A stretch of DNA of 64,000 nt, from NCBI GenBank assembly GCA_963771175.1, contig CAVYSY010000022.1:32001-96000 (forward strand). The letters run 5' to 3'. A program made the translations under genes and the position numbers. A model generated the notes under the pieces. The model saw nothing but the letters and a program-made list of their open reading frames with translations. It was not told the DNA's origin and searched no databases. Position 1 is the stretch's first letter. Every line of letters starts with the position of its first letter. This DNA comes from an uncultured delta proteobacterium (GTDB lineage Bacteria > Myxococcota > Myxococcia > Myxococcales > Myxococcaceae). Below, piece after piece: positions 1-64,000 of the stretch.

Positions 1-1457
1 CCGCCGTGGTGGAAGGACACCCAGGAGGCGCCGTTCACCGCGTTCACCAGCGCATTGAGGATGGGCCAGTCGGCCACCGCGTCCGTGCCGTCGCGCATGG
101 ACTCCGTCTCGCGGTTGGGCGAAGCCACCGAGCCGCAGTCCAGGTGATCGCGCCCGATGACGATGGGGGCCTTCACCTCGCCCTTGCGCACCATCTCGTT
201 GAAGCGCAGGCCCGCCTTGTGGCGCTCGCCGTAGCCGAGCCAGCAGATGCGGGCCGGCAGGCCCTGGAAGGCCACGCGCTCCTGCGCCATCTTGATCCAC
301 CGGTGCAGCGACTTCTTCTCCGGGAAGAGCTCGAGCACCGCCTCGTCCGTGCGGCGGATGTCCTCGGGGTCTCCCGAGAGCGCCACCCAGCGGAAGGGCC
401 CGAGGCCCTCGCAGAACATGGGGCGGATGTAGGCCGGCACGAAGCCGGGGAAGTCGAAGGCGTGCTCCAGCCCGGCCAGCTGCGCCTGGGCGCGGATGTT
501 GTTGCCGTAGTCGAAGACGTGGCTGCCGGCCTTCGCGAAGTCCAGCATCGCCTGCACCTGCATGGCCATGGACTGGCGGGCCTTCTCGACGTAGCCCTTG
601 GGATCCCTCTGGCGCAGCTCGGCGGCGGCCTCCAGCGACAGGTCCACGGGGATGTAGCCGTTGAGCGGATCGTGCGCGCTCGTCTGGTCGGTGACGAGGT
701 CCGGCTTGATGCCGCGCCGGTACAGCTCGCGGTACACCTGGGCCGCGTTGCCGATGATGCCGATGGAGCGGCCGACGCGCTTCTGCTGGGCCTCCTTCGC
801 CAGCGCAATCGCCTCGTCGAGGTCCTTGGCGACGACGTCGAGGTAGCGCGTCTCCACGCGGCGCTGGGCGCGGTGCGGGTCGATCTCCACGCCGAGGAAG
901 ACGGCGTTGTTCATGGTGGCGGCCAGGGGCTGGGCGCCGCCCATGCCGCCGAGGCCGCCGGAGAGGACGAGCCGGCCGGAGAGGTCATCGGAGCCGAAGT
1001 GGACGCGGCCGGCCTGGGCGAAGGTCTCGAAGGTGCCCTGGAGGATGCCCTGGGTGCCGATGTAGATCCACGAGCCGGCCGTCATCTGGCCGTACATCAT
1101 CAGGCCCTTCTTCTCGAGCTCGAAGAAGTGGTCCCAGTTGGCCCAGTTGCCCACGAGGTTGGAGTTGGCGATGAGGACGCGCGGGGCGTCCGGGTGGGTG
1201 CGCAGGATGCCCACGGGCTTGCCGGACTGGACGAGGAGCGTCTCCTCGTCGGTGATGCGGCGCAGGCTGTCCACGATGCGATCGAACGAAGGCCAGTCAC
1301 GGGCGGCCTTGCCGATGCCGCCGTAGACGACGAGATCCTCGGGGCGCTCGGCCACGTCCGGATCCAGGTTGTTCATCAGCATCCGGAGGGCGGCTTCCTG
1401 GACCCATCCCTTGCAGGAGAGGGTCGTACCGCGAGGGGCGCGAATGGTGCGAGACAT
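1..1457 (-). CDS. hutU: Urocanate hydratase (3' end runs off the window)
   Basis: Minus-strand translation from ATG at 1457 reads [53 protein letters not shown]...[20 protein letters not shown]...[17 protein letters not shown], the classic urocanase motifs. It is absent from the ORF track because there is no stop inside the window. Confidence 0.96.
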
Positions 1458-1546
1458 GGTTCTCCACGGAGGGTGACGGGGCGCGGAGCCTAGCCGAAGC
1501 CAGAGGGGGATGCGCGCCCGAGTTGAAGGGCTCGTGCTCTCGGTGA

Positions 1547-1933
1547 TCAAGGGGATGGCGTCTTGCGACGCAGCGCGACGAACTCCGCGGCGAAGTCGAG
1601 GAACTTCAGGGCCGCGCGCTCGTGGTCTCCCTCGCAGTCCCGCAGGTACTTCACGTGCCAGCCCTCGTACGGCATTTCGTGCTTCACCTCGTCAAGCCAA
1701 TCCAAGAAGTCCCGCCACTCCTGGTCCTTGCCTCCGTTGAACTGGGTATTGGATGCCCACCCGATGGTGAAGAAGAAGAGCGAATCGATGGTGTCGCCGC
1801 CAGTCACGGACCAGAGTCCTCGTCTCTCGAGAATTCGCCGCCGGGTGTAGAGCAGCACATCCATGAGACCGACTTTGCGCCCGCGCCACTCCTCGGGAAG
1901 CGGCTCGACCTTGCCAACTATCTTTTCACTCAT
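1547..1933 (-). CDS. Small cytoplasmic protein, putative immunity protein for the upstream toxin
   Basis: 128 aa ORF with no signal peptide. Its start overlaps the stop of the upstream toxin-like gene (ATGA, 1930-1933). Confidence 0.6.
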
Positions 1934-2538
1934 GGTGTTTGCACCACCTCGTAAAGAACCTGGCTCGTGGACGATGTGCTGAGCCGGGTCATGTATTCAG
2001 GCAGTGGAAGACCGGCCAGCCCTGTATAGGCGTCGATGATTTTGTCCCCGAGTTTCACGGCGAGATGTCTTCCTGTGGTCGCGAGTTGATGGTTCTTGAT
2101 CAGGACTCCATTGGAGATTTCATCGAAGCTCAGCAGCTTCACATCTCCGTCGACCCTGATGCGCAGGTACTCCGGGCGTTGTCCGAGTCTGGTCAAACCC
2201 TCATGGATGCTCTTCGCGACCTTCTCGCACTCGCCTGCCTTCCGGTTGGCGACAGCGAAGGCGTTCTGGAACGTCACCAGCCAGCCCGGTACCCGGCCGA
2301 TGTCCTCGAGCAGGAGATACTGGTCGACGACGCAGTTGAGGTCCCCCGCGAGGATGCAGGCCTTGAGCCGGGCCCGGATCGACTCGTCTCCAGGTAGGGG
2401 CGGATTGCTGAGTACCAGCGAAGGGAGGGGCGCCATCGCCGATGGGGATGACGCCAATCCCCGTACGGGCAACAGGCAGAGGAGGATGAGGAGGAGGGCG
2501 GTGGAGGCTCCGCTTCTGGCGGGTTTCGAGGCCTTCAT
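1930..2538 (-). CDS. Secreted protein with C-terminal papain-fold (Tox-PL2-like) toxin domain
   Basis: N-terminal signal-like stretch (MKASKPAR...LLLILLCLLPVRGLA). The C-terminal pattern C-EKVAKSI...L...G / TGRHLAVKLG..IIDAY...GLP..EY resembles the Cys-His-Asp papain-fold toxin 2 family. Confidence 0.6.
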   Translation of the reverse strand: MKASKPARSGASTALLLILLCLLPVRGLASSPSAMAPLPSLVLSNPPLPGDESIRARLKACILAGDLNCVVDQYLLLEDIGRVPGWLVTFQNAFAVANRKAGECEKVAKSIHEGLTRLGQRPEYLRIRVDGDVKLLSFDEISNGVLIKNHQLATTGRHLAVKLGDKIIDAYTGLAGLPLPEYMTRLSTSSTSQVLYEVVQTP

Positions 2539-2550
2539 GGGACGTCGTAG

Positions 2551-3970
<1,420 letters not shown>

Positions 3971-4050
3971 GGCTTTCCTTTTTGTCCCGGTTTACCTGAG
4001 TATGGGAGCTCCCGAGCCGGGGATGAACCCCGGCGGTCAGGAGCTCCCCC

Positions 4051-5011
4051 ATGCGAACCGGACGGTTGTTGCTGCTCTCCACCCTGACGCTCGCCTCGTG
4101 CGGCCCCCTCGCTGAAGAGGAGGCGGTCACTCGGCGAGCGTGCGGATGCGCTGATCGTGGATGCCGACGCGGACGGCATCGACGATGGCCTCGAGGATCA
4201 GCTCGCCGCGAAGTTCGCGCCCGAGGTGCGGCTGGCTCCGGACTCCATCGACTGGACGCGGCCGGCCAACGTGGACTGGTACCTGGCGCGCGTGCACATG
4301 CGCTTCGACCATTCGGGGTGCTCGGACTGCGAGGTGCTCGCGCTCGCCACGCCCACGCAGAGCAACCTCTCCTCGCAGTCCCACAAGACGAAGAGTGGGC
4401 TGTTCTGCAGCCACTCCAGCACCGTCTATTACTCGAACGCGTCCCGTAAGGAGTTCTTCCTCCAGCCGCCGGATGACAACGTGCACAAGGGCACGACGTC
4501 CTCCGGGTGGCGCGTGTACGTGCACTCGAAGAAGAGCGCGCTCGTCGCGGGCGGCTACGACATCCAGTACTGGTTCTTCTACCCGTACAACGACTCCTAC
4601 GCGTCGGTGAACCACGAGGCCGACTGGGAGCACATCACCGTCACCACCGACTCGGCCGGCAACTTCTATTCGGCCTGGTACGCGGCGCACAGCGGTGGGA
4701 ATCGCTACTCGGCCTCGCAGCTCAAGTGGAACGGGACGCACCCGATCGTCTACTCGGCCGATGGCTCGCATGCGAGCTACCCCACCGCGGGGACGTATCC
4801 GACCGAGGTGCCGGGCTTCGATGACCACTCCTACGAGGGCGGCCCGGTGTGGCAGACGTGGACCAACTGGGTGAACGTGGGCGAGAAGGGCGCGCCCCGC
4901 AACGGCCAGAACTTCATCAAGTACGGTGGCCGTTGGGGCGAGATTGGCGAGCTCGACGCCACGAGCGGCCCCCAGGGCCCGTCCTTCCAGGGCTCCTGGA
5001 GCACCTACTGA
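4051..5011 (+). CDS. Lipoprotein with Vps62-like domain; frameshift near 4130-4150
   Basis: Lipobox (LTLASC) in ORF 4051 continues into ORF 4157: DADADGIDD, KFAPEVRL, DIQYWFFYPYN, NHEADWEHITV, HPIVYSADGSHASY, YGGRWG...GPQGP. Confidence 0.7.
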
Positions 5012-5033
5012 CGCCGCCGCGTCCCCGCCGGGC

Positions 5034-6420
5034 TCAGTCCGCGAGCTCGACCTTCTCCAGATGCTCGGGGATGTAGGCCGGCCAGCCGCGTGCCTCCACG
5101 CGATCCTTGAGCGCCGCCAGCGCCAAGGGCTCGCCGTGGACGAGCAGCGTCTGGCGCGGCGGGGCCTCGAAGCCATCCATCCAGCGCAGCGTCTCCGTCC
5201 AGTCCGCGTGCGCCGAGAAGCCACTCACCGTGCGGATCTCCGCCTCCACGCGCACGAACTGTCCGTGGATCTTGATCTCCTTCTCGCCGTCCAGCAGGCG
5301 CCGGCCGCGCGAGCCGTCGGCCTGGTAGCCCACGAAGAGCACCGTGTTGCGCGGTTCCGGCAACCGGTACTTCAGGTGGTGGAGGATGCGGCCACCGGTC
5401 GCCATGCCCGAGGCCGAGATGATGATGCCCGGACCGTCGAGCTGGTTGAGTCGCTTGCTCTCGTGGGGCGAGGTGACGAAGCGCGTGCGCTTCGTGGCCA
5501 GCGGGGACTCGCCGCGCTTGATGATCGCGTTCATGTCCAGATCGTGCTCCTCGGCGTGCGCCATGTAGATGGGCGTGGCGTCGCAGGCCATCGGAGAGTC
5601 CACGAAGACATCCAGCTCCGGGATGCGCCGCTCCCGCTCCAGGTTGCCCAGGTGGTAGAGCAACTCCTGGGTGCGCCCGATGGAGAAGGCGGGGATGACG
5701 ACCATTCCCTTGCGCTCGAAGGCGTGCAGCACGGCCTCGCACAGCGCGTCCACGGGCCGCTGCTTTTCGTGCTCGCGGTTGCCGTAGGTGCTCTCCACCA
5801 CGAGCGTGGTGGCGGCGCGGACGTTCTGCGGATCCCTCAGGATGGGCGCCTGGTAGCGGCCCAGGTCCCCGCTGAACACGATGCGCTGGTTCGGTGCGCT
5901 CCAGGTGGAGCACGCACACCGCCGAGCCGAGGATGTGGCCCGCCCGATAGAAGGTGAGGGTGATGCCGGGGAGGATCTCCTTGGTGCGCTCGTAACCGAA
6001 GGTCTCGAAGAGGCGCAGCGCGCGATGTGCGTCCTGCACCGAGTAGAGGGGCAGGGCGGGGCTGTGCTTCGAGTAGCCCTCCTTGTTGGCGTAGCGGGCC
6101 TCTTCCTCCTGGAGGTGCGCCGAGTCCGGGAGGAGCAGCGCGGACAGGTCCCTCGTGCCGGACGTGCAGTAGACGGGTCCATGGAAGCCGTCATGCACCA
6201 CGCGGGGCAGGCCGCCCGTGTGGTCGATATGGGCATGCGTGAGGACGATGGCGTCGATGTTCCGTGCGGGGACGGGCAGCGACTGCCAGTTGCGCTGGCG
6301 CAGCTCCTTGCGTCCCTGGAAGAGACCGCAGTCGACGAGCACCCGCTTGCCGTGGTGCTCGAGGAGGAACTTGGAGCCCGTGACGGTGCCCGCCGCGCCG
6401 AGGAAGTGAATGGTGGCCAT
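5034..6420 (-). CDS. MBL-fold metallo-hydrolase, beta-CASP RNA-processing family; frameshift near 5895
   Basis: FLGAAGTVTGSK, VDCGLFQG, LTHAHIDHTG, AGHILGSA, FSGDLG, ESTYG, IPAFSIGRTQE, SASGMATGGR and FSAHAD motifs. Confidence 0.92.
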
Positions 6421-6472
6421 GCACGGGACTCTACCTGGGTCCGGGAGAGCGCCAATGGCGTAGTGTGACGCC

Positions 6473-7666
6473 ATGAATCCCTCCTCCCCGCAGTCCATGG
6501 GCTCCGGGTCCGACACCGCCGCGAACGCGCCGGAGTCCGTACCGATGAGCCAGCCTGCTGCCTCGAACCGGCTGGTCGCACTCGACTGGATGCGCGGGCT
6601 GGTCATGGTGTTGATGACGCTCGACCATGCCTCGGGGTCCTTCAACGCCGGACGCATTCGGAGCGATGGGGCGAGCATCTGGACGCCCGGCTCGCCGCTG
6701 CCGGTCGAGCAGTTCCTGACTCGCTGGGTGACGCACCTGTGCGCGCCCACCTTCGTCTTCCTGGCGGGGGCCGCGCTGGCGCTGTCCCTCCACAAGCGTC
6801 TGCGAGCCGGTGAGTCGCCCCGGAGTCTGGATGGGTTTCACTTGCGGCGAGGGTTGTTCATCGCCCTGGTGGATCCGCTCTGGATGTCGTGGGCCTTCCT
6901 GCAGCCGGGCCGCGTCCTCCTGCAGGTGATGTACGCGCTGGGCCTGTCCATGGTGTGCATGGTGCCGCTGCGCCGGCTGGGGTCGCGGACGCTGCTGGGC
7001 CTGGGCCTGCTCCTGCTGGTCGGGGGCGAGGCGATCATTGGACTGTTCCTGACGGGGAAGTCGCCCTCGCTGCCGTTGGCGCTGCTGGCCAGTGGCGGGT
7101 TCTTCAACGAGGGCCGGTTCATCGCCGCCTACCCGCTGCTGCCCTGGCTGGGGATGATGTGCCTGGGCTGGGTCTTCGGGCGCTCCCTGGTGGATGAGCG
7201 CGAGAAGGCCCTCCGGCGGCTGGTGGGGTGGGGCATGGCGGCGCTCGCGGTGTTCGTGCTCGTGCGCGGCCTGAACGGCTACGGCAACGTCCTGCTCTAC
7301 CGCGACGACGGCTCGCTGGTGCAGTGGCTGCACGTGAGCAAGTACCCGCCGAGCCTGTCCTATGCCTCGCTGGAGCTGGGCCTGATGGCGCTCCTGCTGG
7401 CGGGCTTCTGGTGGGTGGAGGCGCGCTGGGGCCAGGTGAAGGTGCTCGCCCCGCTGCGGGTGCTGGGCCAGACGGCGCTGTTCTTCTACCTGCTCCACGT
7501 CCACCTGCTGGAGGGCGCGGCTTCGGTGCTGGGTGTGAAGAAGCAGCTCGGCCTGGGCGCGACGTACCTGGGGACAGTGGCCGTGCTGGCGGTGCTCTAC
7601 CCGGCGTGCGCCTGGTACCGGCGTTACAAGGCCGCCCACCCGCACGGGTGGACCCGGTACGTGTGA
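6473..7666 (+). CDS. DUF1624 / HGSNAT-like membrane acyltransferase family protein
   Basis: RLVALDWMRGLVMVLMTLDH, TRWVTHLCAPTFVFLAG, YPLLPW, KYPPSL and GQTALFFYLLH motifs; multi-pass membrane protein. Confidence 0.85.
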   Translation: MNPSSPQSMGSGSDTAANAPESVPMSQPAASNRLVALDWMRGLVMVLMTLDHASGSFNAGRIRSDGASIWTPGSPLPVEQFLTRWVTHLCAPTFVFLAGAALALSLHKRLRAGESPRSLDGFHLRRGLFIALVDPLWMSWAFLQPGRVLLQVMYALGLSMVCMVPLRRLGSRTLLGLGLLLLVGGEAIIGLFLTGKSPSLPLALLASGGFFNEGRFIAAYPLLPWLGMMCLGWVFGRSLVDEREKALRRLVGWGMAALAVFVLVRGLNGYGNVLLYRDDGSLVQWLHVSKYPPSLSYASLELGLMALLLAGFWWVEARWGQVKVLAPLRVLGQTALFFYLLHVHLLEGAASVLGVKKQLGLGATYLGTVAVLAVLYPACAWYRRYKAAHPHGWTRYV

Positions 7667-7721
7667 GAGGAGCGGGGCCCATCCGCTCTTCTACCAGGGC
7701 GGGTGAGTCTCCCGCCGTGCG

Positions 7722-8851
7722 TCACTCCGCTCGCATGAAGAGCCGGTACACCGTGGCGAAGCCCACCGCCACCAGTCCCGTCAGGAACAGCAGCGGCCCC
7801 AGCTGCAGCCCGCCGTTCACGAGCGCCCAGACGATACCGAGCACCACCACGCCGATGGGCGCGAAGCGCGTCCAATCGGGCCTTGGGACCTCCGGGCGCA
7901 GCGCCATGAATCCCAGCACGGCCAGGAGCAGCATCTCCATCGTCACCGAGAACGACAGGTCCCAGCCCTTGTCGTAGCTCTCGTCGAAGAAGCTGTAGAC
8001 GGAGTCGCTCGACGGGCGCGGTGCATCCACCACGCGGAGCTGCGGCGGCGCCCGCGGGCACCGGCGCCGAGCCCGAATACCGCGTGCCCTTCACCGGCGT
8101 CCAGGTGAGGAACAGCGCCACCAGGCACAGCGCCACGCCCCCGAGTGCCACCGGAGCCATCCCACGCAGCAACTGGCGCGGCTCGAAGAAGCGGCCGAAG
8201 CCCTCCTCTCCCACGTACACCTTGCGGTACTGGTCGTAGCCGAGCAGCCCCGCGCCTCCCAGCCACAGCAGCGGCGTCAGGCCGATACCGAGCATCCGGA
8301 TCGCCAGCCCCGCCGTCACCGCCGCGTACACCGCCGGCACCGCCGGGTGCAGCAGGGCAGGGGGGACCCAGTCCACCAGCGGGTGCTGCTCACCGGCCGC
8401 GCGCAGCTCCCGCGCCGTCACCAGCCACCCGCCCGCGAACACCACCAGCGACCAGAAGGGCCCCACCCCCGCGAAGAAGGGGAGGATCGAGAGCACCAGT
8501 CCCACCGCCAGCAGCCCCACGCCCGCCACGCTCGGCGAGTGTCCTGGCACGTGCGCCAGCCACACCGGCCCGTCGTAGGGCGGGGACGCGGAACCGACCT
8601 GGATCCGTGTGCTCCTCCACGTCCCCCGGATGCACCGCGCGCAGGCCCGGATCCGTGTCCTCGGCCTCGTCCCGGGTGGGGACGGCTCGAGCCGCCGTGC
8701 TCCGTATGCGGCCCGTCGTCTGGGGGGCGACGGCTCCGGGAGAGGTCCGGCGGACCGCTCCAGGGGGGGGCGTGGGCATCTTCGCCCCGCAGTTCTCGCA
8801 GTAGCGCAGGTTGCGATCCTGCGCGATCTCTCCGCACTCCTTGCACCGCAT
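7722..8851 (-). CDS. Zinc-ribbon domain membrane protein (frameshifted)
   Basis: N-terminal CKECG...YCENCG double zinc knuckle, Pro-rich linker, then several TM segments in adjacent frames (ORFs 8390, 7624, 7722). Confidence 0.65.
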
Positions 8852-8959
8852 GGGCTACGGCCTCCGGCTCCCGGGCCTCGGGCCCTGGGGTCATGCGGCT
8901 GGGAGTCTAGCGGATTTCCCGGGGGGAAGATCCGCCCCCCCGGCCAGCCAGGGGAGGGG

Positions 8960-9503
8960 TTACTGCTGCTGCGCGGTGGGGGCTCCCGCGGACAGCTCCT
9001 TGATCCAGCTCGACAGCGACTGCGGATCGATCGGGCCCACGTGCTTGCCCCGGATGACGCCATTCGCGTCGATGAAGTAGGTCTCCGGCACGCCCGCGAC
9101 CGCGTAGTCCACGGCGATCGACGAGTTCGGATCCACGAGCTGCGGGAAGCTCGCGCCCGTCTGCGCAGGAAGCGCCGGGCGTTCTCCTCGGTGTCCTCGA
9201 AGACGATGCCGAGGAACACCGCCTGGCCGCCGAACTCCCGCGCGCCCCACTCGAGCACCGGGTGCTCCATCTTGCAGGGCCCGCACCAGCGTCGCCCAGA
9301 AGTTGATGACCACCGGCTGGCCCTTGAGCTGCGCCAGGCTCACCGGCTGCCCGCTGTCCAGTCGCGCGCAGCGTGAAGTCCGGCGCGGGCTTGCCCTGCA
9401 GCATGAAGGGCACCGCGTGCGGATCGCTGCCGAAGCCCTTGAGAGCACCGCCAGCAGTCCCAGGCACACGACGACGAAGCACGAGCGTGCAGCGCCACTT
9501 CAT
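8960..9503 (-). CDS. ccmG: Thiol:disulfide interchange protein, CcmG/DsbE (TlpA family); frameshifted
   Basis: GKPAPDFTL, GQPVVINFWA(T/W)C-GPC and YAVAGVPETYFID motifs; lies directly downstream of ccmF. Confidence 0.8.
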
Positions 9504-11556
9504 GCCGCACCTCGGTTCGTTTCACGGCCCGCCTCGGGACGGCGCTCGCCGCCGGCGTCTGCGGCCTCGGCCGCCCGCGGCTCGCCGCGCGCGGCCACAG
9601 CGCGATGAGCGTGCCCAGCACCAGCAGGGGAATGCTCCACCAGATCCACCCCACCAGCGGGAAGATCCAGGCGTTGAAGCTCGCCGTGTTCCGCTCGCTC
9701 GGAGAAGGCCAGCAGCGAGACGTAGAGGTCCTCGCACGGACGCTCGAGCGCACCGCCGGCGTGCCGACCGGATCCGTCGATGCGCTCGTAGTAGTTCATC
9801 CGCGGCGCGTCGCCAGCTCGCTGACCGTCCCGGCCGGGGGCGCGATCACCGTCCAGCCGCGTGGCCACGATAGTCGCGGTGCGGCTCCTGGCCGCTGGCC
9901 AGCCCCAGGCGCACCTGGTAGTCGCCCACCTTCATGCGTCTCGCCCTCGGCGCAGCGTGCCGGTGGTGTGCATCACGTAGGCGCTGCGAGGCGGCCACGG
10001 CGACGATGATGATCACGATGCCCAGGTGCACGACGTAGCCGCCGAAGCGCCGCCGGGCGCGGTGGCGCTGCCCAGGAGCGCGCGGTGACGAGCCCTCCTT
10101 GCTGCTCGCTCATGCGCACGCTGCGCCGGCAGGCACAGCTCGCGCAGGGTGATGACCGTGACGAAGCCCGCCAGCCCGAAGGTGAGCAGCGGGTAGAAGC
10201 CCCGCAGTCCCGCCCGCCAGCACGCGGCCGCCACCGCCACGCCCACGCCCGCCGGCACCGCAGAAGCGCTGGCGCGCACCGTCCTCGGATCGCGAGCTGC
10301 CCCACGGCAGCATCGGGCCCACGCCCATCAGGAAGAGCACCACGATGCCAGCCGGGCACCGCCATCTGGTTGAAGTAGGGCTCGCCCACGCTGACTCGCA
10401 CCCCGCGCACCGCCTCGGTGATGAGCGGGTAGAGCGTGCCCAGCAGCACCGTGAAGGTGATGGCCACGAACACCAGGTTGTTCACCAGGATGGTCGCCCT
10501 CGCGCGAAGCGCCGCGGCTCGAGGCGGCCCTCGGCCACCAGCAGGTGCCCGCGCACGGCCAGCAGCGCGACGGACACGAAGAGCAGCACGCGCGATGAAG
10601 CACCAGGAAGGTGGGCCCGATGTCCGACTGGGTGAAGGCGTGCACCGAGTTGAAGACGCCCGCTGCGCGTCATGAAGGTGCCGAGGATGGTGAGCACGAA
10701 GCTGCGCCAGCGCCAGCGCCAGCGTCCACAGCTTCAGCATCTTCTTGCGCTCCTGCACCATCGTGGAGTGCATGAACGCGGTGGCCGTCAGCCACGGCAG
10801 GAAGCGACGCGTTCTCCACCGGATCCCACGCCCAGTAGCCGCCCCAGCCGAGCACCGCGTACGCCCACCAGGCGCCGAGGATGATGCCGACGGAGAGGAA
10901 GATCCAGGCGACGAGCGTCCAGCGGCGCAGCGGCGCCATCCACGCGTCGCCCAGCTCGCCGCGCAGCAGCGCGGCCACGGCGATGCCGAACGGCACCGTC
11001 ATGCCCACGTAGCCCAGGTAGAGCATGGGCGGGTGGATGATCATCAGGAGGTGGTTCTGCAGCAGCGGGTTGGGGCCCGGCCCGTCCGAGCGGCACCGGG
11101 GACATCGCGTGGAACGGGTTGGCCGGCCCGGCGATGAGGAAGGCGAAGAAGACGCCCACCGCCAGCATCGTGCCCAGCGCCAGCGGACATGTAGCGGCGC
11201 GTGCTCGCGCTGGTGCGACCAGCGCGAAGGCGAACACGTAGCCGCCCATGATGAGCGCCCCAGAAGAGGATCGAGCCCTCGAGCGCGCTCCACAGCGAGA
11301 CGATGGTGAAGATCGTCGGCGTCGCGCGGCTGCCCACCTGCGCCACGTACTTCACGGAGAAGTCGTGCGTGAGCAGCGCGTACACCATCACCAGGTTGGC
11401 GCCGAGCATGCAGGCGAAGAAGCCGTACACGCGCGCTGCACCCACGGGTAGGCCGCGTCGTTGCGGCGCAGCCCGGCTCACCAGGCCCACCAGCGCGCCG
11501 AAGCTCGCGAACGCGAGCCCGCCGAGCACCAGGCCGTAGCCGAGCGTTCCGTTCAC
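9500..11556 (-). CDS. ccmF: Heme lyase CcmF (many frameshifts)
   Basis: [70 protein letters not shown] and VSVGEPYFN motifs. Confidence 0.93.
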
Positions 11557-12047
11557 TGAGTCCTCGCCGCGGCCGGTGGTGGCTTCCTGCTTCTGCATGT
11601 CCTCGAACATCTTCTTCACGTCGTCGCCCGTCTTCGGCGCGCGGTACTCGTTGGAGTGGTTCACCATCAGCCGGCTCGAGCTCGAAGACCTGCGACTTGT
11701 CGAAGGTGCCCTCCACCACCACGCCGATGCCCTCGCGGAACATCTGCGGGGGCACCTCGGTGGTGCGCACCAGCACGCTGGGCCGCGCCGGGCTGTGGCA
11801 CTGTCCGCGACCCGGAAGGTGAGGGTGGTGTGCTGCTCGTCCCACTGGATGCTGCCCGGCTGCACCACGCCGCCCAGGCGGATGGTGGGGCCGTAGGCCT
11901 TCTCGCCCTGGGCCAGCATCTCCGAGGGCCTCCAGTAGTAGACGAGGTTCTCGCCGATGTTGCCGAAGGCCACCAGCGCGAGGCCGGCACCGGCGACCAG
12001 CAGGGCGCACGACGGCGAGGAGTCGGTTGCGGTTCGTGCTGCGTCAT
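11553..12047 (-). CDS. ccmE: Heme chaperone CcmE (frameshifted)
   Basis: [36 protein letters not shown] and LMVNHSNEY (heme-binding H...Y motif). Confidence 0.9.
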
Positions 12048-12050
12048 GGC

Positions 12051-12223
12051 TCACTCCTGCGGGGCGTTGGCGGCCTCGCGCGGGCCGGCGCAGCCAGAGG
12101 GACAGGGCATAGAGCGAGAGCGACGCCCAGGCGATGCCGTAGGCGGCCCAGACGTACTCCCAGCCACCCTGGAGGCGACCCGCGCCCACCTGCGGCGAGC
12201 AGCGCGTACGTCACCGTCGACAT
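12051..12223 (-). CDS. ccmD: Heme exporter protein CcmD (small membrane protein; end approximate)
   Basis: GWEYVWAAYGIAWASLSLYALSLW single TM helix between ccmC and ccmE. Confidence 0.65.
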
Positions 12224-12224
12224 G

Positions 12225-13049
12225 TCAGGCCACCTCCGAAGTGTTGCGCGATGCAGGCGCGTCCGGGCGGCAGCGCCTCGGGCAGGGCCACCTCCGCCTC
12301 GCGCGTGGCGAGGGCGATCCGGTAGCGGTGCAGCAGGAAGAGGGTGAGGATGATGAGCGAGGCCGCAGGCGTTGACGCGCAGCGCCAGCGCCATGTCCGG
12401 GTCCACCGTCTTCGGGGTGGACTGCACCTGGTGCAGGCTGCGCCACCAGCGCACCGAGAACCAGACGATGGGCAGGTTGACGAAGGCGATGATGCCCACC
12501 ACGGCGCTCCAGACCGCCCGCCGCTCCGGGTCCTCCACGAAGCGGCGCAGCGCCATGTAGCCCACGTAGGTGACCAGCATGATGGCCATGGCGGTGAGCC
12601 GCGGATCCCAGTCCCAGTAGACGCCCCAGGTGGGCTTGCCCCAGATGGAGCCCAGCAACAGCCCGTAGGCGCCGAAGAGCAGGCCCACCTCGCCCGAGGC
12701 CTCGGCCAGCGCGTCCGTCTTCCAGCTCGACTTGAAGAGGTAGGCCAGGCAGCAGCCGAAGTTCAGCGTCAGCGCCAGGATGCGCCATCCACATGGCCGG
12801 CACGTGGACGTACATGATGCGGTACACGTCGCCCATCTCTCGCTCGGGCGGCGTCCACGCCAGCCCCAGCCAGTTGCCCAGTGCCAGCAGCACCACCGCC
12901 GCCGCCGTCATTCCGGCCAGCACCGGCCGCGCGTTGAAGCGCGAGCCCGGAGGGGCCCACTTCCGGCCCAGCCAGACTCCCAGACCCACGGACGACAGGG
13001 CCGCCGCCGCCGAGCCCACCTGCAGCAACGTCTTGATGAGACCGCTCAT
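12225..13049 (-). CDS. ccmC: Heme exporter CcmC (frameshifted)
   Basis: YRIMYVHVPAMW, GSIWGKPTWGVYWDWDPRLT (WWD motif) and VRWWRSLHQ. Confidence 0.93.
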   Translation of the reverse strand: MSGLIKTLLQVGSAAAALSSVGLGVWLGRKWAPPGSRFNARPVLAGMTAAAVVLLALGNWLGLAWTPPEREMGDVYRIMYVHVPAMWMAHPGADAELRLLPGLPLQVELEDGRAGRGLGRGGPALRRLRAVAGLHLGQAHLGRLLGLGSAAHRHGHHAGHLRGLHGAAPLRGGPGAAGGLERRGGHHRLRQPAHRLVLGALVAQPAPGAVHPEDGGPGHGAGAARQRLRPRSSSSPSSCCTATGSPSPRARRRWPCPRRCRPDAPASRNTSEVA

Positions 13050-13053
13050 GACC

Positions 13054-13748
13054 TCAGTCCTCGATCACCCGGGGAAACAGCACGAATCCCAGGCCCCAGT
13101 AAATCAGATTGAACCCGCTGAGCAGCCCGAACCATGAGGGAAGCTGATTCATCGGGTCTCCTTGCAACACGAGCGATGTCGCCTTCGCGGCCGCGAGCAG
13201 CGCTGGAATGATGAGCGGGAACAGCAGCAGCGGGAGCAGCACGTCCCGTGCCCGCGCGTTGCTGGCGATGGCCGAGTACACCGTGCCCGGCGCGCTGATG
13301 GCCATGCAGCCAAGCACCAGGGTGGTGGCGAAAGGACCCACACCCATGACGAGCTGCACCTCGTAGAGCGCCACCATCACGGGAATCAGCAGGGCGCCCA
13401 GGCCCGTGAGCAGCAGGGCGTTGCCCACCGCCTTGGAGAGGAAGATGGCGCGTGCGTCCGCTGGGGCCAGCCGCAGCCCGTCCAGGGTGAGGTTCTCCTG
13501 CTCCACCCGGAAGGACTCGCCCAGCGCGAGCACGCTGGCGAAGAGGAGCGCCAGCCACAGGTAGCCGCCCGCGTTGCGGCGAGCAGCTTCGTGTCCGGGC
13601 CCACCGCGAACGAGAAGAGCAGCAGGGTGGCCAGCGCGAAGAAGATGAGCGCGTTGAGCCGCGCGCGGGTGCGCCACTCGATCAACAGATCCTTGGCCAG
13701 CAGCACCCCCACCGTCTTCAGCAGGGAGATGGGACGTCCGCGCTTCAT
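13054..13748 (-). CDS. ccmB: Heme exporter CcmB (frameshift near 13580)
   Basis: KDLLIEWR, LFASVLALGESFRVE and ARDVLLPLLLFPLIIP motifs. Confidence 0.9.
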
Positions 13749-14407
13749 GCCGCCACCGCCCGGCCCTCTTGCAGGTGCAGGCGCTCCTCGCACAGGGACA
13801 GGCCCTGCTCGATGAGGTGCGTGGCCAGCACCACGGTGACGCCCGAGTCCTTCAGCTCACCGATGATCTTCTCCATGTCCCGGATGCCCGAGGGATCCAG
13901 CTCGCCGAAGGGCTCGTCCAGCAGCGCCACCGCCGGGGCCTTCATCAGCAGGCGGGCGATGGCCAGGCGCTTGCGCATGCCCGCGGAGAACTGGCGCACC
14001 GGGCTGTCCGAGCGCTTCGTCAGCCCCACCTTGGTGAGGAGCTGGCCCGTCACGTCCAGGGGCGAATCGAGCCCCAGCAGCCGAGCCAGCACCAGCAGGT
14101 TCTGGTGCGCGGTGAGGTCCTCATAAAGGAAGCTCGCGTGCGACAGGAGGGCCACCTCGCGGCGGACGGTGTCGCGCTGCTGCACGCAGTCGTTGCCGCG
14201 CACCTCCACCCGGCCGTGGGTGGGCGTGAGCGCGGTGGCCACCAGCCGCATCAGGGTCGTCTTCCCGGAGCCGTTGTGACCGGTGAGCAGCAGGGAGCGA
14301 CCCTGGGGGAGGGTGTAGCTGAGACGCGCGACCGCCCAGTGTCGGCCATAGCGCTTGCTGACATCGTGAATGGCGAGCGCGGGGGGCGCTACGGAGGGAG
14401 CTTCCAT
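13745..14407 (-). CDS. ccmA: Heme exporter ATP-binding protein CcmA
   Basis: Walker A GHNGSGKTT, FSAGMRKRL signature and LLDEPF; first gene of the ccm operon. Confidence 0.92.
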   Translation of the reverse strand: MEAPSVAPPALAIHDVSKRYGRHWAVARLSYTLPQGRSLLLTGHNGSGKTTLMRLVATALTPTHGRVEVRGNDCVQQRDTVRREVALLSHASFLYEDLTAHQNLLVLARLLGLDSPLDVTGQLLTKVGLTKRSDSPVRQFSAGMRKRLAIARLLMKAPAVALLDEPFGELDPSGIRDMEKIIGELKDSGVTVVLATHLIEQGLSLCEERLHLQEGRAVAA

Positions 14408-14855
14408 CGGCGGGAGCGTTCGTAACTGGAAACTTCTCCGTACTCCAGAGAAAGCAGGCTCGGCTGCCTGGTCGGGTGCCTGGAGGCGGGACGCCGGGAC
14501 GTCACCCATGCCCCTCGGGCGACATCTCGGGCCCCAGCGAGTTGGCTGGGGTACAGGGAGGGCTTACCGGGGTCCTGGAAGGGAAATCCTCTGGCACGGA
14601 CCGGGTCCTTCCTGGGGAGGCCTGCCCCGGCACGGGCGGGAAGGTTTTTACAGTCCGAGGGCGCCCGTCTTCGACGCGGAGCGCCACCCGGTCTCACACG
14701 AGGCTGGATGCCGGCACCTGTCTGGGGCGGAACGGAAGATCTTTCGACCCGCTGACGCCGTGGTTGCGCCGCTCCTGACCCGTGGACGTAGCGGATGGGA
14801 ACGGACTTACCTTCCCAGGGAGGTTCAGCCTTCCAGGCTGCTCCCCCCGGGCGTG

Positions 14856-14871
14856 TGGCACCCCGCATGCA
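14856..14871 (+). promoter_or_regulatory. Sigma54 (-24/-12) promoter upstream of the exoL-like gene
   Basis: TGGCACCCCGCATGCA has GG-N10-GC spacing and matches TGGCAC-N5-(T)TGCA. It lies about 50 bp before the ATG at 14922. Confidence 0.75.
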
Positions 14872-14921
14872 AACGACCCAGGGCGAGGAGTCTGGGCGAC
14901 GGCACCTGGGAGGAAGCAACA

Positions 14922-16100
14922 ATGGATGGGCGGGGAATGGTGCGGAGGGCGATGAAATCCGTGGCGGCGGGGGTGCTTCATCACAGTGGCCTTCGCAAGG
15001 CGATGTCGACGTGGCAACGGCACCAGTCGGGTGGGCGGCGCATCCTCATCGTCAGTTATCACCGGGTCGTGAACGACTTCATGGGCGAGCTCCAGCGCTC
15101 CATTCCGGGCCTGCTCATCTCGCGGGAGACCTTTCGCCGGCACCTGGAGGAGCTCTCCGCCGCTGGCTACGACCTCGTCAGCCTCGGGGATGCCCTGGAC
15201 GTGATGGGCGGGCGCCGCGCGGCGAAGAAGGACCTGTGCGTCGTCTCCTTCGACGACGGTTACCGCGACGTGTACTGGCACGCCTACCCCATCCTCAAGG
15301 AGCTGGGGGTGCCGGCGATGATCTACCTGCCAGCGGAGCTCATCGGCACCGACCGGCGCTTCAACCATGATCGGCTCTTCCACCTGCTGCGGCTCGCGCG
15401 GGCCCGGGGTGACCAGCCGCGGTTCGACGTGCTGCCCGCGCCCACCGCGGAGCTGCTGGAGACCGTGCTCTCCGGCCGCATGCGGGTGTCGGCGGCGCTC
15501 GACGACTTCATCGGCCAGCACCCCACCACCACGCTCGTGGAGACGATCCACGCGCTGGAGGATCGGCTCGGCCCCGGTCCAGACCTCTTGCCCGAGCAGG
15601 GGGAACTGATGGGCTGGGACGAGGTGCGGCGCATGGTGAAGGATGGCTTCGAGTTCGGCGCGCACACCCTGGGCCACCTCGTGCTGACGCACGAGCCGCT
15701 CGACGTGGTGGAGCGAGAGGTTCGCGAGTCCAAGGCCATCATCGAGCGCGAGACCGGCCTCTCCGTGCGTGACTTCGCCTACTGCAATGGCTGGTACTCG
15801 GACGAGCTCATCGGCGTGCTGAAGCGCAACGGCTTCCGCTCGGCCGTCACCACCGAGGACATGCCCAACCGCATCGGTGGCGACCCGTTCACCCTCAAGC
15901 GCAAGGTGCTCTGGGAGAACTTCAGCCGGGGCCTGGGTGGCGAGTACTCGTCGTGCCTCACCGCGTGCCAGCTCGATGACTGCTTCGGGATGCTGGGCAT
16001 GCGCAGCCCCGTGCTGGGCCGGCGCCCGCAGCGGACAAGGGATTCGTCCACCACCGCCACCGTGAGCCGCACCGGCTCGCCGGCGGAGGTGACCTGGTGA
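14922..16100 (+). CDS. exoL: Polysaccharide deacetylase (ExoL-like)
   Basis: IVSYHRV, VVSFDDGYRD, FGAHTLGH and FAYCNG NodB-type motifs. First gene of a deacetylase-Wzx-acetyltransferase-GT-GT cluster as in M. xanthus exoL-P. Confidence 0.85.
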   Translation: MDGRGMVRRAMKSVAAGVLHHSGLRKAMSTWQRHQSGGRRILIVSYHRVVNDFMGELQRSIPGLLISRETFRRHLEELSAAGYDLVSLGDALDVMGGRRAAKKDLCVVSFDDGYRDVYWHAYPILKELGVPAMIYLPAELIGTDRRFNHDRLFHLLRLARARGDQPRFDVLPAPTAELLETVLSGRMRVSAALDDFIGQHPTTTLVETIHALEDRLGPGPDLLPEQGELMGWDEVRRMVKDGFEFGAHTLGHLVLTHEPLDVVEREVRESKAIIERETGLSVRDFAYCNGWYSDELIGVLKRNGFRSAVTTEDMPNRIGGDPFTLKRKVLWENFSRGLGGEYSSCLTACQLDDCFGMLGMRSPVLGRRPQRTRDSSTTATVSRTGSPAEVTW

Positions 16101-17617
16101 ACGGAAGCCCGGCGCGAGCCGCGCCCGCCGCTTCGTTCCTGGGGAAGGCGGGCCCCCTGGTCCTCGCCCGGCTGTTCACCGCCGGGCTCACGGTGTTCAT
16201 TCCCCTCGTCCTGGCGCGGGTGCTGAGCCTCGAGGAGTACGGCACCTACTACCAGCTCTTCCTCATCGCCACGACGCTCTACCATGTGCTGCCCTTCGGG
16301 GTGGTGCAGAGCCTCTACTACTTCCTGCCTCGCGCCGAGGAGAAGCGACCCTGGCTGGGCCAGACGTTGCTCTTCATGACTGGCGCGGGGCTGTTGGGCG
16401 CGGCGCTCGTGTGGGGGCTGCTCGGGCCCGTTGCGGGGCTGTTCGACAACCCGGCGCTGCTCGAGTACCGGGGCGCGCTCGCCGCCTATACCGGGCTGTG
16501 GCTCGGCTCCTTCCCGCTGGAGATCTCCCTCACCAGCCAGGGCCGGACGAAGCAGTCCGCGCTCGTGTACCTGGTGTCGGACGCGTTGCGCTCGGCGACC
16601 ATGGTGGTGCCGTGCCTGCTGGGCGCCGGGCTGCGGGGGATGATGCTGGCGGTGGTGGGCTTCGCCGCCCTGCGCTACGTGGCCACCTGGGCGGTGGTGC
16701 CGCGGGGGACCACCGGACCGCTGGTGCGCCCGGGGCTATGGCGCGAGCAGCTCGTCTACGCGGCGCCCTTCGGCGCGGCCATGTTGCTCGCCAATCCCCA
16801 GCAGAACGCCCACTTCTATGTGGTGGCGGGCTCGGTGGCTCCAGCCCTCTACGCCCTCTACCGCGTGGGCTGCTTCCAGCTCCCCGTGGTGGACCTGTTC
16901 TACACGCCCACCAGTGAGGTGCTCATGGTGCGCCTGGGCGAGCTGGAGAAGCAGGGGCGTCTGGAGGAGGGCGTGGGGGCCTTCCGCGAGGCCGCGGGCA
17001 GGCTGGCCTTCGCCTTCCTCCCCCTGGCCGCGTTCCTCTTCTCCGCCGCGCCCGAGTTCATCGGTGCGCTCTTCGGCACGAAGTTCCTCCCGGCCGTTCC
17101 CATCTTCCGGGTGAGCGTGCTGGGCGTGGTGCTCGCCATCCTTCCCATGGACGGCGTACTGCGCGCTCGCGGGCACACGCGGGCCATCCTTCTCTCGTAC
17201 CTGCTCAAGGCGGTGGTGACGGTGCCGCTCCTCTGGTGGGGCGTGCGCCAGTTCGGAACGCTGGGAGGGATCGGGTCCTGGGCCATCGCCGAGGTGGTGG
17301 GCAAGAGCGCGCTGCTCGCCCGCGTGCCGGCGGCGCTGTCCTCCCCGGCGCGGGCCCTGCGCATCCGGGACGTCATCCCCTGGCGCGAGCTGGGCAAGGC
17401 CTCGCTCGCGGCCGTGGCGGCGGCCGTGGCTGTCTTCCTGCTGCGCGCCAGCATGGTGCACGTCTGGGCCGGTCTTCCCGAGGGCATCCTCTGGAGGGCC
17501 CTGCCGCTCGCGCTCGCCGGCCTGCTGTTCCTCGTGGGTTACATGGGCGTCCTCCATGCCACCGGGGTGAGGCCGCTGAGCGTCCTCGCCAGTCCGCGTG
17601 CCCGCCGCGCCGGGTGA
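16097..17617 (+). CDS. exoM: Wzx-type polysaccharide flippase (ExoM-like)
   Basis: LVLARVLSLEEYGTY MATE/Wzx-like N-terminus, many TM helices, GTGA overlap with the upstream gene. Confidence 0.82.
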   Translation: MNGSPARAAPAASFLGKAGPLVLARLFTAGLTVFIPLVLARVLSLEEYGTYYQLFLIATTLYHVLPFGVVQSLYYFLPRAEEKRPWLGQTLLFMTGAGLLGAALVWGLLGPVAGLFDNPALLEYRGALAAYTGLWLGSFPLEISLTSQGRTKQSALVYLVSDALRSATMVVPCLLGAGLRGMMLAVVGFAALRYVATWAVVPRGTTGPLVRPGLWREQLVYAAPFGAAMLLANPQQNAHFYVVAGSVAPALYALYRVGCFQLPVVDLFYTPTSEVLMVRLGELEKQGRLEEGVGAFREAAGRLAFAFLPLAAFLFSAAPEFIGALFGTKFLPAVPIFRVSVLGVVLAILPMDGVLRARGHTRAILLSYLLKAVVTVPLLWWGVRQFGTLGGIGSWAIAEVVGKSALLARVPAALSSPARALRIRDVIPWRELGKASLAAVAAAVAVFLLRASMVHVWAGLPEGILWRALPLALAGLLFLVGYMGVLHATGVRPLSVLASPRARRAG

Positions 17618-17726
17618 GCCCCCGAGCACATGTAGGTGATGGACGCTTGGGGGCCGGGGGGACTCCCGCCCTGGATGGCCGGTACCTAGCTTGGGGGTGC
17701 GAATCGACAGGGAGAGGAGCGGCGTG

Positions 17727-18258
17727 ATGGGCATCGATGCGATGATGCTGTACCGGATGGGCCGCGAGCTGTACCTGCGGGGCATCCCCGTGTTGCCTGC
17801 CGTGCTGCGCAAGGCCATCCACTGTCTGCATGGCTCGTACATCCCGTTCGAGGCGGAGATCGGCGAGGGCACGCAGCTCGGCTACGGCGGCATGGGCATC
17901 GTCATCCACAAGGACGCGAGGATCGGCCGGCACTGCCTGCATCTCCCACCAGGTGACCATTGGTGGACGCTCGGGGCTCAAGGAGCTGCCGGTGATCGGC
18001 GACTACGTGCGTATCGGCGCGGGCGCCAAGATTCTCGGCAATATCCACATTGGAGACTTCGCCGTGATCGGCGCCAACGCGGTGGTGGTGAAGGACGTGG
18101 CTCCCGGCGCGGTGGTGGGCGGCATCCCGGCCAGGGAGATCCGCAGGGATCCGGATCCGCTCGCCACCTACGAGCGCGAGATGGGGCTGTGCCCGCAACC
18201 GACGCGGCGCCCCGAGGTCGTCCAGTCCGTTTCGCCAGTGTCGTCCACCGCGCAGTAA
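17727..18258 (+). CDS. exoN: Serine O-acetyltransferase-like hexapeptide protein (ExoN-like); frameshift near 17940
   Basis: [45 protein letters not shown] and [11 protein letters not shown]. Confidence 0.82.
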
Positions 18259-18270
18259 AGGGTGCCGAGC

Positions 18271-19330
18271 ATGCGAGTGCTCCTCGTCGGTGACCATCCA
18301 CCCCCGCACGGAGGTGTGGCGGTGCACGTCCAGCAGCTCCACGGGTACCTGCGTGACCATGGGGTGGAGGCGAGGGTGCTGGATATCGGGAAGGGTGGCC
18401 ATCCGGCTCCGGACGTCATCCCGGTGCGCACCCCGACTCAATACGGCACGCGGCTGGCGGGCTTCCTCCGTGAGGGGTGGACGGTCCACGTCCACACCAG
18501 CGGCAACAACCCGAAGTCCTGGATGCTCGCGGCCACCGCGGGCATCCGGGCGCGCGCGCCCCGTGTCATCACCCTGCACTCGGGGCTGCTGCCGGACTAC
18601 CTGGCCTCCTCGCTGTCGCGCCGGGCCTTCGCCCGGGTGGCCCTGGCCGGCTACTCGCGCGTGGTGGCCGTGTCCGAGGCGGTGCGCGAGGCGCTCCTCC
18701 GCTGCGGCACTCCCGAGGAGAAGCTCGTGGTGTACCCGGCCTTCTGCGGCTCGCAGGTGCGGCCGGGGCCGGTGACGCAGGCGGTGCAGGAGGCGCGGAT
18801 CCGCCGCAAGCCCCTGCTGGCCATGGCGCACCACCCGTCACCCGTCTATGGGCGCAAGCTGATGTTCCGCGCGCTGCGGATGATCGCGGACGAGCTGCCC
18901 GGGGTGGGGCTCGCCGTCTTCGGGCTCGGCACCCGCTCGGAGGAGTTCCTCCGCGATGCCCGGGAGTTCCAGGTGGAGGAGTTCCTCGATGACCTGGGCG
19001 AGCTGGAGCACCCGCGGGCGCTCGCGTTGATGGCGCGCTGCGATGCCTTCATCCGGCCCACCACGCACGATGGGGATGCCATCTCCGGTGCGCGAGGCGC
19101 TCGCGCTCGGCGTGCCGTGCGTGGCCAGCGACGTGTGCGCGCGGCCTCATGGGGCCTACACCTTCCGCGCCGGCAACGCGGTGGACCTGACGGACCAGGT
19201 GCACCATGCGCTCGAGCACGGACCCGCGCAGGTGGTGTCACCGGACGCCGGACCGGTGCTGCTGAAGCTGTACGGCGATCTGGCGCAACCCACGATTCTG
19301 GGAGGAGGCGAGACTCATGCGGCGCATTGA
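18271..19330 (+). CDS. exoO: GT4 family glycosyltransferase (ExoO-like); frameshift near 19085
   Basis: PPPHGGVAVHV, VAVSEAV, DAFIRPT..DGDAISVREALALGVPCVASDV. Confidence 0.8.
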
Positions 19331-20531
19331 GGACCTGGAGCTGGCCCGCCGGGCGCTTCGAGGCAGGGACCTGGTGGTCTTCTCCAACGACTGGGATGGG
19401 GACCCGCTGTCCAAGGTCCACATCATGCGGATTCTCTCCAGGGACAACCGCGTCCTCTGGGTCAACAGCATCGGCAACCGCGCGCCGAAGGCCAATGCGC
19501 ACGACGTGAAGCGCATCTGGAACAAGCTGGCCGCGCTTCACCGAGGGCATCCGCGAGGTCGAGCCGAACCTCTTCGTGCTCGCGCCGCTGGCGATTCCCT
19601 TCTACGGCTCGGAGCTGGTGCGCGCGGCCAACCGCACGCCTGCTGCGGGCTGCAGGTGCTGCGGGCCATGCGGCAGCTCCACTTCAAGCGGCCCATCTCC
19701 TGGTCCTTCCTGCCGGCCTCGGCGCCGGTGTCCGGCACGCTGGGCGAGGAGTTCGTCGTCTACCACTGCGTGGACGAGTTCTCCGCCTTCAGCGACACCA
19801 ACGGCGCGCCACATCGCGCGAGATGGAGGAGCAGCTGCTGCGCCGGGCGGACCTCGTCATCACCTCGGCGGAGCGGCTGCGCGACAACAAGGTGAAGGTC
19901 AACCCGAACACGGTGCTGGTGCGCCACGGCGTGGACTTCGACCACTTCGTGAAGGCGTGCGACCCGGCCACGAAGATTCCCGAGGACATCGCGAACCTGC
20001 CCAGGCCCGTCTTCGGCTTCTTCGGGCTGGTGGCGGACTGGGTGGACCTGGAGGCGATCGCCGCGACGGCGCGGGCGCATCCCGAGGGCTCGGTGGTGGT
20101 GATCGGCAAGGTGGCGCCGGACGTGGACCACGTCGGCGCTGAGGGCCGAGCCCAACATCCACCTGCTGGGCCGCAAGCCGCTACGTGGAGCTGCCGGGCT
20201 ACTGCCGCGGCCTTCGACGTGGCGCTCATGCCCTTCAACGGTCGAACGAGCTCACGCTCAACGCCAACCCGCTGAAGGTGCGCGAGTACCTGGCCGCGGG
20301 CCTGCCGGTGGTGTCCACGGACATCCCCGAGGTGCGCAAGGTGGGCCTGTGCAAGGTGGCGCAGCGACACCGAGGACTTCGTCCGGAAGGTGGACGAGTG
20401 CCTCGCCGAGGGCGCCGGCCCGACCGCGAGCGCGCCGAGCCGCATCCGCCACGAGAGCTGGGAGGCCAAGGTCGAGGAGATCCGCCGGCTTCGTGGGCGA
20501 GGCCATGGTGAAGGCCGGACGCGGGTTGTAG
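19317..20531 (+). CDS. exoP: Glycosyltransferase (ExoP-like); several frameshifts
   Basis: FSNDWDGDPLSKVH, VYHCVDEFSAF, ADLVITSA, RHGVDFDHF, FGFFGLVADWVD and NPLKVREYLAAGLPVVST. Confidence 0.8.
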
Positions 20532-20658
20532 ACAGACGGGAGCCCCGATTGCCTGGGAAGGAGATTGCTGCAGGACTCCTTCCTCCGGCATCCTTTGGCT
20601 CATGTCCGCTGAGAGAGACCTCATTGAGCCTGCGCGTTACATTTGCTTGAGCCGGACC

Positions 20659-21590
20659 ATGAGGGCTTGGCCCTTGGCGTGGGGGCTGCTGTTGGCGTGC
20701 GCCTGTGCAACGGACGGCGGCCAGCGGGAAGGCCGTGAGCCGGAGGTCGCGAATGCGCTTGCCTGTGAGTCGGTGCAGGGGCCCGCACGAGTGATGCTGG
20801 AGGCTCCTTCGGGCACCCTGGTGGCCCTACACTCGCTGACCCAGCGCGCGCCGGTGGAATTGCAGCCGGGCCCAGTTCGAGCAAGTCATGGCGCGATTGG
20901 TAGCCGAGCTGCCGGGTTCACCTGCGCCTTTCCTGATGCGGTTGGACCTGAGAATGGGCACCGCCGGGAGCACGGGCAGAGCAGCAAGGAGTGGTGCGCG
21001 ACTACCAGGACTGGTGCGTTCAAGGAGGGCGCGGCACTGACTGTCTGTCCCTACTGGGAGAGGATCTGTACCTCGACGAGGACGAGCGGACGGACATGGC
21101 ACTGATGCTCGCCTTGCGAGAATTTGTGGCCAGGGGTGGAGGCGGTGGTGAAGGCCTCGGTGGAGCCCGACCAGCTCCGGATGGCGGTATTCACCTCACT
21201 CTCCGTGTATCTGGGGCTGCTGCTACTCCCAGAGCCGACCTCGAAGCTGGTGGCAGTGTCGATGACAGGCGTGCTCCTGGCCTATCTGGGGGCGGAGACT
21301 TCTCAGGCCTCGTGGAGGGGTATAGGCAACTCAAGGCCGATGCACGGCGGGCACGCAGTTTCGGGGAGCTGAGGGCCGCCGGGGAGCGCTACGGCCGAAT
21401 CATTGGGGAGCGGGTGGGGCAGGTGCTGGTGATGGCGGCGACGGCGGTGGTGGGGTGGGGGAGCCACATGACGATTTATTCCTGGCACCACCATCAGGAC
21501 GTTGGCCGGATGCAGCTCATCACCGATAGTGCTCATGATCTTGCGAAGCCGCATACGGGCGGAATGGCCATCTGGGGTGGCGGGTATTGA
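20659..21590 (+). pseudogene. SitA5-like lipoprotein toxin remnant ending in a WHH (HNH/EndoVII) nuclease tip
   Basis: Lipobox (LLLACAC), SitA5-type body (DCLSLL, LLLPEPTSKLVA, LLAYLG, ELRAAGERYG..IG...VLVMAATA) spread over three frames, joined abruptly to YSWHHHQDVGRMQLI...H...HTGGMAIWGGG. Confidence 0.7.
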
Positions 21591-21609
21591 CGGTTTCATC
21601 GAGGGTTCA

Positions 21610-22057
21610 ATGATGGATATCCGCTGGGAGAGCTACGTCTGGAAGGAGCCACGTCCTGTTGATTCCTCCGAGGTCGAGCGGCTCGAAGCCTTGTGGCAGG
21701 TCTCGTTGCCTGGTGAATTCAGAGAAGGTTGTCGCAGCCCATCAGGGCATGGCTCCCGAGCCTTGTGTCTTCAGAGGTGGGCGAGAGGCGCCAATGTATT
21801 CAGCGTTCTCTTGACGGTGACCAGGGATGCTGAGCGCGCGAGCTACTCCATCCAGGATTCATACGACGTTCGCAGTCCGCTCCCATGTCCCTTTGGGGAT
21901 CTATCCGTTTGGGAAGACGCCGGGTGGAGAGTACCTTTGCTTTGACTACAGAGGTTCCGCCAATCCGCCCCGGGTGGTCCTGGTAACGGTCGGGATGTCT
22001 GTTATCCCTGTGGCCAGTAGCTTCCAGGAACTGCTGGAGGGGTTGCATGACGATTGA
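21610..22057 (+). CDS. SMI1/KNR4 (SUKH) family immunity protein; frameshifted
   Basis: EVERLEALWQVSLPGEF...YPFGKTPGGEYLCFDYR...PRVV...VASSFQELLEGL; directly follows the WHH toxin tip. Confidence 0.82.
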
Positions 22058-22231
22058 GGGCGAACGCATGAGCGCCAGGGGCCCTTCGGTTCATGTGGGC
22101 CGTGGAGCATCCGACGGAGCCCGGGCGCCGCGTGTCTCCTGCCCGTCATTCTCCTGGCGCGCGCTGGCTGCTCGGCGGCCCCATGCACAGATTCCCTGGC
22201 ACTCGACTCGGCGGAGGGGAGAAGCGGGCGC

Positions 22232-22780
22232 ATGGAGCGAAGCAGGTCAACGGCGAGGGTGTGGGGGCTCCTGCTGGGCGCGATGCTGATCGCGTGCGCG
22301 GCGGAGGCCCGGCAGGTGGCGGGTGTGCAGATGCCGGACTCGCTCACGCTGGCCGGGCGGCGCATCTCGCTGGCCCACATGGAGCTGAAGGAGAAGCTCT
22401 TCGTCAATGTCTACGTCTGGTCGCTCTACCTGGAGCAGCTACCCCGGCACGAGTCCGAGGCCATCGACACCAACTGCATCAAGCGGCTTCAATTCCGCTT
22501 CCTGCGCACGGTGCGGAAGGAGCAGCTCGTGGAGGCCTTCCGCGAAGGCCTCTCCACCAACTCCGCCATGCGGAGCCCTTCCATGCAGAAGAACCTGGAA
22601 CTGCTGCTCTCCTCGCTGCGGGACGTGGGCGAGGGCCAGGAGCTCGTCCTCACCTACGTTCCCGGCGGGGGGCTCCAGGTCTCCGGCGATGCCTCCGGTG
22701 GCCTCAGTATTCCAGGCAAGCCCTTCGCGGACGCGCTCTTCGCCTCCTGGCTGGAGATGCACCCCATCTTCCCCCGCTGA
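22232..22780 (+). CDS. Chalcone isomerase-like exported protein
   Basis: Signal peptide, VAGVQMPDSLTL, KLFVNVYVWSLYL, LQFRFLR and IPGKPFADALFASWL. Confidence 0.75.
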   Translation: MERSRSTARVWGLLLGAMLIACAAEARQVAGVQMPDSLTLAGRRISLAHMELKEKLFVNVYVWSLYLEQLPRHESEAIDTNCIKRLQFRFLRTVRKEQLVEAFREGLSTNSAMRSPSMQKNLELLLSSLRDVGEGQELVLTYVPGGGLQVSGDASGGLSIPGKPFADALFASWLEMHPIFPR

Positions 22781-22801
22781 GCCGGAGGGGGCGCGCCAGG
22801 T

Positions 22802-23536
22802 CTAGAGAATGCCGCCGGTGGGTCGGACGTTCTGTGCGCTCAACCACCGGGCATCGTTCGAGGCCAGGAAGCCAACGACGTCGGCGATGTCCTCGGGCTG
22901 TCCCAGCCGCCCCAGCGGCGTCATGGCGATCGTCCGAGCGAGCACCTCCTTCGACATGCTCAGGGCGTCCGTCTCGACGGCTCCGGGCGAGACGATGTTG
23001 ACCGTCACCTGCCGGGCCCCAAGCTCCTTGGCCAGCGCGAGGGCGAACAGCTCGGTGGCGGACTTGCTGCCCGAGTAGAGGCCCGCGCCCGGCACCGCCC
23101 GGGCCGTCCCCCCGGTCGAGACCAGGATGATGCGTCCGCCGTCGCGCACCCGCCTCGCCGCCTCCTGCAGCACGAAGAACGCGCCCCGGGTGTTCAGCGC
23201 GAACACCCGATCGAAGTCCTCCTCGGTGACCTCGAGCGTGGGCTTGAAGAGGCCAATCGCCGCGTTGACCACCACGATGTCGAGGTGCCCGAAGGTGCGC
23301 TCGGCTTCGTCGAAGAGCGCGCGGATGTCGGCGACCTTCGCCATGTCACCCCGCACGGCGATCGCTCGGCGGTCGAGCGTGGCGAGTGTCCGCACGACCT
23401 CCTCCGCCTTCTCCTGGTTGCTGGCGTAGTTGACGACCACGTTCGCGCCGTCCTTCGCGAGGCGCAGGGCAATGGCCCGGCCAATACCCCGCGATGCTCC
23501 CGTGATCAGCGCCGTCTTTCCCTTCAGCTGTCCCAT
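22802..23536 (-). CDS. Short-chain dehydrogenase/reductase
   Basis: TGASRGIG, VNAA, YSGSK (YxxxK) and PLGRLGQPEDIA. Confidence 0.93.
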   Translation of the reverse strand: MGQLKGKTALITGASRGIGRAIALRLAKDGANVVVNYASNQEKAEEVVRTLATLDRRAIAVRGDMAKVADIRALFDEAERTFGHLDIVVVNAAIGLFKPTLEVTEEDFDRVFALNTRGAFFVLQEAARRVRDGGRIILVSTGGTARAVPGAGLYSGSKSATELFALALAKELGARQVTVNIVSPGAVETDALSMSKEVLARTIAMTPLGRLGQPEDIADVVGFLASNDARWLSAQNVRPTGGIL

Positions 23537-23624
23537 GCCGCTTCTTTCTCGATGGAGGAAAAAGGCGGCATGCTACCCAGCGGCCCGGCCGCGCGGGGTC
23601 CGCCAACAGGCGGACCCCCTGGGA

Positions 23625-24131
23625 TTACGCGAGGAACCAGGAGATACGCGCGAGCGGAGTGGCGCTCCGGCGGCGCAACAGGCCCAGGCCCCGACGGCGG
23701 CTCACCCGCGGTAGCAGGGCCTGGTGGACGGACACCTTGCCGGGGCCCGCCAGCAGGAGCCCGAGTGCCGCGGCGATCAGGGACAGGTTGAACTCATACC
23801 CGCCCTTCTGGGCGTCGAAGCCCTTGGAGGCATGCACCTTCGCGATGGCCACGGTCTGCGTGACGATGATGGACAGGGCCGCCGCGCGGGTGCCGATGCC
23901 CAGGAGGTTGAGGGCACCGGCCAGGAGCTCGGTCCAGCCCGTCGCGAGCGCCCAGGGCCGTCCAGGCTTGATGCCGATGTTCTCGAAGAAGCCCGCCGTC
24001 TGCTCCACGCCCTCTTTCTTCAGCTTGGAGAGGCCGTGGTAGACCATCGTCGAGCCGAGCGTGGCCCGTAGGGGCAGTGTGGAGTGCTTCGCCAGAAGTC
24101 CGTTCAACGCCATCGTCCCTGCCACGGCCAT
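23625..24131 (-). CDS. DoxX family membrane protein
   Basis: LRATLGSTMVYHGLSKL, ELLAG..LLGIGTR, KVH...GF..QKGGYEF and LAGPGKVSV. Confidence 0.88.
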   Translation of the reverse strand: MAVAGTMALNGLLAKHSTLPLRATLGSTMVYHGLSKLKKEGVEQTAGFFENIGIKPGRPWALATGWTELLAGALNLLGIGTRAAALSIIVTQTVAIAKVHASKGFDAQKGGYEFNLSLIAAALGLLLAGPGKVSVHQALLPRVSRRRGLGLLRRRSATPLARISWFLA

Positions 24132-24332
24132 GGTGTCCCTCCCGGGAATGTTTGCTCCGGTCACCGTCCGCATTGAAGCCCCTGGCGGCAATCCAGCCCA
24201 GGCGGGTGGATGAGCGCTCGCGTGCCTCCTCGGCATGCCAGCTTGAAGGTGAATGCGAGGTTCGTGCCCGGAGGACTGGTGTGTCGAGGAGGGCGTCTCC
24301 ACCCTGGAAGAACTAGGGCTTCCCCTGTTTCC

Positions 24333-24761
24333 ATGGTGGACGAGGTGCAACTGGTCCACCCGCAGCGGCGCATCGACGTGGTGGCCCAGGGCGACGGCCG
24401 GGGAGAGTGGGATCCGGATCGCCTGGCTCAGGTGCTCACCAACCTCCTCTCCAACGCCCTGAGCTACAGCCCGCCCGACACGCCCGTGACGGTGCGCACG
24501 CGCGGCACCGAGAGCGAGCTGGTGCTGGAGGTACACAACAGGGGCGCGCCCATTCCCGCGGAGCAGCTGCCCCTGCTGTTCGAGCCCCTGGCGCGCGGCG
24601 CCTCGCAGCAGGACCGGATGGGCCGCAGCATCGGCCTGGGCCTCTTCATCGTCCGGCACATCGTGGAGGCGCACGGGGGCTCCATCACCGTGCGCTCGGA
24701 GGAGGAGGGGACGACCTTCACCGTCCACCTGCCTCGCCAGGGCGCTGGGAAACCCACCTGA
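24333..24761 (+). pseudogene. Orphan HATPase_c domain (C-terminal part of a sensor histidine kinase)
   Basis: DPDRLAQVLTNLLSNALSY, VHNRG, GLGLFIVRHIVEAHGG and GTTFTVHLP are present. No HisKA or sensor domain is recognisable upstream. Confidence 0.7.
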
Positions 24762-24815
24762 AACCCGCCCACACTCAACCCCGCGCGGCGCTCGCCTGCC
24801 TGGTGCATCCAGTGC

Positions 24816-24863
24816 TTGACATCTCCCCCCACCCCCGGATTAGTTAGTTTGCGGTCACTAACT
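24816..24863 (+). promoter_or_regulatory. Putative sigma70 promoter with overlapping palindromic operator upstream of the RND operon
   Basis: TTGACA at 24816-24821, followed by the inverted repeat AGTTAGT-N8-ACTAACT (24842-24863) over the presumptive -10 region. Confidence 0.6.
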
Positions 24864-24923
24864 TATCTCGGGCCTGGGAAATCCCCCCTCTTGGAGGGAA
24901 CTCAGGCGCACGGGAGCACGGGT

Positions 24924-26052
24924 ATGCAGAAGCTTCATCGGCAGGGACAGAAGGGCAAGGCGCCAGTGTGGAAGGTGCTGGTGGCGGGCGGGCTGGTGCT
25001 GACGCTGGGCGGCGGTTGTGGCTCGCGAGGGGATGCGGCGCAGACGAAGAGCGCGGCGCAGCAGTCCGCGGCGCCCGAGTCCGCGGTGAAGGCGGACACG
25101 GTGGAGGTGGGCGAGGCGAAGGTTCCGCGCTTCCTCACGCTCACCGGTTCGCTGTCGGCCTACGAGGACTCGGACGTGGCGGCTGGCGCCGACGGGCAAG
25201 GTGGTGTCCGTGCACGTCGAGCGCGGCTCGGTGGTGAGCAAGGGCGACGTGCTGGTGAAGCTGGACGCGCGCGCGGCGTCGGCGAGCCTCGAGGAGGCCC
25301 GGGCCCAGATGACCCTGGCGAAGTCGCAACTGGAGCTGGCCAACGCCGAGTGCGAGCGCAACGAGAAGCTCTTCGAGGGCGGCACCGTCTCCACGGCCGA
25401 CCATGATCGCGCCCAGGCCCAGTGCCGCAACGCGGCGGCGCAGGCCGCCTCCGTCGCCGCGCGCCTGTCGCTGCTGGAGATCAACGCGACGGACACCACC
25501 ATCCGCGCCCCCTTCGACGGCGTGGTGGCCGAGCGCGTGGTGTCCGTGGGCGAGTTCGTCCGTCAGGACTCGCAAGGTGGTGACGCTGGTGTCGCTGGAT
25601 CCGCTGCGGCTGGAGCTCACCGTGCCGGAGTCCTCGGCGGCCTTCATCCAGAAGGAGCAGGCGGTGGAGTTCACCCTGACGGCGGCGCCGAGCGTGGTGC
25701 ACCAGACGAAGGTGTCCTTCGTGGGCGCGGGCCTGCGCCGGGCACGCAGGGATCTGGTGGTGGAGGCGCTCGTGCCCAACAAGGAGCGCGCGCTGCTGCC
25801 GGGCCAGTTCGCCACCGCGAAGGCTGCAGCTGGGCGAGCAGCCGCTGCCGGTGGTGCCGCGCACGGCGGTGCGTGGGGGAGGGCGCTCGCCGCAAGCGTC
25901 TTCGTGGTGAGCGACGGCCGGCTCGAGGAGCGCCTGGTGCAGGTCGGCGAGTCCGCTGGGGACTCGCTGGGCGTGATGGCAGGCGTTCGCGCCGGCGAGC
26001 GCGTGGTGGCGGTGGCGCGGGACGACCTGCGCGACGGCCAGAAGCTGCAGTA
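24924..26052 (+). CDS. RND efflux periplasmic adaptor (membrane fusion protein); frameshifted
   Basis: LTGSLSAYEDSDV, VERGSVVSKGDVLVKLD, TIRAPFDGVV, LRLELTVPE and LLPGQFA. Confidence 0.88.
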
Positions 26053-26069
26053 GGCGAGGGCTACCTCAC

Positions 26070-29000
26070 ATGCAGTGGCTCGCGAGCATCTGTGTCCGTA
26101 AGCCCGTCTTCGCGTCGGTGCTCATCCTGTTCATCTGCGTGCTCGGCGTCGCCGGGTACGTCGAAGCTCAGCGTCGACCGCTTCCCCAAGATCGACTTCC
26201 CCGTCGTGGTGGTGGTGACGCGCCTGCCGGGCGCCGCTCCCGAGGAGATGGAGACGGACGTCACCGAGAAGATCGAGGAGGCGGTCAACACCATCTCCGG
26301 CATCGACGAGATGACCTCCATCACCTCCGAGGGCGTCAGCCAGGTGCTGATCACCTTCGTCCTGGAGAAGGACGTCGACGTGGCCGTGCAGGAGGTGCGC
26401 GACCGCATCGGCCAGATCATCCCCGACCTGCCGCGCGACGCGGAGACGCCGGTGGTGCAGAAGTTCGATCCGGACGCCGTGCCGGTCGTCATCCTGGCGC
26501 GTCCACGGCGGAGCGGCCCGTGCGGGAGATCACCGAGTACGCGGACCGCGTGCTGCGCCGGAGGCTGGAGACGGTGCAGGGCGTGGGCCAGGTGACGCTC
26601 ATCGGTGGCCGCAAGCGCCAGGTGAACGTGTGGATGGACCCGGTGAAGCATGCGGGCGGCGGGCGTGAGCGCGGCGGAGGTGCAGCGCGCCTGGCCGGGC
26701 AGAACCTGTCGATGCCCGGCGGCAGCATCGAGACGGGCCCGGAGCGCCTCACCGCTGCGTCTGCGCGGGCGCGTGCAGCAGCGTGGAGGAGCTGGGCCAG
26801 CTGGTGCTGCGCGAGAGCGACGGCCACATCCTGCGCGTGCGGGACGTGGCCCGGGTGGAGGACGGCGAGGAGGAGGCGGAGACGGCGGCGCCAGCCGCGA
26901 CGGCAAGCCCGCGGTGCTCCTGTCCATCCGCAAGCAGTCCGGTGAGAACACCGTGGCGCTGGTGGAGGAGGTGCGCCGAGCGCGTGGAGCGAGCTGCAGC
27001 CCGACGCTGCCGCGCGGGCTACTCGCTGGAGGTGGTGCGCGACAACTCGGAGACCACCCTCACCAGCGTGAACGCGGTGAAGGAGCACCTGCTGCTGGGC
27101 GGTATCTTCGCCGCCCTGGTGGTGCTGCTCTTCCTGGGAAGCTGGCGCAGCACCCTCATCGCCGCGCTCGCCATCCCCACCTCCATCATCGGCACCTTCG
27201 CGGCTGATGAGCGCGATGGGCCTCAACCTCAACACCATCAGCCTGCTGGCGCTCGCGCTGGCGGTGGGCATCGTCATCGACGACGCCATCGTGGTGCTGG
27301 AGAACATCCACCGCTTCATCCACGAGAAGAAGCTCAAGCCCTTCCCGGCCGCCATCCTGGCCACCAAGGAGATCGGCCTCGCGGTGCTCGCGACCACGCT
27401 GTCGCTCATCGCGGTGTTCCTCCCGGTGGCCTTCATGGGCGGCATCCCCGGGCGCTTCCTGAGCAGCTTCGGCTGGACGATGGCCTTCTCCATCGCCGTG
27501 TCGCTGCTGGTGTCCTTCACCCTCACGCCCATGCTGTGCGGCGCGCTGGCTGATGGGCGGCCGATGGGCCCCGAGCGACGGCCACCACCGCAAGCCGCTG
27601 CTCGAGCGCCTCACCGACAAGGTCTACCTGCCCATCGAGCGCGCCTACGAGCGCTCCCTGCGCTGGGTGATGGCGCACCGCTGGGTGGTGGTGGTGGCGT
27701 CGCTCGCCACGCTCGGCTCGTGCGTGCCTCTCATGGGGGCGGTGCCCAAGGGCTTCCTGCCCAAGAGCGACGAGGCCCTGTTCCAGGTGACCATCCGCGC
27801 TGCCGGAGGGCACCAGCCTGGACTCCACCCGCCTCGTCGCCGAGCGCGTGGCGCGCGACATCCGCGAGAAGCTGCCGGAGACGACGCTCCACGCTCATCA
27901 CCATCGGCGACAACACGGAGCGCGCGCCCAACGTGGCCGGCATCTTCGTGAAGGTCGTCGACCCCGAGCAGCGCACGGACAGCCAGGACGAGCTCATGGG
28001 CCGGGTGCGTCGGGAGATCACCTCCAAGCTGCCCAAGGAGCTGCCGCGTGTCAGCGTGTCCAACGCGCCCCTCTTCAGCGGCGGCGGCTCGCAGGCGGCG
28101 GTCATGTACGTGGTGACGGGCGCCGGACTTCGACGAGCTGGGCAAGCAGGCCAGCATGCTGCTGGAGAAGCTGAAGACGATCCCCGGCGTGGTGGATGCG
28201 GACAGCAACCTCATCGTCGGCAAGCCCGAGGTGAGCGCGTACATCGACCGCTCGCGCGCCGCGGACCTGGGCGTGCAGGTGCCCGGACGTGGCCAGCACG
28301 CTGCAGCTGTTCGTGGGCGGCCTCGACGTGTCCACCTACGTGGAGAACGGCAACCTGTACGACGTGCGCGCTGCGCGCCGAGCCGGGTTCCGCGAGACAG
28401 CCTGGAGGCCCTCGCCCAGCTCACCGTGCCCACCCCGCGGCTCGGGCACCGTGCCGCTGATGGACGTGGTGCGCCTGCAGCGCGAGGAGGGCCCCTCGCA
28501 GCATCAACCGCATGCAACCGCCAGCGGCAGGTGATGCTTATCGGCCAACACCGCGCCCGGCGTGGCTCGGGCCAGATCGTGGACGCAGTTCGACAAGGTC
28601 ATCGCGGAGTCGAAGCTGCCGGCCGGCTACGTCGGCGAAGCCCGTGGGTCAGTCGCGAGATCGGCCGCACGGTGCAGGAACTTCGCTCCTCGCCTTCGCG
28701 CTGTCCTTCATCTTCATGTACCTGATCCTCGCCGCGCAGTTCGAGAGCTGGATCCACCCCATCACCATCCTCCTGTCGCCTGCCGCTCACGGTGCCCTTC
28801 GCGCTGGTGTCGCTGCTCGTGTTCAGGCAGGCGCTCGACATGTACTCGATGCTCGGGCCTGCTGGTGCTCTTCGGCGTGGTGAAGAAGAACTCGATTCTG
28901 CAGATCGACCACACCAACCAGCTGCGGCAGCGAGGGCACTGTCTCGGCTGGAGGCCATCGTCCACGGCAGCCGGACCGTCTGCGTCCCATCCTCATGACC

Positions 29001-29298
29001 ACGCTGTCCTTCGTGGCGGGCATGATTCCGCTGCTGACTGTCCACGGGCATCGGCGCGAGCTTCAACCGCGCCACCGCCGGCGTGGTGGTGGGTGGGCAG
29101 ACGCTGTCGCTGGTGCTCACTCTGCTGGTGACGCCGGTGGCCTACTCGCTGTTGGATGACGTGTCGGCGTGGTTCAAGCGCAAGTTCGGCTCCAAGCGCT
29201 CTCCAGAGGAGACGGGCGAGGCCGAGGTGGCGCGTGCCTATGGCGGCGACTCGCTCGGCGAGCTGCGGCCCGTACACAATAATGAGGAGGCGGCATGA
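26070..29298 (+). CDS. RND efflux permease (AcrB/CzcA superfamily); many frameshifts
   Basis: [65 protein letters not shown] and RPILMT. Confidence 0.9.
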
Positions 29299-30563
29299 TT
29301 TCCCTGCTCGCACTGACCCTGTCCCTGACCGTGAGCGCCGCGACGCCGGTGCTCACGCTGGATGAGGCGCTCCAGGCGGCCCGGCAGGACAACCTGGACT
29401 TGAAGGTGGCGCGGGCCCGGCTGGAGCAGTCGGCGCTGCTGTCCCGCCGGGCGTGGGCTGGCTACCTACCGACGGTCTCGGTGGGTGGCGCCTACACCCG
29501 CAACTCCAACGAAGCGGTGGTGGCGTTCCCCGGGGCCCCGGAGGAGATCGTCATCCAGCCATACGACCAGTTCTCCGCCCAGGCCGAGGTGCGGCAGGCG
29601 ATCATCGCCCCGTCGCTCTGGCCCGCCATCCGCAGCGCGGGCATCGCCGAGGACGTGGCGGAGCTGAACACGGAGAACGTGCGGAGGGAGATCCTCTTCG
29701 CCGTGGCCCAGGCCTACTTCGGGGCGGCGAGCTTCCAGGAGGCCATCCGCGCCGCGCAGTTCCTGCTGGAGGTGAACACGGCGCGCGAGTCGGATACGCA
29801 GAAGCGCTTCGACGCGGGCACGGTGACGCGGGTGGCGCTCCTCCGGGCGCAGCTCGACCGGGCGCGCGCCGAGCAGGATCTGCTGCGGGCCCGCAACGCC
29901 TACTCCTCCTCGCGGCTGGCGCTCGCCACCCTCATCCAGCGGCCGCCGGACTTCACGCTGGAGCTGCCGCCGGTGCCTCAGGTGCCGGCCTCGAACGAGG
30001 ACCTCACGAAGCAGGCCCTGGAGCAGCGGCCGGACGTGGCCGCCGCGCGCCGCAACCTGGACCTGGCGTTGAGCCGCCGGCAGGGCGTGTGGTTCTCCTA
30101 CGCGCCCTCGGTGGGCTTCTCCGGCATCTACCGGGTCAGCAATGCCGCGGGCTTCGCGGGGCGGAGCGACGTGTGGGCCCTGACGCTCAGCGCGCAGTGG
30201 ACGCTGTGGGACGGTGGCTTGCGGGAGGTCAACATGCGCGAGGAGTCCGCTCGCGTGGCCGAGGCCACGGCCCTGCAGAAGCAGTCGGAGTCGCGTGCCA
30301 CGGAGGAGGTGGCCCGTGCCCGGCTGGACTACGAGAGCGCCCGGGCCAACCTGGCCAAGGCCGAGGAGGCGCTGGGACTGGCGCGTGAGACGCAGCGCCT
30401 CACGGAGATCAGCTTCAAGGCGGGCGTGGCCACGTACCTCGAGGTGGCGGACGCCAACGCCGCGCTGACGAGCTCCGAGGTGGGCGCCATCTCCGAGCGC
30501 CTGCAGACGTCGCTGGCGGCCCTGAGACTGCTCCGGGCGGCCGGCCTCTTCATGGCGGAGTAG
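29295..30563 (+). CDS. TolC family outer membrane efflux protein
   Basis: Signal peptide, LTLDEAL..A...N, YLPTVS, RPDV and FKAGVATYLEV; follows the RND permease. Confidence 0.92.
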   Translation: MISLLALTLSLTVSAATPVLTLDEALQAARQDNLDLKVARARLEQSALLSRRAWAGYLPTVSVGGAYTRNSNEAVVAFPGAPEEIVIQPYDQFSAQAEVRQAIIAPSLWPAIRSAGIAEDVAELNTENVRREILFAVAQAYFGAASFQEAIRAAQFLLEVNTARESDTQKRFDAGTVTRVALLRAQLDRARAEQDLLRARNAYSSSRLALATLIQRPPDFTLELPPVPQVPASNEDLTKQALEQRPDVAAARRNLDLALSRRQGVWFSYAPSVGFSGIYRVSNAAGFAGRSDVWALTLSAQWTLWDGGLREVNMREESARVAEATALQKQSESRATEEVARARLDYESARANLAKAEEALGLARETQRLTEISFKAGVATYLEVADANAALTSSEVGAISERLQTSLAALRLLRAAGLFMAE

Positions 30564-30623
30564 GGGAGGGCCGCGAGGCCCCCGGGTGCCGAGGGCTCCG
30601 CTCCACGTGGGCGGGGCCCTCTC

Positions 30624-31211
30624 TCATTCCCAGGACAGCTCGTACACGGTGTCGAGCGGTCCCGTCGGTCGCGCGTGGATCTCCACCCCCCGCACCTGGG
30701 CGGCGGCGAACGTGGCCTCCAGCCCGGCATGCGTGTAGGGGCGGGGCATGAAGTCGCGGTTGTAGGTGAAGAGGGCGCTGTGCGGCCCCGTCAATCGGGC
30801 CGAGACCTCCGCGTCCTTCCTCGTGAGCTTGAAGGCGGGGGGGAGGGCATGGAGCAGCCGCGCCGGGCCTCCCCGGGCCAGCAGCAGCACCGTCCTTCCG
30901 GCCGTGGACCCGTTGAATCTCGCCGCCGTCTGGTGGCCCATGTGCCACACCGCCTGATCGAAGCTCCCAAACCTGCCACCCAGGAGCCACGCCGCGCTGT
31001 AGGTCATCTGGACGAGCGAGCCCATGGGGTAGTTGAAGAAGTCCATGAAGCGCCGCTCACCGGCCGCCTCGAGGCACTGCTCCACGGCGCGCTCATCCGC
31101 CAGTTGCCGCACCGTCTCCAGCACGCTGTTGAACACGATCCCGCGCACGGTCACCGAGGAATCGACGAGGGACAGCCGCCACTGCAGCTCTTCTTTCGAG
31201 CCGACGTCCAT
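30624..31211 (-). CDS. DUF2378 family (myxobacterial paralogous family) protein
   Basis: TVRGIVFNSVL, FMDFFNYP, ST.GRTVLLLA and final YELSW are typical of this family. Confidence 0.8.
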   Translation of the reverse strand: MDVGSKEELQWRLSLVDSSVTVRGIVFNSVLETVRQLADERAVEQCLEAAGERRFMDFFNYPMGSLVQMTYSAAWLLGGRFGSFDQAVWHMGHQTAARFNGSTAGRTVLLLARGGPARLLHALPPAFKLTRKDAEVSARLTGPHSALFTYNRDFMPRPYTHAGLEATFAAAQVRGVEIHARPTGPLDTVYELSWE

Positions 31212-31344
31212 CAGCAGCCTTTCGCCTGGAAGGCCCGAGCCGCCTCGGGTCTCCAGATGGGCCCACACGGGGTGGCCCGAGAGTGTGGAACACTCCCCCC
31301 ACCCTCAGCCTACGTCGTTGTGCCGGGTGCCGGTAAGGGGGGCC

Positions 31345-32529
31345 CTATTGTCCACGGCCCGTGACGATGGCCTCGAAGCGCGCGTAGCGCCGGGCCAGGC
31401 GCGAGTAGTCGCTCGGGCGGATGTCGCGCTGGTCCAGCGTCCGGGCCAGGTCCTCCCGAGCGGCGAGGTAGTCCGCGGCCGGCAGCCCACAGGCCTGCTC
31501 CAGGGCCCGTGCCGCCTCGTCCTCCGGCAGCGTGAGGGGGATGCCCAGCCGCTCATGCATCCGCCGACGGAGTTGCCGTGCCAGCTCCGGCACCAGCTCG
31601 TGCTCCACCTTCGAGCGCCGTGCCAGCCAACCCAGCGAGTGGACATACTCCAGCGCCGAGCGGTGCTTCTCCACCACCAGCGGCCTCGGGGGACCGAAGC
31701 GCGTGCCGCGCGACACCCCGTAGATCAGCCCCACCAGCAGGGCCTGCGCCGCGAACACCCACAGGCCGCGGGCCGAGGGGGGTTCCTTCCGAGGACCCAG
31801 GCCGTGGTGGTACTCGTCGAACACCAGGGGGCCCCGCGCCGCCAGCGCGTCCCAGAAGCGCAGGTTGTCGAGCAGCTCCAGCCGCCGGTTCTCCGCCAGG
31901 TCCGCGCCCGCCAGCACGTACACCTCGCCGACTCCCTCTGGCATCCGCCACAGCACCGCGGAGCCTCGCGCTCCCGCGAGCGGGACCGCTTCCGGCCGGC
32001 CCACCATGACGCCTCGATCCAGCGCCACGCGGAAGTGCTCCAGGTCACGAGCCGCGCCCGTTGGCACCCAGACCCGCGCCGTCGTCCCCGTGAGATCCTT
32101 CTCCTCCGGCCCCAGTCCCTCGGAGCCCGGCGGGAGCAGCGGCCCGTCGGAGACCTGGAGCCAGTCGTCCAGTTGCGGCTGTTGCACCTTCGAATCCCGC
32201 GACACCAGATAGACGAGCGTCCCGCCCTCGCGGATCCACTTCCGCAGGGTCTCGAGCTCGGACTCCGTCACGGGCCGTCCCGTCGGCGCCGCCACCACCA
32301 CCGTCCGCGCGCCCGCCAGAGGCCCTGCGTCACCGAGGGACTCCTGGAGTGCCGACACGGGCGCGCCGGACTCCTGGAGGTACAGGTACAGGGCTCGCAG
32401 ACCGAGAGGTCCCGGGTTGTCCACCGAGGGCACCGTCGACTGGGGCGTCGTCTGGTTCGCCGCGAGCCCCAGCCCCAGTGCCAGCGTCACCAGCACGCCA
32501 TAGATGGCCGCCGTCCTCAGGCCCTTCAT
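31345..32529 (-). CDS. DUF4350 domain protein
   Basis: N-terminal TM, PSVDNPGPLGLRAL, L..WIREGGTLV, N..L...DN, FDEYHHG and RFGPP...RSALEYV. Confidence 0.8.
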   Translation of the reverse strand: MKGLRTAAIYGVLVTLALGLGLAANQTTPQSTVPSVDNPGPLGLRALYLYLQESGAPVSALQESLGDAGPLAGARTVVVAAPTGRPVTESELETLRKWIREGGTLVYLVSRDSKVQQPQLDDWLQVSDGPLLPPGSEGLGPEEKDLTGTTARVWVPTGAARDLEHFRVALDRGVMVGRPEAVPLAGARGSAVLWRMPEGVGEVYVLAGADLAENRRLELLDNLRFWDALAARGPLVFDEYHHGLGPRKEPPSARGLWVFAAQALLVGLIYGVSRGTRFGPPRPLVVEKHRSALEYVHSLGWLARRSKVEHELVPELARQLRRRMHERLGIPLTLPEDEAARALEQACGLPAADYLAAREDLARTLDQRDIRPSDYSRLARRYARFEAIVTGRGQ

Positions 32530-33408
32530 GCCGATGCCCCCGCCAGCCCCTGGTGGAGCCGCTCCACCTCGTCCACGAAGCGCGCCGCGTCCTCCGAGGG
32601 CACCGGCTCGAGCGAGTAGAAGGCCCGGTCGTACCAGTGCACCAGCCGCTCCACCTCGCGCGTGAGCTGCGTGGAGGCGCCGCGCCCGGGCAGCTCACTC
32701 ACCAGCTCGCGGTTCGTCTTCACGCGATCCGGTCGCGCCAGCCGCTTCGTCTCCAGCGAGGACAGCAGCGCCAGCAGCCCCTCGCGGATGGCCTCGCGCG
32801 GCTGTCCGCCCAGTGCCGCCCGCGCCCGCGACAGGTGCTCGCCCGGGGAGTCGAGCACCAACGCCGCCGCGGCTCCCGTGGCCCGTCTGCTTCCCTCGCC
32901 GCGTGGGAGCCCTCCGCCAGTGGCGCAGGCGCAGCACGGCGAAGAGCACCACCGCGAACCCCAGCACCAGCACCGCCGTCCGGGTGCTCGTCGCGAAGCT
33001 CTGGGCCTCGCGCGTCTGCAGCAGCTCCTCCAGCCAGTCCTTCAACGTTCGCATCAACCGCTGGAGCAGATCTCCCTGGCGCTGCCTCGCCTGGGCGAAC
33101 TCGGGTCGGGAGAGGATCTCCTGGAGCCGGGCCTGGTCGGTCCGGGGCAGGGGGCTCTCCGTGTTCGTGGATGCTTCCGGGGCGCAGGCGGCTTGGAGGC
33201 GGCGGGTCGCCGTCTCCGCGCGCTTCTCGGGCGTGTCGTCCTCCCGCGAGCGCAGCGGCAGGCCCTCCCAGCGCTGCTCCAGGGTGGAGAGGTACGCGTC
33301 CAGCTCCGCCGGCTGCTGCCGGGCCACCTCCGTGAGCTGTTGTACCTCCAGGGCCTGGTTCTCGCAGGGCAGCGCCGCGAGCCATAGCAGCGCCAGACCC
33401 GCCGTCAT
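32526..33408 (-). CDS. DUF4129 domain protein; frameshift near 32860
   Basis: EILSRPEF, one TM, then REAIR...L..L...KTNRE...YDRAFYS C-terminal domain. Confidence 0.72.
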
Positions 33409-34448
33409 GCGGCCACCGAGGGCGTCGAGCGAGCCTTCATGCGCTGCTCGAGATCCAGTCCCTCCCGGCGCACGCGCATGTCCAGGTAGAACAGCGCGTA
33501 GAAGACGAGCCCCAGCGGGCTGAACACCGCCTGTCCCACGACCTGGAGCAGCTCGGCGGGGACGAGGAGGGCCTGCGGCACCGGGTTGGCCGCCGCGGCG
33601 ATGGGGTCGAGCGGGTTGCCGTAGGTGAACTGGACGATCAGCGCGGGCAGCCCGGACAGGACGCTCACCGCGATGAGGATGACCGACACCACGGTCACGA
33701 GGATCATCGCCCGAACCTTCACGCGGCCGGTGAAGCCCGGCTCCACCCGTCCGGAGAGCAGCTCCCCCGAGCGCCGGAAGGCCCCCATCGCCGACAGCTC
33801 CTCCATGGCCAGCACCGGCCCCAGCAGCGAGAAGCGCAGCAGGTACCAGAGGAGCCCGCCCAGCACGCCGAGCATCACCAGCAGGATGCCCACCACGAGC
33901 ACGATGCCACCACCGAGCCGGGGGCCCGGATCGCTCGACACCCCGAGCATCGCCGCGCCCGCCCCGGTCACCAGCCCACCGGGCAGTGCCATCAGCAGGT
34001 TGGCGCCCAGACCCCAGAGCAGGGAGAGCGCGTACGCGCCGGTGAACGACCCGAGCCGCTTCAGCCCGCGCCGCACGCCCTCGGCCGGAGGCACCGGCTC
34101 ACCGAGTTGGGCCGGCACCACGTACCGGGCCACGACCAGGGTGGACAGCCAGTAGAGCCAGAAGGTCGCCACCAGTGTCCCGGCCGTCACGAGGAGGAAC
34201 TGGGCATAGCCGATCGCGACCGCCTCCATGTCCCCTTCGCCCTTCGCCGCGCCCTGGAGCAACTGGATGGTGCTCTGCATGACGAGCTGCATGGCCTTGG
34301 TGAGGATGTAGGTGAGCAGGTTGAAGCCGAAGCTGAGCAGGAAGAGATGCTTGAGGTGCTTGCGCCAGAACGTGGCCGAGCGGTCGATGATCTCACCGAT
34401 CGCCAGGGGACGCAGATCCGAAGGAGGAGGGCTCACGGGCCGCAGCAT
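33405..34448 (-). CDS. Integral membrane protein (LRPL.IGEI.D / YLDMRVRREGLDL family)
   Basis: Multi-TM protein with these terminal motifs, usually found with DUF4129 and DUF4350 genes. Confidence 0.75.
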   Translation of the reverse strand: MLRPVSPPPSDLRPLAIGEIIDRSATFWRKHLKHLFLLSFGFNLLTYILTKAMQLVMQSTIQLLQGAAKGEGDMEAVAIGYAQFLLVTAGTLVATFWLYWLSTLVVARYVVPAQLGEPVPPAEGVRRGLKRLGSFTGAYALSLLWGLGANLLMALPGGLVTGAGAAMLGVSSDPGPRLGGGIVLVVGILLVMLGVLGGLLWYLLRFSLLGPVLAMEELSAMGAFRRSGELLSGRVEPGFTGRVKVRAMILVTVVSVILIAVSVLSGLPALIVQFTYGNPLDPIAAAANPVPQALLVPAELLQVVGQAVFSPLGLVFYALFYLDMRVRREGLDLEQRMKARSTPSVAA

Positions 34449-34479
34449 ACTTGCGGCACGGTCGGGTGGGGGAAGACCC

Positions 34480-35116
34480 TCATCGGGGCCCTGGCCCCAA
34501 GGGAGCGGCGAGGGCGCACAGGGTCCTCGCGGCGGCTCCCGGGTCTTCCGCCTCCAGCACCCCGGAGATGACCGCGAAGCCCGCCGCCCCTCCGAGCAGC
34601 GAGGGCACGCTCGGGGGTGATGCCTCCGAGCGCCAGGGCGGGGCAGGGCAGGGCCGCGGCCAGGGCCCGGAAGCCCTCGGGTCCCAGCGTGGGCCGCGTG
34701 TCCTCCGGCTTCGAGCCCGGCGCGAACACCGGGCTCACCAGCGCCAGGTCCGCGCCCTCGCGCCCGCCGAGCCTCCTCGCGCGTCGTGCACCGCCACGCT
34801 CACGAGGCGACCCGCCGGCAGGTGCGGGCGCACGTCCTCCGGGCGTCAGGCCCCCCGCCGGCAGGTGCAGGTGCGCGCCCACGAGCAGCGCCACGTCCAG
34901 CCGGCCGTTGATGAAGAGCGGGATTGCCCCGCGCCCGGCACAGCGCCGGCGAGCAGCCGGGCCTCCTCGAGGAAGCTGCGCGGGGGCGGCCTCCGGGTGA
35001 CGGTGCTGCACGGCCACCTCGGGGCCCGACGTCCAGCGCCCGCTCCAGAGCGCGCCAGCAGCTGCTCCCGCGGGCAGGCGCCAGTCGGTGATGACCATCA
35101 GCCGCGGGACGCGACC

Positions 35117-35120
<4 letters not shown>
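34480..35120 (-). CDS. thiE: Thiamine phosphate synthase (frameshifted; start approximate)
   Basis: [37 protein letters not shown] and GFAVISGVL; downstream of thiG. Confidence 0.8.
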
Positions 35121-35902
<782 letters not shown>

Positions 35903-35911
35903 TGCTCGCTC

Positions 35912-36113
35912 CTATCCGCCACCGACGAAGGTGACGATCTCCACGCGATCCCTGCGGGGACAGCTGGAACTCGGCGTGGCGCGCACGGCGGACCACCTCC
36001 GCGTTCACCTCCACCGCCACTCCCGGCCCGCCCACCTCCATCGAGGTGAGCAGCGCCGCGAGTGTCATGCCCTCGGGCACTTCTCGTGCCTGTCCGTTGA
36101 TCCAGATCGTCAA
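35912..36113 (-). CDS. thiS: Sulfur carrier protein ThiS (one frameshift)
   Basis: IWINGQ, VAVEVNAEVV and, after a frameshift, DRVEIVTFVGGG-stop; directly upstream of thiG. Confidence 0.9.
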
Positions 36114-36205
36114 GGCTCGATGCTCCTGCTGCTGGGGCTCGACGCACTACAGGTGCGTCCCCCCGCTGTCAACGCACACTCGGCCCGCCACCCCTGGCTA
36201 TACTC

Positions 36206-36595
36206 ATGACCATGTTCACCGTCCGAATCAGGCTCGTGGCTTGCGCCCTGGTGTTGACGCTCGGGCTCCCGGCCTCCGCCGAGACTCCCCGTGCGCTGGA
36301 TGCCCCCGAGCGTGCCCCCTCCGGTCTCCATGGGCACCGGTACGCCTTCGTCGCCGGGGGCCTGCTGGCGCTCGGAGGCGCGGGGTTCGGCTACCTCGCC
36401 CACGGCGAGTCGCAGCGCGCCCGGACCCTCTCCTCGGCGCGCGACTCCAGCGCGGCGTTCGATCGGGCCCGCGCCAGCGCCGCCACCGCCAACGTGCTCT
36501 ACGGGGTGGCGGGGCTGACCCTCGCCTATGGACTCGTCCTGGAGCTCCTCCCGGAGCCCGCCGCCGAGAAGGCCAGCCTCACGTTCCACTTCTGA
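36206..36595 (+). CDS. Hypothetical exported/membrane protein
   Basis: Signal peptide plus two hydrophobic Gly/Ala-rich segments; ends in SLTFHF. Confidence 0.6.
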   Translation: MTMFTVRIRLVACALVLTLGLPASAETPRALDAPERAPSGLHGHRYAFVAGGLLALGGAGFGYLAHGESQRARTLSSARDSSAAFDRARASAATANVLYGVAGLTLAYGLVLELLPEPAAEKASLTFHF

Positions 36596-36641
36596 TGCTC
36601 ATTCTTCGAGCTCCACCAGTTCGAGAAGTGCCTTCGCCCAC

Positions 36642-37154
36642 ATGGACGTTCTTTTGAAATCCCTGGTGCTCGTCTCCGCCCTGGCGGCCTCCGGCTGCCT
36701 CATCTCCGAGAACGCCGGGCCGGGGCACTCCTGCTCGGACGACTCCGAGTGCCCCGAGTCCTACCGCTGCGTCACCATCTCCGAGGGCCAGCGCTCCTGC
36801 GAGGTGACGTACCCGCCACGCCCACTGGATGCCGACGGCGGTACGCCCGATGCCGGGCCGGTGCCCACCTGGTGCCAGGACATCCAGCCCCTCCTCGCCG
36901 CCTCCTGCGTGTCCTCGTGCCACGGCGCGACGACGAGCGGCAGCAAACGGACGGACTTCCGGCTCGACACCTACGCCCAGGCGGGTGGGGTGCTCGGAGC
37001 CCGGGACATGGCCGCCCGCATCAAGGCCCGCGCCGTGGATCAGCAGACGATGCCGCCATCGGGCAACCCCGCTCCCTCCGCGGCCGAGCGCGATCTCCTC
37101 TCCCGTTGGGTGGCGGGCGGTACACCTCTCTGCGCCGACGGTGGTACTCAGTAG
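36642..37154 (+). CDS. Lipoprotein: Cys-rich domain plus mono-heme cytochrome c-like domain (CX3CH)
   Basis: Lipobox LAASGC; CSDDSECPESYRC; DIQPLL..SCVSSCHG...FRLD...MPP...ERDLLSRWV. Confidence 0.72.
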   Translation: MDVLLKSLVLVSALAASGCLISENAGPGHSCSDDSECPESYRCVTISEGQRSCEVTYPPRPLDADGGTPDAGPVPTWCQDIQPLLAASCVSSCHGATTSGSKRTDFRLDTYAQAGGVLGARDMAARIKARAVDQQTMPPSGNPAPSAAERDLLSRWVAGGTPLCADGGTQ

Positions 37155-37160
37155 AACCCC

Positions 37161-37673
37161 ATGAAGCCCCTGCACCTGAGCCTCCTGGGCCTTTGCGCCG
37201 CCGCTGCCACCGGCTGCACCATCGAGGCCCCCGATTTCACCGGCAAGTCGTGCGACACCGCGGCCGACTGCCCCGAGTCCTACACCTGCGTCGCCGCCCG
37301 TCCGGGCGCGGGGCGCACCTGCGAGGTACTCAACGGGCCCGGCGTCTCCAACCCCAGCACCGGGCCGGTGCCCACCTGGTGCAAGGACATCCAACCCATC
37401 CTCGCCGCCACCTGCGTGTCCTCGTGTCACGGCGCGACGACGAGCGGCAGTGGTCGGACGGACTTCCGGCTCGACCTGTACGAGGCCGACGGTAGCGTGG
37501 CGGGGGCGAAGCTGATGGCGCCCCGCATCCACTCGCGCGTCGTCACCTTCCGCACCATGCCGCCCCCGGGGAGCCCAGAGCCCACCGAGGCCGAGCGAGC
37601 GCTCATCGACCGCTGGGCCTCGGGGGGCGCGCCTTTCTGTGAGGAGCGCGCGCCAGTGGACGGGGGCTCCTAG
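37161..37673 (+). CDS. Paralogous lipoprotein: Cys-rich domain plus cytochrome c-like domain (CX3CH)
   Basis: Lipobox AATGC; CDTAADCPESYTC; DIQPIL..TCVSSCHG...FRLD...MPP...ERALIDRWA. Confidence 0.72.
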   Translation: MKPLHLSLLGLCAAAATGCTIEAPDFTGKSCDTAADCPESYTCVAARPGAGRTCEVLNGPGVSNPSTGPVPTWCKDIQPILAATCVSSCHGATTSGSGRTDFRLDLYEADGSVAGAKLMAPRIHSRVVTFRTMPPPGSPEPTEAERALIDRWASGGAPFCEERAPVDGGS

Positions 37674-37823
37674 GCAGGCATCCGGGCGCTCCTCTTTCGG
37701 GTCGGTGCCCCTGTGTCTCTTCTTCTCCCTGACAAGCGCTGTGCATCCGCGATGCGTGCGCTCAGTTTCCTGCCACACGCCGGGGGCTTTTCCCGTCTGG
37801 CTGGGGACTGAAAGGAGAGGGAC

Positions 37824-38384
37824 ATGCGGAAGCTCATGATGGCGGTGATGGCGGTGGCGGGGCTGGGTCTGGTGACGGGCTGCCAGAACAAGAAGGAGGA
37901 GGTCCAGGAGCAGCAGCAGGATGTGGCCGAGGCCCAGCGCGAGGCGGCGCAGACGACCGCGGAGACCCAGCGCGAGGGCGCGGAGGAGCAGGCCGAGGCC
38001 CAGCAGGACGTGCGCGAGGAGGAGCGCGAGCTGGCCGAGGCGCAGCGAGAGCAGCTCAACGACCAGACCAACCGGGGCGAAGACGCCACGGGCGGCAGCG
38101 GCATGGCCACCGGCAAGACCGAGGAGGTGAAGGGCACCATCCAGTCGTCCTCGGGCAACAGCCTCTCGCTGATCGTCCCCGAGAAGAACAACCAGGTCAT
38201 GCGGTTCCAGACGAACGCGCAGGTGCAGGTGACGCGGGATGACAAGCCGGCGGCCCTCACGGACGTGAAGGCTGGCGATGAGGTGCGCGCCTCCTACATG
38301 GTGGACCAGGCCGGCAAGATGGTCCTCAAGAGCATCGAGGTGGAGAAGGAGAGCGCCCAGCACCCAGGCCAGCAGAAGAAGTAA
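37824..38384 (+). CDS. Hypothetical lipoprotein (Glu/Gln-rich coiled coil plus small beta domain)
   Basis: Lipobox LVTGC, acidic helical repeat and C-terminal beta-rich segment; RBS upstream. Confidence 0.72.
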   Translation: MRKLMMAVMAVAGLGLVTGCQNKKEEVQEQQQDVAEAQREAAQTTAETQREGAEEQAEAQQDVREEERELAEAQREQLNDQTNRGEDATGGSGMATGKTEEVKGTIQSSSGNSLSLIVPEKNNQVMRFQTNAQVQVTRDDKPAALTDVKAGDEVRASYMVDQAGKMVLKSIEVEKESAQHPGQQKK

Positions 38385-38404
38385 CCCCCGGGTGAGTGGG
38401 GTGG

Positions 38405-38443
38405 ACGCGGCCTCCGTCCTCGGGCGGGGGCCGTTTCCTTTTC
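38405..38443 (+). terminator. Probable intrinsic terminator
   Basis: GC hairpin cggcctccgtcc-tc-gggcgggggccg followed by tttcctttt. Confidence 0.5.
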
Positions 38444-38482
38444 GGCATTGTGGCCAAGGGTCCGAGGTCCGAGACTGCACCC

Positions 38483-39499
38483 ATGTCACTGACGACGAGC
38501 GACGTGCTCGAGCTCCACCAGCGCTGGTGTATTGCCGACGGACACGCGGACTCGTTGATGTGGAACCGGGACCTCTGCGTTCGCTCCGCGGAGGGACACG
38601 TGGACTTCCCCCGCCTGCGCGAGGTGGGGATGAAGCTCCAGTGCTTCACCATCGTCACCCGCGGCTTCCCCTTCATCGGGGGCTTCGAGGCCTTCGCCGT
38701 CTGGCGCGGCTGGCCCCGCGAGGCCCGCGCCAGCGAGTGGTCGCGCGCCCTGTGGCAGATCGATCAACTGGCGGACTTCTGCCGCCGCTCCGAGGGGCAG
38801 GCGGGCCTCACCACCTCGGGGCGGGCGCTGGAGGAGAACCTCGCCCAGGGGCGGCTGTCGGCGGTGCTCGGCATCGAGGGCGCCCATGCGCTCGAGGGGC
38901 AGGTGGAGCGCGTGGCCGAGCTCCAGCAGCGGGGCGTGCGCTTCATGGGCCTCACCCACCTGTCCAACAACGAGGCGGGGGGCTCCTCCTTCCCGCTGAT
39001 GGGCAACCGGCCCCTGTCGCCGCTGGGCCAGTCGGTGCTGGAGGAGATGGCCCGCGTGGGGATGAGCGTGGACGTGGCCCACGCCTCCGAGCGCACGCTG
39101 GAGGACATCCTGGCCCACCCCACCGCCCGCGTCTTCTCCTCGCACACGGGGGTGCGCGGGGCGGGCGGTGGCTGGCGCAACCTCTCCGACGAGGCGCTGC
39201 GCCGCATCGCCGACCGGGGGGGCGTGGTGGGCATCATCCTCGCCCCCGTCTACCTGGGCGGGGATGCCATCGACGACGTCATCCGGCACATCGAGCACGC
39301 CCTCCAGGTGATGGGGGAGGAGGGGGTGGGCATCGGCTCGGACTACGACGGCATGGTGGCCCTGCCCAAGGGCATCCACGACGTGACGGATCTGCCCAAG
39401 CTCACCGAGGCCCTGCTGCGCCGCCACCCGGAGGCGCTCGTGGAGCGCATCCTTGGCGGCAACTTCCGGCGTTTCTTCCGCGAGACGCTCGGGGAGTGA
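38483..39499 (+). CDS. Membrane dipeptidase (peptidase M19)
   Basis: IADGHAD, HVDFPRL, LGIEGAH, LTH..NN, VDVAHAS, SSHTG, RNLSD and GIGSDYDG. Confidence 0.9.
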   Translation: MSLTTSDVLELHQRWCIADGHADSLMWNRDLCVRSAEGHVDFPRLREVGMKLQCFTIVTRGFPFIGGFEAFAVWRGWPREARASEWSRALWQIDQLADFCRRSEGQAGLTTSGRALEENLAQGRLSAVLGIEGAHALEGQVERVAELQQRGVRFMGLTHLSNNEAGGSSFPLMGNRPLSPLGQSVLEEMARVGMSVDVAHASERTLEDILAHPTARVFSSHTGVRGAGGGWRNLSDEALRRIADRGGVVGIILAPVYLGGDAIDDVIRHIEHALQVMGEEGVGIGSDYDGMVALPKGIHDVTDLPKLTEALLRRHPEALVERILGGNFRRFFRETLGE

Positions 39500-39545
39500 C
39501 TTGGGTTGACCGGGCTCGCGGCGCCTGGAATCGTCGGACGCCGTG

Positions 39546-39923
39546 ATGAACCGCTCCCTCGTCCTGCTCCCCGTGTTGCTCGGCTCCCTCCTGCTCCCCG
39601 CCTGCGGCATCAATGCCGGGGACTCGTGCGAAGGAGGTGGCTACACCTGCGACTCCGAGAAGACTGCCCTCGAGTGTCGCGACAAGAAGTGGCGCACGCT
39701 CCAGTGCAGGGGCCCCTCGGGGTGCTCGGAGGAGGGCCAGACCATCAACTGCGACCTGAACGGCAACCTCGAGGGAGATGGGTGCGCGCAGTCCGCCGAG
39801 GGTCGCGGGCTGTGCACGGCCGATGGCAAGGCCGTCCTCGAGTGCCGGATGGGCCTGCTGGTGCGGGTCAAGGAGTGCAGCGTGTGTTCCATGGACAGCA
39901 CGCGCGTCTCCTGCCTGCCGTGA
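39546..39923 (+). CDS. Small Cys-rich lipoprotein
   Basis: Lipobox LLPAC followed by a repeated Cys pattern (ALECRD..W....CRGP.GC; VLECR). Confidence 0.7.
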   Translation: MNRSLVLLPVLLGSLLLPACGINAGDSCEGGGYTCDSEKTALECRDKKWRTLQCRGPSGCSEEGQTINCDLNGNLEGDGCAQSAEGRGLCTADGKAVLECRMGLLVRVKECSVCSMDSTRVSCLP

Positions 39924-40040
39924 GCCAGCTCGGGTCGCGGCGCGCCCTGTCCGTTCCCAGTGAACTCCGGCCCTGAAAAGACCCGCCACACGGCCCGGGT
40001 GGCCCTATGCTTCCGCCGCCACAGCGAAAGGTGGATGCAC

Positions 40041-40745
40041 ATGCGATTGGGAGTGTTGGCGGCAGTACTGCTCGGCCTCGCCGGGCTGCAGGCACGGGCG
40101 CAGCAGGCGCAGGGACAGGCGCAGCTCAAGACCGAGGAAGACAAGGCGTTCTACGCGCTCGGACTGTCGATCGGGCGGAGCATCAAGGTCTTCGACCTGA
40201 GCCCGGCGGAGATCGAGCTCGTCAGGAAGGGCATGACGGACTCGCTCACCAACGCGAAGCCGGCGGTGGAGCTGGATAAGTACGGGCCCAAGCTGCAGGA
40301 GATCGCCAAGGCCCGGCAGGGGAAGATGGGCCAGAAGTTCCTGGAGGAGGCCGGTAAGGAGAAGGGGGCCGTCAAGCTGCCCTCGGGGGTCGTCTACAAG
40401 GAGCTGAAGGCCGGCACCGGCCCGAGCCCCAAGGCCACCGACACGGTGAAGGTGAACTACCGCGGCACGCTCACCAACGGCGTCGAGTTCGACAGCTCCT
40501 ACAAGCGCGGCGAGCCCATCGAGTTCCCCCTCAACGGAGTCATCCCCTGCTGGACCGAGGGCGTGCAGAAGATGAAGGTGGGCGGCAAGGCCCAGCTCGT
40601 TTGCCCCTCCAAGACGGCCTACGGTGAGTCGGGCTCGCCTCCGACGATTCCTCCCGATGCCACCCTGGTGTTCGAGGTCGAACTGCTCGGCATCGGTGGC
40701 CAGGGCGCGGATGTCCCGCGCGCGCAGCCGGGTCAGAAGAAGTAG
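40041..40745 (+). CDS. FKBP-type peptidyl-prolyl cis-trans isomerase (FkpA/Mip-like)
   Basis: Signal peptide, YALGLSIG, VNYRGTLTNGVEFDSSY, VIPCWTEG and TLVFEVELL. Confidence 0.95.
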   Translation: MRLGVLAAVLLGLAGLQARAQQAQGQAQLKTEEDKAFYALGLSIGRSIKVFDLSPAEIELVRKGMTDSLTNAKPAVELDKYGPKLQEIAKARQGKMGQKFLEEAGKEKGAVKLPSGVVYKELKAGTGPSPKATDTVKVNYRGTLTNGVEFDSSYKRGEPIEFPLNGVIPCWTEGVQKMKVGGKAQLVCPSKTAYGESGSPPTIPPDATLVFEVELLGIGGQGADVPRAQPGQKK

Positions 40746-40817
40746 ACGTTCCAGGTGCGCCGGGGTGGGGGAGGGACGCGCGAACGGGCCCTCACCCCGG
40801 CCCCGAGCGAGGGCTGC

Positions 40818-41604
40818 TCACAGCCCCGACAGGAAGCTGTCGAGCACCGCGTTGAACTTCTCCGGCTGCTCCTGGTTGGGCAGGTGGGCCGCGTCCGGAA
40901 TCACCTCCAGCCGCGCTCCGGTGATGAGGTCCGCCATCTGCTTCGCCTTCTCCAGCGGCGTCACCGGATCCTTCTCGCCCACCACCACCAGCGCGGGCCC
41001 GGCGTAGCGCGCGAGGATGTCCTTGCTGTCCGGCCGTAGCGCCATGCCCCGCTGCGCCGCGGCGATCCCCGCCGGAGTCGCCGTCCGCATCAGCGCCGCC
41101 ACCTCGCGCCCCACCTCCGAGTCCGGCCCCGCCGCCACCACCTTCGGCAGCAGCGCCCGCACCGCGGACTCGGGCCCCTCCCGCCAGCGCCTCCTGGGCC
41201 GAGGCCTCCCGCCGCGCCCGTCCCGCCTCGTCGTCCGCCGTGGCCTGCGTGTCCACCAGCACCAGCCCCCGCACGCGCCCCGCGTCCTCCCGCAGCAGCG
41301 CCATGGTGGCGTACCCGCCCATGGACACCCCGCCCACCACCGCCGACTCCACGTTCAGCGCGTCCAGCAGCGCCAGCGCGTCCCGGGCGATGCGCGACAT
41401 CTCCGTGGCACCCTCCTCGCCCAGCCCGCTCCGACCGAAGCCCCGGATGTCCGGGATGATGAAGCGGTAGCGCCCCGACAGCGCCTTCACCTGCTTCTCG
41501 TAGGCGTCCCCGTTCAGCGGAAACGCGTGGAACAGCAGCACCGGCAGCCCTCGACCCTCGTCGCGGTAGTGCAGGGGAACGCCATCGACGGTGATGGTGA
41601 GCAT
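40818..41604 (-). CDS. Alpha/beta hydrolase (PcaD-like); frameshift near 41175
   Basis: LFHAFPL, PDIRGFGRS, GVSMGG, VGEKDPVTP and AAHLPNQEQP. Confidence 0.88.
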
Positions 41605-41621
41605 GGGCTCCTCCAGGAGTT

Positions 41622-42566
41622 TCAGATCCACTGCTTTCGCCGGAACCAGAACATCAGTGCCACCGGCAGTCCGAATACCGAGAACATCATCAGCCAGAAG
41701 AACTCTCTGCGGCCCAGCAGCTCGAAGTTCTGTCCGAAGAAGCCCGTGATGAAGGACAGGGGCAGGAAGATGGTGGCGAAGATGGTGAGCTGCTTGGTGA
41801 TGTCGTTCGTCCGGTTGGCCATCATGGACAGGTAGCCATCCATCACGTTGCCCAACAGGTCGCGCCCCGAGTCGATCTGCTCGTACAGCCGCACCAGGTG
41901 GTCATACACGTCGCGGAAGTACAGCGCCGTGCGCTCCTGCACGTTGGGGATGCCCCTCCGGGAGAGGAAGCCCAGCACGTCCCGCTGGGGCGACAGCACC
42001 CGCCGCAGCTCCACCAGCGCCCGCTTCATGGCGAAGATGCGCTGCAGGTACTCCGACTTCGGATTCGCGAAGATGGCCGATTCCAGGTCCTCCAACTCAT
42101 CGTTGAAGTGATCGAGGACGGGGAAGTTCCGGTCCACCAGCGCGTCCGCCAGCAGGTACAGCAGGAAGTCCACCCCGCGCCCCATCGTCACCCGCGGCTC
42201 GTCCGGCACCCGCTTCCTCACCGCCTCCAGTCCTTCGAAGGGCAGCTCGTGGACCGAGATGAGCCAGTTCGGCCCCAGGAAGAAGTGGTGCTCGTGCAGT
42301 GTCAGGTCGCACACGTCCTGATCGTTGGACGTGAAACCCTGGAGCACGATGAACTGGTGGTTCGGGTACTCCTCCAGCTTGGGCCGCTGATCCAGGTGCA
42401 GGCTGTCCTCGATGGCCAGCCGGTGCAGTTCGTAGCGCTCCCCGAGCTGCTTCATCTCCTCCTCCGTGGGGTGGAGGACGTCGATCCACTTGGGGCCGGG
42501 CTGGTCGAGCAGCTCCTCGCCACCGGAGAGGAGTTTGTCTTCATTAAGGATCAGAACCTGGATCAT
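41622..42566 (-). CDS. corA: Magnesium/cobalt transporter CorA
   Basis: WIDV..PT, HRLAIED, QRPKLEEY, LYFRDVYDH and LTIFATIFLPLSFITGFFGQNF. Confidence 0.93.
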   Translation of the reverse strand: MIQVLILNEDKLLSGGEELLDQPGPKWIDVLHPTEEEMKQLGERYELHRLAIEDSLHLDQRPKLEEYPNHQFIVLQGFTSNDQDVCDLTLHEHHFFLGPNWLISVHELPFEGLEAVRKRVPDEPRVTMGRGVDFLLYLLADALVDRNFPVLDHFNDELEDLESAIFANPKSEYLQRIFAMKRALVELRRVLSPQRDVLGFLSRRGIPNVQERTALYFRDVYDHLVRLYEQIDSGRDLLGNVMDGYLSMMANRTNDITKQLTIFATIFLPLSFITGFFGQNFELLGRREFFWLMMFSVFGLPVALMFWFRRKQWI

Positions 42567-42668
42567 GCGGGCGCGAGCTTGGATCGCACCCTCCCTGATG
42601 TCGAGCACGCTGCAGCGGACGAGAGAGAGCCGCGACGCGACGTGACGGACCCGCTAGAGTGGGGGGCC

Positions 42669-43835
42669 GTGTCCGACGCTACTCCTCCACTCGCCCTTTC
42701 CCCCAGGCTCGAAGAGCTCCTTCAATCCCTGGCCGATCGCGCTTTCGGCGAGCGCCTGCGACAGGTGTACACCGCCGCGGGACAGGCCACCCTCCGGCTG
42801 AGCGACCTCGATCTGTTGAAGTACGAGAGCGCCAGCGTGGACGACAGCCCGGACCTGTCGCTCTGGGAGGAGATGGCCCCCGTCATCCGCGACACGGTGA
42901 TGGACGTCAACGTGCTCCTCAACGTCATCCGCGAGCAGTTCGTGGTGAAGGCGTCGAGTGTGTCGGGCGGCGCCGGGGCCCCCCTGGCCGCCACCGTGGA
43001 TGCGCGGCGGGCCAAGGACGCGTCCGAGCTCCTCCAGGGGTGGATGCAGCAGCTCGCCCAGGGCGTCACCCAGCTCGGCGAGGTGATGCGCAACCCCGCA
43101 GTCGTGTCGGACCGGTGGATGCTGCTGTCGGAGATCCAGCGGCTGCGCGAGCGCTTCCGCGAGCAGATCGGCAACCTCGTCTTCGAGTCCGCCAGTGCCT
43201 TCGGGCCGGTGACGCGGCAGCAGGTGGTGCCCGGCCACGAGGCGGAGGTGAAGGCGGCGGTGATGGTGCGGGCCATCGTGGCGGACCTGTCGCGCATCAT
43301 CGAGGCGCGGCTGAACAAGGTGCGCGAGGCCGAGCCCGAGGACGTGCAGTGGAACTCGCAGCAGTTCCAGACGGAGTTGGACGCGTTCGGCCGCACCGCC
43401 GCCTACAAGCATCTGCGTGCCCAGGACAAGCGGCAGATCATCGAGGTTCGCGGTCGGGTAGGGCGGCTGGCCATCCAGGACAATCCCAGCAAGCAGGACG
43501 TGCTGGCCGTGGTGGAGGAGCTGCACGCCTTCGTGAGCTCGCTCGCCAAGGAGAACCAGCATCAGGTGCTCATCACCCATGATCGCGAGGTGTGGGCGGG
43601 CTGCGGGGTTCGGTTGGAGCGGGCCCTGGGGCTGCTGGGCTCGGACCCGGTGACGGCGGCGCGGGGCCTGGCCGAGGCGGCCGCCAGCGCCCAGTCCCTC
43701 TACGGTCGCGACGCCCGACTCGATGCCTTCCTACGCAAGGCGCGCAAGCAGCAGCTCACCCAGCTCTCCGGCCCCGAGCTGCGCTCCTCCCTCGAGCTCC
43801 TCCAGTCGCTGCTGGCCGGACTCGACATGATGTGA
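42669..43835 (+). CDS. Hypothetical all-helical protein
   Basis: The 3' part of ORF 41898 (GTG start at 42669) has coding-like GC3 and a natural protein composition. The 5' part of that ORF is antisense to corA. Confidence 0.72.
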   Translation: MSDATPPLALSPRLEELLQSLADRAFGERLRQVYTAAGQATLRLSDLDLLKYESASVDDSPDLSLWEEMAPVIRDTVMDVNVLLNVIREQFVVKASSVSGGAGAPLAATVDARRAKDASELLQGWMQQLAQGVTQLGEVMRNPAVVSDRWMLLSEIQRLRERFREQIGNLVFESASAFGPVTRQQVVPGHEAEVKAAVMVRAIVADLSRIIEARLNKVREAEPEDVQWNSQQFQTELDAFGRTAAYKHLRAQDKRQIIEVRGRVGRLAIQDNPSKQDVLAVVEELHAFVSSLAKENQHQVLITHDREVWAGCGVRLERALGLLGSDPVTAARGLAEAAASAQSLYGRDARLDAFLRKARKQQLTQLSGPELRSSLELLQSLLAGLDMM

Positions 43836-43836
43836 G

Positions 43837-46125
43837 TCACCGTCCCGGCGGGTTCCGGGCCGCGCGCCGGGTGGGACTCCGACGCGCCCCTCCGCCCGGC
43901 AGGAGGACCTGCCTGGCCTGGGGTGAGTCGCCCCCCAGGTCCAGATCGCGGAGCCACATCGCCGGGAGGAAGTCCGGGTCGTTGTAGAGGGCCAGCAACT
44001 CCTTGGGCTCCACCGGACCGAGCCGGCTGGTCGCGAGCCTCGTCCCGCCGCCCTCCTTCCAGGTGCTTTCCCAGAGCAGGGAGAGGACGAGCGCGCCCCG
44101 CGCCATGCAATCGCACGTCCGCTCCCCCAGCACCTCCCACATGTGCGGGATGCGCCGGCGCCCGGACTCGGCGTTGTAGGCCTCGATGATTTCCAGGGGC
44201 GGGAGCGTGTCGATCGTGGTCCCCATGAGCTGGACGACGGCATCCGCCGCCGCCGCTCCGCCCCGCACCGTCCGCGTGACGCGCTTTCCCTTCACGCGCG
44301 CGTTCACGCCTTCGATCAGCTCCGCCGCCCGCTGGTCCAGCATTCGCGTCTCGTAGACCGAGTGGACGTCCTCCTCTTCGGGATGGCCGGGCCGTCCATG
44401 GTGCAGGAACGAGACGTGGAGGGGCTGACACGCATCCCCCACGTAGTGGGCGAGGATGCCGGCGGCACACACGAACTCGGACACCTGTGTGTTCTGGAGG
44501 AAGCCGACCATCGCCTCGTAGATCTGCCAGACGCGGAACGGCAGCGCGCCCCGGCTGCTGTTCGCCTTTACCCCGATGCTCTCGTAGAACTCGCCCCAGA
44601 CCTGGGGAGTGCGGCTGGAGCGATCGGTCCGCCACACGTCGAGCAGGGTCCTTCCCTCGAACGGGCCCGTTCCCGGCTGGTCCATGTCGGCGAAGTGGTT
44701 GGCCGCGTCGCGCTTCCGGGTGGTGCGCCACACCAGGTCCGCCACGTCCGCGAGCGCGACGAAGTTCTGGGTGTCGTTGCCGGGCAGCTCGCCGTTGGCG
44801 ATGGCCTCATCACTGACCGCGATGCGATCCGCGTTGGCCTTGAGCAGGCGGGAGAGCTTCGCGTTCGAGGCGAGCCCGCAGGCCGTGATGCCCACTTTGT
44901 AGTGGCCCACCTTGCCCCAGTACTCGCTGAGCCCGATGTCCCAGTCCCGGACGAGCTCGATGTCCAGCGTGCGGCAGATGGAGCTCAGGCTGCTGGCGAG
45001 CGCGAACGAGTAGACCTCTCCGCCGCCGGGAGTCATCAAATTGTGGCCACCCCACTGCAGGGCGATGGGCCGCCATTGCCGGGCCCGGGCGCGGGTCGGC
45101 GCCTCGTCCCCGGCGCCCGACTTCGGCTCGAAGACCCAGACGGTGCCCGAGTCTCCCGGCCGGGTGGGCAGGACCTCCTGCCCCTCTCGCGCGCCGATCA
45201 ACAGGTCGGCCACGTAGTCGAAGCCCCCCAGGGACTGGTAGCGGTAGAAGAGCCCGTGGATCTCCCCCTCGAGCGTCCCCGAGGCGGCGCCGAAGGCACG
45301 CACGTGGCAGCCGATGAGATCCAGCGAGAGGGTGTCGCTGTTGAGGTCCACGAGGGGACCGAGCTCGCCCACGCCGAACACCTGGGCCGTCCAGCCCCAC
45401 ACGTCCTCGAGCCGGACGAGGCCCGCGTCGAGGTTGGAGTAGGTGCGGCTCCCGGGCAAGCCCGGGTACGCCTCCGCGAAGGGGAGCTTGCCCACCTGGC
45501 GCGCATCGCTGGTGCCCACCCGTTGGCGCTCGCCGCGGACGAGCGTGTAGACCTCGCGACCCTGCTCGCCCACGACGTGCCGGTTGGTGAGGGCATAGAC
45601 GGTGTCGCCATCCGTGACGAGACAGCCGAAGGAGCCGACGTGCGCGCGCCCCTGGACGTCCGTGAGCGCCGGGTAGCCTCCGCCGACCAGTTCGGTGGGG
45701 AAGGTGAGCTGTTGCAGGGGGGGCGGGGCCTGCTCCTGTCGCTCGGCGAGCATGACGCAGGTGGGTACGACCCGCCCGTCCGGCAGGTAGAGCAGGGGGG
45801 GCACGAGCTGCTCGGGATTCCGGGCGATGTCCTCCGGCGTCATCCAGTGGTCCACGAACACCAGCACGCATGGCCAGGACCAGCGACGGACCACCGTGTT
45901 GCCGAGCGTCTTGGGCGTCGAGCTCCTCCGCCCGGGCGTGGCATAGGGGTTCTCCGCGTTCTCGTCCTCGCGGCGGATCCGGTAGCGCCCGATGGCCGTC
46001 GCCACCACGGTGTCCAGGTGGGCGAGGTGCACGTGATACGCCTCGCGTGCCTCCAGCAAATCCTTGATCGACAGCGAGCTGAAGTCCCTCGTCGTCGGCA
46101 GCCCGTTCTTCGCCATGGCATCCAC
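43837..46125 (-). CDS. Trypsin-like serine protease fused to S1/P1 nuclease / zinc PLC-like domain
   Basis: Protease motifs GSFGCLV, ALTNRHV (H183), NLDAGL (D233) and PGDSGT (S326). Nuclease/PLC motifs WGKVGH (W403), ADVAD, NHFADMD, GALP, LAHYVGDACQPLH and VHSVYE. No signal peptide. Confidence 0.8.
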   Translation of the reverse strand: MDAMAKNGLPTTRDFSSLSIKDLLEAREAYHVHLAHLDTVVATAIGRYRIRREDENAENPYATPGRRSSTPKTLGNTVVRRWSWPCVLVFVDHWMTPEDIARNPEQLVPPLLYLPDGRVVPTCVMLAERQEQAPPPLQQLTFPTELVGGGYPALTDVQGRAHVGSFGCLVTDGDTVYALTNRHVVGEQGREVYTLVRGERQRVGTSDARQVGKLPFAEAYPGLPGSRTYSNLDAGLVRLEDVWGWTAQVFGVGELGPLVDLNSDTLSLDLIGCHVRAFGAASGTLEGEIHGLFYRYQSLGGFDYVADLLIGAREGQEVLPTRPGDSGTVWVFEPKSGAGDEAPTRARARQWRPIALQWGGHNLMTPGGGEVYSFALASSLSSICRTLDIELVRDWDIGLSEYWGKVGHYKVGITACGLASNAKLSRLLKANADRIAVSDEAIANGELPGNDTQNFVALADVADLVWRTTRKRDAANHFADMDQPGTGPFEGRTLLDVWRTDRSSRTPQVWGEFYESIGVKANSSRGALPFRVWQIYEAMVGFLQNTQVSEFVCAAGILAHYVGDACQPLHVSFLHHGRPGHPEEEDVHSVYETRMLDQRAAELIEGVNARVKGKRVTRTVRGGAAAADAVVQLMGTTIDTLPPLEIIEAYNAESGRRRIPHMWEVLGERTCDCMARGALVLSLLWESTWKEGGGTRLATSRLGPVEPKELLALYNDPDFLPAMWLRDLDLGGDSPQARQVLLPGGGARRSPTRRAARNPPGR

Positions 46126-46180
46126 CCCCGCGGATCAGTGCCAGAGGGAGTGGCGCGAGGCGGGGATGTGACGTGCCGGC

Positions 46181-47470
46181 CTACGGGGCGCTCGTGGGTT
46201 CGACCTCCAGGGCGGCAGGAGGGGAGGCGAGCACCTCGCGGGCCCTCTCCACGTCCAGGCCGCCCTCCCACTTGGACACCACCAGGGTGGCCACCGCGTT
46301 GCCCACGAGGTTGGTGAGGGCACGCGCCTCGGACATGAACCGATCCACCCCGAGCAGCAGCACCATCCCCGCCACGGGAATCTTCCCGGTGGCGGAGAGG
46401 GTCGCCGCGAGCGTGATGAAGCCTCCGCCCGTGACGGCCGCGGCGCCCTTGGAGGTGAGCAGCAGCACCGCGAGCAGCGCGAGCTCCTCGCCCAGGGTGA
46501 TGGGAGTCCCCGTGGCCTGGGCCACGAAGAGCGAAGCGAGCGTGAGGTAGATGGACGTGCCGTCCAGGTTGAACGAGTAGCCCATGGGCACCACGAGCCC
46601 CACCACGCTCTGGGGGCACCCCAGCGCCTCGAGCTTCACCAGCATGCGGGGCAGGGCGGACTCGGAGGAGGAGGTGCCCAGCACGAGCAGCATCTCGTCG
46701 CGCAGGTAGCGCAGGAGCGGCAGCAGGCCCACGCCCGTCCAACGCACGATGGGCCCGAGCACGAGCGCCACGAAGAGGAACGCGGTGGCGTAGAAGGTAC
46801 CCATCAACCGGCCCAGGCCAAGCAGCGTGCCCACGCCGTACTTGCCCACGGTGAAGGCGATGGCGCCGAGCGCTCCCAGGGGCGCCAGCCGCATGATGAT
46901 GCCCACCATGCCGAAGAGCAGGTGGCCGACGCTGTCCAGGGCCTTCAGGATGCCCTCGCCCGCCTTCCCCATCTTCGAGAGCGCCACGCTGGTGAGCAGC
47001 GCCACGAGGAGGATCTGCAGGATGTCCCCCTTGGCGAACGGATCCACCAGGGAGGAGGGGATGATGCCGAGCAGGAAGTCCACCGTGGACATCGACTTGC
47101 CGGCGGTCGTGTAGCTCTCGAGGGCCTTGGCATCCAATCGGGACACGTCCACGTCCAGGCCGGCGCCGGGCTGGAACACCTCGCCCACCAGCAGGCCCAG
47201 CAGGAGCGCGCCCGTGGTGACGACCTCGAAGTAGAGGAAGGCCTTGAGCCCCACTCTCCCCACGCGCTTGAGGTCTCCCATCTTGGCGATGCCCGTCACC
47301 ACCGTGGTGAACACCACCGGGGCCACCAGCATCTTGATGAGTCGGATGAACCCGTCGCCGAGCGGCTTGAGCGCTTCGCCGCCGTGGGGCCAGAAGTGTC
47401 CGAGCAATGCTCCGAACACCACCGCCACCAGCACCTGCAAGTAGAGATTCTTGAGCCAGCCGAGCCGCAT
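46181..47470 (-). CDS. dctA: C4-dicarboxylate transporter DctA
   Basis: [50 protein letters not shown] and [14 protein letters not shown]. Confidence 0.95.
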
Positions 47471-47851
47471 GGCGCGCGACTCTACCCCGCTCGGGGCACC
47501 CGGAATTGATTTGTGGCCAAATGATGGGATTGCAGATGATTGCGGGACAAACCATATAAATCCAGGTCAGCCCAGAGAGGCTCGGGAGCTGTCATAAAAC
47601 AGGACACCCCCCGTCCTGAAACAGGACACTTCGCGGGAGAGGTGTCAACGTCTTGAAGACAGACGGATTCTGCCAGGGGCTGTAAATACACACTACATTC
47701 CTGGGCCCGCGAATCGTGACATCCATGTTCCACCGTGCTGGCTGGATGATTGGTAAAGGCCGGTATTTCCATGGTTCATGGGTTGGCCCGATCCCTGCTT
47801 AAGGGTTGAGTGCCCGACGGCACCTCGCCGTTGGCCAGGAGGAACCCCCCC

Positions 47852-49693
47852 TTGGTTCGCACTCGCTTCCTTGCTGCCGCGCTGCTCGCCCTTCCCCTCG
47901 CCGCTTGCGAGGTTGACAACTCCCAGGTTGCCCCGGGCGCCGAGAAGGTCGACGACCTCGGTGACGTCCGTGCGGCCCTCGCCGCGCTGCCGTCCGCCGA
48001 GATCGCCGGCGCTCACGGAGACGGCGTGCCCTTCATGCTGAAGGGCAAGCTGGGCTCGGTTGACGCCGTCGCCCCCGCGTTCCGCCTGAACGCCACCGAC
48101 CTGGTGCTGAAGCGCACCACGGTGGACGAGGAGGGCAACACCCACACCCGCTACGGCCAGCTGAAGAACGGCCTGCCCGTCATCGGCGGCGAGATCATCC
48201 TCCACGAGAACAAGGACGGCAGCGTCTATCTGGCCAACGGCTCGGCGCGTGACGGGGAGATCGCCCCCGCCAAGGCCCGCGTCGCCCCGGAGGCCGCCAA
48301 GGCCGCCGCCCTGGACAGCACCTCGGGCCGCCACATCGCCGCCGAGGGCGAGCCCCGCCTGGTGTACGTCCGCAAGGACGAGGGTGCGCTGCAGCTGGCC
48401 TACGAGGTGGTGGTGACGGGCGAGGGCCTGGACCTGCCCATCCGTGACCACGTGTACGTGAGCGCGCTGACCGGCCAGGAGATCGACCGCACCACGGAGA
48501 TCCACTCCGCCCTCAACCGCGCGGTGTACTCGGCCAACAACGGCACCACGCTGCCCGGCACGATCAAGCGCTCCGAGGGTGGCGCGGTCACCGGTGACAC
48601 CCACGTGGACGACAACTACACCCACCTGGGCACCACCTATCAGTGCTACTACACGAACTTCGCGCGTGACTCGTACAACGCCGCGGGCGCGCAGCTGAAG
48701 AGCTCGGTGCACTACAGCAGCAGCTACACCAACGCCTTCTGGAACGGCACCCAGATGGTGTACGGCGACAGCGATGGCGTGCAGTCCGCGCCGCTGGGCA
48801 AGTCGCTGGACGTGACGGTGCACGAGCTGACGCACGCCGTCACCTCCTCCGAGTCCAACCTCACCTACTCCAACGAGTCCGGCGCCCTCAACGAGGGCAT
48901 GAGCGACATCTTCTCCGCCTACTGCGAGTCCTGGAAGCTGGGCTGGGCCGTTCCCGCTTCGGTGTGGATGATCGGCGACGACGTGTGGACGCCGAACACC
49001 GCGGGTGACGCGCTCCGCTACATGGCCAACCCGACGCAGGACGGCTCGTCGAAGGACTACTACCCGACGCGCTACACGGGCACCTCCGACAACGGCGGCG
49101 TGCACTGGAACTCGGGCATCGCCAACCTGGCGTTCAAGCTCCTGTCCACGGGCGGCACGCACCCCCGCGGCAAGACCACCATCAACGTGACGGGCATCGG
49201 CATCCAGAAGGCCGGCGCCATCTTCTACCGCGCCAACCGCGACCTCTTCACGGCCTCCACCACCTTCGCCCAGGCGAAGACCTACACGCAGACGGCCGCC
49301 GAGCAGCTCTACGGCACCGGCGCGGCGGAGAAGACCTCCGTCGACCAGGCCTGGCAGGCGGTGGGCGTGGGCGTGTCGGCTCCCTCCACGGCGCTGACCA
49401 ACGGCGTGGCCCTCACCGGCCAGTCCGGCTCCACGGGCGCCGAGAAGCACTACTACCTGGACGTGCCGGCCTCCAAGGCGGTGTCCTTCGTGATGAGCGG
49501 CGGCACGGGTGACGCGGACATGTACGTGAAGTTCGGCGCGCAGCCCACCACCACCTCGTACGACTGCCGTCCGTACCTCTCCGGCAACGCCGAGACGTGC
49601 AGCATCGCGGCGAAGACCACGGCCGGTCGCTACAACGTGATGCTCCGCGCCTACAGCACCTACTCGGGCGTCTCGATCAAGGGCACCTACTAG
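47852..49693 (+). CDS. M4 family (thermolysin-like) metalloprotease lipoprotein with FTP/PepSY propeptide and C-terminal PPC domain
   Basis: AGGAGG RBS before TTG at 47852; lipobox LAAC; NAFWNG, HELTH, GALNEGMSD, GVHWNSGIAN and GTGDADMYV..G..PT...YDCRP. Confidence 0.93.
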   Translation: MVRTRFLAAALLALPLAACEVDNSQVAPGAEKVDDLGDVRAALAALPSAEIAGAHGDGVPFMLKGKLGSVDAVAPAFRLNATDLVLKRTTVDEEGNTHTRYGQLKNGLPVIGGEIILHENKDGSVYLANGSARDGEIAPAKARVAPEAAKAAALDSTSGRHIAAEGEPRLVYVRKDEGALQLAYEVVVTGEGLDLPIRDHVYVSALTGQEIDRTTEIHSALNRAVYSANNGTTLPGTIKRSEGGAVTGDTHVDDNYTHLGTTYQCYYTNFARDSYNAAGAQLKSSVHYSSSYTNAFWNGTQMVYGDSDGVQSAPLGKSLDVTVHELTHAVTSSESNLTYSNESGALNEGMSDIFSAYCESWKLGWAVPASVWMIGDDVWTPNTAGDALRYMANPTQDGSSKDYYPTRYTGTSDNGGVHWNSGIANLAFKLLSTGGTHPRGKTTINVTGIGIQKAGAIFYRANRDLFTASTTFAQAKTYTQTAAEQLYGTGAAEKTSVDQAWQAVGVGVSAPSTALTNGVALTGQSGSTGAEKHYYLDVPASKAVSFVMSGGTGDADMYVKFGAQPTTTSYDCRPYLSGNAETCSIAAKTTAGRYNVMLRAYSTYSGVSIKGTY

Positions 49694-49726
49694 CCCGCGC
49701 TCGCTGAATCCGACGTAAGCAGAATG

Positions 49727-49766
49727 GCCCCTGGGAGGCATTGCCTCCCAGGGGCTTCGTCGTTTT
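49727..49766 (+). terminator. Strong hairpin terminator between convergent genes
   Basis: Perfect 14-bp inverted repeat GCCCCTGGGAGGCA-T-TGCCTCCCAGGGGC (49727-49755) followed by TTCGTCGTTTT. Confidence 0.75.
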
Positions 49767-49782
49767 CAAGGGGTCGGTGCAA

Positions 49783-50217
49783 TCACAGACGCGCGAAGCC
49801 GGGCGCGTACTGGAAGGGCTCGACCGTCGCTTCGTAGGAGACGATCTCCAGCCCGTGGGCATTCCGGGTCGAGGGTCGTACGAGCCATCGCTGCGTGGCA
49901 TCCAGGGACAGGCGCTTGCTCTTCGCCGCGGGCGGCTCGAACCAGCTCGCCTGCCACCCCACGACGATGCGCACCTCCGCCTCCTCCTCGCGGAAGGTGA
50001 CCACCAGGTCGCTGAGGGTGTGGTTCTCGTCGAAGAAGAGGTGGGTGACGCGGTCGTACCACCGCTTGAAGCTGTCGAAGTCCCGGATGTCACCGTCCGG
50101 GAATTGCATGTGCAGGTCGTGGTCGGCCAGGAAGCTGGAGGTGTGCTCCACCGGCGCGTGCTGATCCAGGGCCAGGTACCACGCCGCGGCGAATCGTTGA
50201 ATCTGGTCGACGGTCAT
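49783..50217 (-). CDS. SnoaL/NTF2-like protein
   Basis: About 144 aa: FAAAWY..LD.H, MQFPDG, F.RWY..V...FFDE.H, V.WQAS, LDA.QRW; RBS gaggaag upstream. Confidence 0.72.
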   Translation of the reverse strand: MTVDQIQRFAAAWYLALDQHAPVEHTSSFLADHDLHMQFPDGDIRDFDSFKRWYDRVTHLFFDENHTLSDLVVTFREEEAEVRIVVGWQASWFEPPAAKSKRLSLDATQRWLVRPSTRNAHGLEIVSYEATVEPFQYAPGFARL

Positions 50218-50495
50218 CGGGGCTTCCTCTCTCGTGTCTCGCTGCGGATGAGAATCCGCGAGACGCCGCGAGTGATGGAGCACCGCCGAGGCGGGGGCTG
50301 GCCCCTCGGCTCCCTGCTTCCTTCCGTCGCTCCGCGCCCGCCGGGGTCCATCACGGCGCGCGCGCACGGGGTCTATTTCAATGCCTGACGGACGAGAGAC
50401 GTCGGGCTCAACCCCATCAGGGATCCGGTGTGGAGGAGGTGGCGGCCCGGTCTCGGCCGAGCGCCCCGGGCACCGGTCCGAGCGAGGAAGCGCGC

Positions 50496-50885
50496 ATGAA
50501 CGTCCGTGAGGTAGTCGACCGGTATTACGCCACCGTCAATTCGGGGGATTGGGACTCCTGGCTGGAGCTCTTCGACGAGCACCTCGTCATGGATGAGCAG
50601 CTCGGCGGCCACATCGAGGGCATCGAGACGCTGCGCGGCCTCGTGGGGGGTCTGAAGCGCATCTACGCGTCCTTCCAGAACACGCCCCGGCACACCGTCA
50701 TCGACGGCAACCAGGCCTGCGTGGTGTCTCGCATCACGGCGGTGACCCCCCGGGGCGAGCCCATCGAGGCCGAGGTCGCCAACTACTTCCTCATCCAGGA
50801 GGGACGAATCATCTACATGGCGAACTTCCACGACAGCCGCCCGTTTGATCCCGCCTTCAGTCCGCGGGGTGGGGAGGGGGCCTGA
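50496..50885 (+). CDS. SnoaL/NTF2-like protein
   Basis: VVDRYY..VNSGDWDSWLELF...G.IEG...F.I.EGRI...NFHD pattern. Confidence 0.8.
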   Translation: MNVREVVDRYYATVNSGDWDSWLELFDEHLVMDEQLGGHIEGIETLRGLVGGLKRIYASFQNTPRHTVIDGNQACVVSRITAVTPRGEPIEAEVANYFLIQEGRIIYMANFHDSRPFDPAFSPRGGEGA

Positions 50886-50886
50886 G

Positions 50887-52422
50887 ATGGAAGCTCATGA
50901 CTTCATCGTGGTGGGTGCCGGCTCGGCGGGAGCGGTCATCGCCAGCCGCCTGAGCGAGAACCCCGAGGTCCGGGTGCTGCTGCTGGAGGCGGGAGGCGCC
51001 GGGACCCCGGAGGACGTCTCCAATCCCTCGGCGTGGCCCCGCCTGCTCGGCTCGTCCATCGACTGGGGCTACACCAGCGTGCCCCAGGCGGCACTCGGGG
51101 AGCGGGTCATCCACGAGCCGCGCGGCAAGCTGCTCGGCGGCAGCAGCAACCTCTACATCATGATGCACGTCCGCGGTCACCCCTCGGACTATGACAACTG
51201 GGCCTACCAGGGGTGCCCCGGCTGGTCCTTCCAGGACGTGCTGCCCTACTTCCAGAAGCTGGAGGACCAGGAGGACGACACCAACCCCTGGGCTGGCCGT
51301 GGCGGACCGCTGCCAGTGACCAACGCGAAGCACCACGGGCCGAACCCCACCTCGCAGGCGTTCCTCGATGCGTGCCGGGAGCTGGGCTATCCCGAGACCG
51401 ACGACTTCAACGGCCCCCAGATGGAGGGGGCCGGCTGGCACCACGTCAACATCAAGGATGGCAAACGTCACAGCGTCGCCGAGGCGTATCTGCGACCGGC
51501 GCTGGCTCGGCCCAACCTCACGGTGGTGACGAATGCCCAGGCCACCCGGCTGCTCTTCCGGCACCAGCGCTGCGTCGGCGTGGAGTACCACCGCGAGGGC
51601 AGGCTCGAGAGCGCACACGCCACGGGGGAGGTGATCGTGGCGTGCGGGGCGATCGAGTCACCCAAGCTGCTCCTGCTGTCTGGGATTGGCGATCCCGAGC
51701 AGCTCTGGCCGCTCGACATCCGCGTGCACGCGGCCCTGCCCGGGGTGGGGGAGAACTTCCACAACCACGTGCTGACCGGGGTGATCCGTGAGTGCACCCG
51801 GCCCGTGCCCGCCCGCCCGGCTCAACCTCTCCGAGTCCGCCCTGTTCCACAGGTCCTCTCCGGGCTGGCCCGGCCCCGATCTGCAGATCGCCTTCGTCCA
51901 CGTGCCCTTCGACATCATCGTCGGTCAGGGGCATCCGAACGCGATCAGCATCCTGCCTGGCGTGGTGCGACCGTTGTCGCGCGGCTCGGTCCGTCTGGCC
52001 AGCGCCAATCCCCTGGACAAGCCACTCGTGGATCCCGAACTACCTGTCGGTCGAGGCGGATCTGACACGCCTGATGCAGGGGGTGGAGATCGCCCGGGAG
52101 CTCTTCGCCACGCGGGCATTCTCCGAGTGGGTGGGTTCCGAGCTGAAGCCCGGCCCCGGGGTCAGGACCCGACGAGGAGCTCCGGGCCTTCGTCAGACAG
52201 ACCGCCGACTCGTACCACCACCAGGCCGGCTCCTGCCGGATGGGGCTCGATGCGATGGCGGTCGTGGATCCCCGGCTGCGAGTCCATGGCGTCGAGGGAC
52301 TGCGCGTGGCGGACGCCAGCGTGATGCCAGCCGTCCCCTCCGGCAATTGCCATACGGGCATCGTCATGATCGCCGAGCGGTGCGCCGACATGCTCCTGGC
52401 CGATCACGGCCTCCGGGGTTGA
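50887..52422 (+). CDS. GMC family FAD oxidoreductase (frameshifts near 51810, 52035, 52170)
   Basis: DFIVVGAGSAG, LLEAGG, PRGKLLGGSS, GAIESPKLLLLSGIG, GVGENFHNH, YHHQAGSCRMG and VADASVMP.VPSGN. Confidence 0.92.
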
Positions 52423-52466
52423 GCCGCAATCACGAACACCCTCAACAGACAAGGAGGTCATAAGGC

Positions 52467-52901
52467 ATGGCAACGCCTCGATTCTTCCATCTCGCACTGG
52501 CATGTCGGGATCCCCTGAACCTCGAGCGCTTCTACACGGAGCACTTCGGCTTCAGGCGGGCCCGGGTCGTGCGCCTGGGGGACACGCAGATCGTGTTCCT
52601 CAAGTCGGACACCGTCTACCTGGAGCTCTTCGAGGCCCGGGAGCCCGCGCCGGTTGCTCCGGCGGGCGAGGACGGGCCCTGGTATCCCGGTGTGCGTCAC
52701 CTCGCGTTCTCCGTCGACGATGTCGACGCGAAGCTGGCCGAGCTGGGCCCCGCCGCGCGCGTGACGCTGATGCCCCTGGACTTCGATGACTTCATCCCGG
52801 GCTGGCGCTCCGCCTGGGTGGCCGATCCGGAGGGCAACATCCTCGAGCTCACCCAGGGCTACGAGGATGAGATGGCGCCCCCGCCCATGCCAGGCGCCTG
52901 A
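52467..52901 (+). CDS. VOC (glyoxalase/bleomycin resistance) family protein
   Basis: HLALAC.D....ERFY, LELF, HLAFSVDDVD and DPEGNILEL; AGGAGG RBS. Confidence 0.9.
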   Translation: MATPRFFHLALACRDPLNLERFYTEHFGFRRARVVRLGDTQIVFLKSDTVYLELFEAREPAPVAPAGEDGPWYPGVRHLAFSVDDVDAKLAELGPAARVTLMPLDFDDFIPGWRSAWVADPEGNILELTQGYEDEMAPPPMPGA

Positions 52902-52997
52902 CGGCGCGCGGGTGGGGCAGGGCAATGCCTCATCACGAAGGGCCGGGCCCGGGTCTACCACCACGCCACGACACATCATTCCAAGGTGAGAGGCTTC

Positions 52998-54950
52998 ATG
53001 AACAATCACTATCGCATGACCGTGCTCCAGGGGACCGTCAGTTCCGTGGAGCCACAGCAGCTCCGGTGCTCGCTTCACCTGCGGAGCGGGGACACCGTGA
53101 CGCTTCACTTCAGCACCGAGACGACGTTCTCGGTGCTCACGAATCTGGATGGGGTCTCCCAGGATCGGGTGCCGGAGGTGAAGGGGTTCGAGGGCAGCGA
53201 GCTGGCCCGCAAGGTGGCCCGCTACCTGCGGCCCCAGGACACCGTCTTCGTCCGGGGCATCCTGACCGAGAACGCCGGAGAGACGCGCTTCGACGTACGG
53301 GCCGTGTGGCTGATGCACTCCGAGCCACGGCGGTTCCTCTTCGAGGACAAGCAGTGGTGCCTGACCCAGATCCGGCTCATGGCCGATTCCTGGCTGGACG
53401 CCCTTTTCGGTGACGCGCGCAGCTACACCGAGGACGACATCTCCCGGAACTACCGGACGAACCTCAACCTGTACGGCGGGCCCACGGACGACAACCTCCA
53501 GGCCATGCCCACGCTCGCCCGCCTCATCTACGGGCTGTCCTCGGCCTACATGCTCACGGGAGATCACCGTTACAGGAAGGCGGCCGCGGCGGCCATCCAG
53601 TTCCAGCGCTCCTCCTTCCGCATCTTCAGCCACGACGGGCAGTACTGCCTGTGGGCCTACGGTCGCCGCAAGAAGGTGAATGGCTCCGTGACGAGCTTCG
53701 CCTCGGAGAGCGCCGACGACTTCAACGCCATCGCCCTCTACGAGCAGATCTACGCCCTGGCGGGGCTCACGCAGTACTTCCGCTGCACGGGGGATCCGGC
53801 CGCGCTGGAGGACGTCCGCCACACGGTGGCCATGTTCAACGCGCTCTTCCTGGACCTCAAGCGCGTCAACCCCGACTTCCCGGGGCTGGATGGCTACTTC
53901 AGCCACCTGGATCCGGCCAACCTGCGGCCGGACTCGCCCGCGCTCGGGACCCGCCAGCTCGAGAAGAACTGGAACTCGATCGGCGACCACATCCCGGCCT
54001 ACCTGGTCAATCTGATCCTCGCCCTCGATCCATTGCCGCAGGGTGCCGATGAGGGGATCGCCGACTTCCTCCGGGTCTGCAAGGAGATGCTCGATCGGAC
54101 CGCCCGGCTGATCATCGAGAAGTTCCCGGATCCGGAGTCCGTGTACGTGAACGAGCGCTTCCACGCGGACTGGACGCCCAACCACGAGTGGGGCTGGCAG
54201 CAGAACCGGGCCGTGGTGGGCCACAACTACAAGATCGCCTGGCAACTGCCGCGCATCGCCAGTTTCTGGTTCTCCGAGGGGCGTCATGACGAAGCCCAGC
54301 GTGCGCTCCAGGTGGCCGAGCGGCTGGCCAGGGCCATGATCACCCATGGCGCCGATCTGGTCCGCGGGGGCTGCTTCGATGCCGTCGAGCGCCACCCCTC
54401 CAATGGTCAGTCGATCGAGTTCGCCTGGGGCTGCACCAAGGACTTCTGGCAGCAGGAGCAGGCCATCCTCGCCAACCTGATCCTCTACGGGCACACGCGG
54501 GATCCCGAGTTCCTGGACCAGGCCCGCGCCGCGGCGGCGTTCTGGAACCTGTTCTTCCTGGACCGGGATCGCCAGGGCATCTTCTTCCGCACCACGGAGG
54601 ATGGGCTGCCCATCGTCGAGGGGAGCTACGCCAACAAGGGAGGCTACGCCATCGCCGGCTACCACTCCTTCGAGCTGAACTTCCTGGCCCACATCTACAC
54701 GCGGGCCTTCGTCGCGCCAGCGGGGACCGAGGACGCCAGCTTCTGCCTGTACTTCTACCCCTTGCGCCAGTGCGGGCTGCGCTCCATCAACGTGGCGCCG
54801 GACTTCTTCAAGCCCGGCTCCATCGAGATCGCCAGCATCACCGTCAATGGCAGGCGCCGATCGGATGTCGATCCCAAGCGGTTCCAGATCCCTCTCCAGA
54901 CCGGTGATTTCGGCTCCGAGATCATCGTCCAGTTCCGGAGGAAGTCATGA
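52998..54950 (+). CDS. AGE family epimerase/isomerase-like protein with N-terminal extension
   Basis: (alpha/alpha)6-type motifs RLIYGLSSAY, YEQIYALAG, GDHIPAY, NERF..DW, GHNYKIAW, FWQQEQ and YHSFEL. Confidence 0.78.
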   Translation: MNNHYRMTVLQGTVSSVEPQQLRCSLHLRSGDTVTLHFSTETTFSVLTNLDGVSQDRVPEVKGFEGSELARKVARYLRPQDTVFVRGILTENAGETRFDVRAVWLMHSEPRRFLFEDKQWCLTQIRLMADSWLDALFGDARSYTEDDISRNYRTNLNLYGGPTDDNLQAMPTLARLIYGLSSAYMLTGDHRYRKAAAAAIQFQRSSFRIFSHDGQYCLWAYGRRKKVNGSVTSFASESADDFNAIALYEQIYALAGLTQYFRCTGDPAALEDVRHTVAMFNALFLDLKRVNPDFPGLDGYFSHLDPANLRPDSPALGTRQLEKNWNSIGDHIPAYLVNLILALDPLPQGADEGIADFLRVCKEMLDRTARLIIEKFPDPESVYVNERFHADWTPNHEWGWQQNRAVVGHNYKIAWQLPRIASFWFSEGRHDEAQRALQVAERLARAMITHGADLVRGGCFDAVERHPSNGQSIEFAWGCTKDFWQQEQAILANLILYGHTRDPEFLDQARAAAAFWNLFFLDRDRQGIFFRTTEDGLPIVEGSYANKGGYAIAGYHSFELNFLAHIYTRAFVAPAGTEDASFCLYFYPLRQCGLRSINVAPDFFKPGSIEIASITVNGRRRSDVDPKRFQIPLQTGDFGSEIIVQFRRKS

Positions 54951-56505
54951 GTCGTCTGCCCTTGCAGGGGAAGAAGATCGCCGTCCTCGTCGAGAGTCAG
55001 TTCATCCCCGTGGAGCTCTCCGAGTACCGGAAGCGGTTCGAGGAGGATGGGGCCACCGTCCATTTCCTGGCCAATCTGTATGGGAATTCCTCGCTGACCC
55101 TCGTGAGCGAGGTCGAGGAGCCCGGCCAGACGCCCGAGCTGCTGACGGTCGACCTCGACGTCCGCCAGGTGAAGCCGGAGGACTACGCGGCCGTCATCAT
55201 GGCGGCCAACTACACGAGCGTCCGGCTCCGTCACTTCATTCCGCCCTCCGGGCCCGATGGCAAGCCGGTGCCGATCACCCCGGAGATGGTCCGCTCGTCG
55301 CCGGCGGTCCAGTTCTTCGGCCGTGCCATGCGCGACCCGAGAATCATCAAGGGGGCGCTGTGCCACGGGCTCTGGCTGCTGACGCCCACCCCGGAGCTGC
55401 TCGCGGGGCGCAGGGTCATCTGCCACGAGGTCGTGCTGGCCGACATCACCAACGCCGGGGGCCTCTACACGCCGGATCCCTCGGGCGTGGTGGTGGATGA
55501 GGATCTGGTGACGGGGCGCTCGTACCACGAGGTCTCGGTGCTCATCGATCGCATCAAGGAGCTCATCGTGGCCGGGGAGGAGCAGGCGGCCTCGCTCCCC
55601 ACGCCTGTCAGCCCGACGGTGCCGGAAGCGCCGCGAGGGCAGGGGAGCAAGCGGCGCATCCTGATCGTCCTCTCCAGCTACGGCTACTGGAGCGAGGAGC
55701 TCGTCGGTCCACTCGAGGTGTTCGACGCCATGGGCTACGAGGTCGAGTTCGCCACGCCCGACGGCCGGCGTCCGAGGCCCCTGCCTCCGAGCCTGAATCC
55801 GGACTACATCGATCCGCCCCTGGGCCGCTCGGTGACCACACCGGAGATGGCTCGCAAGGGGCGCGAGCTCGTCCCGCTCCGGGCGCCTCGACTCCCCGCT
55901 GAACCTCTCGGCGCTGCTGCCCGAGCGGCCGTACTTCAGCCAGCCCGTGCTGGTGCGTGCGCTCGAGGCCTACCACCGTGAGCGTCGAGCGGGCCCTGCG
56001 CGACTTCGAGCGGTTCGACGCGCTGCTGCTGGTGGGCGGCAGCGGACCCATCGTCGACATGGCCAACAACCAGCGCCTGCACGACCTGATCCTCGGCTTC
56101 CTGCGGCTGGGCAAGCCGATCGCCGCGGAGTGCTACGGCGTCACCTGCCTGGCCTTCGCGCGGGACATGGAGGACCGGCGCAGCATCCTGAGGAACAAGC
56201 ACGTCACCGGCCACTGCCTGGAGTACGACTACAAGGACGGCACCGGCTTCCTGGGCACCGACTTCAACATGGGCCCGCCGCCGTACCCGCTCGAGTACAT
56301 CCTCCGCGACGCGACCGCGCCGGAGGGCCAGTACCACGGCAACTTCGGGAAGGAGACGTCGGTCATCGTCGACTACCCGTTCATCACCGGCCGTTCCACC
56401 CCGGACTCCATCCTGACCGGCCAGAAGCTCGTCGAGGTGCTCGAGAACGGACTGCGCCAGTGGGGCTGGAACGGCGCCAACGACGGACAGGGGAGCCACA
56501 TATGA
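54947..56505 (+). CDS. Tandem DJ-1/PfpI (class I glutamine amidotransferase-like) protein; frameshifts near 55880 and 55980
   Basis: Domain 1: KKIAVLVE...E, ALCHGLW, VVVDEDLVTGRS. Domain 2 starts in the same ORF (RRILIVLSSYGYWSEEL) and continues with VGGSGP..D, AECYGV, DYPFITGRS. Confidence 0.82.
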
Positions 56506-58207
56506 GACGGACTGGAGGTATCGCCATCCTCGAGCAGTTCGTCGCCGATGGCGCGAAGTACATGTTCGGCAATCCGGGCACCGTCGAGCAGGGCTTCCTG
56601 GACGCCATGCGCTGCGTGCCCGGGCTCGAATACGTGCTCGCGCTCCAGGAGACCGTGGCCGTGGCCATGGCGGACGGCTACGCCCGGGCGACGCGCCGGC
56701 CCGCCTTCGTGCAGCTCCACAGCAGTGTCGGGCTCGGCAATGGGATTGGCATGCTCTACCAGGCGAAGCGCGGCAACTCCCCGCTGGTGGTGCTCACGGG
56801 GGAGGCCGGGGTCGCCTACGACGCCATGGACGCGCAGATGGCCTGCGACCTGGTCGCCATGGCCCGGCCGGTCACCAAGTGGGCCACGCGCGTTCTCGAT
56901 CCCGGCTCGGTGCTGCGGGTCCTTCGGCGCGCCATCAAGATCGCCTCGACACCGCCCATGGGGCCCGTCTTCGTCGCGCTGCCCATGGACGTGCTCGATG
57001 CGCCGAACGACGAGTCGGTCATCCCCACGCCGCGGCTCGACACCCGGGTCGCACCGCGGCCCGAGGAGGTGAGGGTGCTGGCCCAGATGCTCGTGGCGGC
57101 CGAGCGGCCCCTGCTCATCATCGGTGACGGCGTGGCGGCCTCGGACGCCCAGGCGGAGCTGACGCGGGTGGCCGAGCTGCTCGGCGCCGAGGTGTGGGGC
57201 GCCAACAGCTCCGAGGTGAACATGGATGCGCTCCATCCCCTGTTCCACGGCCTGCTGGGGCACATGTTCGGCAAGGAAAGCACGGCGGCCGTCTCCCAGG
57301 CGGACGCGGTGCTGATTGTCGGTACCTACGTGTTCCCCGAGGTCTTCCCCTCGCTGTCTGGGGTGTTCCGTCCCGGCGCCCGGGTCGTCCACGTCGACCT
57401 GGATGCGTACGAGATCGCCAAGAACTTCCCGGTCGACCTGGGCCTGGTGGCGGACCCGAAGCTGACCCTCGGGGCGGTGGCGGAGGTGCTGGCCGGCCTC
57501 ATGACGCCAGCGCAGCGGGAGGCCGCGGCCCGGCGTCTGCGAAGCGCCGAGGAGCGCCAGCACATGAGAGCGAGAGCTGGCCGCCCGGGCTGGGACGGGC
57601 TCGTGCGACAGGGGGACGGACGTGCCATCCCTCTTCCTGCGGGAGCTGGCGAGGCGGGTGGCGGAATGAGGCCATCATCTTCGACGAGGCGCTGACGAGC
57701 GCGCCGCTGGTGAACCAGTACCTGCCGGCGCGCAAGCCGGGGCACTTCTTCCAGACTCGTGGCGGCTCCCTGGGCGTGGGGATTCCCGGAGCCCTGGGGC
57801 TCAAGCTCGCCCATCCGGACAAGACCGTCATCGGGTTCACCGGGGATGGCGCGAGCATGTACACCATCCAGGCCCTCTGGACGGCGGTGCGCCACGACAT
57901 CGGCGCCAAGTTCGTGGTCTGCAACAACGGGGGCTACAGGCTGCTCGACGTCAATATCCAGGAGTACTGGCGGGAGCGGGGCATCCCGGAGCATGCCTTC
58001 CCTGGCTCCTTCAGCCTGTCGTACCCGCCCCTGCGCTTCGTGGACATCGCGCGCTCCCTGGGTGTACCGGCCGCACGGGTGGGCACTCCGGAGTCGATCG
58101 GCCCCGCGCTGGAGCTGGCCCTGTCGACCCCCGGGCCCTTCCTCATCGATTGGATGCTCCCGAGGTCCTTCCCGGGAGCGGATGTCGACCACCGCTGCGG
58201 GCAGTGA
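56502..58207 (+). CDS. ThDP-dependent enzyme (benzoylformate decarboxylase/acetolactate synthase-like); frameshifts near 57570-57670
   Basis: MFGNPGTVE, QETVAVAMADGYA, GLGNG, PMGPVF, GGSLG.GIP and GDGASMY...NNGGY ThDP motif. Confidence 0.9.
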
Positions 58208-58284
58208 GGGGTTCTTCAACGTGGGACACAGGGGCCAGGCCGGGGAGACCCGGGCCTGGCCCTTTCCATTTGGAGGGTGTTCGC

Positions 58285-58737
58285 CTACCCCTGGAGGCTC
58301 GAGGCCACCCATCCGCCGTCGTCGCGCCTGCTCAACCTGCCCTTGGCTTCCGTGCCCAGCGACAGCTCGTTGGGAGTCGAGAGCTGAGCGTCGAAGATGT
58401 AGCCGTTCGCCTGGGGTTGGAGGAAGAGCACTATCGCCTTCATGGTGAGGTCATCCACCACCTTGTAGTTGACGCCGCGGCAGGTGGGAGTGCCCGCGAA
58501 GAGGCGCTCCAGCTGGCCCTGCTCGGGCCGGAGTACGAAGACGATCACCTGCGAGGGCCCGCCATATCCCTCCGCCATCAGCCGGGATAGGAGCCGTTGT
58601 GGCAGCGGCTCGCGCATGACGGTCTGGACCATCTCGCACTTGCCGGCCTCCTCCGAGGGATTGATGAGGGCCTCGCGTGAGAGCATGCAGTTGGGGATGG
58701 CGAGGGTGAGCAGGGCAGCCAGTACGGATCGCTTCAT
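58285..58737 (-). CDS. Hypothetical exported protein / lipoprotein
   Basis: MKRSVLAALLTLAIPNC signal-like N-terminus; AAGGAG RBS upstream. Confidence 0.6.
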   Translation of the reverse strand: MKRSVLAALLTLAIPNCMLSREALINPSEEAGKCEMVQTVMREPLPQRLLSRLMAEGYGGPSQVIVFVLRPEQGQLERLFAGTPTCRGVNYKVVDDLTMKAIVLFLQPQANGYIFDAQLSTPNELSLGTEAKGRLSRRDDGGWVASSLQG

Positions 58738-58882
58738 GTGTCGGTTCTCCTTGGGAGTGCATGACGACTCCCGCCAGCCGCGGCCTTCACATGGGAGTGG
58801 TGCTGAATGAAAAAGCGGTGGCGAGAGCTGGTTGCCCAACTCCGCCACCGCGAAATGGCACTACTCAGGGCCGCTTTTCCCG

Positions 58883-59104
58883 TTACGCTCCGGTGAGCTG
58901 CTTCATCAGGCGGAACACGTCCACGCTGGCCCAGTGCTCCACGATCTGTCCGCCTGAAAGACGCACAATGGTCATCCCCGTATAAGACACTTTCTTCCCG
59001 GTCGCTGGGACGTCGGCGAAGACGCCCGTGTGCGTGCAGTTCCACGTCCAGCGATGCACGACCTTGTCCGCCGCCGCGACCTTTTCATCGATGACCAGAT
59101 TCAT
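58883..59104 (-). pseudogene. Ester cyclase (SnoaL-like) C-terminal fragment
   Basis: DKVVHRWT..CTHTG.F..VPATGKKV...G..IVRL.GGQIVEHW is present, but the N-terminal helices are missing. Confidence 0.68.
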
Positions 59105-59395
59105 TTGCCAGAAGGAGGCGTGGGTAATGCACAGGTTTAGACCTCACAACTCCTCAGCGTGACGGGCTCGAAACCGCGCAGTTCCAGGTTGGGTCTAACT
59201 CCCGGAACACGAAGAGCCCCCGGGCCGGGAGGACGACGCGCAGCCCATTCCCTACAGGTAAGACTCGGTATCCGCCTCCCAGGCACTGGGCCGCCTGCTT
59301 ACCCCTCCACGAGTCAGAGGAGTGAGAGCAGCTGCGGCCCATCACCATCCCATGCCCGGAGGTCTCTTCTTCCAGACCTGGGACCGGAGGTGCGA

Positions 59396-60220
59396 ATGGA
59401 GCTGGGATTGAAGGGCAAGCGCGCGTTGGTGACCGGAAGCACTCAAGGCATTGGCGAGGCCATCGTTCGGCGCCTCGCGAGCGAGGGAGTGTCTGTCGTC
59501 ATCCATGGACTGGATGCGCGGGACGGGGCGAGCCGCCTGGCCTCCGAGCTGAAGGCATGCGGTGTCGGCACCTCGGTGGTCTTGGGCGATCTGCGCCGGG
59601 ATGACGTGGCCGCCGACATCGCGGCGAAGGCCATGGCCGCGTTCGGTGGGCTCGACATCCTCGTGAACAACGCAGGCGCCTATCCCTGGAAGAGCTGGTG
59701 GGACGCGACCCCGGCGTCCTGGCTCGAGGTCTACGATCTGGATGTCGTCGCGTGCGTGCGGATGATCCAGGCGATCATCCCGCATATGCGCGCCCAGGGA
59801 TGGGGCCGCGTCATCAATCTCTCGAGCGCCCTGGGCGAGGTCGCGCCGGCCAACCTGGTCCCGCACTACGCATGTGCGAAGGCCGCGCAATCCCACATGG
59901 TCCGGAGTCTCTCGGTCGAACTGGCGGGGACGGGCATCACCGTCAACGCCGTGGCACCCGGGCCGGTCGCCACGGAATCCACCCAGAAGCCCCTCATCCA
60001 GGCCGCGGCCATGGCGGGCCGGTCGACGCAATGGGAGGACGTCGAGCGGAGCTTCGTCAGCCAGTTCATGCATTTCCCGCCCGTCCCGCGCATGGCACTC
60101 CCAGACGAGGTCGGAGCGGCGGTCACCTACCTCTGCAGCCCCCTGGCGGACTTCATCTCGGGCAGTGTCTTCATGACGGACTGCGGATACTCCGTGACAG
60201 GCTTCCGGCCCTCTCGCTGA
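59396..60220 (+). CDS. Short-chain dehydrogenase/reductase
   Basis: TGSTQGIG, DILVNNAG, GWGRVINLSS, YACAK and VNAVAPG. Confidence 0.92.
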   Translation: MELGLKGKRALVTGSTQGIGEAIVRRLASEGVSVVIHGLDARDGASRLASELKACGVGTSVVLGDLRRDDVAADIAAKAMAAFGGLDILVNNAGAYPWKSWWDATPASWLEVYDLDVVACVRMIQAIIPHMRAQGWGRVINLSSALGEVAPANLVPHYACAKAAQSHMVRSLSVELAGTGITVNAVAPGPVATESTQKPLIQAAAMAGRSTQWEDVERSFVSQFMHFPPVPRMALPDEVGAAVTYLCSPLADFISGSVFMTDCGYSVTGFRPSR

Positions 60221-60257
60221 GAGTGGCTCCGGGAGCCCCATCTGTCCGCATGGGGCG

Positions 60258-60674
60258 TCACGGGGCTCTGGCGGCTGCCCCCTCCCGCAGCCGCCAGAGC
60301 GCCACAAGGTAGAACACCGCGAATACCACCGGTCCGAATGCGCCTTGGAGCGACGGGCTGCGGCCGCGCTGCCAGTCGTGGATGGCCAGGAAGGCGTCAA
60401 GTGACTCGTTCACCGTCAGGGCGACGAGCACGGCCTTGAGCAGCGAGGCTTCCTTCCTGAACAGGCCGATCGCCAGGATGATCACGATCGCGAGGCCAGG
60501 CGAGAAGGCGCGCATCGCGAGGGCATCGGCCACGGGCGGGAGCTCCTGTCCCGGATAGAAGAACCCCGGGCGCACCAGGAGCATGACGGCGTAGCATGAC
60601 TTGATGAGGACGGCGATCCAGCCGCCGACGAGAATCCAGCGGGGAAGCCGGGGGGATGTAGTCCGTGCGTCCAT
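60258..60674 (-). CDS. Small multi-pass membrane protein
   Basis: 138 aa with about four hydrophobic segments. Confidence 0.6.
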   Translation of the reverse strand: MDARTTSPRLPRWILVGGWIAVLIKSCYAVMLLVRPGFFYPGQELPPVADALAMRAFSPGLAIVIILAIGLFRKEASLLKAVLVALTVNESLDAFLAIHDWQRGRSPSLQGAFGPVVFAVFYLVALWRLREGAAARAP

Positions 60675-60716
60675 GGACTGGATGAGTTACGGGGCCTGCA
60701 TATGTGACGCCCTCAT

Positions 60717-60831
60717 CAACAACGGGGGTACAGGCTGCTCGACGCCAACATCCCCCGGGCCCTTCCTCATCGACGGGATGCTCCCCAGGTCGCTCCTGGC
60801 GGAGGAAGGCGGGCATCGCTGCGGTCAGTGA
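60717..60831 (+). pseudogene. Degenerate copy of the 3' end of the ThDP enzyme gene
   Basis: caacaacgggggtacaggctgctcgacgccaacatcc matches 57922-57959. cccgggcccttcctcatcga...cgctgcggtcagtga matches 58128-58207. Confidence 0.8.
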
Positions 60832-60937
60832 CATCCGCCGTCCACGGTATCGATTTCTATAGTGAGCCCTGGCCCGAGGCATCCCTTCACCTGAAGGCAT
60901 GCCTCGGGCCGCCGACAACACTTTCTTGGGAGATTTC

Positions 60938-61447
60938 ATGAACAAGAGCATTCCCCGCACTGGGCTGCTCGTCGCCACCGTCCTCCTGGGTCTTTTCGCG
61001 GGTGTTCTTTTCGCCGCCAGCCTGGCGATCAGCCCATCCCTGACCCTGCTGGACGCGGAGCACTTCACCGTGGTCAAGCAGGCGCAGATCCGCATCCTGC
61101 AGGTGTCCATGGCGGGTATTTCCACGCTGTACGTCATCATGGCGGCCTACGCCTTGATCAGGATGCGCCACCTGACGGCGCATCCTGCCTTCCGCCTGAC
61201 CGTCGCCGCGCTCCTCCTGGTCCTCGTGGCCCTGGGGTACAGCGCCTTCACGGATATCCCCTACAATCAACAGATCCTCTCCTGGAACCCCGCCAGCCCT
61301 CCGGCGAACTGGGCGGACATCCGCCGCGCCTGGGATGTGGCCAACCTCCTGCGCACCTTCCCGACCGTTCTGGGCTTCATCCTCCAGGCCGCCAGCCTGA
61401 TTCAGGGCCAGGCTGGAGCGGCCGGGCCAAGCCCTATCCGGGAATGA
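60938..61447 (+). CDS. DUF1772 (anthrone oxygenase-like) membrane protein
   Basis: GLFAG, TM helices, IPYNQQI.SW....PP.NW...R..W...NLLRT. Confidence 0.75.
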   Translation: MNKSIPRTGLLVATVLLGLFAGVLFAASLAISPSLTLLDAEHFTVVKQAQIRILQVSMAGISTLYVIMAAYALIRMRHLTAHPAFRLTVAALLLVLVALGYSAFTDIPYNQQILSWNPASPPANWADIRRAWDVANLLRTFPTVLGFILQAASLIQGQAGAAGPSPIRE

Positions 61448-61472
61448 GAGATGGAGCCCGGGGCACCTCCGC

Positions 61473-62274
61473 TCAGCGGCTCATCGCCGCTGGGCGGAAG
61501 TCGTCCACCAGGAAGACATGCACCCGGCGCTCCGGGTCGTACAGCACGGTCTGCCGATGGGGATAGTAGCCCGCCAGGGGATGGACCTGCGGCTGTTTGA
61601 TGACATCCGTTCTCGTGGCGTGAGAGAGCAGGAAGTCCGTCGTCGCTGCGAGCCCGATGCCGTTCATGTGCCCGTTGTAGAAGAAGTAATTCTGCCCGGT
61701 CGTGTTCCAGTTGGGTTGGAGCTGCGGCTGGGCGGGATCCTCGTAGGCGATACCGATGCCGGGCGCGGTGGCGATCCCCGCCTCCGGCAGTGTCCCCCCG
61801 TTCACATAGTCCGGGGGGACCTCCTCCGGCGCGACATTCAGGTTCAGCTTGACGGGATCGAGGCTGGGATCCTGTGGAGGGGCGATCATCAGCAGCGGAT
61901 GGAAATGTGGAACATCTCCAGTCCCCGTGGGTTCATGGGCAGCCCAGTAGGACATGGCGATGAGCTTGAAGGGCGTGGCGCTCCCCTGAGGCGGCAGGGC
62001 GAAGCCGAAGATGGCCGGGACATTGAATGGCGGATCCGGCACCGAGATCAGGATCTCCTCGGTGCAGCTCCAGCCCCATGGCGGTCGGGACGCCGTGATC
62101 CAGCGTGACGAAGGTGCGGCCCACCCCATTGCCCACCGGCTGATCCGGGCCGAAGAAGGTCCCCGTTTCCACCACGGGTGAGGGCTTCTCCTCGTCGTGC
62201 TCATCGCACCCCGGGAGCATCAGGGTCAGAACCGCCGATAACAGCACCACAGCTGTCTGATTCATGATCTTCAT
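61473..62274 (-). CDS. Lipoprotein, DUF5602/TTHB210-like; frameshift near 62065
   Basis: Lipobox LPGC; G....VGNG..RTFV....G.P.AMG; LP....TPF; HEP....VPHFH; IKQPQ..P..GYYP. Confidence 0.6.
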
Positions 62275-62302
62275 GACGAGCTCCTCACCGGGACAGGCCG
62301 GC

Positions 62303-63361
62303 TCAGGTAAATGCCAGGTAGCCCGCGTAGGACAGGTCGGAGACGAGGGTCCCCTTGGGGGCTCCTGTCCTTCCATCGAAGCGCCGTATGCTCCCGGTGC
62401 CCGGAGCGAAGTTGGTGAGGAAAGGATCCTCGATGGTGAAGCTGCCCACGTACAGGTCGCCGTCCGGCCCATAGGCGAGCCCCACCGGGAAGGGCACCTC
62501 GGCGAACGTGCCGATCAATTGCTTCCGCTCGACGTCATAGCGCTGGATGCGGCTGGCGAAGTGCTCGGGCACCAGCAGGCTTCCGTCCGGGTGGAAGACG
62601 AGGGAGAAGGGAATCTTCACCCGCTCGACGACCACGCCCAGGAAGGCTCCGGTCCTTCCGTCCAGGCGCGTGATGTAATCCGACTCGGCGATGAACGCCT
62701 GGGGAATCGTCGGAGAGGCATATTGGAGCGTTGACGAGACGTACAGGTTCTCGTCCGGGCCCCACACCAGCGCGAACGGGGATCTCACCTCGGCGAAGGT
62801 GTCGACGCGGGTGCCGGTGCGAAGATCGTAACGATCGATGGTGTCCGGCCCGAAGCCGATGTTCGCATTGAGTGACGGCGCATTCGCGACATACAGGAGC
62901 CCATCCGGACCGATCGCACCGGTGTGGGGTGTGATCAGGACACCTCGGGCCTTGTCATTCGGCTGTGTGATGATGCGCAGCCTGTTGCCCGTGGCGATGT
63001 CGTGCTGCACGAAGGCATTTCCGCCAGGGCTGAACACGAGCAGCTCACGGTCGGGGCTGATTGCGAGGCCCGCCGTGGTGTTCTGCATGAAGGGCACGGG
63101 CAGGGGTTCCGGTCCCAGCGTCGTCTGGGAGAAGTCCGCGAAGGTTCCCAGGGATTCGCCCGTCCCGGCCTTGAAGCTCTCGATGGTCCTGGCGAGGAAC
63201 GTGGTGACGAACAGCGTGGACTGGTCGATGTCCTGGCGCGAATCATCGTCATCTCCGCAGCCCGCCAGCAACCGCCCCGCCGCGAGTGTGAGCGCACCTC
63301 CCGTGAGGGCTCTGAGGACCTCGCGGCGTGGTATCGTGGATGTCTCGTCTTTGAGTCGCAT
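62303..63361 (-). CDS. Tat-exported lipoprotein, beta-propeller (NHL/Vgb-like repeats)
   Basis: PRREVLR twin-arginine signal, LAGC lipobox, and repeated GPDG.LYV / RFDG.TG blades. Confidence 0.75.
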   Translation of the reverse strand: MRLKDETSTIPRREVLRALTGGALTLAAGRLLAGCGDDDDSRQDIDQSTLFVTTFLARTIESFKAGTGESLGTFADFSQTTLGPEPLPVPFMQNTTAGLAISPDRELLVFSPGGNAFVQHDIATGNRLRIITQPNDKARGVLITPHTGAIGPDGLLYVANAPSLNANIGFGPDTIDRYDLRTGTRVDTFAEVRSPFALVWGPDENLYVSSTLQYASPTIPQAFIAESDYITRLDGRTGAFLGVVVERVKIPFSLVFHPDGSLLVPEHFASRIQRYDVERKQLIGTFAEVPFPVGLAYGPDGDLYVGSFTIEDPFLTNFAPGTGSIRRFDGRTGAPKGTLVSDLSYAGYLAFT

Positions 63362-63586
63362 GGAATGCCGACGATTATACCGGCGCCGGCTGTCTTCAAG
63401 ATGCCGGGCTGCACGCGAGGCCTGAAGTGAGCATTGGCGGGATGTCAGCCTGTTCGGGGGAGGACCTCCTCCTTCCCCGGGGCGCCATTGTATGGCGGGC
63501 ACGAAAAGGGCAGGGGGCCCTCCCTAGGTGTTGGGAGTGCCCCCTGCCCGTTGTGGATGCGGCCGGCTCGCCGAGAAGTGGAAGCC

Positions 63587-64000
63587 TCAGCCGAGCGCGC
63601 CGAGCTGGGCCAGCAGGCCCAGATCGTTTTCGTTTACCCAGATTTCGGCGATCTTGCCGCCCGAGAAGACGAAGATGTCGACTCCCTGATCCCTCACCCT
63701 CCGGTACGTGGGAGGCATCCCGAGGAACGGGCCCGCGTGCGTGCCCTCGACGTACCAGCGAGCGGCGGCCCTGTTGCCCTCCGCCACCTGGCGCTCCACG
63801 GTGAACTGGATGTCTGGGAGGCCGGTGCGCAGACCCGTCACGAAGGCACGCATCCCCTCCCTGCCACGGATCGGCTCGGGCAGCGTCGGGATGTGGAACG
63901 AGAACCGCTCGGCGATGAGCTCGTCGATGACCTCCAGCCGGCCCTGGCTCATCAGCTCGTCGAAGTACCGGCCAATGAGCTGGAGGTTCTCCTCCCGGGT
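63587..64000 (-). CDS. Ester cyclase (SnoaL-like); 5' end beyond the window
   Basis: ENLQLIGRYFDELMSQGRLEVIDEL...GLPDI.F...EG..AA.RW...GTH.G.FLG.PPT...G.DIF....GKI.E.W. Confidence 0.85.
   Translation of the reverse strand, partial: TREENLQLIGRYFDELMSQGRLEVIDELIAERFSFHIPTLPEPIRGREGMRAFVTGLRTGLPDIQFTVERQVAEGNRAAARWYVEGTHAGPFLGMPPTYRRVRDQGVDIFVFSGGKIAEIWVNENDLGLLAQLGALG

Follow-up and report, generated by a model that had tools for sequence, protein, structure and literature searches.

A NAL1-type serine protease fused to a P1/PLC-type phosphoesterase domain: a candidate self-activating zymogen of soil bacteria

The zinc phosphoesterases of the P1/S1 nuclease and phospholipase C (PLC) superfamily illustrate how the activity of an enzyme can depend on the way its chain begins. 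In this fold the chain must begin at a tryptophan, because the free main-chain amine and the carbonyl of Trp1 hold the third zinc. The known S1/P1 nucleases are secreted, disulfide-bonded proteins of 245-270 amino acids that gain their Trp start when the signal peptide is removed; in SmNuc1, the ligands are the N-terminal Trp27, H32, D71, H88, H141, D145, H151, H175 and D179. The PC-PLC of Listeria is an inactive proenzyme, activated once the protease Mpl removes its propeptide. Published work has shown that a single extra residue before W1 abolishes its activity, which supports the premise, put forward in a first-pass annotation of the locus described here, that an extension ahead of Trp1 inactivates such an enzyme.

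Two other groups of proteins are close to this locus. Rice NAL1 is a serine protease that acts on other proteins within a hexameric cage, and its activity needs this trimer/hexamer assembly. In bacteria, latent effectors gated by a protease are an established logic, as set out in the relevant parts of two recent sources (10.1101/2025.07.28.667249; PMC12642450). [quoted passage not shown]

In this study, we have analysed a gene within a stretch of 64,000 nucleotides (the window) whose product joins a NAL1-type protease to a P1/PLC-type domain. Our literature searches, several early ones of which were loose, retrieved no paper describing such a fusion, and the family is entirely uncharacterised. 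Based on the joint conservation of the catalytic triad and the zinc ligands, on a junction of fixed length and on the precedent of Listeria PC-PLC, we consider a single-chain zymogen that would activate itself by a cut in its own chain to be the best explanation for this gene, a judgement that we hold to be evenly poised.

The gene and its two domains

The gene occupies 43837..46125 (762 codons and a stop), which confirms the intact ORF of the first-pass annotation and places it on the minus strand, a point left unstated there. It starts with GTG (46123-46125), whereas the database representative P0002 (759 aa) begins at an alternative ATG, codon 4 (46114-46116), which has a G-rich stretch before it. 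We number residues from the GTG; the ATG start would give a shift of -3. GC content by codon position (0.69/0.49/0.92) has the same pattern as in the neighbouring known genes, and 1590 database proteins match the product at E<=0.001. The gene is genuine and not a chance ORF of DNA with 70% GC. A 724-aa ORF on the opposite strand (44143..46317), with its GC peak at codon position 1, was rejected as a shadow ORF. The motifs quoted in the first-pass annotation were all found in their places: TNRH (180-183), LDAG (232-235), GDSG (324-327), YWGKVGH (402-408), HFAD (477-480), HYVGDACQPLH (560-570) and HSVYE (588-592). No signal peptide is apparent either: no N-terminal hydrophobic or transmembrane-like segment was found (the maximum 19-residue Kyte-Doolittle mean is 1.2), and conservation and the AlphaFold model depict the N-terminus across the family as a conserved folded helix. 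The full-length model has a pLDDT of 89.2 and a pTM of 0.85. An NCBIfam scan of the protein gave no match, and it stays below the curated Pfam cut-offs for all three families that it matches.

Residues 1-400 had been proposed to contain a serine protease, and this assignment is borne out by Foldseek, which matches them to rice NAL1 at E 2e-20 (~400 aligned columns, TM-score for the target 0.67-0.80) and to alpha-lytic and SGPB-type proteases at E of about 1e-7. The family profile also finds rice NAL1 (E 1.2e-10), and its alignment pairs TNRH, LDAG and GDSG with TNHH, aDGA and GDSG of NAL1. The chymotrypsin-fold domain, of NAL1 type according to Pfam, Foldseek, profile and conservation, covers residues ~146-392 (44950..45690, minus strand), with the catalytic codons of His183 at 45577-45579, Asp233 at 45427-45429 and Ser326 at 45148-45150 on the same strand. 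The ~140-aa part ahead of it had been taken for a new sensor, a reading that we abandon. As the Foldseek alignment to NAL1 covers ~400 columns, it takes in this N-terminal part, which the NAL1 domain map would likewise place in the NAL1 fold. Foldseek and conservation delimit the region to residues ~15-140 (45706..46083, minus strand), probably the structural equivalent of the N-terminal and ATP-binding domains that precede the protease domain of rice NAL1, where the ATP-binding domain is structural. The sequence profile aligns with NAL1 only from residue ~84 on and stops short of the ATP-contacting residues of NAL1. The Pfam family Nal1_C scores 25.7 bits against a cut-off of 26.1, and most of the listed relatives carry PF25819 in precomputed annotation. 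Standalone NAL1-like proteases of 300-410 amino acids are common in bacteria. A search of a library of viral structures yielded two viral proteins similar to the NAL1-like module, the other matches being generic 3C or trypsin folds.

The second half had been read as a P1/PLC-type domain, and the fold is upheld. With the model of residues 403-762 (pLDDT 93), Foldseek fills its ranks 1-33 with P1/S1 nucleases and zinc PLCs alone, at probabilities of 0.99-1.00, and the matches that follow fall below 0.2; a profile search of PDB sequences with the same residues gave 11 matches, all 11 within the superfamily. Pfam, profile, Foldseek, the SmNuc1 ligand list and conservation together delimit a predicted all-helical trinuclear-zinc phosphoesterase domain at residues 403-733 (43927..44919, minus strand). 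The nine ligand positions of SmNuc1, matched by order and local spacing and partly by alignment, correspond to W403 (44917-44919), H408 (44902-44904), D463 (44737-44739), H477 (44695-44697), H560 (44446-44448), D564 (44434-44436), H570 (44416-44418), H588 (44362-44364) and E592 (44350-44352), all on the minus strand, and the local spacings H-x3-D-x5-H and H-x3-D/E are common to both proteins. All nine predicted zinc-ligand positions are therefore present in the C-terminal domain. The last ligand is Glu and not Asp in 132/138 members. The S1-P1_nuclease family of Pfam reaches 21.0 bits (cut-off 29.5) and Zn_dep_PLPC 15.8 bits (cut-off 26.8), and some relatives carry PF02265 or PF00882 in precomputed annotation. 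Within the superfamily of P1/S1 nucleases and zinc PLCs, the domain fits best as a third branch; neither the Foldseek ranking, nor the motifs, nor the protein atlas separated nuclease from phospholipase C. It is followed by a basic, poorly conserved tail (residues 734-762, 43840..43926, minus strand) modelled at low confidence (pLDDT below 50-56). As the ligand tryptophan is residue 403 of 762, the chain as encoded does not have the Trp start of the superfamily. The phosphoesterase would therefore be made inactive and, by analogy with the Listeria proenzyme, is probably off until the proposed self-cut.

Conservation of the fusion and of its junction

The fusion is an old and widespread family. 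A genome scan found it in at least 344 species, mostly from soil phyla, spread patchily over 12 named phyla of bacteria and, in one case, an archaeal MAG, and the C-terminal domain alone has 371 cluster representatives at E<=1e-30. Larger fused forms were not found among the family members, which is weak evidence. We examined joint conservation crosswise against selection bias, each half being scored in members found through the other. The 66 full-length representatives retrieved via the C-terminal domain only keep H183 (66/66), S326 (66/66) and D233 (65/66). Reciprocally, W403 and H408 are each present in 75/75 genome copies found via N-terminal or protease patterns; among these copies, loss of any other zinc ligand is confined to truncated ones and to L044, which is degenerate. 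The triad and zinc-ligand residues are also invariant in the 120 best database matches; these and the 75 genome copies, in which the invariance of W403 was counted, had not been selected by the W motif. The first-pass annotation had named homologues lacking the catalytic serine or the Trp/His zinc ligands as evidence against its reading. Since triad and ligands are conserved together in nearly every full-length member, homologues of that kind are not what the family consists of. Among 107 representatives found by the W motif, 84 have GDSG upstream and most of the others are fragments that still carry the end of the protease. Standalone C-terminal domains are rare (about 4/107 W-motif representatives without an upstream protease end, plus P0239), and three of them, P0239, P0363 and P0371, have a short non-signal leader before the Trp and no attached protease. 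Either another protease serves these proteins or the free amine is not always needed.

Between the two domains lies a junction of residues 376-403 (44917..45000, minus strand), defined by length, pLDDT and conservation and ending at the proposed scissile bond between Tyr402 (44920-44922) and Trp403. Its length is 27 residues in 72/72 full-length members, while other segments differ by up to ~30 residues, and in the model it is ordered, with confident pLDDT values of 81-89. The first-pass annotation expected an aromatic residue before the Trp, and Y or F is indeed found in 106/138 members (Y99 T20 F7 S6 R3 I2 V1); these variants are too diverse to be taken up by one type of pocket. A small residue at 402 goes with loss of Gly360 (contingency 102/27/5/4). 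Residues 321 and 360 are presumed to lie in the S1 pocket, as we mapped them by motif, and not by structure, to chymotrypsin 190/217. In a looser, hypothesis-driven test restricted to predicted pocket positions, tree-independent pairs for 402 and Gly360 run 3.4 times in the same direction and 0 times in the opposite one, which is not significant (median p 0.25, 6 pairs). A stricter scan, in which an alignment column had to change along with the Y or T state of residue 402, found no such column.

A junction that is ordered in the model is equally compatible with a permanent rigid coupling and with a scissile bond that is already in position. It could thus be that the chain is never cut, the intact two-domain protein being the working enzyme or cage. 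As an internal Trp403 offers only its carbonyl and side chain, the C-terminal domain would then either run on a modified site with two or three zincs or cap a NAL1-like protease by binding its substrates or regulating it, the targets of this protease being other proteins, as they are for rice NAL1 inside its hexamer. The constant length and confident modelling of the junction would suit such an interface, and the varied chemistry of residue 402 and the natural standalone domains with leaders before the Trp point the same way. Against this, nearly all members have every one of the nine ligand positions intact, W403 and H408 of the third site among them, as expected of a catalytically complete site, whereas a regulatory domain would be expected to shed ligands in some lineages and only the degenerate L044 does so; moreover, one added residue before W1 is enough to kill Listeria PC-PLC. 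We regard an uncut protein as rather unlikely.

It is also conceivable that the effector is latent and is activated by some other protease or signal, the fused protease having different substrates and the two domains being simply co-delivered. Separate proteases are indeed the rule in the precedents, with Mpl for Listeria PC-PLC and, for MBL nucleases, HamA- or Avs-fused proteases (10.1101/2025.07.28.667249), and standalone C-terminal domains exist. Nevertheless, no recurrent neighbouring protease or other partner gene accompanies the family in the loci compared, fusion to a protease with an intact triad is nearly universal among relatives of the C-terminal domain, and the junction is fixed in length, so that we find an external activator very improbable.

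We thus return to the self-activating zymogen. In this model, the gene would encode a cytoplasmic single-chain precursor, with a NAL1-type protease (H183/D233/S326) followed by the trinuclear-zinc phosphoesterase (403-733). The fused protease would cut the Y402-W403 bond, in cis or between the subunits of a NAL1-like oligomer, to give fragments of 44 kDa and 39.5 kDa; the cut would free the amine of the Trp and complete the zinc site, and the active domain could then hydrolyse phosphodiester bonds in nucleic acid or phospholipid. The cut and its agent are inferred, and the cut might serve either constitutive maturation or a triggered switch.

Genomic setting and possible roles

The neighbours of the gene are those listed in the first-pass annotation, with an SDF/DctA-type transporter gene (46181-47470) on the same strand 55 bp upstream and, downstream, a convergent hypothetical gene on the plus strand ending at 43835. 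A gene for a secreted M4 metalloprotease also lies near. To compare loci, all ORFs within 7 kb were compared with each other for 80 loci plus the window, and the most frequent neighbour family occurs in at most 8/81 loci. Neighbour orientation is random (36/36 upstream, 37/35 downstream). A Pfam scan of 141/154 immediate neighbours, which omitted 13 neighbours from L074-L080, returned housekeeping or generic genes. PADLOC, run on 140 neighbours from 20 loci, matched 14 of them to its models (a raw count), nearly all through generic domains, the only possible defence genes being one methyltransferase and one RecD-like helicase. No conserved partner, antitoxin or immunity gene was found among the neighbours of the scanned loci. 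An exception to this ordinary setting is a plasmid locus of Sphingobium (L081), which adjoins ParDE and an anti-phage dGTPase. The gene is present in 5/72,556 plasmids, all of at least 387 kb (megaplasmids or chromids), and in 0/50,697 phage genomes. The reading from the first-pass annotation thus stands in part: the domains, the triad and zinc ligands, the Trp1 premise and the fixed junction are retained, and two claims about context are not. The defence-island context is rejected on present evidence, given neighbours that are housekeeping or generic in both scans and belong to no recurrent family, and an accessory insertion does not agree with a gene that is syntenic in four Archangium loci (L001, L002, L004, L005) and whose GC matches its flanks.

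A further link to defence comes from PADLOC-DB, whose model PDLC03017, 'trypsin-like', matches the protein at E 4e-29. It is matched by 17/17 diverse family members, 6 of them in a single stretch across both domains; the best match (L076, E 1.6e-60) covers profile positions 11-576 of 611, and L040, L055 and L065 reach about position 609. As these matches span both domains, the model represents the same two-domain architecture, although it is shorter (611 positions) and a side branch fits it better than the protein encoded here. Our look-ups found no known or candidate defence system behind it. The defence links are limited to this homologous model and the one plasmid locus beside the anti-phage dGTPase. 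It is distinctly unlikely, in our opinion, that the family forms a one-gene, sensor-less switch for cell suicide or stress, widespread in soil bacteria, in which a NAL1-like and possibly nucleotide-binding cage protease, a bacterial relative of plant NAL1, would idle until a cue (for example phage, nucleotide depletion or oligomerisation), cut 402|403 and unleash an intracellular nuclease or PLC. In that reading the new N-terminal Trp, a residue that ClpS recognises in this position, would also be a bacterial N-degron and thereby act as a built-in timer on the activated enzyme.

The same data bear on a more ordinary role, in which cleavage would be constitutive, a one-shot maturation with no sensing involved, and the product a non-toxic enzyme with an everyday task, for example turning over or scavenging nucleotides, RNA or lipids. 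A cytoplasmic enzyme of the P1/PLC type cannot acquire its Trp start from signal peptidase, nor from methionine aminopeptidase, which leaves Met in place before Trp, so that the fused protease would exist only for that purpose, much as the capsid protease of alphaviruses generates its own C-terminus. Diverse housekeeping neighbours with no partner, antitoxin or immunity gene, synteny in Archangium with native GC, and the near-absence from plasmids and absence from phage genomes are all in keeping with this, and a junction of fixed length would suit a pre-organised cis cut. However, a NAL1-like module of 400 residues with a conserved N-terminal part far exceeds the needs of one cut, a patchy distribution over phyla is typical of accessory and not of core functions, and a homologous PADLOC model exists. 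In addition, since standalone NAL1-like proteases are common in bacteria, the protease probably has a regulated activity of its own. We therefore think maturation of this kind unlikely.

Finally, the protein could be a predatory or scavenging hydrolase of a myxobacterium, released non-classically in vesicles or through lysis, with maturation outside the cell. The host is Archangium-like, with 78% identity to Archangium proteins, the M4 metalloprotease gene is close by, and the characterised P1/S1/PLC enzymes are all secreted. On the other hand, neither a signal peptide nor a hydrophobic segment was found in the protein, the N-terminus of the family is a conserved folded element, and most hosts are non-predators (Acidobacteriota, rhizobia, Ktedonobacteria). 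We consider export barely credible.

Comparison with known systems

The self-activating zymogen can now be set against the systems with which we began. The C-terminal domain shares its all-helical fold and nine zinc-ligand positions with the S1/P1 nucleases (P1 1AK0, S1 5FB9, SmNuc1 8QJL, AtBFN2, TBN1), which give the best Foldseek E-values (5e-4 to 6e-3), and their nucleoside site begins with H-[Y/F]-x-[N/D] (His88, Tyr89 and Asn91 of SmNuc1), to which H477-F-A-D is similar when mapped by spacing only. It is unlike them in its length (~330 aa), its predicted cytoplasmic location, its internal Trp and its last ligand, Glu. The zinc PLCs (B. cereus PC-PLC 1AH7, Listeria PC-PLC 8CQM and the N-domain of clostridial alpha-toxins) have the same fold and the best TM-scores (0.65-0.69), and their HSKYE aligns with HSxYE here, the Glu ligand being common to both. 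The pair of PC-PLC and Mpl in Listeria follows the same proenzyme-activation logic as the one that we propose. The key distinction is that in Listeria a propeptide of 26 residues is removed by a separate secreted metalloprotease, outside the cytoplasm, whereas here the 'propeptide' would be a serine protease of 402 residues in the same chain. Should the self-cut prove real, the protein would be the first P1/PLC-type enzyme described as gaining its N-terminal Trp in the cytoplasm through a protease of its own. The hypothesis is unusually sharp, as it comes down to a single bond, a single serine and a single N-terminal residue. If there is no cut, the question remains of how a PLC/P1 zinc site works with an internal Trp.

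Rice NAL1 (PDB 7Y77, 8HAU, 8PMM; Pfam NAL1_N/Nal1_C) is like residues 1-400 in having an extra module ahead of the chymotrypsin-fold domain, and neither protein has a signal peptide. They differ in sequence (~20% identity), and NAL1, which acts on transcription regulators of the plant, lacks a P1/PLC-type domain behind its protease. An agronomically important plant protease thus gains bacterial relatives with a readable partner domain.

As in the protease-gated modules of bacteria, a protease and a putative latent effector are linked, here in one ORF. The modules covered in those parts of the sources consist of two genes, have the protease fused to a sensor (STAND, Hachiman, Lamassu, DRT), lie in defence loci and use other effector folds, an effector of the PLC/P1 fold not being among the families that PMC12642450 describes there. 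Our protein, in contrast, is one polypeptide with no recognisable sensor and no defence context; domain scans found in it none of these or other sensor domains, and it has no conserved neighbour. Were the self-cut real, the protease-gated effectors of bacteria, a group recognised only recently, would gain a new effector fold and a format of one single chain.

The protein and its two halves

The 762-codon reading frame at 43837-46125 on the minus strand is single and intact. It is a real gene, as the first-pass annotation had held, and all the motifs quoted there lie at the residues given for them: TNRH ends at His183, LDAG contains Asp233, GDSG contains Ser326 and YWGKVGH begins at Tyr402/Trp403, followed by HFAD (residues 477-480), HYVGDACQPLH (560-570) and HSVYE (588-592). 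As the length of an ORF is by itself little proof of a gene in DNA of 70% GC, GC by codon position was used; its values here (0.69/0.49/0.92) match the pattern of the adjacent transporter genes. Two further ORFs, one of 724 codons opposite this gene (44143-46317, plus strand) and one of 308 aa opposite another real gene (42654-43580, minus strand), are only shadows produced by the high genomic GC, since their GC peaks in codon position 1 and not 3. The GTG start may lie three codons too far upstream; the 759-aa database representative begins at the ATG of codon 4. The protein carries no hydrophobic N-terminal or membrane-like segment (maximum 19-residue hydropathy mean 1.2), and the N-terminus of the family is a conserved, folded helix that is modelled with confidence. 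The absence of a signal peptide, claimed earlier, is in line with this, and the notion that the protein is exported is hardly credible.

Database profiles left both halves below their curated cut-offs (Nal1_C, 25.7 bits vs 26.1; S1-P1_nuclease, 21.0 vs 29.5; Zn_dep_PLPC, 15.8 vs 26.8), and an NCBIfam search gave no match; where these Pfam scores stay sub-threshold, predicted structure and family profiles settle the identity of both halves. The AlphaFold2 model of the whole protein, with 120 homologues as input, has a pLDDT of 89.2 and a pTM of 0.85. For residues ~1-400, Foldseek against the PDB returned rice NARROW LEAF 1 (NAL1) over ~400 columns (E 2e-20, target TM 0.67-0.80), the next matches being alpha-lytic-protease-type enzymes at E about 1e-7. 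The family profile also reached NAL1 by sequence at E 1.2e-10 and brought the motifs of all three triad residues (His, Asp, Ser) into register, so that the serine protease of the first-pass annotation holds. According to passages of PMC12012508, NAL1 has an N-terminal, a structural ATP-binding and a serine-protease domain, and its activity requires a D3 hexameric cage. Because of this three-domain build and the ~400-column match, the ~140-aa N-terminal domain, previously taken for a separate sensor, probably belongs to the NAL1 architecture. Bacteria commonly encode standalone NAL1-like proteins of 300-410 aa. In BFVD, the NAL1-like N-terminal module plus protease has two viral look-alikes, A0A0N9MU75 (318 aa; E 1e-11) and A0A7S9XDX3 (449 aa; E 1e-9), and the structure search of BFVD matched no viral protein to the two-domain protease and phosphoesterase arrangement.

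Modelled separately, residues 403-762 form an all-helical domain (pLDDT 93, pTM 0.91). Its Foldseek ranks 1-33 are only P1/S1 nucleases and zinc phospholipases C, among them SmNuc1, S1, AtBFN2, TBN1, P1, the PC-PLCs of B. cereus and Listeria and alpha-toxin N-domains, after which the probability is <0.2. All of the 11 matches of the domain profile to PDB sequences belong to this superfamily, whose names are also carried by the protein-atlas neighbours; model, Foldseek and profile therefore agree with the P1/S1-nuclease or zinc-PLC assignment made earlier. Passages of PMC11705217 describe SmNuc1 as binding three zinc ions through nine ligand residues, the first of which is the main chain of the N-terminal Trp27. 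By order, by equal local spacings and in part by alignment, the counterparts of these nine in the window protein are W403, H408, D463, H477, H560, D564, H570, H588 and E592. Like B. cereus PLC, whose HSKYE motif is aligned to HSVYE, the window protein has a Glu as its putative last ligand. B. cereus PLC carries a short propeptide. HFAD, on the other hand, looks like the beginning of the nucleoside site in S1/P1 nucleases, a mapping by spacing only, so that nucleic acid and phospholipid are both candidate substrates.

Co-conservation and the junction

The whole-protein search returned 1590 proteins at E<=0.001, and the best 120 of them align with 90-100% of the query and share 51-78% identity with it, leaving aside the window's own record (P0002, 100% identity), which was excluded from the alignment of homologues. 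When one genome per species was scanned with sequence patterns, 344 relatives emerged. Of these, 80 were retained, and they represent 12 named bacterial phyla plus one Nitrososphaerota MAG: 29 from Acidobacteriota, 16 from Pseudomonadota, nine from Chloroflexota, seven from Myxococcota and five from Gemmatimonadota, with smaller counts in each remaining phylum. The nearest relatives are in Archangium (74-79% identity). The copy binned to an archaeon, a full-length homologue of 51% identity on a 5160-bp Nitrososphaeraceae contig (L014, 219-2423; GC 0.40), reflects either a transfer between domains or a misbinned contig. Ktedonobacter sp. SOSP1-85 has two copies on separate contigs (L020 and L043).

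Since each search selects on one part of the protein, conservation was scored crosswise. At E<=0.001 the profile of the C-terminal domain found 2454 cluster representatives, and 371 of them pass E<=1e-30. In 66 full-length representatives found in this way, the triad is retained (His183 and Ser326 in 66/66, Asp233 in 65/66); as these were chosen by W-G-x-x-G-H and a length >650 aa, the Trp and first His cannot count as independent evidence in this set. Conversely, 75 copies found through N-terminal and protease patterns, in which the Ser is not independent evidence, all have Trp403 and His408 (75/75 each). The remaining ligands are absent only from truncated copies and from one degenerate locus, L044 (H560N, D564G), apparently a decayed copy to judge from these substitutions. 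The first-pass annotation had named homologues without the catalytic Ser or the zinc ligands as the first observation that would speak against it; these counts weigh against that objection, and in the best 120 matches triad and zinc-ligand residues are all invariant. Apparent decay is also seen at L019 (a match spread over 3395 bp with an interrupted ORF), at L023 (cut to 491 aa) and in the plasmid matches H2 and H5, on Neorhizobium and Sinorhizobium replicons, which lie in four and two pieces.

GDSG lies upstream in 84 of 107 representatives with the Trp motif, and the others are nearly all fragments that retain the protease end. About four of the 107, together with Leifsonia P0239, are probably true standalone C-terminal domains with short non-signal leaders. 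Fusions longer than the two-domain protein were not found, which is weak evidence against their existence. In the standalone proteins P0239 (Leifsonia sp. 2TAF2, 362 aa), P0363 and P0371, just 4-16 residues precede the ligand Trp. These proteins have neither a signal-like segment nor an attached protease, and pose the puzzle of where their free Trp N-terminus comes from, or whether they need one.

The two halves meet at a constant distance. Residue 376 and Trp403 are separated by exactly 27 residues in 72/72 full-length members, while other segments differ in length by up to about 30 residues, and the junction is modelled at pLDDT 81-89. Residue 402 (n=138) is Tyr in 99, Thr in 20, Phe in seven, Ser in six, Arg in three, Ile in two and Val in one. 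The GDSG and WGG motifs led us to equate positions 321 and 360, provisionally, with chymotrypsin 190 and 217. On this mapping, position 360 tends to be Gly where residue 402 is aromatic and to be larger where residue 402 is small (counts 102/27/5/4), and Thr321 shows a similar trend. On a tree built without the tested columns, six independent pairs gave a change in the same direction 3.4 times on average and in the opposite direction 0 times, with a median p of 0.25 because a test with six pairs is underpowered. Three control positions showed no trend with residue 402 in the same tree-based test, and an earlier strict alignment scan found no column covarying with it. The covariation of residue 402 with the predicted pocket, whose lining would include residues 321, 359, 360 and 375, may thus be taken as a lead, not proof. 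That the chain is not cleaved at all, the fixed junction being part of a permanently joined protein, seems to us rather unlikely.

Genomic context and the question of defence

An SDF/DctA transporter gene lies 55 bp upstream on the same strand. On the other side, a convergent hypothetical gene (~42.6-43.8 kb, plus strand; 387 aa in Archangium relatives) ends at 43835, with the two stop codons 1 nt apart and no terminator-like hairpin found. It has no Pfam match. The position between a hypothetical and a DctA-type gene was thus correctly described, but the hypothetical gene, called conserved, is so only within Archangium. The FKBP-type isomerase (39960-40745, plus), alpha/beta hydrolase (40792-41631, minus), CorA magnesium transporter (41622-42608, minus) and GMC oxidoreductase (50845-52065, plus) are ordinary neighbours. 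The gene at 47810-49693 (plus) encodes a thermolysin-type M4 metallopeptidase that bears a PPC domain and an FTP propeptide motif and is likely secreted. In other Archangium genomes the homologue is flanked by the same downstream gene and by a thermolysin-type M4 gene. There the M4 gene directly adjoins it and the DctA-type gene is absent. This synteny, with a GC equal to that of the flanks, argues that the gene is not a recent insertion, and the earlier view of an accessory insertion is not borne out.

Enrichment in defence islands, also proposed, did not emerge from the family loci. No neighbour family recurs in more than 8 of the 81 loci, neighbour orientation is random, and the 141 immediate neighbours serve a mixture of metabolism, transport and regulation, with a single integrase and a single transposase among them. 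PADLOC gave 14 matches among 140 neighbours from 20 loci, nearly all due to generic domains of ATPases, kinases or regulators. The family occurs in five of 72,556 plasmid records, each of at least 387 kb, and in none of 50,697 phage records; the copy on a Ralstonia megaplasmid has an ordinary gene context. Two facts count toward defence. The PADLOC-DB model PDLC03017 ('trypsin-like') matches the window protein (E 4e-29) and 17/17 diverse members, six of them in one stretch across both domains; the best match, L076 (E 1.6e-60), spans profile positions 11-576 of 611, and in L040, L055 and L065 the match extends to about position 609. The second is a mobile, defence-like patch on the conjugative Sphingobium fuliginis plasmid p1 (L081, 4792-14080), where a ParDE toxin-antitoxin pair and an anti-phage dGTPase lie to one side of the homologue and a CYTH gene and a Tn7-like TniQ/TniB/transposase set to the other. 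A defence or abortive-infection role is possible, if weakly supported.

A proposed self-processing zymogen compared with known systems

Our results demonstrate two folds with intact catalytic sets, conserved together across a rigid junction. The best-supported reading, to which we give an even chance, is a self-processing zymogen, in which we infer the cleavage, the protease that performs it and what sets it off: the phosphoesterase would be made inactive, with 402 residues preceding its Trp, the fused protease would cleave between residues 402 and 403 to give fragments of 44 and 39.5 kDa, and the freed Trp amine would complete the third zinc site. Among the rival readings, a constitutive maturation in which nothing is sensed seems unlikely, and activation by a protease other than the fused one very improbable. 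The self-activating fusion of the first-pass annotation survives in its folds, its catalytic residues and its premise of an inactivating N-terminal extension; its sensor domain, defence island and accessory insertion find no support. The premise of an obligatory N-terminal Trp has published support in Listeria PC-PLC, which, in passages of PMC10576769, is synthesised as an inactive proenzyme from which the protease Mpl takes off a 26-residue propeptide, and whose activity is significantly lowered by W1 substitutions other than W1F; one additional residue in front of W1 is enough to abolish it.

Members are named 'hypothetical protein' or 'S1/P1 Nuclease' in databases, and our literature searches found no published description of a fusion of a NAL1-type protease to a P1/PLC-type domain. 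Protease-gated effectors are a general logic in bacteria, as set out in passages of 10.1101/2025.07.28.667249 and PMC12642450, and the main-text passages covered here contain no effector of PLC/P1 fold; the gated activation that we propose for the fusion would share this logic. In Listeria PC-PLC an extension before W1 inactivates the enzyme, and in the window protein 402 residues precede the Trp. The fusion would unite two kinds already described, a protease-gated effector and a zymogen of the zinc-PLC type, within a single cytoplasmic polypeptide whose protease is of NAL1 type.
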